NCBI RefSeq assembly: GCF_000012925.1
Contig: NC_007517.1
Location: 3,300,001 to 3,332,000 of the forward strand
Direction of reading: 5' to 3'
Source: Geobacter metallireducens GS-15
GTDB taxonomy: Bacteria; Desulfobacterota; Desulfuromonadia; Geobacterales; Geobacteraceae
Length of the DNA stretch: 32,000 bases
In this document: positions 1 to 32,000 of the stretch, one piece after another
How the letters are laid out: each line of letters begins with the position of its first letter
How positions within the stretch are numbered: position 1 is the first letter of the stretch
Translations under genes and position numbers: made by a program
Notes under the pieces: generated by a model
Databases searched by the model: none
What the model saw: the letters and a program-made list of their open reading frames with translations, nothing else
What the model was told of the DNA's origin: nothing

Positions 1-153
1 CAGCAGGACGACCCGCGTCACCTTTTTCAGGATATTGGAAAGTGTGTTGGGAAGGGAGTCGGTGACCGTGACCGAATACCCTTCCTTTATGAAGTGTTCC
101 GCCATCTGCTGGCGGGTGGCCGGATCCTTTTCGGCGATGAGCAGTTCTTCCAT
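1..153 (-). CDS. Receiver-like (REC fold) protein, 5' part only (gene runs off the window start); paralog of 14305..14697
   Basis: Absent from the ORF track because it is truncated. Minus-strand ATG at 153..151 with an AGGGGGA Shine-Dalgarno (SD) sequence about 7 nt upstream. Translates MEELLIAEKDPATRQQMAEHFIKEGYSVTVTDSLPNTLSNILKKVTRVVLL, which is 26/51 identical by hand alignment to the N-terminus of the 14305..14697 product. It sits in the same position, downstream of a small-protein paralog. Confidence 0.75.
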   Translation of the reverse strand, partial: MEELLIAEKDPATRQQMAEHFIKEGYSVTVTDSLPNTLSNILKKVTRVVLL

Positions 154-211
154 GACGGTTCCCCCTTTCCGCACAGGGATGCGGGATTGCGGCCAGCAGC
201 CTTTCTGCCGG

Positions 212-427
212 TCAGTTGCGGGATTCGGCATCCTTGCCAGAGAAGAGCCCCTTGAGCATCGAGCCGAACAGCGTCAGGCCGGGCAGCATTTGACCGACGA
301 TTATCAGCGCGCCGATGCCGATGAAGAGGATCAGAAAAAGGCCGCTTCCTTCGGACTCCGCTCCGCTGGCGGCGAATGCTGATGAGGCGGCAATCAGGGT
401 AATCATGGTGGCGAGCGTTGTTTTCAT
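212..427 (-). CDS. Small (71 aa) signal-peptide plus single-TM protein, copy 1 of a 3-member paralog family
   Basis: ORF with SD GGGAGGA 4 nt before the ATG; the SD-to-start region is nearly identical to copy 2. MKTTLATMITLIAASSAFA-ASGAESE, then a hydrophobic helix, then a conserved LPGLTLFGSMLKGLFS tail. Clear paralogs at 14034..14273 and 14747..14977. Confidence 0.8.
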   Translation of the reverse strand: MKTTLATMITLIAASSAFAASGAESEGSGLFLILFIGIGALIIVGQMLPGLTLFGSMLKGLFSGKDAESRN

Positions 428-483
428 GGCATCCTCCCGGTTCTGCGGATGAGATGAATTCGCTGGGTCTTGACTTTTTCTAT

Positions 484-499
484 AGCAGCCGCCATGCCA
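484..499 (-). promoter_or_regulatory. Sigma-54 (-24/-12) promoter candidate for the 427..1 module
   Basis: Minus strand reads TGGCAT-GGCGG-CTGCT (consensus TGGCAC-N5-TTGCA) with GG and GC at the correct 12-nt register. It gives a leader of about 45 nt to the ATG at 427, the same geometry as the promoter at 13964..13979. Confidence 0.65.
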
Positions 500-597
500 G
501 AACAGAAAACAGCGAGAACTATTCTCTTAACAACTTGAGATTATAGGTATTTTTACATTTTGCGACTGATCGGGATGTGCCATGAAGGGAGGGAAAC

Positions 598-614
598 GTA
601 TAGAAAGTATGTAC
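598..614 (-). promoter_or_regulatory. Candidate enhancer (UAS) site, imperfect inverted repeat GTATA-N7-TGTAC
   Basis: About 100 to 115 bp upstream of the -24 element at 499. It resembles GTATA-N7-TATAC at 13861..13877, which lies at a similar distance from the other sigma-54 promoter. Confidence 0.4.
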
Positions 615-700
615 AATTTCTAACCCGTTATGTCGGTTACCGACGATGGTTATCCCGCACAACTTGTTGATATCTATAGCTTTGCGCATCAACAGGATGG

Positions 701-708
701 GTGTATAA
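701..708 (-). promoter_or_regulatory. Distal TTATACAC motif (minus strand), candidate second UAS half-site
   Basis: GTGTATAA on the plus strand equals TTATACAC on the minus strand, about 205 bp upstream of the -24 element. The identical 8-mer occurs at 13769..13776 and 13872..13879 upstream of the paralogous promoter. Confidence 0.3.
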
Positions 709-965
709 AAAGATTGGCTCCCTTGTATCCCTGCATGTGACTCTAAGGTCTTGACGTCCCCATGCCTCTGAGGGTATCGTTGCTCTCCGCCTTGTCGGCA
801 GAAGCGGCATCACTCTTCAAGGATTACGCCTTGTTGCCGCAGGGACTCAAACTCGCGAAACGAAACTCTGGATATTTTCCCCGATCCATGTAAAATGAGC
901 ATCCTCTCATTGCCAACAGTATCGCCGGCACGATGAGATAAACCACACCATAAGGAGATCATTCC

Positions 966-1886
966 GTGTCATTTCGCACGAATTTCATGAATGGCGTGAA
1001 ACTCTCCCTGATCCTCGCCGGCCTCGCGGCCGTCAGCTCCCCGGCATTTGCCCTTGAGCAGCCTGCGGACAAGGGGACTGGATACCTGGCGGTCGAAGCA
1101 CGCGAAACGGCCCCGGAAAGCCGGGAGTTGGTTCAAATCTTTTCCCCGGCCATCAATCATCGCGAGGCGAAGGTGACTGCGGGAAAGGATGGAACACGGC
1201 TCCTCACCCTCACCACCGACTCCATCCTCAACGGAAGGGCGGTCCGCAAGTTCAACCAGAAACTTATTGAGAAAGGGATCAATGTCTACGGCGCCGCCTA
1301 TTACGGTGACTTCTCTTGGGACAGGACCGTCATCGACGCGGCCATCACCATGACCCGCCCGGTTGCGGGGGTGCCTGACACCATCGAGATTTCCGAGGGA
1401 ATCGCCCGGGATCCGAAAACCAACCTCCCCCTCATGCCCTTGACCGTTTCCATCTATGATCTCTCCATTCCGCTGAAGGAGGACTTCGGCAAGGCATGGA
1501 AGCGGGTCGAGATCATTCCCGCGGTGGAGCCCGCGGCTCCCGAACTGAAGACCGGCCGCTATCCCGGCTCCAGGGTGTGGCTCGTGCGCCAGAACGACGG
1601 GGAACGTCGCCATGTGATCTATGCCGTGAAAGGGGATCTGCACGCCGTGGAGCAGTTCTTCGACGCGAAGCTCAAGGAGATCCACCGGACCGTCATCGTG
1701 GCCGGTGACGCCGACAGCGCCCCTTCGCCGGCCGAGGTGTTCGGCGTCAAGACATCGGCCCAGGTCATCGTCCTCTCCGGGTACAGCTACATCGACAAAA
1801 AACTTGTCAATTCCGACGTAACCCTGCGCCACGCCAACGATCCGAACCTGTTCCCCTACGTGGAAATCGAGGTGGCGGAGAACTGA
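966..1886 (+). CDS. Secreted hypothetical protein (306 aa)
   Basis: GTG start with AGGAG 8 nt upstream. N-terminal signal peptide (LILAGLAAVSSPAFA-LE). I recognise no family. The mirror ORF on the other strand is rejected. Confidence 0.7.
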   Translation: MSFRTNFMNGVKLSLILAGLAAVSSPAFALEQPADKGTGYLAVEARETAPESRELVQIFSPAINHREAKVTAGKDGTRLLTLTTDSILNGRAVRKFNQKLIEKGINVYGAAYYGDFSWDRTVIDAAITMTRPVAGVPDTIEISEGIARDPKTNLPLMPLTVSIYDLSIPLKEDFGKAWKRVEIIPAVEPAAPELKTGRYPGSRVWLVRQNDGERRHVIYAVKGDLHAVEQFFDAKLKEIHRTVIVAGDADSAPSPAEVFGVKTSAQVIVLSGYSYIDKKLVNSDVTLRHANDPNLFPYVEIEVAEN

Positions 1887-1907
1887 TCCGCCACCCATTC
1901 ATTCCCT

Positions 1908-2675
1908 TCACCAGCTCCACGATGCGGGGTCCTGCCGGTAGTAGAGGCCCAGGACCTCGTACAGCTCCGGATGCTGCCGCCGCATTTCCCCGGGCATCTC
2001 GAAGAAGGTTTCAGTAGCCACCGCGAAAAATTCGGCCGGGCTCTCCGCCCCGTAGGGGTCCAGGAGGGTCCAGCGCCCCGCCTCGTCATCGGCCAGGAGC
2101 CGCTCAAACTCCCCCTCGAACACCTCCCGCCACCGGTCCTCCACAGGAAGCCCCGGCAGGAATCCCTCGTTGTCGGTAATCCCCTCCTCCTGATCCAGTT
2201 GATGGGCAAACTCGTGAAACACCACGTTGAAGGCATCGTCGGGGGCCTCGGCATCCAGGAGCACATCCTTCCAGGAAAGGACCACCGTCCCCTGCTCCCA
2301 TGATTCGCCGATGCGGGTTTCCGGCCCCTCGGTGACAACTCCGGCCTCGTCCCAGCGGCGGCGCTCCCCCACGTATTCGTCGGGATAGATGACGATGGAG
2401 GAGAGGAGCGGGTAATAGTCGGTTGCGCGGTGGAGAAGAAGGATACTGGCAAGGGCGGCGACGGTCACCCGCACCTCGTCGGTCACCTCGGCGCCGCCAC
2501 AACCCTCAAAGTGCTTTTCGGCCAGGAATATCTGCACGTGCCCCAGAAGCTCCTGCCGGTCCTCCGGCGGGAGCATCCGGTAAAAGGGGACGTTCCGCTC
2601 GATGATCCCGAGCCACGCGGAGGGAAACTCCCGACAGGCAAGCCGCTTTCGTCTCAGACGAGCGAAAAATCCCAT
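1908..2675 (-). CDS. mtfA: MtfA-type zinc metallopeptidase (peptidase M90 / DUF980 family)
   Basis: 255 aa with an HEFAHQLD zinc-binding motif and the typical MtfA N-terminal layout (W..I...VPFYR.L...E...L......FL.EK.FEG). Confidence 0.8.
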   Translation of the reverse strand: MGFFARLRRKRLACREFPSAWLGIIERNVPFYRMLPPEDRQELLGHVQIFLAEKHFEGCGGAEVTDEVRVTVAALASILLLHRATDYYPLLSSIVIYPDEYVGERRRWDEAGVVTEGPETRIGESWEQGTVVLSWKDVLLDAEAPDDAFNVVFHEFAHQLDQEEGITDNEGFLPGLPVEDRWREVFEGEFERLLADDEAGRWTLLDPYGAESPAEFFAVATETFFEMPGEMRRQHPELYEVLGLYYRQDPASWSW

Positions 2676-2745
2676 ACCCTGCTCCCTCGTGTCGGTGATG
2701 CGATGGTTCCGGCGCCATTATCTGAAGGGCACCGGGATAGTCTAC

Positions 2746-2777
2746 AAAAAAAGCGGCGCCCTTGCTGGAACGCCGCT
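2746..2777 (-). terminator. Rho-independent terminator after the GH13 gene
   Basis: AGCGGCG/CGCCGCT 7-bp stem (2752..2758 and 2771..2777). On the minus strand it is followed by a T7 run (A-run 2746..2752 on plus), immediately 3' of the stop at 2783. Confidence 0.6.
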
Positions 2778-2782
2778 TTATC

Positions 2783-5700
2783 TCACCCTGACCACTCTTC
2801 CTCCCGGGTCGCCGCAGTGGTCCGTAGGATGCCCTGCCGTGATTCCTCTTCCGGTCTGCCGGAAGATGGGGTCACAAGGGCAAGGAAAGCTTTAACCCGG
2901 TAACCGGCCTCTTCTGCCAGAGCCATCAGCGACGCACGCACTCCCATTAGTTCCGCCAGTTCTGTACCAAATCCACTGAGCGCTCTTCCAACGGGAGGTT
3001 GTGTCACCGCAGCAAAAAGAACGAGCCAGGAAAGGAGTTCCTCGAACGGTTCTTTGACAAACCACTCGACGACGCCGCTGCGGTTCACGCCGATGAACCG
3101 CCTGACCCGACGGTCGTCCATAAGGCGCTGGAGGGCTCCGGAACGCCCAGAACTTCCGAGAAGCCCGCCAAGGCTGGGATAGACCACGACGATATCCGCC
3201 AAAAGGGCTAGACGGTCAGGGTCCCCGTGGGGGGATTCGTCCCCTTCCTCGACGGCCTCGTGGATGAGGTCCGCCAGGGCACGCCTGAGGCCGAAGGTGC
3301 CAAACCATTGGACAGAGCGGGCAGGATACTCCGCGTCGTCGCCACCAAGCCGACCGGTCTCATGGAGGACAAGGAGCATCGCACAAAGCCATCGCGCGGT
3401 GAGGTCTGCCGGAAAGAGCGGCAGTTCTGTCGCAGGCTCTCCTTTTTCCAGAGACTTCCAGAGGCCGGGGAGGCGATCGAGGCGCTCCGTCACGGCGCCG
3501 GCCGTCGCGGCACGATCGCCGTCAACGCCGGCAACCGAAGCGAGTTCCTTAAGAAACGCCGCAAGGGCCGCCTGAAACGCTTTCGAACGTTCCAAAGACG
3601 TCTTCGGCGCTGCTTTTCCCCCAGCAAAGGGAGAGAGTCCCCGGAACCGTTCCACCAGGGATGCGTAACGGATAAGCTGCACCTCCTCGTCGATGCTCGG
3701 TACCCCTCGCCCCTCAAGCCCGAAGCAAAGCTTGCCCCAGGTGCCGTAGTCGTCGTCGCGGATCTCGCGGAAATCGAGGAAGGCGTGGTACTCGTAGGCT
3801 TCCAGCTCCACGAACAACCCCTTCTCGGCAATCTCCCTGCCATGGCGGATGTACTCCAGACCGGTGGCGTAATCCCTGAAGACGTAGTAGTGGCGGCCAT
3901 CGGCGTTCACCCCGAGGGCCGCCCCCAGGTCGGTCTGCCGCAGTACGGTCTCCCCCGAGTCGATCCGCACGAGACGGGACGTGGAGCTCCTGATCCACCC
4001 GGCGGTAGTGGCGAAGCGATTATGGTAGAGGACGAGCCCCCGGTCGTCGCCACGGCGGTTGGAGTAGGCGAAGACATCCTCGTTCACGGCTCCATCCACG
4101 AAGAAGTCGTAGAGGACGAAATTCTCCGAGCCCGAGAAGAGGCGCCGACGCCGCATGAGGGGAAAGATGCGCCGTTCATGCTCCGCCACCAGGTGTTCGT
4201 CCACTGGCTCGTCCCAGTAGGCCCGCCTGTACTCCATGCCGTATTTCTCGTGGAACCCTTCCACCTGGCCGTGGCCCAGCATGGGGAGCCCGGGCATGGT
4301 CACCAGGAGCACCGCCGCGCCGAAGTATTTGCTTTCCTTACCAAACTGCTCCACAGCGGTCTTTTCGTCGGGGTTGTTCATGAAGTTGACGAAGCGCTTG
4401 AGGATCTCGTGATTGAACTCCAGCACGTTCTTGATGGTCTGGCGGTACTTGGCGTTCTCCTCCATCTTGAGCATGTTCATGAAGGCGCTGTTGTAGACCC
4501 GGTGCATCCCCAGGGTCCGGACAAAGTACCCCTCCATGAGCCAGAAGGCCTCGGCCAGAAGGAGCGTGTCCGGCGTCTCCGCCGCGGCCCGGTCCACCAC
4601 CTGGCGCCAGAACTCCTCGGGCATGGCGGCGTCGAAGACGGCCCGGGTCAGGCCGCGCTCGGCCCTAGAGGGGACGCCGCTCCCCAGGCCCGGCTGGGGG
4701 AACCAGAGGCGCTGGTAGTGCTTCTTGGCCAGGGTCATGGCGGCATCGAAGCGGATGATGGGAAAGTTGTGGGCCACGTGGAGGATGGTCCGGGTAACCG
4801 CCTCCCGCACCTCGGGGTTCAGGTAGTCCAGCTGGGCCGTGTCGTTCCAGGGGGTGCTGGTGCCGTCGTTGCCGTGGTAGATGTAGCGGGTCCGGCCGTT
4901 GCGGTGGTCGTAGTGCTTGAAGACCACGGCGGCGTCGCTCTTGTCCCAGTAGCCATCCTCGATGTGGATGGAGACCTCGGGGGAGGAGGAGAGGTCGGGG
5001 CCGGTGAAGCGGTAGGTGGGGTACGGCGGGTAGTCCAGCTGCACGAACCAGTCGGGATGCTCCACGATCCACTTGGAGTAGATGCCGGTGTGGTTCGGCA
5101 CCATGTCGCTGGCAAGCCTGATGCCCCGCTTCAGGGCACGCTCCCGCAGGTCCGCCAGGGCCTCCCATCCTCCCAAGTCATGGGCGATAGTGTAGTCGTA
5201 GAGGGAGTAGGCGGACGCGATGGCCTCGGGGTTGCCGCACATCCGCTTGATGGTCTGGGAGGCGGGGGAACGCTCCCAGATGCCGATGAGCCACAGCCCC
5301 GTGACGCCCCAACGGGCGAGCTTGTCCAGCTCTTCATCGGGAATCTGGTCGAGACGGTGAATATCTTTCCCGTACCAGCCGGAGAGCTGGCCGAGCCAGA
5401 CATAGACCATCTTGGCCATGAGCACCACGTTGGGCATCCAGTCCACGTCGGCGGAGAACTGCTCGGGCTCGGGATAGTGGTCATCGGGGGCCGGGAACCC
5501 CGCGCCGGGGCCGAACTCCAGGACCGGCGCGGGGGCGCCACCGCCACCGCTCCAGAAGGGGCGCGTCTCCTCCTCCACGATGCCGAAGGCCACCTCCAAC
5601 TGGGCCAGAAGCTCATCAGGGAGTAAGGGGCTCCACGCATCCCGCATGTATGCCAGCTGACCCGCCAGGGATTCGGGGGCGGCCCGCAGCGGCGCCCGGA

Positions 5701-6328
5701 GAAGCTCCGTCAGCGACACGCCGAACCCGGCCACGGGGAGGGCATCGGCCAACGCCCTCTCCAGGCCGGTAACGGCAGCACGGTAGGGGGCCGTGGCGGC
5801 CAGTTCGGTGTCGTCCACCAGCTCCCTAAAGCTGTCCAGGGCGCTGTTCTCGGCGGCGAGGGAGAGGAGAAGGAGTTCTTCCACGGCCTGGAGCCGCTGA
5901 GAAGTCCCGCCAGCCGCAAGCCAGGCCGCGGGGGACTCGGCATCGCCATAGAGGAGCGCCGCCGGCGGAAAGAGGGTAGCGAACCGCTCCAGAAGAGCTG
6001 TCAGCTGCGGTGAGTCAAGGGGGAAACCGGCATCGGCCAGGGACTTCTCCAGCACCCCCGGAGCCTGTCCCTGTGCGTAGCGGGTGATCAGATGCCGGAA
6101 GATGGCCCCCTGGAGTGAGTAGAGATTGAGAACTCCTCCCTGAACCGGTCGACCCGCCCGCTCCGGCAGGCGGTTGAGCCGTGCCGCCAGCTCCCGGCAG
6201 AACAGGATGGGCGGCCTCCCCAGGCGCTCCAGCTCCCGGGCCGACGGCGCCAGATCCAGGGCACGCCAGAACCGGGCGGCAACCTGCAGATTGAAGGGGA
6301 AATACGTGGAGTTGCTGGTAATGGTCAC
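2783..6328 (-). CDS. Large (1181 aa) GH13 alpha-amylase-family protein with long N- and C-terminal extensions
   Basis: GH13 conserved regions read by eye: I DMVPNH, II IIRFDAAMTLAKKH, III LLLAEAFW, IV FMNNPDE. GTG start with an AGGGAG SD; the start overlaps the stop of the upstream gene (GTGA). Confidence 0.8.
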   Translation of the reverse strand: MTITSNSTYFPFNLQVAARFWRALDLAPSARELERLGRPPILFCRELAARLNRLPERAGRPVQGGVLNLYSLQGAIFRHLITRYAQGQAPGVLEKSLADAGFPLDSPQLTALLERFATLFPPAALLYGDAESPAAWLAAGGTSQRLQAVEELLLLSLAAENSALDSFRELVDDTELAATAPYRAAVTGLERALADALPVAGFGVSLTELLRAPLRAAPESLAGQLAYMRDAWSPLLPDELLAQLEVAFGIVEEETRPFWSGGGGAPAPVLEFGPGAGFPAPDDHYPEPEQFSADVDWMPNVVLMAKMVYVWLGQLSGWYGKDIHRLDQIPDEELDKLARWGVTGLWLIGIWERSPASQTIKRMCGNPEAIASAYSLYDYTIAHDLGGWEALADLRERALKRGIRLASDMVPNHTGIYSKWIVEHPDWFVQLDYPPYPTYRFTGPDLSSSPEVSIHIEDGYWDKSDAAVVFKHYDHRNGRTRYIYHGNDGTSTPWNDTAQLDYLNPEVREAVTRTILHVAHNFPIIRFDAAMTLAKKHYQRLWFPQPGLGSGVPSRAERGLTRAVFDAAMPEEFWRQVVDRAAAETPDTLLLAEAFWLMEGYFVRTLGMHRVYNSAFMNMLKMEENAKYRQTIKNVLEFNHEILKRFVNFMNNPDEKTAVEQFGKESKYFGAAVLLVTMPGLPMLGHGQVEGFHEKYGMEYRRAYWDEPVDEHLVAEHERRIFPLMRRRRLFSGSENFVLYDFFVDGAVNEDVFAYSNRRGDDRGLVLYHNRFATTAGWIRSSTSRLVRIDSGETVLRQTDLGAALGVNADGRHYYVFRDYATGLEYIRHGREIAEKGLFVELEAYEYHAFLDFREIRDDDYGTWGKLCFGLEGRGVPSIDEEVQLIRYASLVERFRGLSPFAGGKAAPKTSLERSKAFQAALAAFLKELASVAGVDGDRAATAGAVTERLDRLPGLWKSLEKGEPATELPLFPADLTARWLCAMLLVLHETGRLGGDDAEYPARSVQWFGTFGLRRALADLIHEAVEEGDESPHGDPDRLALLADIVVVYPSLGGLLGSSGRSGALQRLMDDRRVRRFIGVNRSGVVEWFVKEPFEELLSWLVLFAAVTQPPVGRALSGFGTELAELMGVRASLMALAEEAGYRVKAFLALVTPSSGRPEEESRQGILRTTAATREEEWSG

Positions 6329-6729
6329 TGTTTACTCCCTGCTGTTGATGTGCGCTCCACCTCGGCCAACGCCGCCTCGACCTCCTGGCGATCAAACCCT
6401 CTCACCACACGGTCACCGATCACGATAAGCGGGACAAGGGGCTCCTCGTCCGGAAACCGGCGGACATGAATATCGAGCATTTCCACCAGGGCGCTCCGGT
6501 CGGCCGCCACGTTGCGCTCGCGGACCGGTACCCCCCGGGCGGCTAAAAACTCCCGCGCCTCCTGGCAGAAGGAACAGCCGGTTCTGACATAGACGACCAC
6601 CTCGTGCCGGTTCTCCGCCGCCGCGCCCGAAGGTACCGGCGGGACCGCAGGTCGGGCGGGGGTGCATCCTGCCAGCAAGGCAACAGCCAGGACAACCGTG
6701 AGCAGCGCAACGATAATTCGCAGAATCAT
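6325..6729 (-). CDS. Glutaredoxin-fold lipoprotein (periplasmic thiol-disulfide protein)
   Basis: 134 aa with lipobox LLAGC after a hydrophobic leader, followed by VVVYVRTGCSFCQEAREFL..GVP, a glutaredoxin/NrdH-like CxxC core. Confidence 0.7.
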   Translation of the reverse strand: MILRIIVALLTVVLAVALLAGCTPARPAVPPVPSGAAAENRHEVVVYVRTGCSFCQEAREFLAARGVPVRERNVAADRSALVEMLDIHVRRFPDEEPLVPLIVIGDRVVRGFDRQEVEAALAEVERTSTAGSKQ

Positions 6730-6781
6730 GTACGTTTTCCTCGTCCGTGAAGAGTATACCGGAATTAACGGGAAGGACCCA

Positions 6782-8746
6782 TCAGAAATAGCGATTGACC
6801 ATCAGCAGGGCCTCGGCCCGGCTGCGGTCGAAGCTCCGCTCCCAGGATGCCGTAAGGCCGAGGCCAAGGGTACGGCTCAGGGCCAGATTCTGTTCCAGGG
6901 CCAACCGGTAGTATTCATGGTATTGGAGACCGTAGGCAAAGGCGCTCCCCGAGAGGGCTACCTTCCAGCAGTCGGCGGGGGAGACGATCACCCCGGCTGA
7001 CACTCCAGCCCCGAGCACCGCCTTGTCCCGCAGGCGATCGCTCAGGTTCAGGTCCAGTTCCGCCATGCCGTAGGCGACCCCGTTGCCCGGGACGGGCCAG
7101 GCCATGCCACCGCCGGTGTTGAGCCGCAAGAAGAGGCGATCGGCGCCGTCGGCAAAGGGTCGACGGAACAGGCCGCCGTTCACCTTCCAGGAAATGGGCT
7201 TGAAGAACTCGTCCCGGGGGGCCAGGGAGACGATATCCACCGCCGAGAACCTTTGGAGCCTGATGGAGTGCCGCTCCGGGTAGTAGCGGCCCACCGCCTC
7301 GGCGAAGATGATCTGGGAGTGGGGGCTGTATCCTTCATCGGCATCCATCAAGGCGTGGTACGCGGGACGAATGCTCGCCTCCACGAAGGGGGTGTCGTGG
7401 CGGTAGCCACCACCAAGCCCAATCCGGCCCGGCAGGTGCCCCGTTTCCGGCGCGGGAGGGACCGGAACCTCCCCCGCGTCCGATTCGTCGGGCCCCAGGG
7501 GACTGCGGACCTTGAGCACCTCCAGGAACTGCCGCTGGAACTCCGGCTGCTCCAGCTCCTTGCGTGAGTAGCGGTACTGCACGTATTCGGCGGCCAGATT
7601 GAGTATCTGGCGGCGCTCCTCCACCGGGCGGCTGGAAGCTGCAACCGCTTGTGCCCGCTGGGGCGAAAGGGCCGTCTGCAGGGCCTCATGGCGGGCATCC
7701 GGCGGCAGAAGCGATGCCCGGCGAAGGATGCGGGTCGCCTGGGCAGGGCGGTAGGCCTGTTTCTCGATGAGCCCCGCCCGGCCAATGACCGCAACCGTAT
7801 CGGCCGGCATCACCCAGAAGCTGGAGCGGTCCCAGAATTCTTCGGCAAGCCGCAGTTCAGGCCGAGCCGCCTCAAGAAGGAAGAGGAGATTGAAGGAACA
7901 GTTCTCGTCGAAGAAGTAGTAATCGGAGGCAATCCCCCGCAGCTCCCAGATGTGGAGCACCATCCGCCGAACCTCGTCGGGGGCGAGGGTGAGGGGATAC
8001 TCCCAGACGTCCCGATGCTCCAGGTCATTGTACTCCCTGACCTTCTCGTAGTAGGGAAGGATCGAGTAATACCCCGAGTACCCCCCGAAGATCCCCTTGA
8101 AGGCGTAGACAATGCCGTTGGTGTCGGTGGTGTGGGAGGCATAGTTGACCGCGTAGGAGAGAAGGTCGCTCCGGTAGGTGCTCCCAACCCGTAAAAGGGT
8201 GTGACCGAACATGGAGGCGGGGCCGTTGGGATGGGCCGCGGGGAAGACCAGCACCGCGGACCGGGGATTGACGGCCGCCAGGGCTTCGTCCAGCTGGGGG
8301 CAGGCCATGGGGGGGAGATGGCCGGCATCGATGGCCAGCTCTTCGGCGAGCCAGGCGGCGCGGGCCGGGAAACGGCAACGGGGGTGCTCGTCGCCGCTTG
8401 CCTCGGAGGAGAAGAGGCTCCGCAGGGTCGCCGACAGCTCCGCCTCAGGGTCGGTCTTCCCCTCGGGAGCGAGGAAAAAGCGGGGATCGTCCACCAGGCT
8501 TTCCCGCTCGTCGCCCCGGGGCCGGTAGTGGAGGAGCACCTCCCAGGCGCGCTCCCGGTGTAGCTGGCGCTCTGCAGCCCGATTCAGGAGTTCCGCCAGG
8601 TACGGATCGTCGGCCCCGGCGCAGACGCCGGCAAAAGCCGCCAGGTTTACGATCAACACCAGCAACCATATCAGCAGGGGATGTACCCCCATTGCATCGT
8701 AACTCTTCCGGAACGGGCAATAGAGCATGGGCATAGTCACAATCAT
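6782..8746 (-). CDS. DUF4105-like periplasmic domain protein with C-terminal beta-barrel-like region
   Basis: 654 aa. The signal peptide begins at the internal Met (MGVHPLLIWLLVLIVNLAAFAGVCAG), so the real start may be 8692. Contains an FGHTLLRVG motif typical of DUF4105. The C-terminal part has alternating hydrophobicity and ends ..NRYF, like outer-membrane proteins. Confidence 0.65.
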   Translation of the reverse strand: MIVTMPMLYCPFRKSYDAMGVHPLLIWLLVLIVNLAAFAGVCAGADDPYLAELLNRAAERQLHRERAWEVLLHYRPRGDERESLVDDPRFFLAPEGKTDPEAELSATLRSLFSSEASGDEHPRCRFPARAAWLAEELAIDAGHLPPMACPQLDEALAAVNPRSAVLVFPAAHPNGPASMFGHTLLRVGSTYRSDLLSYAVNYASHTTDTNGIVYAFKGIFGGYSGYYSILPYYEKVREYNDLEHRDVWEYPLTLAPDEVRRMVLHIWELRGIASDYYFFDENCSFNLLFLLEAARPELRLAEEFWDRSSFWVMPADTVAVIGRAGLIEKQAYRPAQATRILRRASLLPPDARHEALQTALSPQRAQAVAASSRPVEERRQILNLAAEYVQYRYSRKELEQPEFQRQFLEVLKVRSPLGPDESDAGEVPVPPAPETGHLPGRIGLGGGYRHDTPFVEASIRPAYHALMDADEGYSPHSQIIFAEAVGRYYPERHSIRLQRFSAVDIVSLAPRDEFFKPISWKVNGGLFRRPFADGADRLFLRLNTGGGMAWPVPGNGVAYGMAELDLNLSDRLRDKAVLGAGVSAGVIVSPADCWKVALSGSAFAYGLQYHEYYRLALEQNLALSRTLGLGLTASWERSFDRSRAEALLMVNRYF

Positions 8747-8786
8747 TGCAAAGGGCCGCGTCGCCGCCTGGGGGTGATAGCTTACA

Positions 8787-8818
8787 CAGAAAAGGGGCGC
8801 GCCACGGGACGCACCCCT
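8787..8818 (-). terminator. Terminator-like hairpin after the DUF3015-like gene
   Basis: AGGGGCGCG/CGCACCCCT stem (8 of 9 pairs), followed on the minus strand by TTTTCTGTG. Confidence 0.45.
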
Positions 8819-8844
8819 CAGTTGGACTGGTCACAATGGACTAG

Positions 8845-9309
8845 CTAGTTGGCAAGGGCAACGGCGTTGTCGATCACCTCGGCCACAACAACGTTCTCGG
8901 AGGTGAAGACCGACGCGAAGTTGCTCTGAAGCGCGGCATAGAAGCCGGGACGCTTATCAGCCGGCACCTGGAGAAGCTCGGCAAAGGCGTCGAGGGACTC
9001 ACCGCGCCCCTGGGCGATGTCACGGGCCAAGTTATCCATGTTGGCTCGGACGAAGTGGTTCAGGCGCTCGTTCTGCACCACCTTGCCAGGGGTGCCGCAC
9101 TCGAGGGTGCCGGAGGTGATACCGAAGGTCTGCGTGCCAAAGGTCTGGTTGGTGGTTGCCTGTAATGCCTGCGAGAAAACCGAACTGTCTGCCCGGCCTT
9201 TCCACAGGACCGTTCCAAGGCCACAGCCGGTATTGGCTTTGCCGCTGGCCGCAAAGGCAGAGGCGGCAGTGACGACCGTGATTGCCACAGCGAGAAGAGC
9301 TCTTTTCAT
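8845..9309 (-). CDS. DUF3015-like secreted protein
   Basis: 154 aa with signal peptide (..VVTAASAFA-ASG). GCGLGT...TTNQTFGTQTFGITSGTLECG resembles DUF3015 as I recall it. AAGGAGG SD. Confidence 0.65.
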   Translation of the reverse strand: MKRALLAVAITVVTAASAFAASGKANTGCGLGTVLWKGRADSSVFSQALQATTNQTFGTQTFGITSGTLECGTPGKVVQNERLNHFVRANMDNLARDIAQGRGESLDAFAELLQVPADKRPGFYAALQSNFASVFTSENVVVAEVIDNAVALAN

Positions 9310-9372
9310 ATCCTACCTCCTTGTAAAAATTTTCCTCCTACTGATTCAACCCTACCACAGCATAAAGTGTTG

Positions 9373-10230
9373 TCAACGCCTCTGCGTGTCGGCGCCGGGA
9401 GCAAACGCCCCGTCAAGACGCTCCACCAGGGCGCGCCGCAACGCCGGGTCGGCAAATGAGCCCACATGCCCCAGGCCCGATGTGGTCCAGAGATCCGCGG
9501 AAGGGCCTGCCGCCTCGCGCAGCAGCCGGCCATGGCGGGATGGGACTATCGGATCCAGCTCGTCGTTGATGATGATGAGTGGCACCGGCGCCACCTCTCC
9601 CACGAAACGCAGGGGACTGTAGTCGTCGTTGAAAAGAAGGGAAAGGGGATACTGGAAGGGCCAGGTGAGGAAAAAACCGCCGAGCTTTTCCCGGGCAATG
9701 AGGCGGTAGTCGGCGAAGGGGCTGTCGACAACAAGAAGCCTGACCGCCTTCTTGTGGGGCGTGGTCGCAACCAGATGGATGGCAATGGCGCCTCCCAGGC
9801 TCTGACCCAGCACCGCGACCCGCTGCGGGTCCACACCCGGCAGGGTGAGGAGGGTCGCAAGGGCCGCCTCGGCATCCCGATGGACCCCGTCGATGGTCGG
9901 CGTCCCCTCGGAGAGGCCGTAGCCACGATAGTCGATGATGAAAACCGCAAACCCCTCTTTGACCAGCCAGAGAATGCTGTTCACGTGGGTGCTGATGTTT
10001 TCGGCATTACCATGGAGGACGAGAATGCTCCCCCGCGGCTGGCCGGAGGGGCGAAGGAGCCAACCGTGCAGCCGGACACCATCGGATGCGCGGAATGAGA
10101 TATCTTCGGCGGGAAAACGAACGAGCAGTTGATTGTCCACCAGGTGCCGCTGGGGATAAAAGATCAACGACGAACAGCCCGTGCAGAGCAAAAGCAGGGT
10201 CATAAGAGCGACAACAGAGGATATACGCAT
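9373..10230 (-). CDS. Alpha/beta-fold hydrolase lipoprotein
   Basis: 285 aa with lipobox LLLCTGC, an HGNAEN oxyanion region and a GQSLGG nucleophile elbow (GxSxG). Confidence 0.8.
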   Translation of the reverse strand: MRISSVVALMTLLLLCTGCSSLIFYPQRHLVDNQLLVRFPAEDISFRASDGVRLHGWLLRPSGQPRGSILVLHGNAENISTHVNSILWLVKEGFAVFIIDYRGYGLSEGTPTIDGVHRDAEAALATLLTLPGVDPQRVAVLGQSLGGAIAIHLVATTPHKKAVRLLVVDSPFADYRLIAREKLGGFFLTWPFQYPLSLLFNDDYSPLRFVGEVAPVPLIIINDELDPIVPSRHGRLLREAAGPSADLWTTSGLGHVGSFADPALRRALVERLDGAFAPGADTQRR

Positions 10231-10332
10231 GGTCTCTCCGGCACGAACTGATAGCAGATGGTAACTGATCCCGCATACTCCGTCAACGCCGCCGTCCCCC
10301 TTGCCGGACCGAGGCGGGTAATCGCCTGGAGC

Positions 10333-10361
10333 TTGACTAATATTGCAGCAAAGATTAAGCT
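10333..10361 (+). promoter_or_regulatory. Sigma-70-type promoter candidate for the sensor kinase
   Basis: TTGACT - 17 nt - TAAGCT. The -35 context TTGACTAAT is shared with the promoter at 16868. Confidence 0.4.
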
Positions 10362-10417
10362 GTATTTAAATTTACTACACCCCATCGATCCTTGCCACAA
10401 CAGTACCACCCGAGGTC

Positions 10418-12049
10418 ATGCCCTTGCGCCTGTCGCTCATTGCCAAACTCTCCCTCGCCATAAGCCTCATCCTCCTCGCCACCATGGGGCTCTTTGCCTA
10501 CATTAACGTAGAACAACTCGAAAAGCTCCTCTACGAGGAGGCGGTCATCGATGCCGACAAGCTGAGCGAGACCATCATCCGCACCACCCACTACCACATG
10601 CTCGAAAACAACCTGAAACGGGCCTACCAGATCATCGACGAGGTAGGGTCCCAGCGGGGAATCATTGACCGCATCAGGATGGTCAACAAATTTGGCCTCG
10701 TAACCCACTCCACGGACTCAAAGGAGAAAGGCCTCTATCTGGACAAGAAGGCCGAGGCGTGCAGCATGTGCCACTCGGGGCCATCTCCCCTTGTCCACGC
10801 TACCACCATGAATCGCAGCCGTCTCTTCACCAACAGGGAGGGGAAAGAGGTCCTGGGCCTCGCCAAGGCAATCTATAACGAGGAGCGTTGCTACACGGCC
10901 CCCTGTCATTTTCACCCCAAGGAGGCCAAGGTCCTCGGCGTCCTGGACGTTATCGTTTCCCTCGACCAGATGCACCAGAAGGTATACGCCTATCGCAACG
11001 AGATCATCGTTCTCACGGTCCTGCAGATCGGCCTTATCGCCCTCTGTCTCACCTTCCTCACCCAGCGCCTGGTCAACCGGCCGGTCCGGGCGCTGGTCAA
11101 CCATGCCCATTTGATAGGCGGCGGCGACCTCGACGCCACGGTGAGGGTCAAGAACCGCGACGAGCTCGGCGAACTGGCCGATGCCTTCAACGGCATGACA
11201 ATAAACCTGAAAAAGGCACGGGTAGAGTTGGAGGATTGGGGCAAAAACCTTGAAGACAAGGTGGAAGAGCGGACCCAGGAGATCAAGAAAATCCAGTCGC
11301 AGTTGGTCCACTCCGAGAAGCTCGCCTCCCTGGGAGAACTTGTGGCAGGGATTGCCCACGAGATCAACAACCCCCTGACCGGCATCCTCGTCTTCGCGTC
11401 GCTGCTTGCCAGCGATTCGAAGCTCGATCCGTCCCTGAAGGGGGACCTGGACCTGATCGTCAAGGAAACCCAGCGCTGCGCCCGAATCGTGAAGGGGCTG
11501 CTCGATTTCTCCAGGGAATCGATGCCCCAGAAAAAGCCCTCGTCCCTGAACGCCATCATGGACGCAACACTGACGCTGGTCTGCAACCAGTCGAGCTTCC
11601 ACGATATCAACGTCATCAAGGAGTACAACCCCGACATCCCCGAGATGAACCTCGACCCGAACCAGATCGAGCAGGTGTTTATCAACCTGCTCCTGAACGC
11701 CTGCCACGCCATCGGGGGTCCTGGGGAGATCAGGATCAGAACCGGCTTCGACCAGGAGCGGGAAGAGGCCTACGCCGCCATTACCGACAACGGCTGCGGG
11801 ATTCCCGAGGAACATTTATCCAAAATATTCGACCCCTTCTTTTCCACCAAGGAAAACAAGGGTACCGGCCTGGGACTTTCGGTTTCCTACGGAATTATCG
11901 AGGGCCACGGTGGGAGAATCGAGGTCCGGAGCACCATGGGAGCGGGGACCACCTTCACCTGCTGGCTGCCGCTCAACCATGACAGGGCAACGGCTACGGC
12001 CGAAGCGGCGGCGGCCAATCAGGCGGCTCCCTTGCCGGAATCCTCCTGA
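10418..12049 (+). CDS. Sensor histidine kinase with periplasmic haem-c sensor domain, HAMP, HisKA and HATPase
   Basis: 543 aa. TM1, then a periplasmic region with CSMCH (10760..10774) and CYTAPCH (10889..10909), then TM2 and HAMP (DELGELADAFNGM). H-box AHEINNPL, N-box LLLNACHA, G-boxes DNGCGI and GTGLGLS. Confidence 0.85.
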   Translation: MPLRLSLIAKLSLAISLILLATMGLFAYINVEQLEKLLYEEAVIDADKLSETIIRTTHYHMLENNLKRAYQIIDEVGSQRGIIDRIRMVNKFGLVTHSTDSKEKGLYLDKKAEACSMCHSGPSPLVHATTMNRSRLFTNREGKEVLGLAKAIYNEERCYTAPCHFHPKEAKVLGVLDVIVSLDQMHQKVYAYRNEIIVLTVLQIGLIALCLTFLTQRLVNRPVRALVNHAHLIGGGDLDATVRVKNRDELGELADAFNGMTINLKKARVELEDWGKNLEDKVEERTQEIKKIQSQLVHSEKLASLGELVAGIAHEINNPLTGILVFASLLASDSKLDPSLKGDLDLIVKETQRCARIVKGLLDFSRESMPQKKPSSLNAIMDATLTLVCNQSSFHDINVIKEYNPDIPEMNLDPNQIEQVFINLLLNACHAIGGPGEIRIRTGFDQEREEAYAAITDNGCGIPEEHLSKIFDPFFSTKENKGTGLGLSVSYGIIEGHGGRIEVRSTMGAGTTFTCWLPLNHDRATATAEAAAANQAAPLPESS

Positions 12050-12076
12050 CTCTCCATCCGCTTTCATCGGCATAAG

Positions 12077-12108
12077 AAAAGGGGTCCACGGATTGTGGCC
12101 CCCTTTTT
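12077..12108. terminator. Bidirectional rho-independent terminator between the convergent kinase and activator genes
   Basis: AAAA-GGGGTCCAC-loop-GTGGCCCCC-TTTTT: 8 pairs with one mismatch, an A-tract on one side and a T-tract on the other. Confidence 0.6.
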
Positions 12109-12140
12109 CGTTTCAATCGCCCCGCAGCAGCGGCTTCGCG

Positions 12141-13553
12141 TCAATTGTTCATCTGACTTCGCACTGAGATCCGCAGTTTTTTAAGCAACGCCTGGAAGTT
12201 GGGCCGAAGCATACCCGTTTCCTCAGCAGCCCGGGTAATGTTCCAGTTGTTGCGTTTGAGGGCCTGGAGGACAAAGGCCTTTTCGATGGGTTCCACGGCT
12301 CGCTCCCGAATCTGCCGCTTGGTCTCCTTCAACTCCTCGACGTTCTGGGGGACATAGGCCGCAACTCCGGTCCCCTCGCTTCCGGAGAGACGCAGTTCCA
12401 GATCTTCCTTCTGGATCAAATCCTCCTCGGCAAGGACCACGGCCCGCTCGATGATGTTCTCCAACTCCCGTACGTTGCCGGGAAACGTGTAATCCTCCAG
12501 GAGTGCCATGGCGTCAGGCGCCAGTCCCCGGATTTCCCGCCCCATCTCCTCGGAAAACTTCTTGAGGAAGAAGGCGATGAGGAGCGGCAGATCCCCCTTG
12601 CGCTCACGCAGGGGAGGAAGGTCTATGGGAATAATGTTCAGGCGGAAGAAGAGGTCTTCCCGGAAGGTCCCCTGGGGGACCAGGGTCCGGAGGTTCTTGT
12701 TGGTGGCAGCCACGAGGCGGATGTCGATGGGGACCGGCTGGGTGCCGCCGATGGGGGTGATCTCCCGCTCCTGAAGAACCCGCAGGAGCTTCGCCTGGGT
12801 GGTGAGGCTTATGTTGGATATCTCGTCCAAGAAGAGGGTGCCGCCGTCAGCCACCTTGAAGAGTCCGGTTTTCGTCTGGATCGCACCGGTGAACGATCCT
12901 TTCACGTGGCCGAACAATTCGCTTTCCAGGAGGTTCTCGGCCAGGGACGTACAGTCGACGGCAACAAAGGGATTTTCGCGGCGGTTGCTGTGGTTGTGGA
13001 TGGCCCGGGCAACCAGCTCCTTCCCGGTACCGCTCTCGCCGGTGATGAGAACGGTGCTGTCGGTGGGGGCAACCTGGATGATGCGCCGGTAGACCTTCTG
13101 GATTTCCTTGCTCTCCCCCACGAAGAGATCGAAGCCGTGGTGCTCTCCCAGCTCCTTCTTCAGAAAGATGTTCTCAATCAGGACTGCACGCTGATCGAGA
13201 GCTTTCCTCACTTTCTCCGTAATCTGCTCGGGGGTAAAGGGTTTGGCGATGTAGTCGAAGGCACCGTTCTTCATGGCCTCCACAGCGGTGTCGACGGTTG
13301 AGAAGCCGGTAATGATGATAACCGGAACTTCCGGCTGCAGAACCTTGATTGCCTTGAGAACCTCCATGCCGCTCATGCCGGGCATCTTCAGGTCGGTAAT
13401 CACAAGACTGAAGTTTTCCTCCTGCATCCGTTCGAGGGCAATCTGCCCGCTGGCCGAGGTCTCCACATGGAATCCCTCCTTCTCCAGGATGCGCCGCAGT
13501 CCCTCGCGAATAACCGCTTCATCGTCCACCACAAGAACATCAATGTTTTCCAT
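12141..13553 (-). CDS. bccR: Sigma-54-dependent response regulator (NtrC family: REC, AAA+, Fis-type HTH)
   Basis: REC with a canonical DD pocket, phospho-Asp (VITDLKMPG), T and K. Walker A GESGTGKE, GSFTGA loop (GAFTGA variant) and a C-terminal HTH. ATG at 13553 has a GGAAGGTGG SD; the ORF track begins at an upstream GTG (13559). The symbol rests on recalled synteny with G. sulfurreducens GSU0598 and is tentative. Confidence 0.8.
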   Translation of the reverse strand: MENIDVLVVDDEAVIREGLRRILEKEGFHVETSASGQIALERMQEENFSLVITDLKMPGMSGMEVLKAIKVLQPEVPVIIITGFSTVDTAVEAMKNGAFDYIAKPFTPEQITEKVRKALDQRAVLIENIFLKKELGEHHGFDLFVGESKEIQKVYRRIIQVAPTDSTVLITGESGTGKELVARAIHNHSNRRENPFVAVDCTSLAENLLESELFGHVKGSFTGAIQTKTGLFKVADGGTLFLDEISNISLTTQAKLLRVLQEREITPIGGTQPVPIDIRLVAATNKNLRTLVPQGTFREDLFFRLNIIPIDLPPLRERKGDLPLLIAFFLKKFSEEMGREIRGLAPDAMALLEDYTFPGNVRELENIIERAVVLAEEDLIQKEDLELRLSGSEGTGVAAYVPQNVEELKETKRQIRERAVEPIEKAFVLQALKRNNWNITRAAEETGMLRPNFQALLKKLRISVRSQMNN

Positions 13554-13758
13554 CGCCACCTTCCCTTTTCATCCCCCATACGGGTGGGTTACTCATTCAT
13601 AACAGACCGGCGACAAAGCAACAGACGATTAGTAGTTTCTAAATTACATCAACCACCCTGACAAGTCAAACACCTTATGGAGTCACACCTATCGACCGAA
13701 AGTCGACTCGCTTGAATTTATTACATGATTTCAATATGATACAACCGAAAACCCGACT

Positions 13759-13776
13759 GTACAATAATTTATACAC
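13759..13776 (+). promoter_or_regulatory. Distal UAS candidate (TGTACA-N6-TATACA, contains TTATACAC)
   Basis: About 190 bp upstream of the -24 element at 13964; contains the same 8-mer as 13872..13879 and 701..708 (minus). Confidence 0.35.
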
Positions 13777-13860
13777 TCCAAACCCAAGCACAATACCATG
13801 CAATTACGGCAAGTTAGCCACAGACACCCTTTCAGGCCGCTCCGGGACTGCCCGGTGCCC

Positions 13861-13879
13861 GTATAACTACATTATACAC
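13861..13879 (+). promoter_or_regulatory. Proximal UAS candidate, perfect inverted repeat GTATAA-N5-TTATAC
   Basis: GTATAACTACATTATAC is palindromic (6-bp arms) and lies about 90 to 100 bp upstream of the sigma-54 promoter, a typical enhancer-binding-protein distance. An AT-rich, IHF-like stretch (TTTCAATAACTTA, about 13934..13946) lies between them. Confidence 0.45.
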
Positions 13880-13963
13880 ATCGCCCCATCCCCGTCCTCT
13901 CAGGCTCTGGCCTTTAAACGAATTCTTCCCAATTTTCAATAACTTAAAAATATTTAATCAATC

Positions 13964-13979
13964 TGGCATAACGGATGCA
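13964..13979 (+). promoter_or_regulatory. Sigma-54 (-24/-12) promoter of the small-protein/pseudo-REC/cytochrome operon
   Basis: TGGCAT-AACGG-ATGCA against consensus TGGCAC-N5-TTGCA. About 43-nt leader to the ATG at 14034. Lies divergent from the NtrC-type activator gene. Confidence 0.7.
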
Positions 13980-14033
13980 CTTGTAATGGTCAAGACGGCA
14001 CGCATCGTTATTCACATACCCAGGGAGAATGCC

Positions 14034-14273
14034 ATGAAAACCTCAGCGAGAGCACTCTTAGCACTTCTTGCAGCATCCGGTACAGCCCTTGCGGCAAGCG
14101 GTGCCGAATCCGAGGCCAACGGCTTCCTGGTGACGCTCTTCCTCGCGTTTGGTGCCCTGGTCATAGCTTTCCAACTGGCCCCCGGCCTGATCCTGTTCGG
14201 CTCCATGATGAAAGGGCTTTTCTCCAGGCCGGCCGACGAAACCGTCATGGGCGACTCCGGCAACGAACGGTAG
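14034..14273 (+). CDS. Small (79 aa) signal-peptide plus single-TM protein, copy 2
   Basis: Internal ATG of ORF 13986..14273, chosen because AGGGAGA sits 5 nt upstream and it aligns with the starts of the paralogs. MKTSARALLALLAASGTALA-ASGAESE, then a helix, then APGLILFGSMMKGLFS. Confidence 0.8.
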   Translation: MKTSARALLALLAASGTALAASGAESEANGFLVTLFLAFGALVIAFQLAPGLILFGSMMKGLFSRPADETVMGDSGNER

Positions 14274-14304
14274 GTCTGGCGATTCCGACGGAGAGAGGAC
14301 AGCC

Positions 14305-14697
14305 ATGTTAGGACTTCTCATCGCAGACAACGATACTGTTGCTCGCAAGGAACTGGCGGATCTTTTCATCGAAGCAGGCTACAACGTTACCGTGACCAAC
14401 TCAGCGGCCAACGCCCTCTATGGGATACTCAAAAAAACCGCGCAGGTGGTCCTTATCGGGAGCGAATTCGACAATTTCAAGGCCGGCGATCTGATACCAC
14501 TCCTCAAGCAATGCGATCGGAACGTTACGATTATCCTCGTATCCGATGAGGACTCCCTCCCGGTCATGCGTAAGCTTCGCAAGGATGGGATATTCTACCA
14601 CGCACTGAGACCGGTCAAACCGGAGGACAAAGAAGAAATCCGCCAGGCCGTGCGATGCGCCTTCGAAAACCTTCTCAGCGCACGGCCGGCAAGATAA
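14305..14697 (+). CDS. Stand-alone receiver-fold protein lacking the phospho-acceptor Asp (pseudo-receiver)
   Basis: 130 aa with a GGAGAGAGGA SD. Hand alignment to CheY: the acidic pocket is partly kept (D8, D10), the phospho-Asp position is Gly52 (VVLIGSEF), the Thr position is Ser80 and the Lys position is Arg102 (ALRP). Confidence 0.75.
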   Translation: MLGLLIADNDTVARKELADLFIEAGYNVTVTNSAANALYGILKKTAQVVLIGSEFDNFKAGDLIPLLKQCDRNVTIILVSDEDSLPVMRKLRKDGIFYHALRPVKPEDKEEIRQAVRCAFENLLSARPAR

Positions 14698-14746
14698 CGC
14701 TTTTGGTTAACCAACCACGGAATCAAAGGGAAAAAAGGAGGACACC

Positions 14747-14977
14747 ATGAAACGCTCATTGGCACAAACAATCGCAGTTTGGCTCGGCATGGCGGTTCCG
14801 GCGCTGGCAGCATCAGGAGCGCGGGAAGACAACAGCGGCATCTTCGTCTGGATATTCCTCGGATTTTGCGCCCTTATCGTCGTCGCCCAACTTCTTCCGG
14901 CACTGCTCATGATGCTCGGCTTCGCCAAGGGGCTCAAGAAGGAACAGCCCATGGCCAAAGAGTCTGCGCACCACTAA
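14747..14977 (+). CDS. Small (76 aa) signal-peptide plus single-TM protein, copy 3 (more diverged)
   Basis: AGGAGG SD 6 nt upstream. MKRSLAQTIAVWLGMAVPALA-ASGARED, then a helix (IFVWIFLGFCALIVVAQLLPALLMMLGF), then AKGLKK. Confidence 0.8.
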   Translation: MKRSLAQTIAVWLGMAVPALAASGAREDNSGIFVWIFLGFCALIVVAQLLPALLMMLGFAKGLKKEQPMAKESAHH

Positions 14978-15041
14978 ATGAATGCCGCACCGCGTCACGA
15001 GAAACCAACGTATTCACCGCACAGGAAAAGGAGGCGACGTA

Positions 15042-16094
15042 ATGACAACCCTACGATCAGCAACTCTCGTGCTATCGATTCTCCTGGTCTTCCCGATGGT
15101 GGCCCTTGCCGCCGCAGCTACCGAAGACGGATGCATCGGTTGCCACGGCGACAAGAATATCAGCGGCAAGAGCGGGTCCCATCTCTTCATCGACCCGGGC
15201 CAGTACAAGAAAACCAGCCATTCGATCATCGGCTGCACCTCTTGCCATGAATCGGTGACATCCAATCACCCGAATGACGGCATCAGGCCGTCGCGGGCCA
15301 CCTGCAAGGAATGCCACAGCCCGGTCCACCAGGAGTATGCCGCGAGTCTCCACGCCAATAACGCGGCGTGTGCCGACTGCCACAATCCCCATGCGGTGAA
15401 GCCGCCGGCGATGACGTCGGCCCGGGACATGAACGCCATGTGCGCCAAATGCCACGAAACCGCCAAGATGGTCAATGTTCACGCCAAATGGCTTCCGCAG
15501 GCAGACCTCCACATCGACGCCCTCCCCTGCATCACCTGCCACACCGGTTCGCAAAATTACGTCATAACCATGTACATCGAGAAACGGCTGGGGACAAAGG
15601 AGCACAGCGACTTCAAGGTGGCCAGCTTTGACGAGCTCACCCAGCTCGTGCCGGGCGACAAGGACGTGAAAGCCCTTATCGACACCAATGGCGACAACTT
15701 CATCTCCCTGGCTGAGCTTCGGTCCTTCAACCGCAATTCGAAGCATGACGACATGAGACTCTGGGGAATGATGACCCCCGAAAAGGTAACCCACAGCTAC
15801 CAGATTCTGGACAACCGCTGGGACTGCACCTTCTGCCATGCCTCCGGCCCCAGGGCCATGCAGACGAGCTTCGTCGCCTTCCCGGAAAAGGGAGGCACCT
15901 ACACCCGCGTGGCCGTCGAGAAGGGAGCCGTCCTCGACGTCCTCTACGGGACTCCCGACTTCTACATGATGGGCTCCACCCGCAGCACGGCGCTCTCCAT
16001 CGTCGGCGGACTCATCGTCCTCGGCGGCATGGGGTTTGCCGGAGTGCACGGGACACTAAGATTCCTCACCAGAAAAAATAGAAAGGAGCACTAA
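15042..16094 (+). CDS. cbcA: Heptahaem c-type cytochrome with C-terminal membrane anchor (CbcA-like)
   Basis: ATG at 15042 (AAGGAGG SD) rather than the track start at 14982. Signal peptide; seven CxxCH motifs (CIGCH, CTSCH, CKECH, CADCH, CAKCH, CITCH, CTFCH); C-terminal [21 protein letters not shown]. The stop lies 2 nt before the cytochrome b start. The symbol rests on recalled synteny. Confidence 0.8.
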
Positions 16095-16096
16095 TC

Positions 16097-16771
16097 ATGA
16101 GCGCCCATAACGAGCAAGCATTGCATACAGAGCATGCGGAACACGCTGAGTATATCTACCTTACCCCAATGCCGGTCAGAATCTGGCACTGGATCAACGC
16201 CCTCGGCATCGTTACCCTCTGTGTCACCGGGCTCCAGATCAGGTTCCCCGAATACGTGAACATCTTCGGGACCTACAAAGCCGCCATCAGGCTCCACAAC
16301 ACCGCCGGCATCACCGTTTCCATCTTCTACGCAATCTGGTTCGCGTACTACCTGATCGTGAAGGGGAATCTCTTCAAGCTCTACGTCCCCAACACCTATG
16401 ACATAAAAATGGGAATTTTCCGGCAGGTGCTTTACTACTTCTACTACTTCTTCAAGGGGGGTCCGAGTCCGCACCACGCCACTCCTGACGACAAATTCAA
16501 CCCGATGCAGAAGGTGGCTTACATGGGGCTGATGCTCGTACTGCTCCCCCTGGTCATCCTGACCGGCATTCTCATCCTCAACGTTGCCCCCCTCAGAGAA
16601 ATGATCATGCTGCTGGGAGGCCTCAAAATTCTCGTCAGCGCCCATTTCCTGATCGCCTGCTGCTTCTGCGCCTTCCTCTTCGTCCATATCTACCTGGCAA
16701 CCATGGGGCACACGATGCTTGCCCACTTCAAGCCCATGTGGGACGGCTGGGAAGAGGTCAAGCACCACTGA
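16097..16771 (+). CDS. cbcB: Membrane dihaem b-type cytochrome (HydC/PhsC/FdnI-like; CbcB-like)
   Basis: 224 aa with about 4 TM helices and conserved His in helices (IWHW, RLHN, SAHF, FVHIY), as in the Ni/Fe-hydrogenase-type cytochrome b family. Appears translationally coupled to the upstream cytochrome c. Confidence 0.8.
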   Translation: MSAHNEQALHTEHAEHAEYIYLTPMPVRIWHWINALGIVTLCVTGLQIRFPEYVNIFGTYKAAIRLHNTAGITVSIFYAIWFAYYLIVKGNLFKLYVPNTYDIKMGIFRQVLYYFYYFFKGGPSPHHATPDDKFNPMQKVAYMGLMLVLLPLVILTGILILNVAPLREMIMLLGGLKILVSAHFLIACCFCAFLFVHIYLATMGHTMLAHFKPMWDGWEEVKHH

Positions 16772-16791
16772 CCCGGGGAGACAGATCTCTC

Positions 16792-16826
16792 AAAGGCGAA
16801 ACGGCCTGCCGTTTCGCCTTTCTTTT
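16792..16826 (+). terminator. Strong rho-independent terminator ending the sigma-54 operon
   Basis: AAAGGCGAAACGG-CCTG-CCGTTTCGCCTTT, a perfect 13-bp stem followed by CTTTT. Confidence 0.8.
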
Positions 16827-16867
16827 GCGCCACTATCCAAACTGAATGGAAAGCAGGGTATTTAAAA

Positions 16868-16896
16868 TTGACTAATCTTGCTTCATTACCTATAAT
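16868..16896 (+). promoter_or_regulatory. Near-consensus sigma-70 promoter for the dodecahaem cytochrome
   Basis: TTGACT - 17 nt - TATAAT with an AT-rich upstream (UP-like) stretch. About 45-nt leader to the ATG at 16947, which has a GAGGAGG SD. Confidence 0.7.
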
Positions 16897-16946
16897 TCGG
16901 CCAGTTCCGGTGTATACAGTATTCAATCATTCCTGAGGAGGCTAAC

Positions 16947-17936
16947 ATGAGATTCCGCTTCACCCTTCCCCTCGTGGCCTGTACACTCGCCGTTGCCGGT
17001 CTTGCCTTCGGCATCAGCATCAAAGACGTGGTCTTCACCACGAAGGACGCTGGCAAGATCGTCTTCAGCCATAAGGTCCATATCGGCAAGAAGGGTATCG
17101 AAAACAACTGCAAGGCCTGTCACCCTGCCATCTTCGACATGAAGAAGAAGGTGACCTACACCATGGCCGACATGGAAAAGGGAAAATCATGCGGCGCCTG
17201 CCATACCGGGAAAGATGGCGTATTCCCCCTCAAGGATTGCGCCCGATGCCACGCGGTGAAGGAAATCACCTACCAGGTGAAGTCCGCGGGTCCCACCCCC
17301 TTCAGTCACAAGAAACACCTGGCCAAGTACTCAGACTGCGGCGCCTGCCATCCCAAGCTCTTCAAGGCCGGCCACAACAAGCCGGTCACCATGGCCGAAA
17401 TGGAGAAAGGGAAGTCCTGCGGCGCCTGTCATAACGGCAAGTCGGCCTTCAGCGTGAATGAATGTGCACGCTGCCACCTGGTGAAGGAAGTGGGGCTCAC
17501 CTCAAAGGAAACCGGCAAGATCATTTTCAGCCACAAACTCCATGCAGCAAAGAGGAAGTGCGGAGAATGCCATAACAAGCTCTATGAAGCGGGCCGCAAC
17601 AAGCCGGTCGGCATGGCTGCCATGGAAAAGGGGAAATCCTGCGGGGCCTGCCACAACGGCAAGGGACTCTTCGACGTGAAGCAGTGTGCCAAGTGCCACC
17701 CCGTCAAAGCTGTAAACTTCAAAGTATCGGGAGCTGGACCGGTCAAATTCAGCCACGATGTCCACCTTGCGATGTACAGTTGCAACGCCTGCCACACCAA
17801 GATCTTCAAAGCGGGCCGCAGCGCCAAGGTAGTGACCATGTTCGAAATGGAGAAGGGGAAATCGTGCGGCGCCTGCCACGACGGCAAGAAAGCCTTCAGT
17901 GTACGCGAGGACTGCGTGAAATGCCACGACATGTAG
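16947..17936 (+). CDS. Periplasmic dodecahaem cytochrome c made of four c7-type trihaem domains (GSU1996/GSU0592 family)
   Basis: 329 aa with a signal peptide and twelve CxxCH motifs in four repeats. Each repeat has the pattern ..C.ACHP.(I/L)F... M(E)KGKSCGACH.GK ....C.(R/K)CH; the MEKGKSCGACH unit recurs 4 times at spacings of about 225 to 232 nt. Confidence 0.9.
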   Translation: MRFRFTLPLVACTLAVAGLAFGISIKDVVFTTKDAGKIVFSHKVHIGKKGIENNCKACHPAIFDMKKKVTYTMADMEKGKSCGACHTGKDGVFPLKDCARCHAVKEITYQVKSAGPTPFSHKKHLAKYSDCGACHPKLFKAGHNKPVTMAEMEKGKSCGACHNGKSAFSVNECARCHLVKEVGLTSKETGKIIFSHKLHAAKRKCGECHNKLYEAGRNKPVGMAAMEKGKSCGACHNGKGLFDVKQCAKCHPVKAVNFKVSGAGPVKFSHDVHLAMYSCNACHTKIFKAGRSAKVVTMFEMEKGKSCGACHDGKKAFSVREDCVKCHDM

Positions 17937-17972
17937 TAATTCAGGTCTCTTGCTGACGAAATGATCACCCAG

Positions 17973-17996
17973 GGGCGGGAGTTCCGACTCCCGCCC
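17973..17996 (+). terminator. Hairpin after the dodecahaem gene (possible weak terminator or attenuator)
   Basis: GGGCGGGAG-TTCCGA-CTCCCGCCC, a perfect 9-bp GC-rich stem. The trailing sequence TTGCATTAT is only weakly U-rich. Confidence 0.45.
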
Positions 17997-18057
17997 TTGC
18001 ATTATCGGCCGAACGGGTTATTCTCTAACTTAAAAGAACCTCATCCAGGGAGCGCCC

Positions 18058-18906
18058 ATGCTGAAAAGCTTCGCCGCCAAGGCAACCGTGCCGCCCGCCA
18101 TCGCCGTAACAGGATTCGTCGTAGTCTGTTGCATCCTCCTCTACTCGGTCATCAAGACCGACATGCTCAATGATGCCATAGAGCACGAAACCAATCTGGC
18201 CGGAACCATCGTCAAATCGGCCCGCTACGCCATGCTGAAGGACGACCGGGAGACATTACGCAACATCATTGACAACATAGGCCAGCAGAAGGGGGTTGAG
18301 CACACCCGCATCTTCAACAAGAAAGGGGTCATCATGTTCTCGGCCCACACCGAGGACGTGAACAAACTCGTCGACAAAAAGGCCGCTGGATGCATCGCCT
18401 GCCATACCGGCCCGGTTCCCCTCACCAGCATGGGAAGGATGGAACAGGCCCGACGCTACATCAACGAACAAGGCCACAGCGTCATCGCCATCACGGTCCC
18501 CATTTACAACGAACCCGATTGCTTCAACGCCGCCTGCCACGTCCACAGCCCCAACCTGAAACTTCTCGGCACTCTGGACATTGGCCTCTCGGAGGAACCG
18601 CTCCAAAAAACGCTCGGTACCCTGCGCGGCAGAATGATCGTCTTCTGCGTCATGGTTCTCATTCTCACGGTTGGGGGAGTCTCCGCGCTCCTGCTCCGCA
18701 ATGTCCTTCTTCCCATCAAGGAATTGGCCAACTATGTTGTTGCCATAAAAAGGGGCGACGCGAACAGAAAAGCTCCGGCCTATCGTGATGAAATCGGCGA
18801 ACTGGCCCGTTCGTTCGAGGAGATGGCAACCAGGCTGACGGCGACTCAGAATGAGTCGAAACAACAGCGGTCAGCCGAAGGCGACGGCGCCGACAGCCGT
18901 TCCTGA
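18058..18906 (+). CDS. Membrane haem-c sensor plus HAMP protein with no output domain
   Basis: 282 aa: TM1, a periplasmic domain homologous to the kinase sensor at 10418 (CIACH at 18391..18405, CFNAACH at 18520..18540), TM2, HAMP (DEIGELARSFEEMATRL), then about 20 residues and a stop. Confidence 0.8.
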   Translation: MLKSFAAKATVPPAIAVTGFVVVCCILLYSVIKTDMLNDAIEHETNLAGTIVKSARYAMLKDDRETLRNIIDNIGQQKGVEHTRIFNKKGVIMFSAHTEDVNKLVDKKAAGCIACHTGPVPLTSMGRMEQARRYINEQGHSVIAITVPIYNEPDCFNAACHVHSPNLKLLGTLDIGLSEEPLQKTLGTLRGRMIVFCVMVLILTVGGVSALLLRNVLLPIKELANYVVAIKRGDANRKAPAYRDEIGELARSFEEMATRLTATQNESKQQRSAEGDGADSRS

Positions 18907-19474
18907 TCCGTCGCTCATGGCCGACATCCGTGACCCATCCTCCATGAAGCGCTTCCAGCCCCCCCCTCCCAAGCCCGACGCAACGGGCACCCCCCCGGAC
19001 AGGGACGCGGTGCGACAGGAAACCGTTCAACGGATCAAACGACTCCGAAGCAAGTCGAACCGCGGCCTCTGGGCCATGGCTCTCTTCATCGCCGTCAGTA
19101 TCGTTGCGTTAGGGGACTTCAGCATCCTCCCCCCGCTCCCTCCATCGATCCGCGCAACCCTCGGAAAGCCACCCTCCGCCATCATGATCAGCGGAGCCCT
19201 CGTTCTCTATACTTTCTCGGCGATCATCCTCATCCTTTCGCGCATGATGGGAGGAAAGGAAGAGTACAGCGGTTTTGCCCATGTGGGATACCTCGCCGCC
19301 TTCTACGGCTTCTACCATTTCGCCAAGGCCCTCAATGAGAATTTTTGGGCGGTCTTTGTTGCAGGCGTCACCATCCTGGGGCTCGAAAGCTACCACATCT
19401 GGAACTTCTGCAATGAAGCGATCCGCCGCGAGCAGGAGGTTCTCGACTCCATCGAGCGGTTAAGAAAATCGTAG
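18851..19474 (+). CDS. Hypothetical integral membrane protein (about 4 TM) with Pro-rich N-terminus; start uncertain
   Basis: The 207-aa ORF overlaps the upstream gene by 56 nt. Alternative ATGs at 18917 and 18944 remove the overlap; none has a clear SD. The hydrophobic helices (LWAMALFIAVSIVAL, AIMISGALVLYTFSAIILIL, VGYLAAFYGFYHF, FWAVFVAGVTILGL) support that it is coding. Confidence 0.6.
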   Translation: MSRNNSGQPKATAPTAVPDPSLMADIRDPSSMKRFQPPPPKPDATGTPPDRDAVRQETVQRIKRLRSKSNRGLWAMALFIAVSIVALGDFSILPPLPPSIRATLGKPPSAIMISGALVLYTFSAIILILSRMMGGKEEYSGFAHVGYLAAFYGFYHFAKALNENFWAVFVAGVTILGLESYHIWNFCNEAIRREQEVLDSIERLRKS

Positions 19475-19555
19475 CATCTCCGTGCTCCTTCCTCCCATCC
19501 CCGTCACAGGAGTTCGGCTGAAAACCCTTGACGAATTCCGGCATACTTGTTAGCT

Positions 19556-19583
19556 TTGTTCCGAGGTTACGCTGTTTTATAAT
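19556..19583 (+). promoter_or_regulatory. Sigma-70 promoter candidate for the thi leader
   Basis: TTGTTC - 16 nt - TATAAT (19578..19583), placing the transcription start a few nt before the riboswitch P1 stem. Confidence 0.35.
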
Positions 19584-19595
19584 CACATAGAACCA

Positions 19596-19690
19596 ACTCG
19601 CTAGGGGAGTTTCGACTGAGAGTCCGACGCGCTGCTACGGACAACCCTTTGAACCTGATCCGGATAATGCCGGCGTAGGGAAGCGTTCCA
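19596..19690 (+). promoter_or_regulatory. TPP (THI-box) riboswitch
   Basis: CGCU-AGGGGAG...CUGAGAG...ACCCUUUGAACCUGAUCCGGAUAAUGCCGGCGUAGGGA-AGCG carries the conserved THI-element blocks, and P1 closes (CGCU/AGCG). Sits directly upstream of thiS. Confidence 0.9.
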
Positions 19691-19712
19691 CCATGGTCTA
19701 TTCCACGACCAC

Positions 19713-19736
19713 GGGCCGCTTCTGCGGCCTTTTTTG
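19713..19736 (+). terminator. Riboswitch expression-platform terminator
   Basis: GGGCCGC-TTCT-GCGGCC followed by TTTTTTG, between the aptamer and the thiS start. Confidence 0.7.
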
Positions 19737-19791
19737 TTTACGCGACCAGATGCCGGTTTCGACGAACCGGCACCCATACTCGGAGAACACA

Positions 19792-19989
19792 ATGGAAATC
19801 ATCGTCAACGGCGAAGCACGGGCTGCCACCCCCATGTCGATGCTTGAGCTTCTTCGCTCCCTCGACATCGACCCCCGCCGGGTGGCGGTAGAACTGAACC
19901 ACGACATTCTTCCCAAGGGTGAATACGAATCCACCATCCTCAACGACGGAGACCGGATCGAGATCGTCCACTTTGTGGGCGGGGGATAA
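19792..19989 (+). CDS. thiS: Sulfur-carrier protein ThiS
   Basis: 65 aa from the internal ATG (GGAGAA SD), MEIIVNGE..., ending in the diagnostic ..HFVGGG. The longer track ORF (19693) spans the riboswitch terminator and is rejected. Confidence 0.9.
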   Translation: MEIIVNGEARAATPMSMLELLRSLDIDPRRVAVELNHDILPKGEYESTILNDGDRIEIVHFVGGG

Positions 19990-20004
19990 CAAAGGAGACT
20001 ACCC

Positions 20005-20779
20005 ATGTCCACTACGAACGACAAGCTGATCATCGCCGGCCGGGAATTCAGCTCCCGCCTCATGGTCGGAACCGGCAAATACGCCAGTAACGAGCAGATG
20101 GTGGCGGCCCTGGAGGCCTCGGGAGCCGAGATCATCACCGTGGCGGTGCGGCGAGTCAACATCACCGACCGCTCCAAGGAGTCGCTCCTGGACTTCATCG
20201 ACACCAGGAAATACACGCTTCTTCCCAATACCGCCGGCTGCTACACGGCCGACGACGCGGTCCGCACCTGCCGACTCGCCCGGGAAGCGGGGATGAGCGA
20301 CATGGTTAAACTGGAGGTTCTCGGCAACGAGACGACCCTCTACCCCGACAACGAGGAGCTCCTCAAGGCGGCCAAGATCCTCGTCAAGGACGGGTTCACA
20401 GTCCTTCCCTATACGAGCGACGACCCCATCATCTGCAAGAAGCTGGAGGACATCGGCTGTGCCGCAGTCATGCCGCTTGGCGCACCCATCGGGAGCGGCC
20501 TCGGCATCCGCAACCCTTACACCATCCGGATCATCATGGAGACGGTAAAGGTGCCGGTCATCGTTGACGCCGGCGTGGGAACGGCCTCTGACGCGGCCAT
20601 TGCCATGGAACTGGGGGTTGACGGCGTCCTCATGAACACCGGCATCGCCGGCGCCCAGAATCCCATCGCCATGGCCGAGGCCATGAACCTGGCGGTGCGG
20701 GCCGGGCGGCTCGCCTACCGGGCGGGGCGCATCCCGAAAAAGCTCTACGCCACCGCATCGAGCCCCATCGAGGGGATGA

Positions 20780-20787
<8 letters not shown>
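20005..20787 (+). CDS. thiG: Thiazole synthase ThiG
   Basis: 260 aa with typical ThiG sequence ([39 protein letters not shown]). Confidence 0.9.
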
Positions 20788-21421
<634 letters not shown>

Positions 21422-21424
21422 CCA

Positions 21425-22384
21425 ATGCCCGATTTGCTCATCAACCCCGATCTCCGCTTCAATTCGTACGGCACGTACCTGCGCCGCCGCTTCGGCTGCC
21501 GCGTGAGCAAGGTGAACGTGGATGGCGGATTCACCTGCCCCAATCGCGACGGCACTCGGGGGACAGGGGGGTGCATCTACTGCGACAATGCCTCCTTCTC
21601 GCCGGGGGGCACCGTGGCCGAAATACCGATCGAGATTCAGATGGCCGAGGGGATGGCCTATCACCGGCGCCGCCTCGGGAGCGAGAAATTCATCGTCTAC
21701 TTTCAGAAGTTCACCAACACCTACGCCCCGGTGGAGCGACTCCGGGACCTCTACGCCCGGGCACTGGCCCATCCGGACGTAATCGGCATCTCCGTCGGCA
21801 CCCGCCCCGATTCCCTGTCGGACGAGGCCTTGGACCTTCTGGCCGATCTGGCGAAACGTCACTACGTCTGTATCGAGCTGGGCCTCCAGTCCATGGACGA
21901 CAAAATCCTCCAACAGATTGGCCGTGGCCACACCCTGACCGAATACCTGGAGGCGGTTGCACGGATCGAGGGACGGGGGATCGAGCTCTGCACCCACCTG
22001 ATCTACGGCTTCCCCGGCGAGACCCGCGACGGGTTCCTGCGAACCGCCGACATGATGGCGGGGCTTCCCGTGAACTCGGTGAAGATCCACCAACTCCACG
22101 CGGTGAAGGGGACGCGGCTGGCGGAATTGTACCACCAGGGCGACTTCGTTCCCATCACCCACCAGGAGTACGTGGCCACCGCCTGCGACTTCCTGGAGAT
22201 CCTGCCGCCGCGCATCGCCATCCAGCGACTCTACGGCTCGGCCCCCCTCACCATCCGGGTTGCTCCCACTTGGAATCTGAAGAACAACCAGATGTGGTTT
22301 TCGATCGTGAACGAGCTGAAACGCCGCGGCACCTGGCAGGGATGCCGACTTACCGACTCATGCCTCAAGGCGGGTAACTTGTAG
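21425..22384 (+). CDS. Radical SAM protein, TIGR01212 (YhcC-like) family
   Basis: 319 aa. The N-terminal VDGGFTCPNRDGTRGTGGCIYCDN cluster motif is characteristic of TIGR01212 as I recall it. Starts 3 nt after the thiE stop. Confidence 0.75.
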   Translation: MPDLLINPDLRFNSYGTYLRRRFGCRVSKVNVDGGFTCPNRDGTRGTGGCIYCDNASFSPGGTVAEIPIEIQMAEGMAYHRRRLGSEKFIVYFQKFTNTYAPVERLRDLYARALAHPDVIGISVGTRPDSLSDEALDLLADLAKRHYVCIELGLQSMDDKILQQIGRGHTLTEYLEAVARIEGRGIELCTHLIYGFPGETRDGFLRTADMMAGLPVNSVKIHQLHAVKGTRLAELYHQGDFVPITHQEYVATACDFLEILPPRIAIQRLYGSAPLTIRVAPTWNLKNNQMWFSIVNELKRRGTWQGCRLTDSCLKAGNL

Positions 22385-22410
22385 GGCGGGTCTCAAACCC
22401 GCCCTTTTTT
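22384..22410 (+). terminator. Rho-independent terminator ending the thi/radical-SAM transcript
   Basis: GGGCGGGT-CTCAA-ACCCGCCC followed by TTTTTT, overlapping the TAG stop. Confidence 0.8.
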
Positions 22411-22423
22411 CAGGAGGAACATC

Positions 22424-23080
22424 ATGACGTTTGCCACCCTGGCAGGAAGCGCCACGGAATACCCCATCGGCAAGATCCTCTGCATTGGCCGCAACTATGC
22501 GGAACACATCAAGGAACTGGGGAACGAAACCCCGGATGCGCCGGTCATTTTCACCAAACCCGCCACGTCGGTCATCGGTGATGGCGACGCCATTGTGATT
22601 CCCCCTTACTCCAGAGACTGCCACCACGAAGCGGAACTGGCGGTCCTCATCGGGACAGCGGGAAAAGATATCCCCGTTGAACGCGCCCTGGAACACGTGG
22701 CCGGCTACGGTGTCGCCATCGACCTGACGCTACGGGACGTGCAGGCCGAGCTCAAGAAGAAAGGGCTCCCCTGGGACATCGCCAAGGGGTTCGACACCGC
22801 CTGCCCCCTCTCTCCTTTTGTGCCTGCCGACCGGGTCGCCGATCCGCAAGACCTGCGGATTATCCTGACCGTCAACGGCGAAACGCGCCAGGACGGCTCA
22901 ACCTCCCTCATGATCCACACGGTCCGCGAGATCATCAGCCATATGTCGGGGATATTCACCCTGGAACCGGGGGACGTGATCCTCACCGGAACCCCCGCCG
23001 GCGTCAGCCCCATTGTTTCGGGAGATCGTCTCGTGGCTGAGATACCGGGTGTTGCCCGGCTCCAGGTCTCCGTTAAATAA
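22424..23080 (+). CDS. Fumarylacetoacetate hydrolase (FAH) family protein
   Basis: 218 aa with GRNYAEHI, HHEAEL, KGFDT and LTGTPAGV motifs. AGGAGGA SD. Confidence 0.85.
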   Translation: MTFATLAGSATEYPIGKILCIGRNYAEHIKELGNETPDAPVIFTKPATSVIGDGDAIVIPPYSRDCHHEAELAVLIGTAGKDIPVERALEHVAGYGVAIDLTLRDVQAELKKKGLPWDIAKGFDTACPLSPFVPADRVADPQDLRIILTVNGETRQDGSTSLMIHTVREIISHMSGIFTLEPGDVILTGTPAGVSPIVSGDRLVAEIPGVARLQVSVK

Positions 23081-23168
23081 TTTAAATACTCAAATTATTG
23101 ATTTTATTTTCCGCACCGGGTTATTCTGGCCGAAATCGGTATTGTCAGCAAATTACAGGAGGTGGGCA

Positions 23169-23309
23169 ATGGAAACCCAGAAAACATGCCCGGAGTGCCA
23201 GGGGACGATGTTCCTTCTTCCCGGCTGAGGGACCCTCTTCTGGCGGTGCCAGAAGTGCGGAAAGAAGATGCCGTTCTCGGATAAGGAACCGGCAGGATGT
23301 TGCGGATGA
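23169..23309 (+). CDS. Candidate 46-codon zinc-ribbon mini-protein with an in-frame TGA at 23226..23228 (possible selenocysteine; alternatively a pseudogene)
   Basis: AGGAGG SD 6 nt before the ATG. METQKTCPECQGTMFLLPG-TGA-GTLFWRCQKCGKKMPFSDKEPAGCCG-TGA. The two CxxC pairs of a 4-Cys ribbon lie on opposite sides of the TGA in the same frame. A strong terminator follows the second stop. Confidence 0.4.
23237..23255 (+). other. SECIS-like hairpin downstream of the in-frame TGA
   Basis: CTTCTGGC-GGT-GCCAGAAG, a perfect 8-bp stem with a GGU loop. The stem starts 9 nt after the TGA, and the loop lies about 19 nt from the U of UGA. Confidence 0.35.
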
Positions 23310-23313
23310 GCGG

Positions 23314-23347
23314 AAGGGGATGGAATCCATCCCCTTTCTGATTTTTT
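23314..23347 (+). terminator. Rho-independent terminator after the mini-ORF
   Basis: AAGGGGATGGA-A-TCCATCCCCTT palindrome (an effective stem of at least 8 bp), followed by TCTGATTTTTT. Confidence 0.75.
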
Positions 23348-23482
23348 GGAGCCACCATTTCGATTTCAGACCTTGTCGCCTCTCTCCCCCGGATGGTAAA
23401 ATCGGCGCGGCCATTCTCACGCGATCCCGGATTCCGCTGTGCTGCCGGGAAGCGGTTATCCTAGCGAATCGAACACATGCTC

Positions 23483-23498
23483 GGGTACGCCCTTTGCA
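23483..23498 (+). promoter_or_regulatory. Sigma-54-like -24/-12 element upstream of the chemoreceptor gene
   Basis: gGGtAC-GCCCT-TTGCA with GG and GC in the correct register, about 80 to 95 nt upstream of the ATG at 23591. Confidence 0.3.
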
Positions 23499-23590
23499 TA
23501 TTTTAGGAGATGATCTGATTTCGTGCATCAATCTCTGGACTGATTCATCCCCGATAAATCCTGGGTACGCCATCGCAGAAGGAGACCCCG

Positions 23591-25285
23591 ATGACCAAAA
23601 ACCTGCGCCTCGGCTCAAAACTGATCCGCTCCTCGCTCCTTGCGGGCTTCGTCATTGCCCTGGTGGGCATCATCTGCGCCTATAATGCCGGCGGCACCCC
23701 CGCGACCCAGGGATACGCCCGGCTAACCCTGGGCATCTCCCTCATCAATGCGCTTCTTTTTCTCTTTGTCCTCTGGATGTTCACTGCCAGAAAAATGGTC
23801 GTCCGTGTCGGCAAATTGGCCGGTGCCATGGATCGTGGCGCCGAGGGCGATCTGACAATATCTGTACGGGATGATACCGAGGACGAACTGGGACTGCTGA
23901 CTACCAACTTCAACGCCATGCTCCAGCACCTGGCCGCGACAGTCACCAAGGTGAAGTCATCGGTGACAGAACTGCGTACCATTGCTGCAACGGTACGGGA
24001 TGCGGCCGACCGGGGCGTTGCCACCGCGGAGATACAGGCCGAGGCGGTCCAGGGGACCACAGACGGCATCCATGCCATCGACCGGTCGGTCACTGACGTG
24101 GCCCTGTCCGTGGGGCAGCTTTCCCGCACCGCCATGGAGAACTCCTCTTCCATCCTCCAGATGTCGGCAAGCATCGAGGAAGTGGCCGACCACGTGGAAT
24201 CCCTGGCCAATGCCGTTGAAGAGGTGAGCTCTTCCATCATCCAGATGGCGACTGCCGAGAAGGAGATAGGCTCCAACGCCGCCACCCTCATGAACGATGC
24301 CATGCGTACGGCGTCGCTGGTTGCCGAGCTTGACACCTCCATCAAGCAGATCGAGAAGAGCGCCGTGGAGACCGCGGCAATCTCCGAGGAAGTGCTGAGG
24401 GATGCCGAGCAGGGGCGCGAGGCTGTGGAGAGCACCATCTCCGGCATCGACGAGATCCGTCGTTCCTCACGCTCCGTGGGTGAAACCATCGAAACCCTGT
24501 CACAGCGGGCGGGCCACATCGGCACGATCATTTCGGTCATCAACGACATCGCGGAGCAGACCAAGCTTCTGGCCCTCAACGCCTCCATCATCGCGGCCCA
24601 GGCAGGGGAGCACGGCAAGGGATTCGCGGTGGTTGCCAACGAGATCAAGGAACTTGCCAAGCGGACCACCAGCTCTACCGGAGAGATCGGCACCATTATC
24701 ATGGGGCTGCGGGAAGAGAGCGAGCGCGCGGTTGCGGCCAACAAGCATGCGGAACTGCGGATCACTGAAGGGGAGAAACTTTCGTACCGTTCGGGCGAGG
24801 CTCTCGACAAGATCGTCGACGGCGTCAAAATGGCTGCGGGGCAGGTGAATGACATCGCCCGCACCACCGTGGAGCAGGCCCAGAGCAGCGAGCACATGCG
24901 GAACGCCGTGGAGCGGGTGGCGGGAATGGTGGAGCAGATCGCCCGGGCCACCGAAGAGCAGACCTACGGCACAGGGCTCATCATGGATGCCGTAGCCCGT
25001 ATGAAGAGCGTCACGTCTCAGGTGCGGCAGTCCAGCCAGGAGCAGCGCAACGCGAGCACCCTCATCGTCAGGTCCAGCGAGGGGATCACCGGGATGATCG
25101 CCACGATCCGCCAGGCCTGCCAGGTCCAGACCCAGAGCACCGAAAAGATTGTCCAGGCGGTGGACAACATGGCGCGGACATCCGAGGGGAATGTGGAGAC
25201 CACCCGGGTCATGGAAAATGCCGTCAACGGCCTCACCCGCCAGATCGACGAACTGAACGAGGCAATGACCGGGTTCCGGGTTTAG
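23591..25285 (+). CDS. Methyl-accepting chemotaxis protein with minimal periplasmic loop (2 TM, HAMP, MA domain)
   Basis: 564 aa with a GAAGGAGA SD. Two TM helices separated by about 10 residues, HAMP ([13 protein letters not shown]) and the conserved hairpin tip [37 protein letters not shown]. Confidence 0.9.
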
Positions 25286-25294
25286 GGCTTGCTA

Positions 25295-27385
25295 TCAGTC
25301 GTCGGCCCGGTAGCCGATCCTGACCGCTCCCCAGTGTTTCCCGCCGACTGTTATGGGCGTTGACAGGTCGTTCATGACCTCCCCCGTGTCCCGCAGATAG
25401 GTCTGGAGCAGAAAGCTCTGGGTATGGGTGGCGCAACGGATGCCGGTCCGGTCGTTGAAGATCCGCTTGGTGCGGTTGTGGTCCTTGTCCACGGCGACGT
25501 CGCCGGTCAGGGGGCGGGAATAGCGCAGGTTGTGGGAGGGGCAGTACCCCTCGCGATCGACACAGATGGCATAGTACACCCCACTGTCCCGGCCCAGGAT
25601 CTCCTCCTGAACCGGCGAGACGAGTTCGTCAAAGAACCGGTCGAAGGGGGTACGGTACTTCTGGGGAGTGGTGTTCGGAATCGGCGTGTAATCGGTGCTG
25701 AAGAGGGCATCGATGGTGATCTTCCGGTCCTCCAGGGCCTTCTCTATGACCGCCGTCGCCCGGTCCCGCAGCTCCGCGGCATACCCCTTGACGGCATCAT
25801 GGTAGCACCCCACGCTGAACCGGCCCACGGTCCCGTAGATTTTCTCGGCTGTTTCCGACAACTCGCGGAAGATGCGGGCCGTCTCCTCCATCTGGCCGTT
25901 CACCGCCCCTGCCGTGGCCGACACCTGGCCGATCTTCTCCGTGATCTCGACGGTCGTGGCACTCTGCTCCTCAGTGGCCGTGGCAATCTGGCTGATCATG
26001 TCCGTTGAATCGGTCGCCAACCGCAGGATCCCCTCCAGTTGCTGGCGGGCATGCCCCGCCTTCTCGACCCCTTCCTCAACCCTCGTTTTCCCCTCGCCAA
26101 TGGATGTCACCACCGTCCCGATCTCTTCCTGGATGCTCCGGACAATGGCGGCGATCTGTCTTGTGGACGTGGCGGTGCGATTTGACAGGGTCTTCACTTC
26201 GTTGGCCACCACCGCAAAGCCCCGCCCCGCATCGCCGGCCCGGGCAGCCTCGATGGCCGCGTTGAGGGCCAGGAGATTGGTCTGGTCGGCGATATCCTCG
26301 ATAATTCCCACGATCTCGCCGATCTGCCCCGACGAAGTCTCCAGCTTCCCCATGGCTCCCAGGGTGCCGAGGACGCTGGTCCGGATCTGGTCGATGCTCA
26401 GGGAGGTCTCCTCCACGGTCTCCATCCCCACTTTTGCAGCCTGATCCACGTTAATGGAGAGCTGCGCCGCCCGCTGGGTGGTGGCTGCCACATCGTTCAG
26501 GGTAGCCGACATCTCCTCCGACGCCACGGCCACCGAGGTGGAAAGGTCCTTCTGTTCCGCCGTAGAGGCGACGAGCCCTTCGGTCCCCTTGACGGTGCGG
26601 CAGGCCGATATGGCGATGTGCCCCGCCTGGCTGTAGAGGGATGTCACAATCTCCCGCAGCTTGGCGATCAGCATGTTGACCCCCTCGGCAAGCTCTCCGA
26701 GCTCGTCGCCGGTCCGGACTGGCATCTGTGAGGTCAGATCCCCCTCGCCGTGGGCGATGACCTGGATCCTGTCGGACAGCTCACGGATGTTCCGCACGAT
26801 GGTCTGACGGAAGAAGAGGTACAAGGTACCAAGCATGATCAGGAAAAAGACAAAGCCGGTTGCAGCCAGGGCTATGGTAAGGTTCCGCGCGCTGACATAC
26901 CCATCCTGAAGCGAGGTGGTGAGAAGAATCGCACCGGTGTACCGGGCTCCCTTCTCGTGGCAGGTGGTGCAGCGCTCCTCGTTCACCAGGGGGACGGCAA
27001 AGCTCAGGACATGCTTCCCGTCATCCAGGGTATGGCGCAGTTCCCGGGCACGGCCTGCCGCAATGGCTTCCGCAACCACCGGGTCAGCAGCCGCGCCCTT
27101 GTCCCCCCACGGCTTTGCGGCGGGACCGAACACCTTGAGGTCGAGCACCTGCCCCTTCCCTTTCACCCGTGCGATATATCGGTTTATCACCGCCATGTCG
27201 CCCGACATCATGTTTTCAGCGATTTCCTGGGAGATGAGGGTTGAGAGGCCGCGGGTATTGGCAGCCTGAAGTTTCATCAGGGCGGTGTATTCAAGCCAGA
27301 TGGCGGTTACACCAAGGATGGCGAATCCCACGCAAAGGGTTGCTCCAATAATCCCCAGCACCTTGAACTCGAGCCTGTTACGCAT
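25295..27385 (-). CDS. Methyl-accepting chemotaxis protein with periplasmic haem-c sensor and an extra C-terminal domain
   Basis: Start moved to the internal ATG at 27385 (GGAGAGAGG SD; [11 protein letters not shown]..), giving 696 aa. Periplasmic CTTCH (26957..26971), HAMP ([13 protein letters not shown]) and MA tip [38 protein letters not shown] further domain of about 170 aa follows the MA domain (25298..25810). Confidence 0.9.
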
Positions 27386-27521
27386 TATGACACCTCTCTC
27401 CGATAACATGACCGCTAGTATCTTATCGGTACCGAGAGGCAATCCTTTAATCGATTTCAGAAACGTGTTTGATTATTAATTAGTTTAGACAGGATTACGA
27501 AGTGTTACGGGCAGGCTCAAC

Positions 27522-27554
27522 AAAGAAAGCCCCGGCGTGACCGGGGCTTTCTTT
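27522..27554 (-). terminator. Terminator hairpin after ppdK
   Basis: AAAGAAAGCCCCGG-CGTGA-CCGGGGCTTTCTTT, a perfect 14-bp stem whose arms end in T-rich tracts on either strand, 24 nt 3' of the ppdK stop. Confidence 0.7.
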
Positions 27555-27577
27555 GCAAACGGAAGACTAACGGAGGT

Positions 27578-30244
<2,667 letters not shown>

Positions 30245-30361
30245 TGCACTCCTCCTCTGTGGTTGTGACGGTGACACCGCCGTTTACTGAAAGTCAAAAC
30301 CCTTCAGCTGCATTAAATGTGATTAAGCGTAACTCAACAGAGATTCAGCCGGACTAAAACA

Positions 30362-30394
30362 TAAAAAAAGCCGCCTAGCGTGGGCTAGGCGGCT
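30362..30394 (-). terminator. Rho-independent terminator of glyS (the stem includes the stop codon)
   Basis: AGCCGCCTAGC-GTGG-GCTAGGCGGCT, an 11-bp stem followed on the minus strand by TTTTTTT. Confidence 0.8.
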
Positions 30395-32000
30395 ATCTTG
30401 GCGAAGTCGGCGATGGCGCCGAGCATCCGGGCGATCCCGGTCAGGAGCGCCAGACGGTTGGTCCGGACCCGTTCGTCCTCGGCCATGACCATGACCTTGT
30501 CGAAGAAGGTGTCGACGGGTCCCCGCAGGGCGGCGATCTCCGTGAGGGCTTCCAGATAGGCTCCGGTTGCGATCTTTTCGCGCACCGATACGGCAACCCC
30601 CTGGACGGCATCGTTGAGGAGCCCCTCGGCGGCGTCCTGGAAGAGAGCCGTATCCACAGGGGCGTCCACCCCTTCCTTCACGATGTTGCCGACCCGCTTG
30701 AAGGCCACGGCCAGAGGCTCGAAGTCGGGGTGCGACCTGAACTCCGAAAGGGCCGCGATCCGGGCGGCGGCATCCACGAGATCGGCGCAGCCGGCGGCCA
30801 CGGCGGCATCCACCGCGTCGGAGGCATGGCGGTCGGCCATCAGGTTCACGAACCGGCCCCGGAAGAACTCCAGAACGTCGGCCTTCACGTCAACGGCCGG
30901 CCGGGTGAGCTTGGCGGCCAGAAGGCCAAGGGCCTTGTCCACCTGCTCCTCCAGGGAGAGGCGGTACCCCTTGTCGAGAATGATATTGATGATCCCCAGG
31001 GCCGAGCGGCGCAGGGCGTAGGGGTCGGCGGAACCGGTGGGGATGAGCCCCACGCCGAAGCAGCCGCAGATGGTGTCCAGCTTGTCGGCCATGGAGACGA
31101 AGGCGCCAATGTCCGACGCCGGCAGCTCGCCCCCCGCCTGGGTCGGGAGGTAGTGCTCGGCGATGGCCGCGGCCACCTCGGCGTCCTCCCCCTCGATGAG
31201 GGCGTACTCGCGCCCCATGATCCCCTGCACCTCGGGGAACTCACCCACCATGCCGGAGACGAGATCCGCCTTGCAGAGGAACGCGGCCTGGGAAACCTTC
31301 ACTTTCACCGCCGGGTTCAGGAGGTCGGCAAGTCCCTCGGCCAAGGCACGGAACCGCTCCATCTTTTCAAAGGAGGTGCCGAGCTTTTGCTGGTAGACCA
31401 CGTTCTTCAGGGACTCCACCCGGGTCTCCAGCTTGACCTTCTGGTCCTCCTCGAAGAAGAAACGGGCATCGGAGAGCCGGGCCCTGAGCACCCGCTCGTT
31501 CCCCTTGACCACCACGGTGGGATCCTCGGTGAGGGTGTTGTTGATGGTGATGAAACCGGGCATGAGCTTACCGGCGTCGTCGACAATGGAGAAGTAACGC
31601 TGGTGGCTCCGCATGGAGGTGATGAGAACCTCCCGGGGAACCTTCAGGAACTCGGCGGAAAAGGTGCCGTGAACCGCGCTCGGGTACTCGCAGAGGAAGG
31701 AGACCTCCTCCAGAAGCCCCTCGTCGGGGAGAAGATGCCCGCCGGCGGCCTTGGCAACCCGGTGGATCTCCCGCCGGATGATCTCCTGTCTCCGTTCCGG
31801 GTCGGGAATGACGAAGTGGCGCTCGCACTCCTCCAGATAGTGGGCAAAGTCCCGCACCGGGAAGGGCTGGTTGGCCATGAAGCGGTGCCCCCGGGAAATG
31901 GTGCCGCTTTCGATGTTCCCGAAGGTGAAGGGAACCACGACGCCGTCAAAGAGGGCCACGATCCAGTGGATGGGGCGGGCGAAGCGGACGTCGAGAGCAC
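30385..32000 (-). CDS. glyS: Glycine--tRNA ligase beta subunit, 3' portion (the reading frame stays open to the window end)
   Basis: The frame continues upstream of the track start (..ALDVRFARPIHWIVALFDG..), which is typical GlyS sequence. The C-terminal anticodon-binding region is present. Confidence 0.9.
   Translation of the reverse strand, partial: ALDVRFARPIHWIVALFDGVVVPFTFGNIESGTISRGHRFMANQPFPVRDFAHYLEECERHFVIPDPERRQEIIRREIHRVAKAAGGHLLPDEGLLEEVSFLCEYPSAVHGTFSAEFLKVPREVLITSMRSHQRYFSIVDDAGKLMPGFITINNTLTEDPTVVVKGNERVLRARLSDARFFFEEDQKVKLETRVESLKNVVYQQKLGTSFEKMERFRALAEGLADLLNPAVKVKVSQAAFLCKADLVSGMVGEFPEVQGIMGREYALIEGEDAEVAAAIAEHYLPTQAGGELPASDIGAFVSMADKLDTICGCFGVGLIPTGSADPYALRRSALGIINIILDKGYRLSLEEQVDKALGLLAAKLTRPAVDVKADVLEFFRGRFVNLMADRHASDAVDAAVAAGCADLVDAAARIAALSEFRSHPDFEPLAVAFKRVGNIVKEGVDAPVDTALFQDAAEGLLNDAVQGVAVSVREKIATGAYLEALTEIAALRGPVDTFFDKVMVMAEDERVRTNRLALLTGIARMLGAIADFAKIAA

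Follow-up and report, generated by a model that had tools for sequence, protein, structure and literature searches.

A stand-alone, Asp-less receiver domain encoded between two micro-membrane proteins at the head of the cbcBA operon of Geobacter metallireducens

In Geobacter metallireducens GS-15, the first genes of an operon controlled by sigma-54 encode a stand-alone receiver domain that lacks the phospho-acceptor Asp (PsR), here newly recognised as the middle gene of a cassette between two paralogous micro-membrane proteins, sA and sB. We suggest, with a probability of roughly 0.45, that PsR is a phosphorylation-independent adaptor that informs the BccR/kinase circuit of the membrane or respiratory state. 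The locus is the known cbcBA (Cbc5) operon, which had not been recognised in the original prediction. The following features were assigned in the window (the whole 32-kb stretch of DNA analysed), with the evidence for each in parentheses.

1 to 153, minus strand: pseudo-receiver REC2, N-terminal 51 codons (alignment with the window receiver)
212 to 427, minus strand: sA2, 71-aa micro-membrane protein, first gene of the second cassette (sequence likeness)
484 to 499, minus strand: sigma-54 -24/-12 element TGGCATGGCGGCTGCT, upstream of the second cassette (motif match)
10418 to 12049, plus strand: sensor histidine kinase with a periplasmic domain containing CXXCH, HAMP, HisKA and HATPase (domain matches)
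12141 to 13559, minus strand: BccR-type sigma-54 enhancer-binding protein (EBP; REC-AAA+-HTH), divergent (domain matches, alignments)
13964 to 13979, plus strand: sigma-54 -24/-12 element TGGCATAACGGATGCA, ahead of sA-PsR-sB-cbcA-cbcB (motif match)
14034 to 14273, plus strand: sA, 79-aa micro-membrane protein (adjacency upstream of receiver genes, fusions)
14305 to 14697, plus strand: PsR, Asp-less stand-alone pseudo-receiver of 130 aa, ortholog of GSU0596 (receiver fold and residue alignments)
14747 to 14977, plus strand: sB, 76-aa micro-membrane protein, sA paralog with GFCALIVV-Q-x-x-P-A ... KGL (adjacency downstream, fusions)
15043 to 16094, plus strand: CbcA, multiheme c-type cytochrome with a C-terminal TM anchor, cargo (RBS and ATG at 15043)
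16097 to 16771, plus strand: CbcB, di-heme b-type cytochrome (Ni_hydr_CYTB), cargo (domain match)
16947 to 17936, plus strand: OmcQ/CbcC-like c7-repeat multiheme cytochrome, conserved downstream frame (domain match, synteny)
18058 to 18906, plus strand: CbcD-like protein with a periplasmic heme-motif sensor, TM and HAMP, no output domain (domain match, synteny)
18851 to 19474, plus strand: CbcE-like polytopic membrane protein with a weak Yip1 match, conserved downstream frame (domain match, synteny)

The receiver ORF is preceded by a Shine-Dalgarno sequence (AGGA) about 7 nt upstream. Residues 5 to 116 match positions 2 to 110 of the 111 positions of the Pfam profile PF00072 (Response_reg) with 35.4 bits and E = 1.3e-8; both this protein and its paralog REC2 (32.8 bits) exceed the profile cutoff of 30.2 bits. 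In the AF2 model (mean pLDDT 81), five strands and five helices follow the canonical (beta-alpha)5 order. Its closest match in the PDB is Spo0F (1nat; TM 0.81/0.88, rmsd 1.5 A), and the 50 best of the 512 PDB matches with E <= 1e-3 all contain receiver domains. The original prediction had proposed a 130-aa REC-fold protein, to be checked by a profile alignment and a structure prediction, and it is confirmed by the ORF, the profile match, the model and the Spo0F match. Orthologs in G. hydrogenophilus and G. grbiciae are 98% identical, and the protein is the G. metallireducens-type ortholog of the uncharacterised GSU0596 of the BccR/sigma-54 cbcBA operon.

Gly52 (in VVLIG) occupies the place of the phospho-acceptor. 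It stands opposite Asp54 of Spo0F in the phmmer alignment, in the phospho-Asp column of a MAFFT alignment with CheY, Spo0F and the BccR receiver, and opposite the phospho-Asp of the window's own BccR receiver in BLASTP, while strand beta3 of the AF2 model ends at this residue. Agreement among these four alignments, the model included, upholds the claim that the acceptor Asp is absent. D8 is kept in the acidic pocket and the second Mg ligand is Asn9 (the CheY D12 and D13 sites), so only part of the pocket is left, as first proposed. Ser80 keeps the Thr/Ser site (CheY T87), and at the Lys site (CheY K109-P110) Arg102 is followed by an invariant Pro103. The assignment of Arg102 to the conserved Lys holds in the family alignment, where 105 of the 120 close homologs have Lys at this position and the other 15 have Arg. 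An alternative Lys-Pro at Lys105-Pro106, seen only by phmmer against Spo0F, was rejected given the invariance of Pro103, this predominance of Lys at position 102 and the agreement of MAFFT and BLASTP. Thus, the phospho-Asp, the pair of acidic Mg residues and the Lys of a canonical phospho-accepting receiver are not found and the Thr/Ser is; being recognised as a receiver and having no D site, the protein falls within the published definition of Asp-less or pseudo-receivers (ALR/PsR; PMC12632262). With an identity of only 20%, an origin by recent duplication of the BccR receiver domain was rejected.

An acidic residue at the acceptor position with an intact pocket, for example E54 or D56, had been named as the arrangement that would contradict the original prediction, and it was not found. 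Both residues lie in the beta3-alpha3 loop, at D+2 and D+4, and were rejected as cryptic acceptors on register. This loop is remodelled, with Asp (D56, nearly invariant in close homologs) at D+4, normally Pro, and Ala at D+8.

Homologs of the window receiver number 1191 at E <= 1e-3, with 339 relatives in GTDB species genomes; a match labelled Draconibacterium is on a 1-kb MAG contig and is probably a binning error. Position 52 is Gly in 74 and Ser in 46 of the 120 close homologs, and among 59 divergent representatives we found Gly (44), Ser (6), Asp (6), Glu (1), Ala (1) and Asn (1). In these 59, the second Mg-ligand position is Lys or Arg in 27, position 80 is Ser in 40 and Ala in 11, and position 102 is varied (K24, R18, P5, T3, Q3 and others) next to the conserved Pro103. 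The complete five-residue catalytic quintet was found in no true family member among them. The loss of the Asp is a family trait and not a one-off, and the proposal that such a domain acts through protein contacts, without canonical phosphotransfer, was correct. A conventional phospho-accepting single-domain response regulator, acting as sink or shuttle through E54, D56 or D10, is therefore highly improbable. It would be consistent with the retention of D8 and Ser80, with the near invariance of D56 and with the position of the gene beside a kinase/response-regulator pair, but not with Gly52 at the acceptor site, the loop position of D56, the replaced second Mg ligand, the variable Lys site or the absence of a complete quintet.

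The most conserved element of the family is beta5. In representatives clustered at 50% identity, Arg89, Arg92, Tyr98, His99, Pro103, Asp108, Glu111 and Cys118 are near-invariant, and the alpha4-beta5-alpha5 face is conserved across the family. Purifying selection has moved away from the catalytic residues. Their loss would also be expected for a decaying, functionless response-regulator remnant, but conservation effectively refutes this reading, to which we give almost no weight: it is strong and patterned, including at Gly52, the homologs are numerous, the paralog is kept at 55% identity, synteny is conserved and transcriptomes show co-regulation of GSU0596 with neighbouring genes.

Two cysteines also stand out. 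Of 51 divergent representatives, 39 keep Cys70, at the end of alpha3, and 45 keep Cys118, in alpha5, with hardly any variation at either site in close homologs; from the alignment, Cys118 would sit at the position equivalent to CheY K122. PsR could itself sense cytoplasmic thiol redox through a Cys70/Cys118 disulfide or metal site, or menaquinone as KaiA and CikA do, altering its oligomeric state or partner binding. The conservation of the cysteines, the remodelling of the very loop region in which KaiA binds quinone, the induction of the operon as redox potential falls and the Cys-based precedents RitR and HP1021 speak for such a sensor. However, the cysteine positions differ from those of RitR and HP1021, some members of the fused clade have Ser or Ala at Cys118 or Gln at His99, and the kinase and CbcD already have heme-type redox sensor domains, and we consider this reading unlikely. 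Binding of a small molecule such as c-di-GMP, with relay of the second messenger to the kinase in the manner of ShkA, is very unlikely. The alpha4/alpha5 face carries the conserved Arg89, Arg92 and Arg113, and the ShkA pseudo-receiver binds c-di-GMP on alpha4-beta5-alpha5, but no recognisable nucleotide-binding motif was found, and the genes around the cassette include no conserved cyclase or phosphodiesterase.

The genes on both sides of the receiver encode small membrane proteins that matched no family in Pfam and NCBIfam searches. sA has a signal-like or TM segment ending in A-x-A, about 10 polar residues, a TM helix with Q-x-x-P and a cytoplasmic KGLF tail (a longer sA ORF starting at 13986 probably does not have the true start), and the TM segment of sB carries a Cys. 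Regex detection of such small proteins gave many false negatives, and iterated HMMs were used instead. With these, of 103 family receiver genes, 92 were found to have an sA-like gene as their immediate upstream neighbour and 69 an sB-like gene as their immediate downstream neighbour. Moreover, 105 representatives have the domain aligned over at least 100 residues, and in 22 of them the receiver is fused to the small proteins in the same order as the genes, as REC-sB (20), sA-REC (1) or sA-REC-sB (1). The fusion to sB is C-terminal (21 of the 105) and that to sA is N-terminal (P0170 and P0186). REC-sB fusions occur in cultured Citrifermentans (e.g. Citrifermentans bemidjiense Bem), Geoanaerobacter and Geomonas; the sole triple fusion was seen once, on a metagenomic contig of 4 kb. 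Judged by the topology of the fused proteins, the receiver lies in the cytoplasm, which the C-terminal tails of sA and sB are also predicted to face. The natural fusions and the gene adjacency suggest that the window receiver is probably cytoplasmic and tethered to the membrane; docking on the small membrane proteins, one of the options first proposed, is strongly supported by the near-obligate adjacency and the three kinds of fusion. sA-sB pairs also occur without any receiver, which implies a separate function of the membrane unit, not necessarily a regulatory one.

A second copy of the module lies at the edge of the window. The paralog reported there is real: REC2 has 130 aa in full length, is identical to the window receiver at 71 of 130 positions (55%) and also has Gly52, together with Lys102, Cys70 and Cys118. 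Beyond the window, the cassette continues with sB2, a soluble SdhB-like Fe-S protein and a FAD_binding_2 flavoprotein. Neither a TM segment nor an export signal was found in this SdhB-like and flavoprotein cargo, which leaves sA2 and sB2 as the only membrane proteins of that operon. No EBP or kinase was found adjoining this second cassette; duplicated cassettes in other genomes each carry their own EBP.

Only two matches to the sigma-54 element were found in the window (0.19 expected), one ahead of each cassette, in agreement with the promoter proposed at 13964, and an equivalent element lies upstream of 48 of 54 related receiver genes. The window has the arrangement of cbcBA/Cbc5: a small protein, a receiver, a second small protein, a 7-heme CbcA and a di-heme CbcB behind a sigma-54 promoter, with a divergent REC-AAA+-HTH activator. 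The phospho-acceptor pocket of the BccR receiver is intact (DD, D56, T, K-P), and the kinase at 10418 to 12049 is presumed to be its partner. The sensor of this kinase is related to the CbcD-like sensor, whose gene accompanies the cassette in nearly every locus that is long enough. Gene order, sigma-54 promoter and divergent BccR are shared with cbcBA of G. sulfurreducens (GSU0597-GSU0593), where a sigma-54 promoter upstream of GSU0597 has been reported, the operon is induced by falling redox potential in a BccR-requiring manner, and the receiver and small-protein genes at the operon head are co-transcribed with the enzyme genes (bioRxiv 10.1101/2021.04.15.440034). In that work GSU0596 is named merely 'RpoN-dependent response regulator' and the loss of the Asp, the cassette, the fusions and the cargo swapping described here are not mentioned (Joshi, Chan & Bond 2021). 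In the literature on GSU0596, GSU0597, GSU3489 and Gmet_2932, only entries in transcriptome tables were found. Co-transcription with highly expressed structural genes also fits a stoichiometric structural role. A place for the receiver as a subunit of the 'Cbc5 pentasubunit complex' was rejected since CbcABCDE corresponds to the downstream genes Gmet_2928-2932 and not to the sA-PsR-sB trio.

In loci with close orthologs, the frame BccR-sA-PsR-sB-[cargo]-OmcQ-HAMP-Yip is constant and the cargo varies, being CbcA/B in about 17 and cyt c/NrfC/NrfD in about 55; in Trichlorobacter, no respiratory cargo could be recognised after one cassette. A constant frame with swapped cargo argues against the receiver being a CbcBA-specific subunit. 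Docking on cytochrome b, the other membrane partner first suggested, is disfavoured as well, because the regulatory frame stays while CbcA/CbcB are replaced, in most close orthologs by the cyt c/NrfC/NrfD-type enzyme. A broader structural reading takes sA-PsR-sB for a generic anchor, adaptor or biogenesis factor of quinone-linked oxidoreductases with no regulatory output. In its favour are the co-transcription of the cassette with the enzyme genes, the membrane tethering of the receiver by fusion, the status of sA2 and sB2 as the only membrane proteins of their operon, and the Gln-x-x-Pro conserved in the TM helix. Nevertheless, the same close ortholog accompanies unrelated cargos (cyt b/multiheme c, NrfCD-type, SdhAB-like) and, in Trichlorobacter, none that is recognisable, CbcB and NrfD already provide the membrane anchors of their complexes, and a receiver fold whose alpha4-beta5-alpha5 face is conserved is characteristic of signalling. 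We therefore regard a purely structural role as rather unlikely.

For the phosphorylation-independent adaptor that we prefer, the sA-PsR-sB proteins would be the first products of sigma-54 promoters switched on by BccR-type activators, and PsR would be the cytoplasmic portion of a small membrane complex with sA and sB, as the fusions and adjacency suggest. The tethered PsR may bind a two-component or sigma-54 component through its alpha4-beta5-alpha5 face; speculative candidates are the HisKA domain of the kinase, the receiver domain of BccR, or the output-less heme-HAMP sensor CbcD. In this way PsR could feed the membrane or respiratory state back onto expression of the operon, working as an adaptor for feedback or input and not as a phospho-relay; whether it would raise or lower expression is a matter of speculation. 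Modulation of the NtrC-type activator or of the kinase, as first proposed, seems plausible because the cassettes lie behind a sigma-54 promoter near an EBP, because the receiver has a conserved alpha4-beta5-alpha5 face and because ShkA and CikA bind HisKA. The specificity positions of alpha1 read V-A-E-D-L in the pseudo-receiver and V-I-G-R-I in BccR (MAFFT alignment), and this difference does not obviously support competition for the same kinase docking site. A bolder and rather doubtful extension would make sA-PsR-sB an unrecognised membrane-embedded input device, in which the Q-x-x-P micro-proteins (sB with its Cys) read the menaquinone pool or the membrane and signal to BccR/sigma-54 through the phosphorylation-dead receiver, possibly with CbcD, timing low-potential quinol oxidoreductases.

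Among known systems, the ALR/PsR proteins (Maule et al. 2015, PMC4395418; PMC12632262) are the nearest in kind. The window protein shares with them the PF00072 match, the (beta-alpha)5 fold, the lack of the phospho-Asp and of two more of the five catalytic residues, the remodelled beta3-alpha3 loop and the conserved alpha4-beta5-alpha5 face, which provides most pseudo-receiver interfaces. Most characterised members, however, sit in larger proteins (DNA-binding regulators, kinases, KaiA), whereas this one stands alone, in a family joined genetically and often covalently to two-helix micro-membrane modules. The pseudo-receivers of ShkA and CikA bind and inhibit HisKA domains, an effect that c-di-GMP relieves or quinone affects, and those of KaiA and CikA bind oxidised quinone. 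For the window protein, the putative link with quinone is one of context, through the quinol-oxidoreductase operon and the remodelled beta3-alpha3 loop. Our working model resembles these in that a pseudo-receiver would act on a histidine-kinase module without phosphotransfer, with CikA/KaiA tied to quinone redox, but theirs lie within the kinase polypeptide while the window protein is separate and putatively membrane-tethered, and no specific sequence relationship was found. RitR and HP1021/CemR also combine an Asp-less receiver, conserved cysteine(s) and a redox-related regulon; their Cys is in the linker after alpha5 or at DD+19, in contrast to Cys70 and Cys118 in a protein with no DNA-binding domain. 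CheY, Spo0F and DivK are likewise stand-alone receivers, Spo0F being the closest structural match, but they are phosphorylated on the conserved Asp, which is impossible at the canonical site in the window family. The Psp system (pspABC, with the EBP PspF) is similar in logic only: a sigma-54 operon encodes a cytoplasmic protein and two small membrane proteins beside an EBP, and PspB and PspC control the PspF-binding PspA. A similar arrangement could couple the membrane energetic state to the activator. There is no homology, a receiver fold here standing against the PspA coiled coil, and no Psp family match was found for sA, sB or the receiver in Pfam and NCBIfam.

The question addressed by these results is how Geobacter, at decreasing redox potential, chooses among its inner-membrane quinol oxidoreductases ImcH, CbcL and CbcBA. 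The three genes at the head of the operon that depends on BccR have so far been passed over as 'hypothetical, response regulator, hypothetical', and a cassette that stays with the regulatory frame while the enzymes swap is a genetically tractable candidate for feedback or signal input. For pseudo-receivers, whose mechanisms were called 'a mystery' in a 2025 J Bacteriol perspective (PMC12632262), the family adds a stand-alone, probably membrane-anchored architecture with a new micro-membrane family as partners. If the reading as an input device were true, the cassette would be a missing piece of redox-potential sensing in Geobacter.

The window locus is the cbcBA (Cbc5) operon of Joshi, Chan and Bond, which comprises a sigma-54 promoter upstream of GSU0597, the hypotheticals GSU0597 and GSU3489, the 'response regulator' GSU0596, CbcA and CbcB; BccR, the divergent sigma-54 activator, is needed for cbcBA induction as redox potential falls (bioRxiv 10.1101/2021.04.15.440034). 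A literature search for GSU0596 and its flanking genes gave only table entries, and the phrase 'pentasubunit Cbc5 complex' denotes CbcABCDE, not the receiver and the two micro-membrane proteins around it (sA and sB). The elements concerned, including those of a second, paralogous cassette (sA2-REC2-sB2), are the following.

484-499, minus strand: second sigma-54 element (TGGCAY-N6-TGCW), before sA2
L001 10001..13363 (continues window 1..427), minus strand: continuation of sA2-REC2-sB2 and its cargo, the enzyme genes behind it
10418..12049, plus strand: kinase
12141..13559, minus strand: BccR, enhancer-binding protein (EBP) with intact phospho-pocket
13964..13979, plus strand: sigma-54 element, before sA
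14034..14273, plus strand: sA
14305..14697, plus strand: receiver (PsR), Response_reg match
14747..14977, plus strand: sB
15043..16094, plus strand: CbcA
16097..16771, plus strand: CbcB

On the 3' side of CbcB are an OmcQ/CbcC-like cytochrome, CbcD (a heme-HAMP protein) and CbcE (a membrane protein). A strong sigma-70-like promoter (16868..16896, plus strand, TTGACT-17-TATAAT, 11/12) just 5' of the OmcQ/CbcC-like gene agrees with the published picture, in which the sigma-54 operon stops behind cbcB and cbcCDE is transcribed separately. As listed, the CbcE-like ORF shares its first 56 nt (18851..18906) with the end of the CbcD-like one; a Met further downstream is probably where it really starts. 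A TPP riboswitch (RF00059, 68.9 bits, 19593..19698, plus strand) lies directly 5' of a thiS-like ORF (19693..19989), with thiG (20005..20787) behind it.

The receiver ORF is real, with a good ribosome-binding site and a translation equal to the earlier reading; its nearest homologs, in G. hydrogenophilus and G. grbiciae, are 98% identical. The predicted receiver fold was borne out by the profile match to Pfam Response_reg (35.4 bits against a curated cutoff of 30.2, E = 1.3e-8). An AlphaFold2 model with 51 homologs as input (mean pLDDT 81) has the canonical strand-helix order (E3-7, H11-23, E27-31, H34-42, E48-52, H60-70, E75-80, H85-93, E96-101, H106-125). Foldseek against the PDB returned 512 matches at E <= 1e-3, with receiver domains in all 50 top matches listed and Spo0F (1nat) as the first (TM 0.81/0.88, rmsd 1.5 A).

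The original prediction put Gly52 (VVLIG) at the phospho-acceptor Asp position, and four independent alignments do the same. This residue pairs with Asp54 of Spo0F (LVLLD54) in phmmer, occupies the phospho-Asp position in MAFFT L-INS-i with CheY, Spo0F and the window's BccR receiver domain, stands opposite the phospho-Asp of the BccR receiver in BLASTP, and closes strand beta3 in the AlphaFold2 model. The acidic pocket is partial, as had been proposed: D8 is kept as the first acidic residue and Asn9 replaces the second Mg ligand. Ser80 occupies the Thr/Ser position. Arg102, already assigned to the Lys position, is followed by Pro103. K105-P106 came out as the Lys-Pro pair in the phmmer alignment alone and was overruled by the family alignment, since the 120 close homologs have Lys (105) or Arg (15) at position 102 and an invariant Pro103. 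E54 and D56, which had been named as possible acceptors, both lie in the beta3-alpha3 loop at D+2 and D+4; D56 stands instead of the usual Pro, and Ala60 is found at D+8, where Gly is described for true receivers (2025 review, PMC12632262). The paralog noticed at window 1..153 (minus strand) is the N-terminus of REC2, a second 130-aa receiver (71/130 identical) with Gly52, Ser80, Lys102-Pro103, Cys70 and Cys118. The register of the catalytic positions thus confirms the observation of an Asp-less receiver, whose fold is incapable of canonical phosphotransfer, and the paralog is confirmed as well. By the published definition it is a pseudo-receiver of the aspartate-less class (PMC12632262): it has the PF00072 fold and no phospho-acceptor Asp, and it is not a canonical phospho-receiver because it departs from the required residue at each of the D, second-DD and K positions. 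We consider cryptic phosphorylation highly improbable.

A word-indexed search found 1191 receiver homologs. When 1.84 billion cluster representatives were searched exhaustively with HMMER, only 88 reached E <= 1e-10, which marks the family as small and distinct. None of the 120 closest homologs is acidic at position 52 (Gly in 74, Ser in 46); in 59 divergent representatives this position is G44, S6, D6, E1, A1 and N1. No Asp52 member of these 59 has the catalytic quintet complete; the one seeming exception, P0239, is a 552-aa multi-receiver protein whose score is the sum of several generic domains. The second Mg-ligand position holds Lys or Arg in 27/59, and position 102 varies in the divergent representatives (K, R, P, T, Q, E, M, L, N, D). 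Judged from these alignments, Asp loss is a trait of the whole family and not a lesion of one gene; that the receiver is a decaying relic has almost no credence in our estimate.

Conservation was measured on 51 representatives, each from a separate 50%-identity cluster. The most conserved element is beta5 (3.67 bits per position), and near-invariant residues are the polar Arg89 and Arg92 (alpha4) and Tyr98 and His99 (beta5), Pro103, Asp108, Glu111 and Cys118 (loop and alpha5), and Lys68 and Cys70 (alpha3 end), while Gly52 is retained in 40/51. By this residue pattern, selection acts away from the catalytic site, on the alpha4-beta5-alpha5 face, the usual output/dimerisation surface of receivers and most pseudo-receivers (PMC12632262). 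A rival reading is direct redox or quinone sensing, which could use the two cysteines, Cys70 and Cys118, or else the beta3-alpha3 loop in its remodelled form, with KaiA, CikA, RitR and HP1021 as precedents; however, the cysteine positions differ from those precedents and Cys118 is missing from some fused members, and we regard this as unlikely. Binding of a nucleotide second messenger is less probable still.

sA and sB are mutual paralogs, also paralogous to the two small proteins of the second module, and have no match in Pfam or NCBIfam. They share an MK start, a hydrophobic segment ending in A-x-A and then ~10 polar residues; the TM helix consensus is F-x-G-F-x-A-L-x-x-V-x-Q-x-x-P-A, followed by a cytoplasmic K-G-L-F tail. 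Iterated HMMs over 80 related genome loci and the paralogous locus gave 103 family receiver genes, 92 with an sA-like gene directly upstream and 69 with an sB-like gene directly downstream (sA alone in 21, REC-sB fusion in 2). Of the cluster representatives, 105 have at least 100 residues of the receiver domain aligned, and 22 of these are fused to this TM module (20 REC-sB, 1 sA-REC, 1 sA-REC-sB), all 22 in gene order and scoring at least 78 bits against the family HMM. The REC-sB fusions (219-267 aa) are numerous, and cultured carriers include Citrifermentans bemidjiense Bem, C. bremense R1, Geoanaerobacter pelophilus and Geomonas limicola; caution is in order for the triple fusion, a singleton from a 4-kb contig. 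On sequence grounds, the first hydrophobic segment in the fusions must be a TM helix, which yields a hairpin that carries a Lys/Arg-rich tail; this topology would leave the receiver cytoplasmic, flanked by the sA tail and the sB start. Adjacency and fusions are classical evidence that sA, PsR and sB act as one physical unit, and we infer that sA and sB hold the receiver at the cytoplasmic membrane face.

A REC-sB subgroup (P0126, P0156, P0181 and P0207, 314-331 aa) has a low-complexity linker of ~120 aa rich in Gly/Arg/Ser/Asp/His, which may be truly disordered or may reflect read-through in gene calling. In Trichlorobacter thiogenes (L045 14712..15270, minus strand), sA-like and sB-like genes adjoin without a receiver between them, so the two small membrane proteins also occur without the pseudo-receiver; behind them are encoded a Cys-rich protein of 133 aa (CxxC...CxxC) and a TatA-like product. 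The first-cassette receiver of this species (L045 5067..5453, plus strand) has additional cysteines (a Cys-Cys pair at 70-71, and CYC at the C-terminus), a hint that thiol or metal chemistry could be important in some family members.

The sigma-54 promoter predicted at 13964 (plus strand), 5' of sA, was recovered as one of exactly 2 TGGCAY-N6-TGCW matches in the 32-kb window, against 0.19 expected. A sigma-54-type element lies upstream of 48/54 related receiver genes, mostly ~200-420 nt away, and duplicated cassettes (mirror-image or tandem) typically have their own EBP. No EBP adjoins the second cassette of the window, behind which come a soluble 2Fe-2S/4Fe-4S protein of SdhB type (224 aa) and a FAD_binding_2 flavoprotein (531 aa), neither with a TM segment, export signal or signal peptide. 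Between its promoter and a Peptidase_M90 gene sits a predicted secreted 306-aa protein (966..1886, plus strand) with a signal peptide and no Pfam match, almost fully overlapped by an antisense 309-aa ORF (969..1898, minus strand); public gene calls keep the plus-strand one.

Neighbours and cargo were counted in the best 80 of 339 GTDB loci, all close relatives of the window receiver. In these, close orthologs (63-98% identity) are always within a (kinase)-BccR ortholog-sA-PsR-sB-cargo-OmcQ-HAMP-Yip order, the cargo being CbcA/CbcB in ~17 loci and a cytochrome c/Tat-FeS (NrfC-like)/NrfD-like oxidoreductase in ~55. In C. bemidjiense the CbcA/CbcB-like genes stand behind a REC-sB fusion cassette whose EBP and kinase are different ones, and behind one Trichlorobacter cassette no respiratory gene is recognisable. 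Given this variety (CbcA/CbcB, NrfCD-like, SdhB-like/FAD_binding_2, none), the receiver goes with the sigma-54/EBP/sensor frame rather than with any one enzyme; the cassette is linked to sigma-54/EBP independently of cargo type. A generic structural or anchoring role would suit the co-transcription with enzyme genes and the SdhAB-like cargo without its own anchor, but cargo swapping speaks against it and we find it rather doubtful.

Our preferred reading, held tentatively (about 45%), is that the receiver has a binding partner in the neighbouring signalling circuit and would thereby feed membrane or respiratory state back onto BccR-dependent transcription. Candidate partners would be the kinase HisKA domain, the BccR receiver domain and the output-less heme-HAMP sensor CbcD, which co-occurs with the cassette in nearly every locus. 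The pseudo-receivers of ShkA and CikA bind the kinase HisKA domain (PMC12632262), a precedent for the first of these candidates. The Psp system is alike in logic, with a sigma-54 operon, a cytoplasmic effector and two small membrane proteins acting on the EBP, although it has no homology to sA-PsR-sB. The kinase and CbcD (18058..18906, plus strand) have a common periplasmic domain with CXXCH and a CxxxxCH-like motif and weak Mcp40H-20_sensor matches each; the same sensor domain reaches 148.9 bits in a nearby MCP (25295..27442, minus strand). CbcD resembles a copy of the kinase's sensor that lacks the kinase part, and the two proteins could form heterodimers.

Pseudo-receivers are common, and the receiver gene itself is not new, being the ortholog of the named, uncharacterised GSU0596 in a studied operon. 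What appears to be new is the recognition that the family as a whole is Asp-less, the regulatory frame that stays constant while its quinol-oxidoreductase cargo is exchanged, and the sA-PsR-sB cassette with its natural fusions as a stand-alone membrane-tethered pseudo-receiver, an architecture that the 2025 review (PMC12632262) does not discuss. Three ignored genes become a concrete, testable candidate for the means by which Geobacter judges when to bring its low-potential respiratory branch into use.

What the first reader, a model, noticed from the sequence alone, without database searches (positions are those of the whole stretch)
18058..18906. Haem-sensor plus HAMP protein with no transmitter: a truncated paralog of the kinase sensor
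Seen in sequence: the periplasmic region aligns along its length with that of the kinase at 10418. Examples are ..KSARYAMLKDDRETLRNIIDNIGQQKGV.. against ..RTTHYHMLENNLKRAYQIIDEVGSQRGI.., DKKAAGCIACHTGPVPL against DKKAEACSMCHSGPSPL, and IYNEPDCFNAACHVH..LLGTLD against IYNEERCYTAPCHFH..VLGVLD. The protein ends about 20 residues after the HAMP domain. Inference: it cannot signal by phosphotransfer on its own. It might heterodimerise with the full-length kinase (as decoy or modulator), signal to the overlapping downstream membrane protein, or be a kinase remnant kept for haem or redox buffering.
Basis: partly seen in the sequence, partly recalled or inferred. Interest (0 to 1): 0.65.

Follow-up and report, generated by a model that had tools for sequence, protein, structure and literature searches.

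The report
CbcD: output-less di-haem sensor protein
This gene is the already catalogued CbcD (GSU0591/Gmet_2931) of the Geobacter Cbc5 respiratory locus, an old, conserved membrane protein with a two-haem sensor and a HAMP domain but no kinase, always paired with the small membrane protein CbcE, and its function has never been tested.

Summary
The ORF at 18058-18906 encodes 282 aa: TM1, a periplasmic Cache-like domain with CXXCH and CX4CH, TM2, a HAMP domain and a 21-residue tail. It aligns with the kinase at 10418 (30% identity over 262 aa, E 7e-40).

It is not a recent truncation. All 80 genomic orthologs and the best 120 database relatives lack an output domain. dN/dS is 0-0.17 outside the tail, and no kinase remnant follows the gene. 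The output-less proteins form their own old clade, separate from the clade of neighbouring kinases.

The gene is CbcD of the Cbc5 cluster (GSU0591/Gmet_2931). The literature already lists it as a HAMP-containing two-haem cytochrome and as the paralog of GSU0599. Its function is untested.

New points:
- CbcE follows directly in 73 of 75 loci and in 5 of 5 distant clade members.
- The apparent cbcD/cbcE overlap is an ORF-calling artefact.
- The TM helices and sensor are far more conserved than the HAMP, the reverse of the kinase.
- CbcD-CbcE persists where CbcAB is replaced.

Best reading (about 0.45): a periplasmic haem receptor that signals in trans through CbcE, like the Cache_heme-HAMP (CHH) receptors. 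The main rival is an electron-transfer subunit.

The parts
18058..18906 (+). cbcD CDS (282 aa plus stop), the finding itself; ortholog of GSU0591/Gmet_2931
   Evidence: ORF. A GGGAG ribosome-binding site lies 7 nt upstream of the ATG. A 100%-identical database protein and 1142 relatives were found. The 77%-identity cluster contains G. sulfurreducens PCA AAR33922.1. Gene order matches the published cbcABCDE order.
18091..18159 (+). TM1 (aa 12-34), unusually conserved: T18 G19 F20 V21 C24 L27 L28 Y29 are invariant
   Evidence: Alignment A1. Column homogeneity is 0.70 over 78 orthologs. dN/dS is about 0.
18160..18633 (+). Periplasmic single-Cache (PAS-like) domain carrying two c-type haem motifs (aa 35-192)
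   Evidence: The AF2 model has a long helix and five strands. Foldseek hits are WalK, KinD, DctB and CitA Cache domains. PF21563 matches all 32 scanned orthologs at E <= 0.01; the window protein scores 25 bits against a cut-off of 27. hhalign against the window's GSU0582-like MCP gives probability 94.9%.
18391..18405 (+). Haem motif 1, C112-IA-C115-H116 (CXXCH), the extra site relative to mono-haem sCache_heme sensors
   Evidence: Sequence. Invariant in A1. It aligns to a Cys-free loop of the mono-haem MCP.
18520..18546 (+). Haem motif 2, C155-FNAA-C160-H161 (CX4CH), followed by invariant H163; homologous to the single CXXCH of GSU0582-type sensors
   Evidence: Sequence. Invariant across CbcD proteins and kinases. 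It aligns with [10 protein letters not shown] of the MCP.
18634..18699 (+). TM2 (aa 193-214), highly conserved: F196 M199 G206 G207 V208 A210 L212 R214
   Evidence: Homogeneity is 0.68, against 0.39 for the kinase TM2.
18688..18840 (+). HAMP domain (aa 211-261; P219, DEIGELA motif) with nothing fused behind it
   Evidence: Pfam HAMP, 39.2 bits. Homogeneity is 0.26-0.33. dN/dS is 0.10-0.17. HAMP is detectable in only 16 of 32 orthologs.
18841..18903 (+). Unconserved C-terminal tail of 21 aa
   Evidence: Homogeneity 0.09. dN/dS 0.17-1.25. Length is variable in A1.
18917..19474 (+). cbcE: 4-TM membrane protein, the constant partner gene. The start is ATG 18917 or 18944, not 18851.
   Evidence: Adjacent in 73 of 75 loci and in 5 of 5 distant clade members. 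Homologs are 150-199 aa. The AF2 model has pLDDT 82 and four TM helices, with no PDB fold match.
16947..17936 (+). cbcC: dodecahaem cytochrome with four c7-type triheme domains, directly upstream
   Evidence: Pfam and NCBIfam.
17970..17999 (+). Conserved 13-bp GC-rich stem-loop between cbcC and cbcD with no U tract. It may be an attenuator or an mRNA-end element (inference).
   Evidence: Fold. Conserved with compensatory changes in L001-L005.
16868..16896 (+). Sigma-70-like promoter (TTGACT-17-TATAAT, 11 of 12 matches) upstream of cbcC
   Evidence: This fits the published terminator after cbcB and the much weaker induction of cbcCDE than cbcAB.
10418..12049 (+). Paralogous two-haem sensor histidine kinase (GSU0599 type)
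   Evidence: literature.
12141..13559 (-). Sigma-54-dependent response regulator (BccR type)
   Evidence: Pfam REC, Sigma54_activat and HTH_8. BccR is described.
14305..14697 (+). Stand-alone receiver (GSU0596 type) that lacks the phospho-acceptor Asp
   Evidence: Alignment with CheY and BccR: Gly in the window protein, and Gly (31) or Ser (16) in 47 orthologs.
14982..16771 (+). cbcA (heptahaem, 14982-16094) and cbcB (cytochrome b, 16097-16771)
   Evidence: Pfam; literature.

Best explanation
The ORF is cbcD of the Cbc5 locus of a Geobacter, probably G. metallireducens. It is a real, old and conserved inner-membrane protein. From sequence and model, it has an N-in TM1, a periplasmic single-Cache domain with two covalent c-type haem sites (CXXCH and CX4CH), TM2, and a cytoplasmic HAMP that ends without any enzymatic output. 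M59, M128 and H163 are conserved candidate distal ligands.

Its constant partner is CbcE, a 4-TM protein of unknown fold encoded immediately downstream. This pairing is shown by gene order.

The mechanism I think most likely is inferred, not shown. CbcD is a dimeric periplasmic haem-based receptor. It reads the redox state of the periplasmic cytochrome pool, or a haem ligand such as NO. It passes the conformational change through its unusually conserved TM helices to CbcE inside the membrane. The HAMP serves as a dimeric foot or as a docking surface for a partner acting in trans. This is the logic recently shown for Cache_heme-HAMP (CHH) receptors. The likely target is control of the low-potential quinol-oxidase branch encoded in the same locus. 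That control could act on expression, through the paralogous kinase, BccR and the pseudo-receiver, or on activity.
For: Identity:
- The 77%-identity cluster holds the G. sulfurreducens PCA protein.
- Gene order HK-bccR-small-REC-small-cbcA-cbcB-cbcC-cbcD-cbcE-thiSGE is the same as in a G. sulfurreducens-type locus and in the literature.

A real, functional gene:
- All 80 orthologous loci and the best 120 database hits are 259-361 aa with no output domain.
- dN/dS is about 0 for TM1, 0.05-0.10 for the periplasmic domain, 0.02-0.10 for TM2 and 0.10-0.17 for the HAMP.
- The protein is detected in G. sulfurreducens proteomes.

A signalling-type domain:
- The sensor domain has 911 representative relatives (E <= 0.001).
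- Among the best 150, most of those longer than about 400 aa are roughly 500-560 aa, the size of the window's kinase.
- The fold matches WalK, KinD, DctB and CitA Cache sensors.
- The family profile matches the window's GSU0582-like haem MCP (probability 94.9%).

Partnership with CbcE:
- CbcE is adjacent in 73 of 75 loci.
- Candidate start codons abut or overlap the cbcD stop in 12 or more loci.
- All 5 distant clade members (about 40% identity) are followed by a CbcE homolog, E <= 1e-52.

Constraint has shifted to the membrane:
- In CbcD, homogeneity is 0.70 for TM1 and 0.68 for TM2, against 0.26-0.33 for the HAMP.
- In the kinase the order is reversed: TM2 0.39 and HAMP AS2 0.69.

CbcD-CbcE does not depend on the type of oxidase:
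- It persists where CbcAB is replaced by a module of a small cytochrome, a 4Fe-4S protein and a roughly 446-aa membrane protein.
- CbcB is present in only 20 of 49 loci.

Precedent:
- CHH receptors have an uncoupled HAMP that binds an operon-linked partner.
Against: No experiment on CbcD or CbcE exists in the literature searched.

The HAMP is the least conserved structured part and is recognisable in only 16 of 32 orthologs. This is what a decaying relic in a purely redox or structural subunit would look like.

CbcE has no recognisable signalling or enzymatic fold, so the output remains undefined. Its cytoplasmic helical extensions are short in some relatives such as L083, which weakens a HAMP-docking model.

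The mirror-tree comparison did not single out CbcE as the co-evolving partner.

The CbcD model has only moderate confidence (pLDDT 70), and haem geometry could not be examined.
Confidence: 0.45

Rival explanations
1. CbcD is what its annotation says: a membrane-anchored two-haem c-type cytochrome subunit of a menaquinol:cytochrome c oxidoreductase. CbcE would be a membrane (possibly quinol-site) subunit. The haems would relay or buffer electrons to CbcC and the periplasmic cytochromes. The HAMP would be an inherited, functionally idle appendage.
For: [quoted passage not shown] The conservation pattern fits, with haem sites, periplasmic domain and TM helices far more conserved than the HAMP. 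A multihaem cytochrome lies directly upstream in 34 of 68 loci. The sCache_heme study proposes redox roles for members that are not fused to signalling modules.
Against: The sensor domain is homologous along its whole length to domains that, among the longer database hits, sit mostly on kinase-sized proteins. The haem environment (M59, CX4CH, H163) is the same in CbcD and in the kinases. The cytoplasmic segment has never been lost in an old clade, and the HAMP is under purifying selection (dN/dS 0.10-0.17). CbcD-CbcE stays when the CbcAB oxidase is swapped for another module or is absent from the flanks. cbcCDE is not in the BccR-driven cbcBA transcript and is induced 2-4.5 fold, against 8-42 fold for cbcAB. 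CbcE has only one invariant His and no known cofactor motif.
Confidence: 0.3
2. CbcD is a kinase-less decoy or co-sensor that forms mixed dimers or higher oligomers with the paralogous GSU0599-type kinase. In this way it would tune BccR phosphorylation and cbcBA induction.
For: The sensor is paralogous, with the same haem motifs and candidate ligands. The kinase, BccR and a pseudo-receiver are in the same locus in most genomes: BccR in 38 of 49, pseudo-REC in 39 of 49 and HK in 28 of 49, the last limited by flank length. A partial correlation of HAMP distances with kinase catalytic-domain distances is 0.74, but this is not robust.
Against: Identity is only 28-30%. The TM helices and the N-terminal periplasmic helix, which usually form the dimer interface, are dissimilar. 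In an NJ tree without support values, the CbcD clade is not sister to the neighbouring kinase clade. At least 11 loci carry CbcD-CbcE with no such kinase or BccR within the fetched flanks of up to 8 kb. The near-universal neighbour is CbcE, not the kinase.
Confidence: 0.12
3. It is a pseudogene or a recent truncation of a kinase gene.
For: Only the architecture itself, a sensor and HAMP without a transmitter.
Against: Every ortholog is output-less. Purifying selection is strong. No kinase-like sequence lies downstream in any frame. The ribosome-binding site is good. The protein is detected by proteomics in G. sulfurreducens.
Confidence: 0.01

Closest known systems
CbcD (GSU0591 in G. sulfurreducens; Gmet_2931 in G. 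metallireducens), a subunit gene of the Cbc5 (cbcEDCBA) cluster
   Same: It is the same gene family and very probably the same gene. The G. sulfurreducens protein is 77% identical, the locus order is identical, and both have two haem motifs plus a HAMP.
   Different: Nothing differs structurally. The literature treats it as a putative cytochrome subunit (counted as 'monoheme' in G. metallireducens tables) and has not tested it. The obligate CbcD-CbcE pairing, its independence from CbcAB and the TM-over-HAMP conservation are worked out here.
CHH receptors (Cache_heme-TM-HAMP with an 'uncoupled' HAMP) of Pseudomonas azotoformans and relatives (Deshpande et al. 2026, bioRxiv 10.64898/2026.05.25.727664)
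   Same: Both have a periplasmic Cache domain with covalent haem c, two TM helices and a C-terminal HAMP with no output domain. In both, the output is expected from a genetically linked partner.
   Different: CHH receptors have a DUF3365-type mono-haem domain. Their partner is a cytoplasmic PknB-like Ser/Thr kinase that clamps and phosphorylates the HAMP. CbcD has two haems and does not hit DUF3365. The window genes scanned and loci L083 and L087 carry no Ser/Thr kinase. The linked partner is a 4-TM membrane protein, and the HAMP is the least conserved part.
GSU0582/GSU0935 haem-containing MCP sensor domains (PDB 3B42, 3B47; Pfam PF21563; the sCache_heme family)
   Same: The periplasmic domains are homologous. 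hhalign against the window's own GSU0582-like MCP gives probability 94.9%, and PF21563 matches all 32 scanned orthologs. The MCP haem motif aligns with CbcD's CX4CH.
   Different: Those proteins have one haem and a full MCP signalling domain. CbcD has an extra CXXCH site, its ancestral site is CX4CH, and it has no output. The PF21563 score is just below the gathering cut-off (25 vs 27 bits).
GSU0599-type two-haem sensor histidine kinase (window 10418-12049), presumed partner of BccR
   Same: Same architecture through to the HAMP, and the same two haem motifs and conserved Met and His residues. The pair is listed in the literature as the two two-haem signal transducers.
   Different: The kinase continues into HisKA and HATPase_c. 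Its HAMP AS2 is highly conserved and its TM2 is not, the reverse of CbcD. The two form separate clades.
Receptor-transducer pairs coupled through TM helices, such as sensory rhodopsin II-HtrII, and kinase-accessory membrane proteins such as WalK-YycH/YycI (named from my own knowledge; PDB hits)
   Same: A 2-TM HAMP protein works with a separate membrane protein through intramembrane contacts. HtrII TM2-HAMP gives a weak sequence hit (E 0.0027), and the full-length WalK model is the best fold match (E 3e-10).
   Different: HtrII and WalK carry their own output domains. In CbcD-CbcE neither protein has one, and no interaction has been shown.

Membership tests
CbcD/GSU0591 orthologous group (Cbc5 cluster) | Close sequence relationship to the G. 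sulfurreducens PCA protein | tested here: met
   The cluster at 77% identity and 100% coverage contains AAR33922.1 (G. sulfurreducens PCA), 283 aa.
CbcD/GSU0591 orthologous group (Cbc5 cluster) | Position between cbcC (multihaem c7-type) and cbcE, downstream of cbcA-cbcB, with the kinase and sigma-54 regulator upstream | tested here: met
   Window gene order. The same order is seen in L001-L005, L083 and the G. sulfurreducens-type locus L087, and it matches the published Gmet_2928-2932 order.
CbcD/GSU0591 orthologous group (Cbc5 cluster) | Two haem c motifs (CX2-4CH) plus a HAMP, with no output domain | tested here: met
   C112xxC115H116, C155x4C160H161 and HAMP at 211-261.
sCache_heme sensor domains (DUF3365/Tll0287, GSU0582/GSU0935) | Extracytoplasmic single-Cache fold | tested here: met
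   The AF2 model (pLDDT 70) shows a long N-terminal helix and a five-stranded sheet. Foldseek hits are WalK, KinD, DctB and CitA Cache domains, E 5e-5 to 1e-2.
sCache_heme sensor domains (DUF3365/Tll0287, GSU0582/GSU0935) | Strictly conserved haem c motif at the family's characteristic position | tested here: met
   hhalign of the CbcD profile against the window's GSU0582-like MCP (probability 94.9%, E 4.4e-8) aligns the MCP's CTTCH with CbcD's CFNAACH. In CbcD the motif is CX4CH rather than CXXCH.
sCache_heme sensor domains (DUF3365/Tll0287, GSU0582/GSU0935) | Match to the family HMMs above threshold | tested here: inconclusive
   PF21563 scores 25 bits against a cut-off of 27 for the window protein, and all 32 scanned orthologs hit at E <= 0.01. 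DUF3365 is not among the families hit.
sCache_heme sensor domains (DUF3365/Tll0287, GSU0582/GSU0935) | Covalently bound haem in the protein | not testable with these tools
   This needs haem staining, mass spectrometry or UV-vis on the expressed domain.
CHH receptors (Cache_heme-TM-HAMP, uncoupled HAMP) | Architecture: periplasmic haem c Cache domain, two TM helices, and a C-terminal HAMP with no output | tested here: met
CHH receptors (Cache_heme-TM-HAMP, uncoupled HAMP) | Operon-linked PknB-like Ser/Thr kinase with C-terminal helical HAMP-binding repeats | tested here: not met
   No Pkinase domain in any window gene scanned, nor in the precomputed Pfam lists of L083 and L087. The linked gene is cbcE instead.
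CHH receptors (Cache_heme-TM-HAMP, uncoupled HAMP) | DUF3365-type mono-haem sensor that binds NO | tested here: not met
   There are two haem motifs and no DUF3365 hit. NO binding cannot be tested here.
Two-component sensor histidine kinases | HisKA (phospho-acceptor His) and HATPase_c domains | tested here: not met
   Absent from the protein, and absent from the downstream DNA in all frames.
HAMP domain proteins | Helix-connector-helix of about 50 aa after TM2, with the AS1 Pro and the AS2 acidic start | tested here: met
   Pfam HAMP, 39.2 bits against a cut-off of 25, residues 211-261. P219 is invariant and D244-E-I-G-E-L is present. The AF2 model shows helix 179-231, a connector, and helix 244-275. 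Only 16 of 32 orthologs score at E <= 0.01.
Structural subunit of the CbcAB (Cbc5) menaquinol oxidoreductase | Obligate co-occurrence with CbcA and CbcB | tested here: not met
   A CbcB homolog is found within the fetched flanks in 20 of 49 loci. In many loci a cytochrome, 4Fe-4S and membrane-protein module stands in its place.
Structural subunit of the CbcAB (Cbc5) menaquinol oxidoreductase | Physical presence in the purified complex and electron transfer through its haems | not testable with these tools
   No biochemical data were found.

The most novel reading that the evidence does not exclude
CbcD-CbcE is a previously unrecognised two-protein transmembrane redox receptor. CbcD is a two-haem Cache/HAMP protein with no output of its own. 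It reads the periplasmic cytochrome pool and hands the signal sideways, inside the membrane, to a dedicated 4-TM partner of novel fold. That partner then gates the activity or the BccR-dependent expression of the low-potential quinol oxidase. This would extend the new 'uncoupled HAMP' (CHH) principle to a membrane-embedded partner. It would also identify the missing sensor of the Geobacter switch at -0.21 V.
Probability: 0.3. Interest if true: 0.65.

Novelty: already known. Interest (0 to 1): 0.35.

Why it matters
[quoted passage not shown] How the potential is sensed is not described in any of the papers read here.

The locus holds two homologous periplasmic two-haem sensors. One has a kinase. 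The other, CbcD, has none but is tied to CbcE. If CbcD-CbcE takes part in sensing or gating, it is a direct handle on that switch. It would also be a second, mechanistically different example of a receptor whose HAMP is not wired to its own output.

If CbcD is only a cytochrome subunit, it shows a sensor fold recruited for electron transfer. In either case the object itself is already catalogued. The value lies in a sharper, testable hypothesis, not in a discovery.

Tried and rejected
- **Frameshifted kinase continuation.** tblastn of the kinase C-terminus against the window found nothing near cbcD. Rejected.
- **Recent truncation or pseudogene.** Rejected on ortholog lengths, dN/dS and the clade structure.
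- **Sequence search of the PDB with the family profile.** It gave only weak HAMP or coiled-coil hits and a marginal 3b42 hit (E 0.28). The fold search and hhalign were needed instead.
- **Mirror-tree and partial correlations** of CbcD regions against CbcE, kinase regions, BccR and the pseudo-REC over 25 loci. All are highly correlated through shared phylogeny and no partner stands out. Inconclusive.
- **Foldseek of the CbcE model against the PDB.** No match with E < 1. NCBIfam has no model for CbcD or CbcE.
- **Sigma-54 consensus scan of the window.** It found 34 matches against 29 expected, which is not enriched. Only the site at 13964-13978, upstream of the first operon gene, is positionally meaningful.
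- **RNA-seq supplement of the CbcBA paper,** sought for GSU0590-0592 expression in the bccR deletion strain. It is not held.
- **Natural CbcD-CbcE fusions.** None appear among the best 120 hits of either protein or in the 80 loci. The 361-aa ORF in L074 is the cbcD frame running on across the start of cbcE, perhaps an assembly frameshift, and was not checked further.
- **Literature search for output-less HAMP proteins in general.** It gave little. The relevant CHH papers came from a haem-sensor search.
- **Structure prediction of a CbcD-CbcE complex.** Not possible with the single-chain tool.
Full report
**1. What is in the sequence**

The ORF at 18058-18906 (+) encodes 282 aa and is preceded by a GGGAG ribosome-binding site. 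BLASTP against the 543-aa kinase at 10418-12049 gives 30% identity over 262 residues, E 7e-40.

Pfam finds HAMP at residues 211-261 (39.2 bits, cut-off 25) and weak Cache-type hits (PF21563, sCache_3_2, sCache_4). It finds no HisKA or HATPase_c, whereas the kinase has all three cytoplasmic domains. The protein stops 21 residues after the HAMP. tblastn with the kinase's C-terminal 278 residues finds nothing in any frame downstream.

**2. Which gene it is**

The neighbourhood, in order:
- a two-haem sensor kinase
- a divergent sigma-54 response regulator
- a small membrane protein
- a stand-alone receiver
- a second small membrane protein
- a heptahaem cytochrome
- a cytochrome b
- a dodecahaem c7-type cytochrome
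- the target ORF
- a 4-TM protein
- a TPP riboswitch, followed by thiS-thiG-thiE

This is the Cbc5 (cbcEDCBA) region of Geobacter together with bccR, as described by Joshi et al.. In G. metallireducens the genes are Gmet_2928-2932, cbcA to cbcE.

A 100%-identical database protein lies on a 3,997,420-bp contig. The 77%-identity cluster contains the G. sulfurreducens PCA protein AAR33922.1. A G. sulfurreducens-type locus shows the identical gene order.

The target is therefore CbcD (GSU0591/Gmet_2931). [quoted passage not shown] Reviews citing Londer et al. 2006 list GSU0591 and GSU0599 as the two signal-transducer-like proteins with two CX2-4CH motifs. I found no functional study of CbcD or CbcE, and a 2026 review says the role of Cbc5 beyond CbcBA is unknown.

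**3. It is not a truncation**

- All of the best 120 of 1142 database relatives are 268-332 aa.
- In 80 loci fetched from one-genome-per-species contigs, every complete CbcD is 268-361 aa and none has a kinase behind it.
- dN/dS against four close relatives is about 0 for TM1, 0.05-0.10 for the periplasmic domain, 0.02-0.10 for TM2, 0.10-0.17 for the HAMP and roughly neutral for the tail.
- An exhaustive HMMER search with the periplasmic domain finds 911 representative relatives. CbcD-like proteins of about 270-320 aa come first. After them, many of the longer hits are about 500-560 aa, the length of the window's kinase, and some are 760-814 aa.
- In an NJ tree without support values, all output-less proteins form one clade, including representatives only about 40% identical. 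The locus-linked kinases form a separate clade.
- The CbcD sensor is closer to other kinases' sensors (39-44% identity) than to its neighbour's (28-30%).

The duplication and the loss of the transmitter are therefore old, and the architecture is maintained by selection.

**4. Anatomy**

The AF2 model (pLDDT 70) shows the following elements:
- TM1 running into a long periplasmic helix
- a five-stranded PAS/Cache core, with short helices at each haem motif
- TM2 continuous with HAMP helix AS1
- a connector
- helix AS2

Foldseek's best hits are a full-length WalK model (E 3e-10) and the Cache domains of WalK, KinD, DctB and CitA.

The window also carries a GSU0582-like haem MCP at 25295-27442 (-), with a strong PF21563 match. 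hhalign of the CbcD family profile against it gives probability 94.9%. It aligns the MCP's single CXXCH with CbcD's CX4CH, so CbcD's CXXCH at 112-116 is the added second site.

Across CbcD proteins and kinases, M59 and CX4CH are invariant, and CXXCH and H163 are nearly so. The haem chemistry is therefore shared by the paralogs.

**5. The constant partner is CbcE, not the kinase or CbcAB**

Gene-order counts over the 80 loci:

| Neighbour of cbcD | Loci with it / loci with enough flank |
|---|---|
| CbcE directly downstream | 73 / 75 |
| Multihaem cytochrome directly upstream | 34 / 68 |
| BccR within the flank | 38 / 49 |
| Pseudo-receiver within the flank | 39 / 49 |
| GSU0599-type kinase within the flank | 28 / 49 |
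| CbcB within the flank | 20 / 49 |

- The exceptions to CbcE adjacency are L022, where bccR is inserted between the two genes, and L032.
- In many loci CbcAB is replaced by a small c7-like cytochrome, a 4Fe-4S protein and a roughly 446-aa membrane protein, while CbcD-CbcE stays.
- Candidate CbcE start codons abut or overlap the cbcD stop in at least 12 loci.
- Five distant members of the CbcD clade, fetched from metagenomes, are each followed by a CbcE homolog (E <= 1e-52 against the CbcE profile).
- CbcE relatives number only 269 clusters. All are 150-199 aa, and sources name them 'menaquinol oxidoreductase' or 'Yip1 family'.
- Their lengths place the window's CbcE start at ATG 18944 or 18917.
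- The CbcE model (pLDDT 82) has four TM helices, both termini probably cytoplasmic, and a conserved periplasmic loop. It has a single invariant His and no fold relative in the PDB.

**6. Where selection acts**

Column homogeneity over 78 CbcD orthologs and over the 26 linked kinases (the two sets are not the same loci):

| Region | CbcD | Kinase |
|---|---|---|
| TM1 | 0.70 | 0.55 |
| Cache core | 0.65 | 0.53 |
| TM2 | 0.68 | 0.39 |
| HAMP AS1 | 0.33 | 0.45 |
| HAMP connector | 0.26 | 0.38 |
| HAMP AS2 | 0.28 | 0.69 |
| Tail | 0.09 | 0.10 |
| HisKA | - | 0.70 |

Only 16 of 32 CbcD orthologs still score as HAMP. Constraint has moved from the HAMP to the membrane helices, which carry invariant T18, G19, F20, V21, C24, Y29 and G206, G207, R214. 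This fits a partner contacted in the membrane. It also fits a redox subunit whose HAMP is drifting. The data do not separate these two readings.

**7. Mechanism and rivals**

I favour (0.45) a receptor that signals in trans. The two-haem Cache domain would read periplasmic redox state or a haem ligand. The signal would pass through the conserved TM helices to CbcE, and the HAMP would act as a dimeric foot or docking site. The target would be the low-potential branch encoded in the same locus.

The precedent is the CHH receptors: Cache_heme-TM-HAMP proteins with an 'uncoupled' HAMP that binds an operon-linked Ser/Thr kinase. CbcD is not a CHH member. It has two haems, it does not hit DUF3365, and no Ser/Thr kinase is nearby.

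The rivals are:
- **Electron-transfer or buffering subunit, as annotated (0.30).** The conservation pattern supports it. Against it are the signalling ancestry of the domain, the retention of the HAMP under purifying selection, the independence from CbcAB, and separate transcription. There is a sigma-70-like promoter upstream of cbcC, a published terminator after cbcB, and 2-4.5-fold induction of cbcCDE against 8-42-fold for cbcAB.
- **Decoy or co-sensor of the paralogous kinase (0.12).**
- **Pseudogene (0.01).**

**8. Verdict**

The object is the already named and annotated cbcD, so its novelty as a thing is nil. What remains open, and moderately interesting, is its function. This analysis adds the obligate CbcD-CbcE pairing, the age and single clade of the output-less proteins, the inverted conservation profile, and the parallel with CHH receptors. 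Together these give a testable hypothesis about how Geobacter senses the potential at which it switches to CbcBA.

Noticed in passing
window 14305-14697 (+): The stand-alone receiver in the cbcBA operon (GSU0596 type) lacks the phospho-acceptor Asp. The window protein has Gly at the CheY D57 position, and 47 orthologs have Gly (31) or Ser (16). The CheY Y106 position is His in all 47. It is a conserved pseudo-receiver, so the locus holds two 'incomplete' signalling proteins.
   Followed up: partly
window 13986-14273 (+) and 14747-14977 (+): The two small proteins flanking the pseudo-receiver are paralogs (41% identity over 63 aa, E 3e-11). Each has a signal peptide and one TM helix, and neither has a Pfam or NCBIfam family. 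The first probably starts at the internal Met (about 14034). Both are conserved across most loci.
   Followed up: partly
window 17970-17999 (+): A 13-bp GC-rich stem-loop without a U tract lies between cbcC and cbcD. It is conserved in L001-L005 with compensatory changes. It may attenuate or stabilise the transcript and so set cbcC expression relative to cbcDE.
   Followed up: partly
window 16868-16896 (+) and 13964-13978 (+): A sigma-70-like promoter (TTGACT-17-TATAAT, 11 of 12) lies upstream of cbcC. A sigma-54-like -24/-12 element (TGGCATAACGGATGC) lies just upstream of the first gene of the cbcBA operon, consistent with published BccR/RpoN control. The sigma-54 pattern is not enriched in the window overall.
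   Followed up: no
window 19593-19698 (+): A TPP riboswitch (Rfam RF00059, 68.9 bits) lies upstream of thiS-thiG-thiE. The terminator-like hairpin at 19713-19730 is probably its expression platform. It marks the downstream edge of the cbc locus.
   Followed up: yes
window 25295-27442 (-) and 23591-25285 (+): There are two MCP genes. The first has a full-score haem sensor domain (PF21563, E 8e-44) and is GSU0582-like. The window therefore carries three homologous haem-Cache sensors with three outputs: kinase, MCP and none.
   Followed up: partly
loci L064, L009, L022, L063-L071 and others, between the second small protein and cbcD: In many Desulfuromonadales genomes the CbcA-CbcB pair is replaced by a small c7-like cytochrome, a 4Fe-4S (Fer4_11) protein and a roughly 446-465-aa membrane protein with no Pfam family. 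The regulators and CbcD-CbcE are kept. This looks like a module swap of the quinol oxidase inside a constant regulatory frame.
   Followed up: partly
window 14982-16094 (+), CbcA residues about 233-249: The periplasmic heptahaem CbcA contains an EF-hand-like loop ([16 protein letters not shown]; Pfam EF-hand_5, E 1e-3, below cut-off). The same weak hit is on record for the distant ortholog in L083.
   Followed up: no
window 18851-18944 (+): The longest cbcE ORF starts at 18851, inside cbcD. Its first 22-31 residues are not conserved, and homologs are annotated from the Met at 18917 or 18944. None of the three candidate starts has a clear Shine-Dalgarno sequence.
   Followed up: yes
locus L074 1724-2809: The CbcD reading frame runs on to 361 aa, across the start of cbcE, which sits in another frame. 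This may be an assembly frameshift and not a fusion.
   Followed up: no

Follow-up and report, generated by a model that had tools for sequence, protein, structure and literature searches.

A short zinc-ribbon gene of Geobacter metallireducens in which an internal TGA codon is very probably read as selenocysteine

The question raised by this locus of G. metallireducens is whether two short reading frames separated by an in-frame TGA codon constitute one gene and, if so, what is inserted at the TGA. The locus lies in a stretch of 32,000 nucleotides (the window: contig NC_007517.1, positions 3,300,001 to 3,332,000 of the forward strand, numbered below from its first letter), and an initial annotation had read it as a small selenoprotein or stop-codon readthrough product, or alternatively as a small zinc-ribbon gene with a recent nonsense mutation. 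Comparison with homologous sequences shows the gene and its recoding signal to be real, and this is very probably a genuine, unannotated 46-codon gene of G. metallireducens in which the internal TGA specifies selenocysteine by the ordinary bacterial mechanism. The explanation as a whole, comprising an independently signalled gene, selenocysteine insertion driven by a SECIS element, and a 46-residue zinc-ribbon product, is highly probable. The features on which it draws are as follows.

22424..23080, + strand: fumarylacetoacetate-hydrolase (FAH) family gene, 218 aa (NF007967, 236 bits, cut-off 201)
23052..23081, + strand: weak sigma-70-like promoter match, TTGCCC-18-AATAAT (9/12 matches in a consensus scan only, which is not evidence of function)
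23157-23162, + strand: Shine-Dalgarno sequence AGGAGG, 6 nt 5' of the ATG
23169..23309, + strand: predicted coding sequence of the 46-residue selenoprotein METQKTCPECQGTMFLLPG-U-GTLFWRCQKCGKKMPFSDKEPAGCCG, from the ATG at 23169 (homologue comparison)
23187..23198, + strand: CPEC, predicted first zinc knuckle (Cys7, Cys10; Cys invariant, with TGC and TGT freely varying)
23226..23228, + strand: in-frame UGA, codon 20, probably read as selenocysteine (TGA in 62/62 distinct TGA forms)
23237..23255, + strand: putative bacterial SECIS hairpin, 8-bp stem and GGU apical loop at 23245-23247 (conservation; agreement with the bSECIS model)
23247..23258, + strand: CQKC, predicted second zinc knuckle (Cys27, Cys30; reading frame and codon counts)
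23298..23303, + strand: C-terminal vicinal Cys pair (Cys44, Cys45; near the C-terminus in 55/57 complete selenocysteine forms)
23307..23309, + strand: TGA, the probable true stop codon (TAG, TAA and TGA interchange here across homologues)
23312..23348, + strand: intrinsic terminator with a 12-bp stem (23312-23338), a 3-nt loop and the T-rich tail TGATTTTTTG (23339-23348)

The expression signals and the frame METQKTCPECQGTMFLLPG-TGA-GTLFWRCQKCGKKMPFSDKEPAGCCG-TGA with its two CxxC pairs, which the initial annotation had pointed out, are present in the DNA, as are the strong terminator after the second TGA and the adjacent cysteines at the C-terminus. The ribosome-binding signal recurs as GGAGG or GGGGG at an equal distance from the start codon in orthologues L001, L003, L005 and L017, and a hairpin with a T-run follows the second stop in 59 of 82 loci, where the stem sequences are unrelated from one locus to another. 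The two genes that flank the mini-gene have consecutive GenBank protein accessions, and therefore the mini-gene is unannotated in GenBank.

A total of 84 homologous mini-genes were recovered, of which 76 have TGA at codon 20. Collapsing left 62 distinct TGA sequences, drawn from independent genomes and metagenomes, which encode 59 distinct selenocysteine-containing protein variants; complete selenocysteine forms number 57, and identity to the window protein extends down to 46%. Part of the metagenome sample was retrieved by the peptide pattern FWRCQKC, and amino-acid invariance across the hairpin is therefore built into that part, while synonymous invariance is not. Five loci were found by synteny only, with the mini-gene not used in the search, and the identical hairpin is present in all five. 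The search for relatives with TGA or Cys at this codon yielded 62 distinct TGA forms and one Cys form.

Codon 20 is TGA in every one of the 62 distinct TGA-form sequences and is never UAG or UAA, whereas the terminal stop is TAG in 22, TAA in 22 and TGA in 16 of the homologues. Past the internal TGA, all four GGN codons occur at Gly31 and the tail cysteines are encoded by both TGC (85) and TGT (38), which shows that the encoded protein is under selection beyond the TGA. Complete forms are 45 to 50 aa long, apart from one of 44 aa (frameshift-corrected) and one of 56 aa, and their lengths vary by insertion and deletion of whole codons. The single 46-codon product that the initial annotation had proposed to arise by recoding of the first TGA is thus borne out by the constancy of the TGA and by selection on the frame beyond it.

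These observations bear on two ways of reading the locus as something other than a recoded gene. On a single sequence, a TGA that splits a domain looks like a lesion, and the hairpin that follows is unexceptional against shuffled sequences, as would be expected if a sequencing error or a recent nonsense mutation had made a pseudogene of a small zinc-ribbon gene. However, 62 distinct sequences that differ widely in protein identity, taken from independent genomes and metagenomes, have TGA at this codon, and the downstream frame, Cys pair, stop and terminator are all conserved; the probability of a pseudogene is negligible, and the nonsense-mutation alternative of the initial annotation falls with it. 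It is also conceivable that a 19-codon leader peptide precedes a regulatory RNA hairpin such as an attenuator, with the sequence after the TGA untranslated, as the stop codon of a short reading frame is closely trailed by a strongly conserved hairpin. Against this arrangement, the sequence downstream bears the marks of protein-level selection (the four codons of Gly31, both codons at Cys30 and the tail cysteines, and indels of whole codons), the second CxxC completes the ribbon begun by the first, the hairpin has no T-run and a real terminator follows the second stop, and homologues with a sense codon at this position are continuous open reading frames, called as ordinary 50-aa proteins. A leader peptide is accordingly judged most improbable.

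If codon 20 is recoded, the signal is likely to be the hairpin that begins at the ninth nucleotide after the TGA, in which CTTCTGGC (23237-23244) pairs with GCCAGAAG (23248-23255) as a perfect 8-bp stem around the loop GGT (23245-23247). The initial annotation had described this perfect hairpin and placed its loop about 19 nt from the UGA, within SECIS range; the sequence agrees, the loop following the final base of the UGA by 16 nt and its U by 19 nt. The bSECIS model calls for a loop of 3-9 nt, an upper stem of 4-16 bp, a spacing of 16-37 nt and an energy of -7.5 kcal/mol or lower, with a G at loop position 1 or 2 that as a rule precedes a G or U (PMC13188914). The putative SECIS element falls within every one of these published limits: its loop has 3 nt and its stem 8 perfect base pairs, the GGU loop is invariant across the 62 TGA forms, the 16-nt spacing (23229-23244) is at the lower bound, and the energy of the 19-nt hairpin is -10.9 kcal/mol. 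The homologue with Cys in place of selenocysteine, which the model also looks for, is P0021 / L163.

Single-sequence folding of a 71-nt stretch is no better than that of dinucleotide shuffles (z = -0.26), and a search of Rfam at E <= 10 gave no SECIS family match, only noise at the level of microRNAs; the signal above chance for this candidate element comes only from the comparison of homologues. The 19 nt that form the hairpin also encode L-F-W-R-C-Q-K; this stretch is unchanged in 60 of the 62 TGA forms and in none of 6 non-TGA forms. Minority synonymous codons number 1/368 in hairpin codons 23-29, versus 265/773 in control codons. At Cys27, within the stem, all 62 sequences have TGC, while Cys30, just outside it, is TGC in 57 and TGT in 5, and the TGC:TGT ratios outside the hairpin are 37:25 for Cys7 and 41:21 for Cys10. 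Compensatory base changes in the stem do not occur among the homologues: the stem never varies, so covariation leaves no signal to read, and RNAalifold adds only a weak 2-bp extension of the lower stem with one-sided changes. The RNA-level case for the element therefore consists of suppressed synonymous change and of decay after loss of the TGA. The hairpin sequence also codes for the second predicted beta-strand and the third predicted zinc ligand of the protein, so that RNA and protein constraints would be superimposed on the same 19 nt.

In a sister clade with Val, Ala or Cys at codon 20 (GTN, GCA or TGC), decay of the hairpin is accompanied by absence of the C-terminal Cys pair. None of six Val and Ala forms retains the 19-nt hairpin, which is altered by changes to CTT, AGA/AGG, TGT and AAA, and the loop is disrupted to GAU in three of the six. 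The Cys form P0021 / L163 (...APG-C-GGLFWQCQKCG, codon TGC) has AAU in place of the GGU loop; it is a single sequence on a 1.26-kb contig. The C-terminal pair, as CC, CxC or similar, lies 0-4 residues from the end in 55 of the 57 complete selenocysteine forms and in none of the Val, Ala or Cys forms. Comparison of these sequences shows selenocysteine to be coupled both to the hairpin and to the C-terminal Cys pair, and the loss of hairpin and Cys pair may represent only one or a few evolutionary events because the non-TGA forms all belong to one clade. Most sense-codon relatives have Val or Ala in place of Cys, an unusual pattern for a selenocysteine with a catalytic role.

The identity of the inserted residue is a separate matter, as a near-cognate tRNA (Trp, Cys or Arg) might decode the UGA at low frequency independently of SelB, with the hairpin merely slowing the ribosome or release factor 2. 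The inserted residue cannot be told by computation, and Val, Ala or Cys is tolerated at the site in relatives. Such readthrough is nevertheless very improbable: the codon is always UGA, never UAG or UAA, the GGU loop is frozen and is lost along with the TGA, the position and shape of the hairpin fit the SelB-binding consensus, if the identity of the residue did not matter a stable sense codon would serve more simply, and the host decodes selenocysteine (PMC1794560). Eight selenoproteins, including SelD and FdhA, are listed for G. metallireducens (PMC1794560), and it is this literature listing that places the selenocysteine machinery in the host; in the window there is no tRNA, and no sel gene among the open reading frames scanned. 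Selenocysteine, which the initial annotation had put forward for this TGA, gains weight from the synonymous freezing of the hairpin in the presence of the TGA, from the Cys homologue, and from the documented use of selenocysteine by the host.

The predicted protein has six Cys and one selenocysteine in 46 residues, spaced CxxC-x9-U-x6-CxxCG, and its fold is inferred to be a zinc ribbon in which the four knuckle cysteines would hold one Zn2+. Scores against PF13453 (Zn_ribbon_TFIIB) are 16.7-21.8 bits, just under the cut-off of 22. For a Val-form homologue, AlphaFold2 gives a model (pLDDT 72, alignment of 5 sequences) with strands at 13-19, 22-27 and 33-35 and with residue 20 in the turn between the first two. 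The top Foldseek matches in the PDB are all zinc ribbons, with every E-value >= 0.07. The number of chalcogen ligands in so short a chain, together with the low pLDDT of this Val-form model, would also suit a real selenoprotein whose seven chalcogen ligands bind a metallothionein-like metal cluster or form structural disulfides. This is improbable, as the CxxC-x16-CxxC spacing fits zinc-ribbon profiles, zinc ribbons are the best matches in Pfam, NCBIfam and Foldseek alike, and the four knuckle cysteines persist in the Val and Ala forms, which have lost selenocysteine and the tail pair, a pattern that argues for two separable modules.

In the zinc-ribbon selenoprotein that is thus preferred, translation would begin at the ATG at 23169; at the UGA at 23226, SelB with GTP and Sec-tRNA(Sec) would bind the hairpin at 23237-23255, and selenocysteine would be inserted at the UGA instead of the chain being terminated. 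Translation would continue to the real stop at 23307, and transcription would end at the terminator just beyond. The product would be a 46-residue zinc ribbon in which the four cysteines of the two CxxC knuckles hold one Zn2+, selenocysteine is exposed at the tip of a beta-hairpin (PG-U-GG), and a disordered tail ends in two adjacent cysteines. The tryptic peptide spanning selenocysteine is predicted from the sequence to be TCPECQGTMFLLPG-U-GTLFWR.

With regard to biochemical function, we infer from this architecture that the selenol and the C-terminal dithiol might act together, either as a redox relay of selenenylsulfide and disulfide, comparable to the flexible GCUG or SCCS tails of thioredoxin reductases, or as a Se,S,S site that takes a soft metal or metalloid. 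A minimal selenium redox or metal(loid) module, in which a Zn(Cys)4 scaffold carries the selenol at its tip and a mobile dithiol forms a Se,S,S centre with it (acting as a selenenylsulfide relay or binding Hg, As, Cu or selenium at a trigonal site), perhaps working with a FAH-family enzyme, is proposed tentatively and is on balance unlikely.

The FAH-family gene is directly upstream of the mini-gene and on the same strand in 67 loci, and the two may share a transcript; the FAH protein of the window is identical to ABB33155.1 / WP_004512873.1 of G. metallireducens. A terminator-like site (22383-22405) separates the FAH gene from upstream thi and radical SAM genes. The nearby radical SAM gene belongs to TIGR01212 (MnmL/YtqA), a tRNA-modification enzyme and not a SPASM maturase; the peptide was considered and rejected as a radical SAM substrate or 'selenobacteriocin' on the grounds of this enzyme assignment, the intervening terminator-like site, and the lack of a match to TIGR04081. 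Control of the mini-gene by the TPP riboswitch at 19593-19698 was likewise rejected, with terminator-like sites at 19713-19730 and 22383-22405 lying between.

Among the Geobacterales, the mini-gene is dispensable or patchy in distribution, as it was not detected downstream of the FAH orthologue at 21 of 25 loci, two of which have almost no downstream sequence; a search downstream of these 21 other FAH orthologues for diverged mini-ORFs of the type CxxC...CxxC found none. Nothing new in G. sulfurreducens was reported by a deep-learning selenoprotein scan. The U-to-C peptide gave only chance matches (E >= 1) by tblastn against plasmids. Searches of a word-indexed protein collection, by the window peptide and by the DW protein of Desulfosarcina (see below), returned zero matches and are unreliable, as the collection does contain homologues: Val and Ala forms of 50 aa with more than 5 words in common were retrieved by exact look-up, and one such 50-aa sense-codon homologue, used as a seed, brought back only 5 proteins. 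An exhaustive HMMER search of 1.84 billion representatives with a profile of the non-selenocysteine forms yielded two representatives of the family, both with Val, the rest being generic zinc ribbons. The selenocysteine forms would be hidden from such a search by belonging to the same 50% identity clusters or by never having been called as genes.

If the reading is correct, G. metallireducens, a model organism for metal reduction, gains a selenoprotein beyond its published list of eight, one that was missed by GenBank annotation and by automatic gene calls. The locus would also offer an unusually clean natural experiment on the evolution of SECIS elements, in which 19 nt are synonymously frozen in company with the UGA and drift once a sense codon has taken its place. 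The peptide is short enough for chemical synthesis, which would make the chemistry of a selenol on the tip of a zinc ribbon directly testable.

The putative recoding element resembles SECIS elements of the E. coli fdhF type and the Zhang-Gladyshev bSECIS consensus in being an intragenic stem-loop directly 3' of the UGA, with G and G/U starting a small apical loop and with spacing and stability within the model, and differs in its triloop closed by C-G, its spacing at the lower limit of 16 nt and the lack of an evident bulged U. A further bSECIS example, the SaoC SECIS element, has a 7-bp stem and a GGU loop (Haft and Gwadz).

The predicted fold is shared with the C-terminal zinc ribbons of TFIIS, Rpb9 and RPC10, which carry functional residues at the tip of a beta-hairpin between the knuckles and which were the top Foldseek matches (rmsd 1.1-2.5 A over 30-37 aligned columns, at E-values above 0.07); unlike the mini-protein, these are eukaryotic or archaeal RNA-polymerase subunits with an acidic tip and no selenocysteine. 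FmdB-family zinc-ribbon selenoproteins (TIGR02605, UxxU) are small zinc ribbons with selenocysteine, as is predicted for the mini-protein, but there selenocysteine replaces a metal-ligand Cys of the knuckle, whereas the knuckles of the mini-protein are all-Cys and selenocysteine would be at the hairpin tip; scores against TIGR02605 are 11.1 to 14.2 bits, below its cut-off of 31.3. The selenobacteriocin family TIGR04081 (SGUG, a radical SAM target peptide of Geobacter) was not among the NCBIfam matches at E <= 1.

Thioredoxin reductases have flexible C-terminal redox tails, GCUG or, in insects, SCCS, and the roles suggested for C-terminal CC and CU motifs are soft-metal handling or that of a mobile redox centre. 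The mini-protein may be analogous to these tails and to the CC/CU-COOH selenoproteins (SaoC, KCU-star) in combining vicinal cysteines on a flexible C-terminus with a selenol; its selenocysteine and Cys pair, in contrast, are about 24 residues apart on different structural elements, and there is no homology.

The closest architecture already has an entry in NCBIfam, NF041197 ('dual CXXC motif small (seleno)protein'), which corresponds to OS_HP3, from the delta-1 symbiont of Olavius (Zhang and Gladyshev 2007), and to 'hypothetical protein DW' of Desulfosarcina (deep-Sep, 2025). Both it and the mini-protein are small (~50 aa), stand-alone proteins with selenocysteine between the knuckles and a SECIS element within the second half of the ribbon coding sequence, and the Desulfosarcina DW protein has the identical spacing CxxC-x9-U-x6-CxxCG; the hhalign alignment of the two profiles is free of gaps across the five Cys/Sec columns. 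The NF041197 model matches 56 of 57 members of the mini-protein family at E <= 0.01, but the window protein scores 25.6 bits with U as C, or 16.7 bits with X, against a cut-off of 40, whereas true DW proteins score 43.8 and 45.3 bits; all 57 members are below the cut-off, since their best E-value of 1.7e-6 is weaker than the 2.1e-11 that corresponds to 43.8 bits. The NF041197 cut-off, like gene callers generally, thus misses the Geobacteraceae clade. The alignment covers only positions 1-31 of the 53 in the profile, leaving the tail region (32-53) unmatched: the DW tail is helical (DYRxQIExW), whereas that of the mini-protein is a short, variable, disordered linker ending in CC or CxC. The selenocysteine contexts also differ, PG-U-GG in the mini-protein as against RGR-U in NF041197/DW, so that the R/G-x-U pattern is absent from the former, and the hosts are Geobacteraceae and Desulfobacterales, respectively. 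Profile-profile comparison gives a weak match (E = 0.079), and common descent of the two families is plausible; with the mini-gene, the 'dual CxxC small selenoprotein' architecture of marine Desulfobacterales is found, with another kind of tail, in Geobacteraceae of freshwater and soil as well.

The unannotated mini-gene of 46 codons, directly downstream of a fumarylacetoacetate-hydrolase family (FAH) gene (22424..23080, + strand), contains an internal TGA at codon 20. The initial annotation described its signals accurately (AGGAGG, the frame, two TGA codons, an 8-bp hairpin and a terminator):

23157-23162, + strand: Shine-Dalgarno sequence AGGAGG, 6 bases ahead of the ATG at 23169
23169-23309, + strand: mini-gene frame as read from the sequence; ATG 23169, METQKTCPECQGTMFLLPG, TGA 23226-23228, GTLFWRCQKCGKKMPFSDKEPAGCCG, TGA 23307-23309
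23237-23255, + strand: hairpin starting 8 nt past the first TGA; perfect 8-bp stem (23237-23244 / 23248-23255) with a GGT loop (23245-23247)
23312-23348, + strand: terminator; 12-bp stem, then a T-rich tail

The flanking proteins are identical to ABB33155.1 / WP_004512873.1 (FAH family) and ABB33156.1 / WP_004512874.1 (methyl-accepting chemotaxis protein); ABB33155.1 and ABB33156.1 are consecutive accessions, so that GenBank record has no annotation in the stretch separating them, and the gap is also empty in automatic gene calls on Logan contigs with the same genes. Eight selenoproteins, SelD and FdhA among them, have been listed for G. metallireducens (PMC1794560), so this host decodes UGA as selenocysteine (Sec), in line with the earlier point on Geobacter; the mini-gene is absent from those eight.

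A scan with the FAH protein, one genome per species, yielded 25 Geobacterales loci. The mini-gene lies directly downstream of FAH in four of these (L001, L003, L005 and L017), with TGA at the same codon in each; none was detected downstream in the other 21, two of which have hardly any sequence past FAH. Scanning metagenomes with an alignment of the five peptides yielded 80 loci more; in all, there are 84 homologous mini-genes, whose N-terminal coding segments include 62 distinct ones that contain TGA and six distinct ones in which codon 20 is a sense codon. In 67 loci the FAH gene directly precedes the mini-gene on its strand, whereas the genes downstream vary. In the MAG locus L005 (JACRPV010000091, about 1800-1850), a 1-nt fix in a GGGG run restores the conserved ...PGCCGSE terminus, and the apparent frameshift is probably not real but an artefact of assembly. 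A word-indexed protein search with the window peptide returned no candidate, though the same collection holds 50-aa homologues sharing seven 5-residue words; negatives of such searches should not be trusted for very short proteins.

Codon 20 is TGA in all 62 distinct TGA-form sequences, whereas the terminal stop varies (TAG 22, TAA 22, TGA 16). The alternative first offered, a recent nonsense mutation in a zinc-ribbon gene, did not survive this comparison, and a pseudogene is exceedingly improbable. The hairpin is practically frozen: in its codons 23-29 (CTC TTC TGG CGG TGC CAG AAG) minority synonymous codons number 1/368, versus 265/773 in thirteen control codons, and Cys27, within the stem, is always TGC, versus TGC:TGT ratios of 37:25 for Cys7 and 41:21 for Cys10. 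The 19-nt hairpin is kept in 60/62 TGA forms but in 0/6 of the Val/Ala clade. This conservation is not a retrieval artefact, because the searches used degenerate back-translated patterns and the five sequences found by synteny share the identical hairpin; likewise, FWRCQKC is kept in 30 of the 31 Sec forms retrievable by the N-terminal pattern alone. Two Sec forms with unusual hairpin flanks or tails are L147 (Ga0209317_1000030), with GGHFWRCQNC, a broken basal C-G pair, a single tail Cys and a 56-aa product, and L159 (Ga0062383_10000193), with U-NGFFW and a single tail Cys.

Past the TGA, Gly31 is encoded by GGA (26), GGC (25), GGG (8) or GGT (2) and the tail cysteines by TGC (85) or TGT (38); lengths of 45-50 aa in 59/60 distinct coding sequences imply that indels come in whole codons. 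Judging from this codon variety and the whole-codon indels, the frame past the TGA is under protein-level selection. A leader peptide with an attenuator is very unlikely. A hairpin and T-run follow the second stop in 59/82 loci, their stem sequences being unrelated.

The hairpin agrees with all four bacterial SECIS criteria of a review (PMC13188914): an apical loop of 3 nt on an upper stem of 8 bp (3-9 nt and 4-16 bp required), a loop sequence, GGU, that opens with G (a G at its first or second position, mostly with G or U next), a UGA-to-loop spacing of 16 nt, at the lower edge (16-37 nt), and a folding energy of -10.9 kcal/mol (at or below -7.5 kcal/mol). The published SaoC SECIS is very similar, with a 7-bp stem and GGU loop where the mini-gene has an 8-bp stem and GGU loop. 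An Rfam search gave no SECIS family match at the hairpin. In this single sequence the hairpin does not stand out: the folding of a 71-nt stretch is not above that of dinucleotide shuffles (z = -0.26), so the case rests on comparison with homologues. The proposed ortholog search did bring out TGA- and Cys-containing homologues, but not compensatory stem changes: the stem never varies, so there is no covariation, and a weak extension of 2 bp is all that RNAalifold adds. The reading of the first TGA as recoded with the aid of the hairpin is supported by the 62/62 TGA, the frozen hairpin, the Cys form and the protein-level selection after the TGA. On this comparative evidence the mini-gene is very probably genuine, its UGA being recoded by SelB-dependent Sec insertion through a SECIS-type hairpin; SelB-independent readthrough is unlikely.

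In a sister clade (MxSQKNCPECQGTMVLT...), codon 20 is GTN (Val) or GCA (Ala). The Cys form (protein P0021, locus L163) has TGC there, with the loop codon changed from CGG to CAA (loop AAU) and AAG to AAA. Loci that carry Val, Ala or Cys instead of Sec are L083, L091, L093, L106, L107, L110, L138 and L163, and the proteins are P0002, P0010 and P0020-P0022; in L138 a zinc ligand, Cys27, is gone as well, through a TGC to CGC change. The names that public sources give the 50-aa sense-codon proteins are inconsistent ('zf-TFIIB domain', 'ribosomal protein L37AE/L43A', 'TiaS'). A CC, CxC or similar pair lies 0-4 residues from the C-terminus in 55/57 complete Sec forms and is absent from all Val, Ala and Cys forms; because this loss is confined to one clade, it may be a single event.

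Zinc-ribbon matches in Pfam and NCBIfam are near threshold only (PF13453, 16.7-21.8 bits versus a cut-off of 22). In an AlphaFold2 model of a Val-form homologue (5-sequence alignment, pLDDT 72), strands span residues 13-19, 22-27 and 33-35, position 20 is the hairpin tip, and the tail is disordered from residue 39. The top Foldseek PDB matches are all zinc ribbons (RPC10/Rpb9, topoisomerase I, eL43, ZifS, a Nudix N-terminal domain), typically with rmsd 1.1-2.5 A over 30-37 aligned columns and all with E >= 0.07. A Zn(Cys)4 ribbon may hold the selenol at its tip, where it would cooperate with the C-terminal dithiol in a redox relay or a soft-metal site, each putative and rated below an even chance.

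Upstream of the FAH gene lies a thiamine operon:

19593-19698: TPP riboswitch RF00059 (68.9 bits), then a terminator-like hairpin at 19713-19730
19693-19989, 20005-20787 and 20780-21421: thiS-like ORF, thiG and thiE, downstream of the riboswitch

The TIGR01212 MnmL/YtqA tRNA-modification radical SAM gene (21425-22405 region) begins 4 nt past thiE and ends at a strong terminator-like site (22383-22405), and so appears to ride on this operon; FAH and the mini-gene follow that site and end at the 23312-23348 terminator. Beyond lie two convergent chemoreceptor genes (23591-27442; 564 aa, +, and 715 aa, -), a pyruvate phosphate dikinase gene and glyS. The dikinase gene is about 1 kb downstream of the mini-gene in 19 other loci, which suggests that the two chemoreceptor genes were inserted in the lineage of G. 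metallireducens. No selenium-metabolism gene was seen among the window ORFs scanned. Elsewhere, a multihaem cytochrome c (370 aa, paired CXXCH), a cytochrome b561-type membrane protein (224 aa) and a four-cytochrome-c7-repeat protein (329 aa) at 14982-17936 resemble a Cbc-type quinol oxidoreductase with a periplasmic polymer cytochrome set. Between them and a sigma-54 activator gene, at 13986-14977, two small paralogues predicted to be membrane proteins (95 and 76 aa; core of both ...FL.F.AL.(I/V)..QL.P.L...) flank a 130-aa receiver-like ORF.

The top NCBIfam match of the window protein is NF041197, 'dual CXXC motif small (seleno)protein' (E = 9.9e-6; 25.6 bits versus a cut-off of 40; profile positions 1-31 of 53), and replacing C by X at the Sec position lowers the score by 9 bits, so this column of the model calls for Cys or Sec. 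The selenobacteriocin model TIGR04081 gave no match in the NCBIfam scan, and TIGR02605 (FmdB), at 11-14 bits, is far under its cut-off of 31.3. A 2026 review gives NF041197 as the model for OS_HP3 (Olavius symbiont, 2007) and 'hypothetical protein DW' of Desulfosarcina (deep-Sep 2025; MDELKCIFCGKVAEIRGRUSNARVVCRSCGMETTLNDYRDQIEAWIDQVWKMLA). DW proteins score above the cut-off (43.8 and 45.3 bits), whereas 56/57 Geobacteraceae members match, but all score below it (best E = 1.7e-6); comparison of the two profiles lines up every Cys/Sec column with no gap, but the match is weak (E = 0.079). The window gene is placed beside NF041197, as a sister to that kind or a variant of it, rather than as a demonstrated member. 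The tails are unrelated, helical in DW (DYRxQIExW) and a linker ending in a Cys pair in the Geobacteraceae, but the spacing CxxC-x9-U-x6-CxxCG is identical in DW and the window protein.
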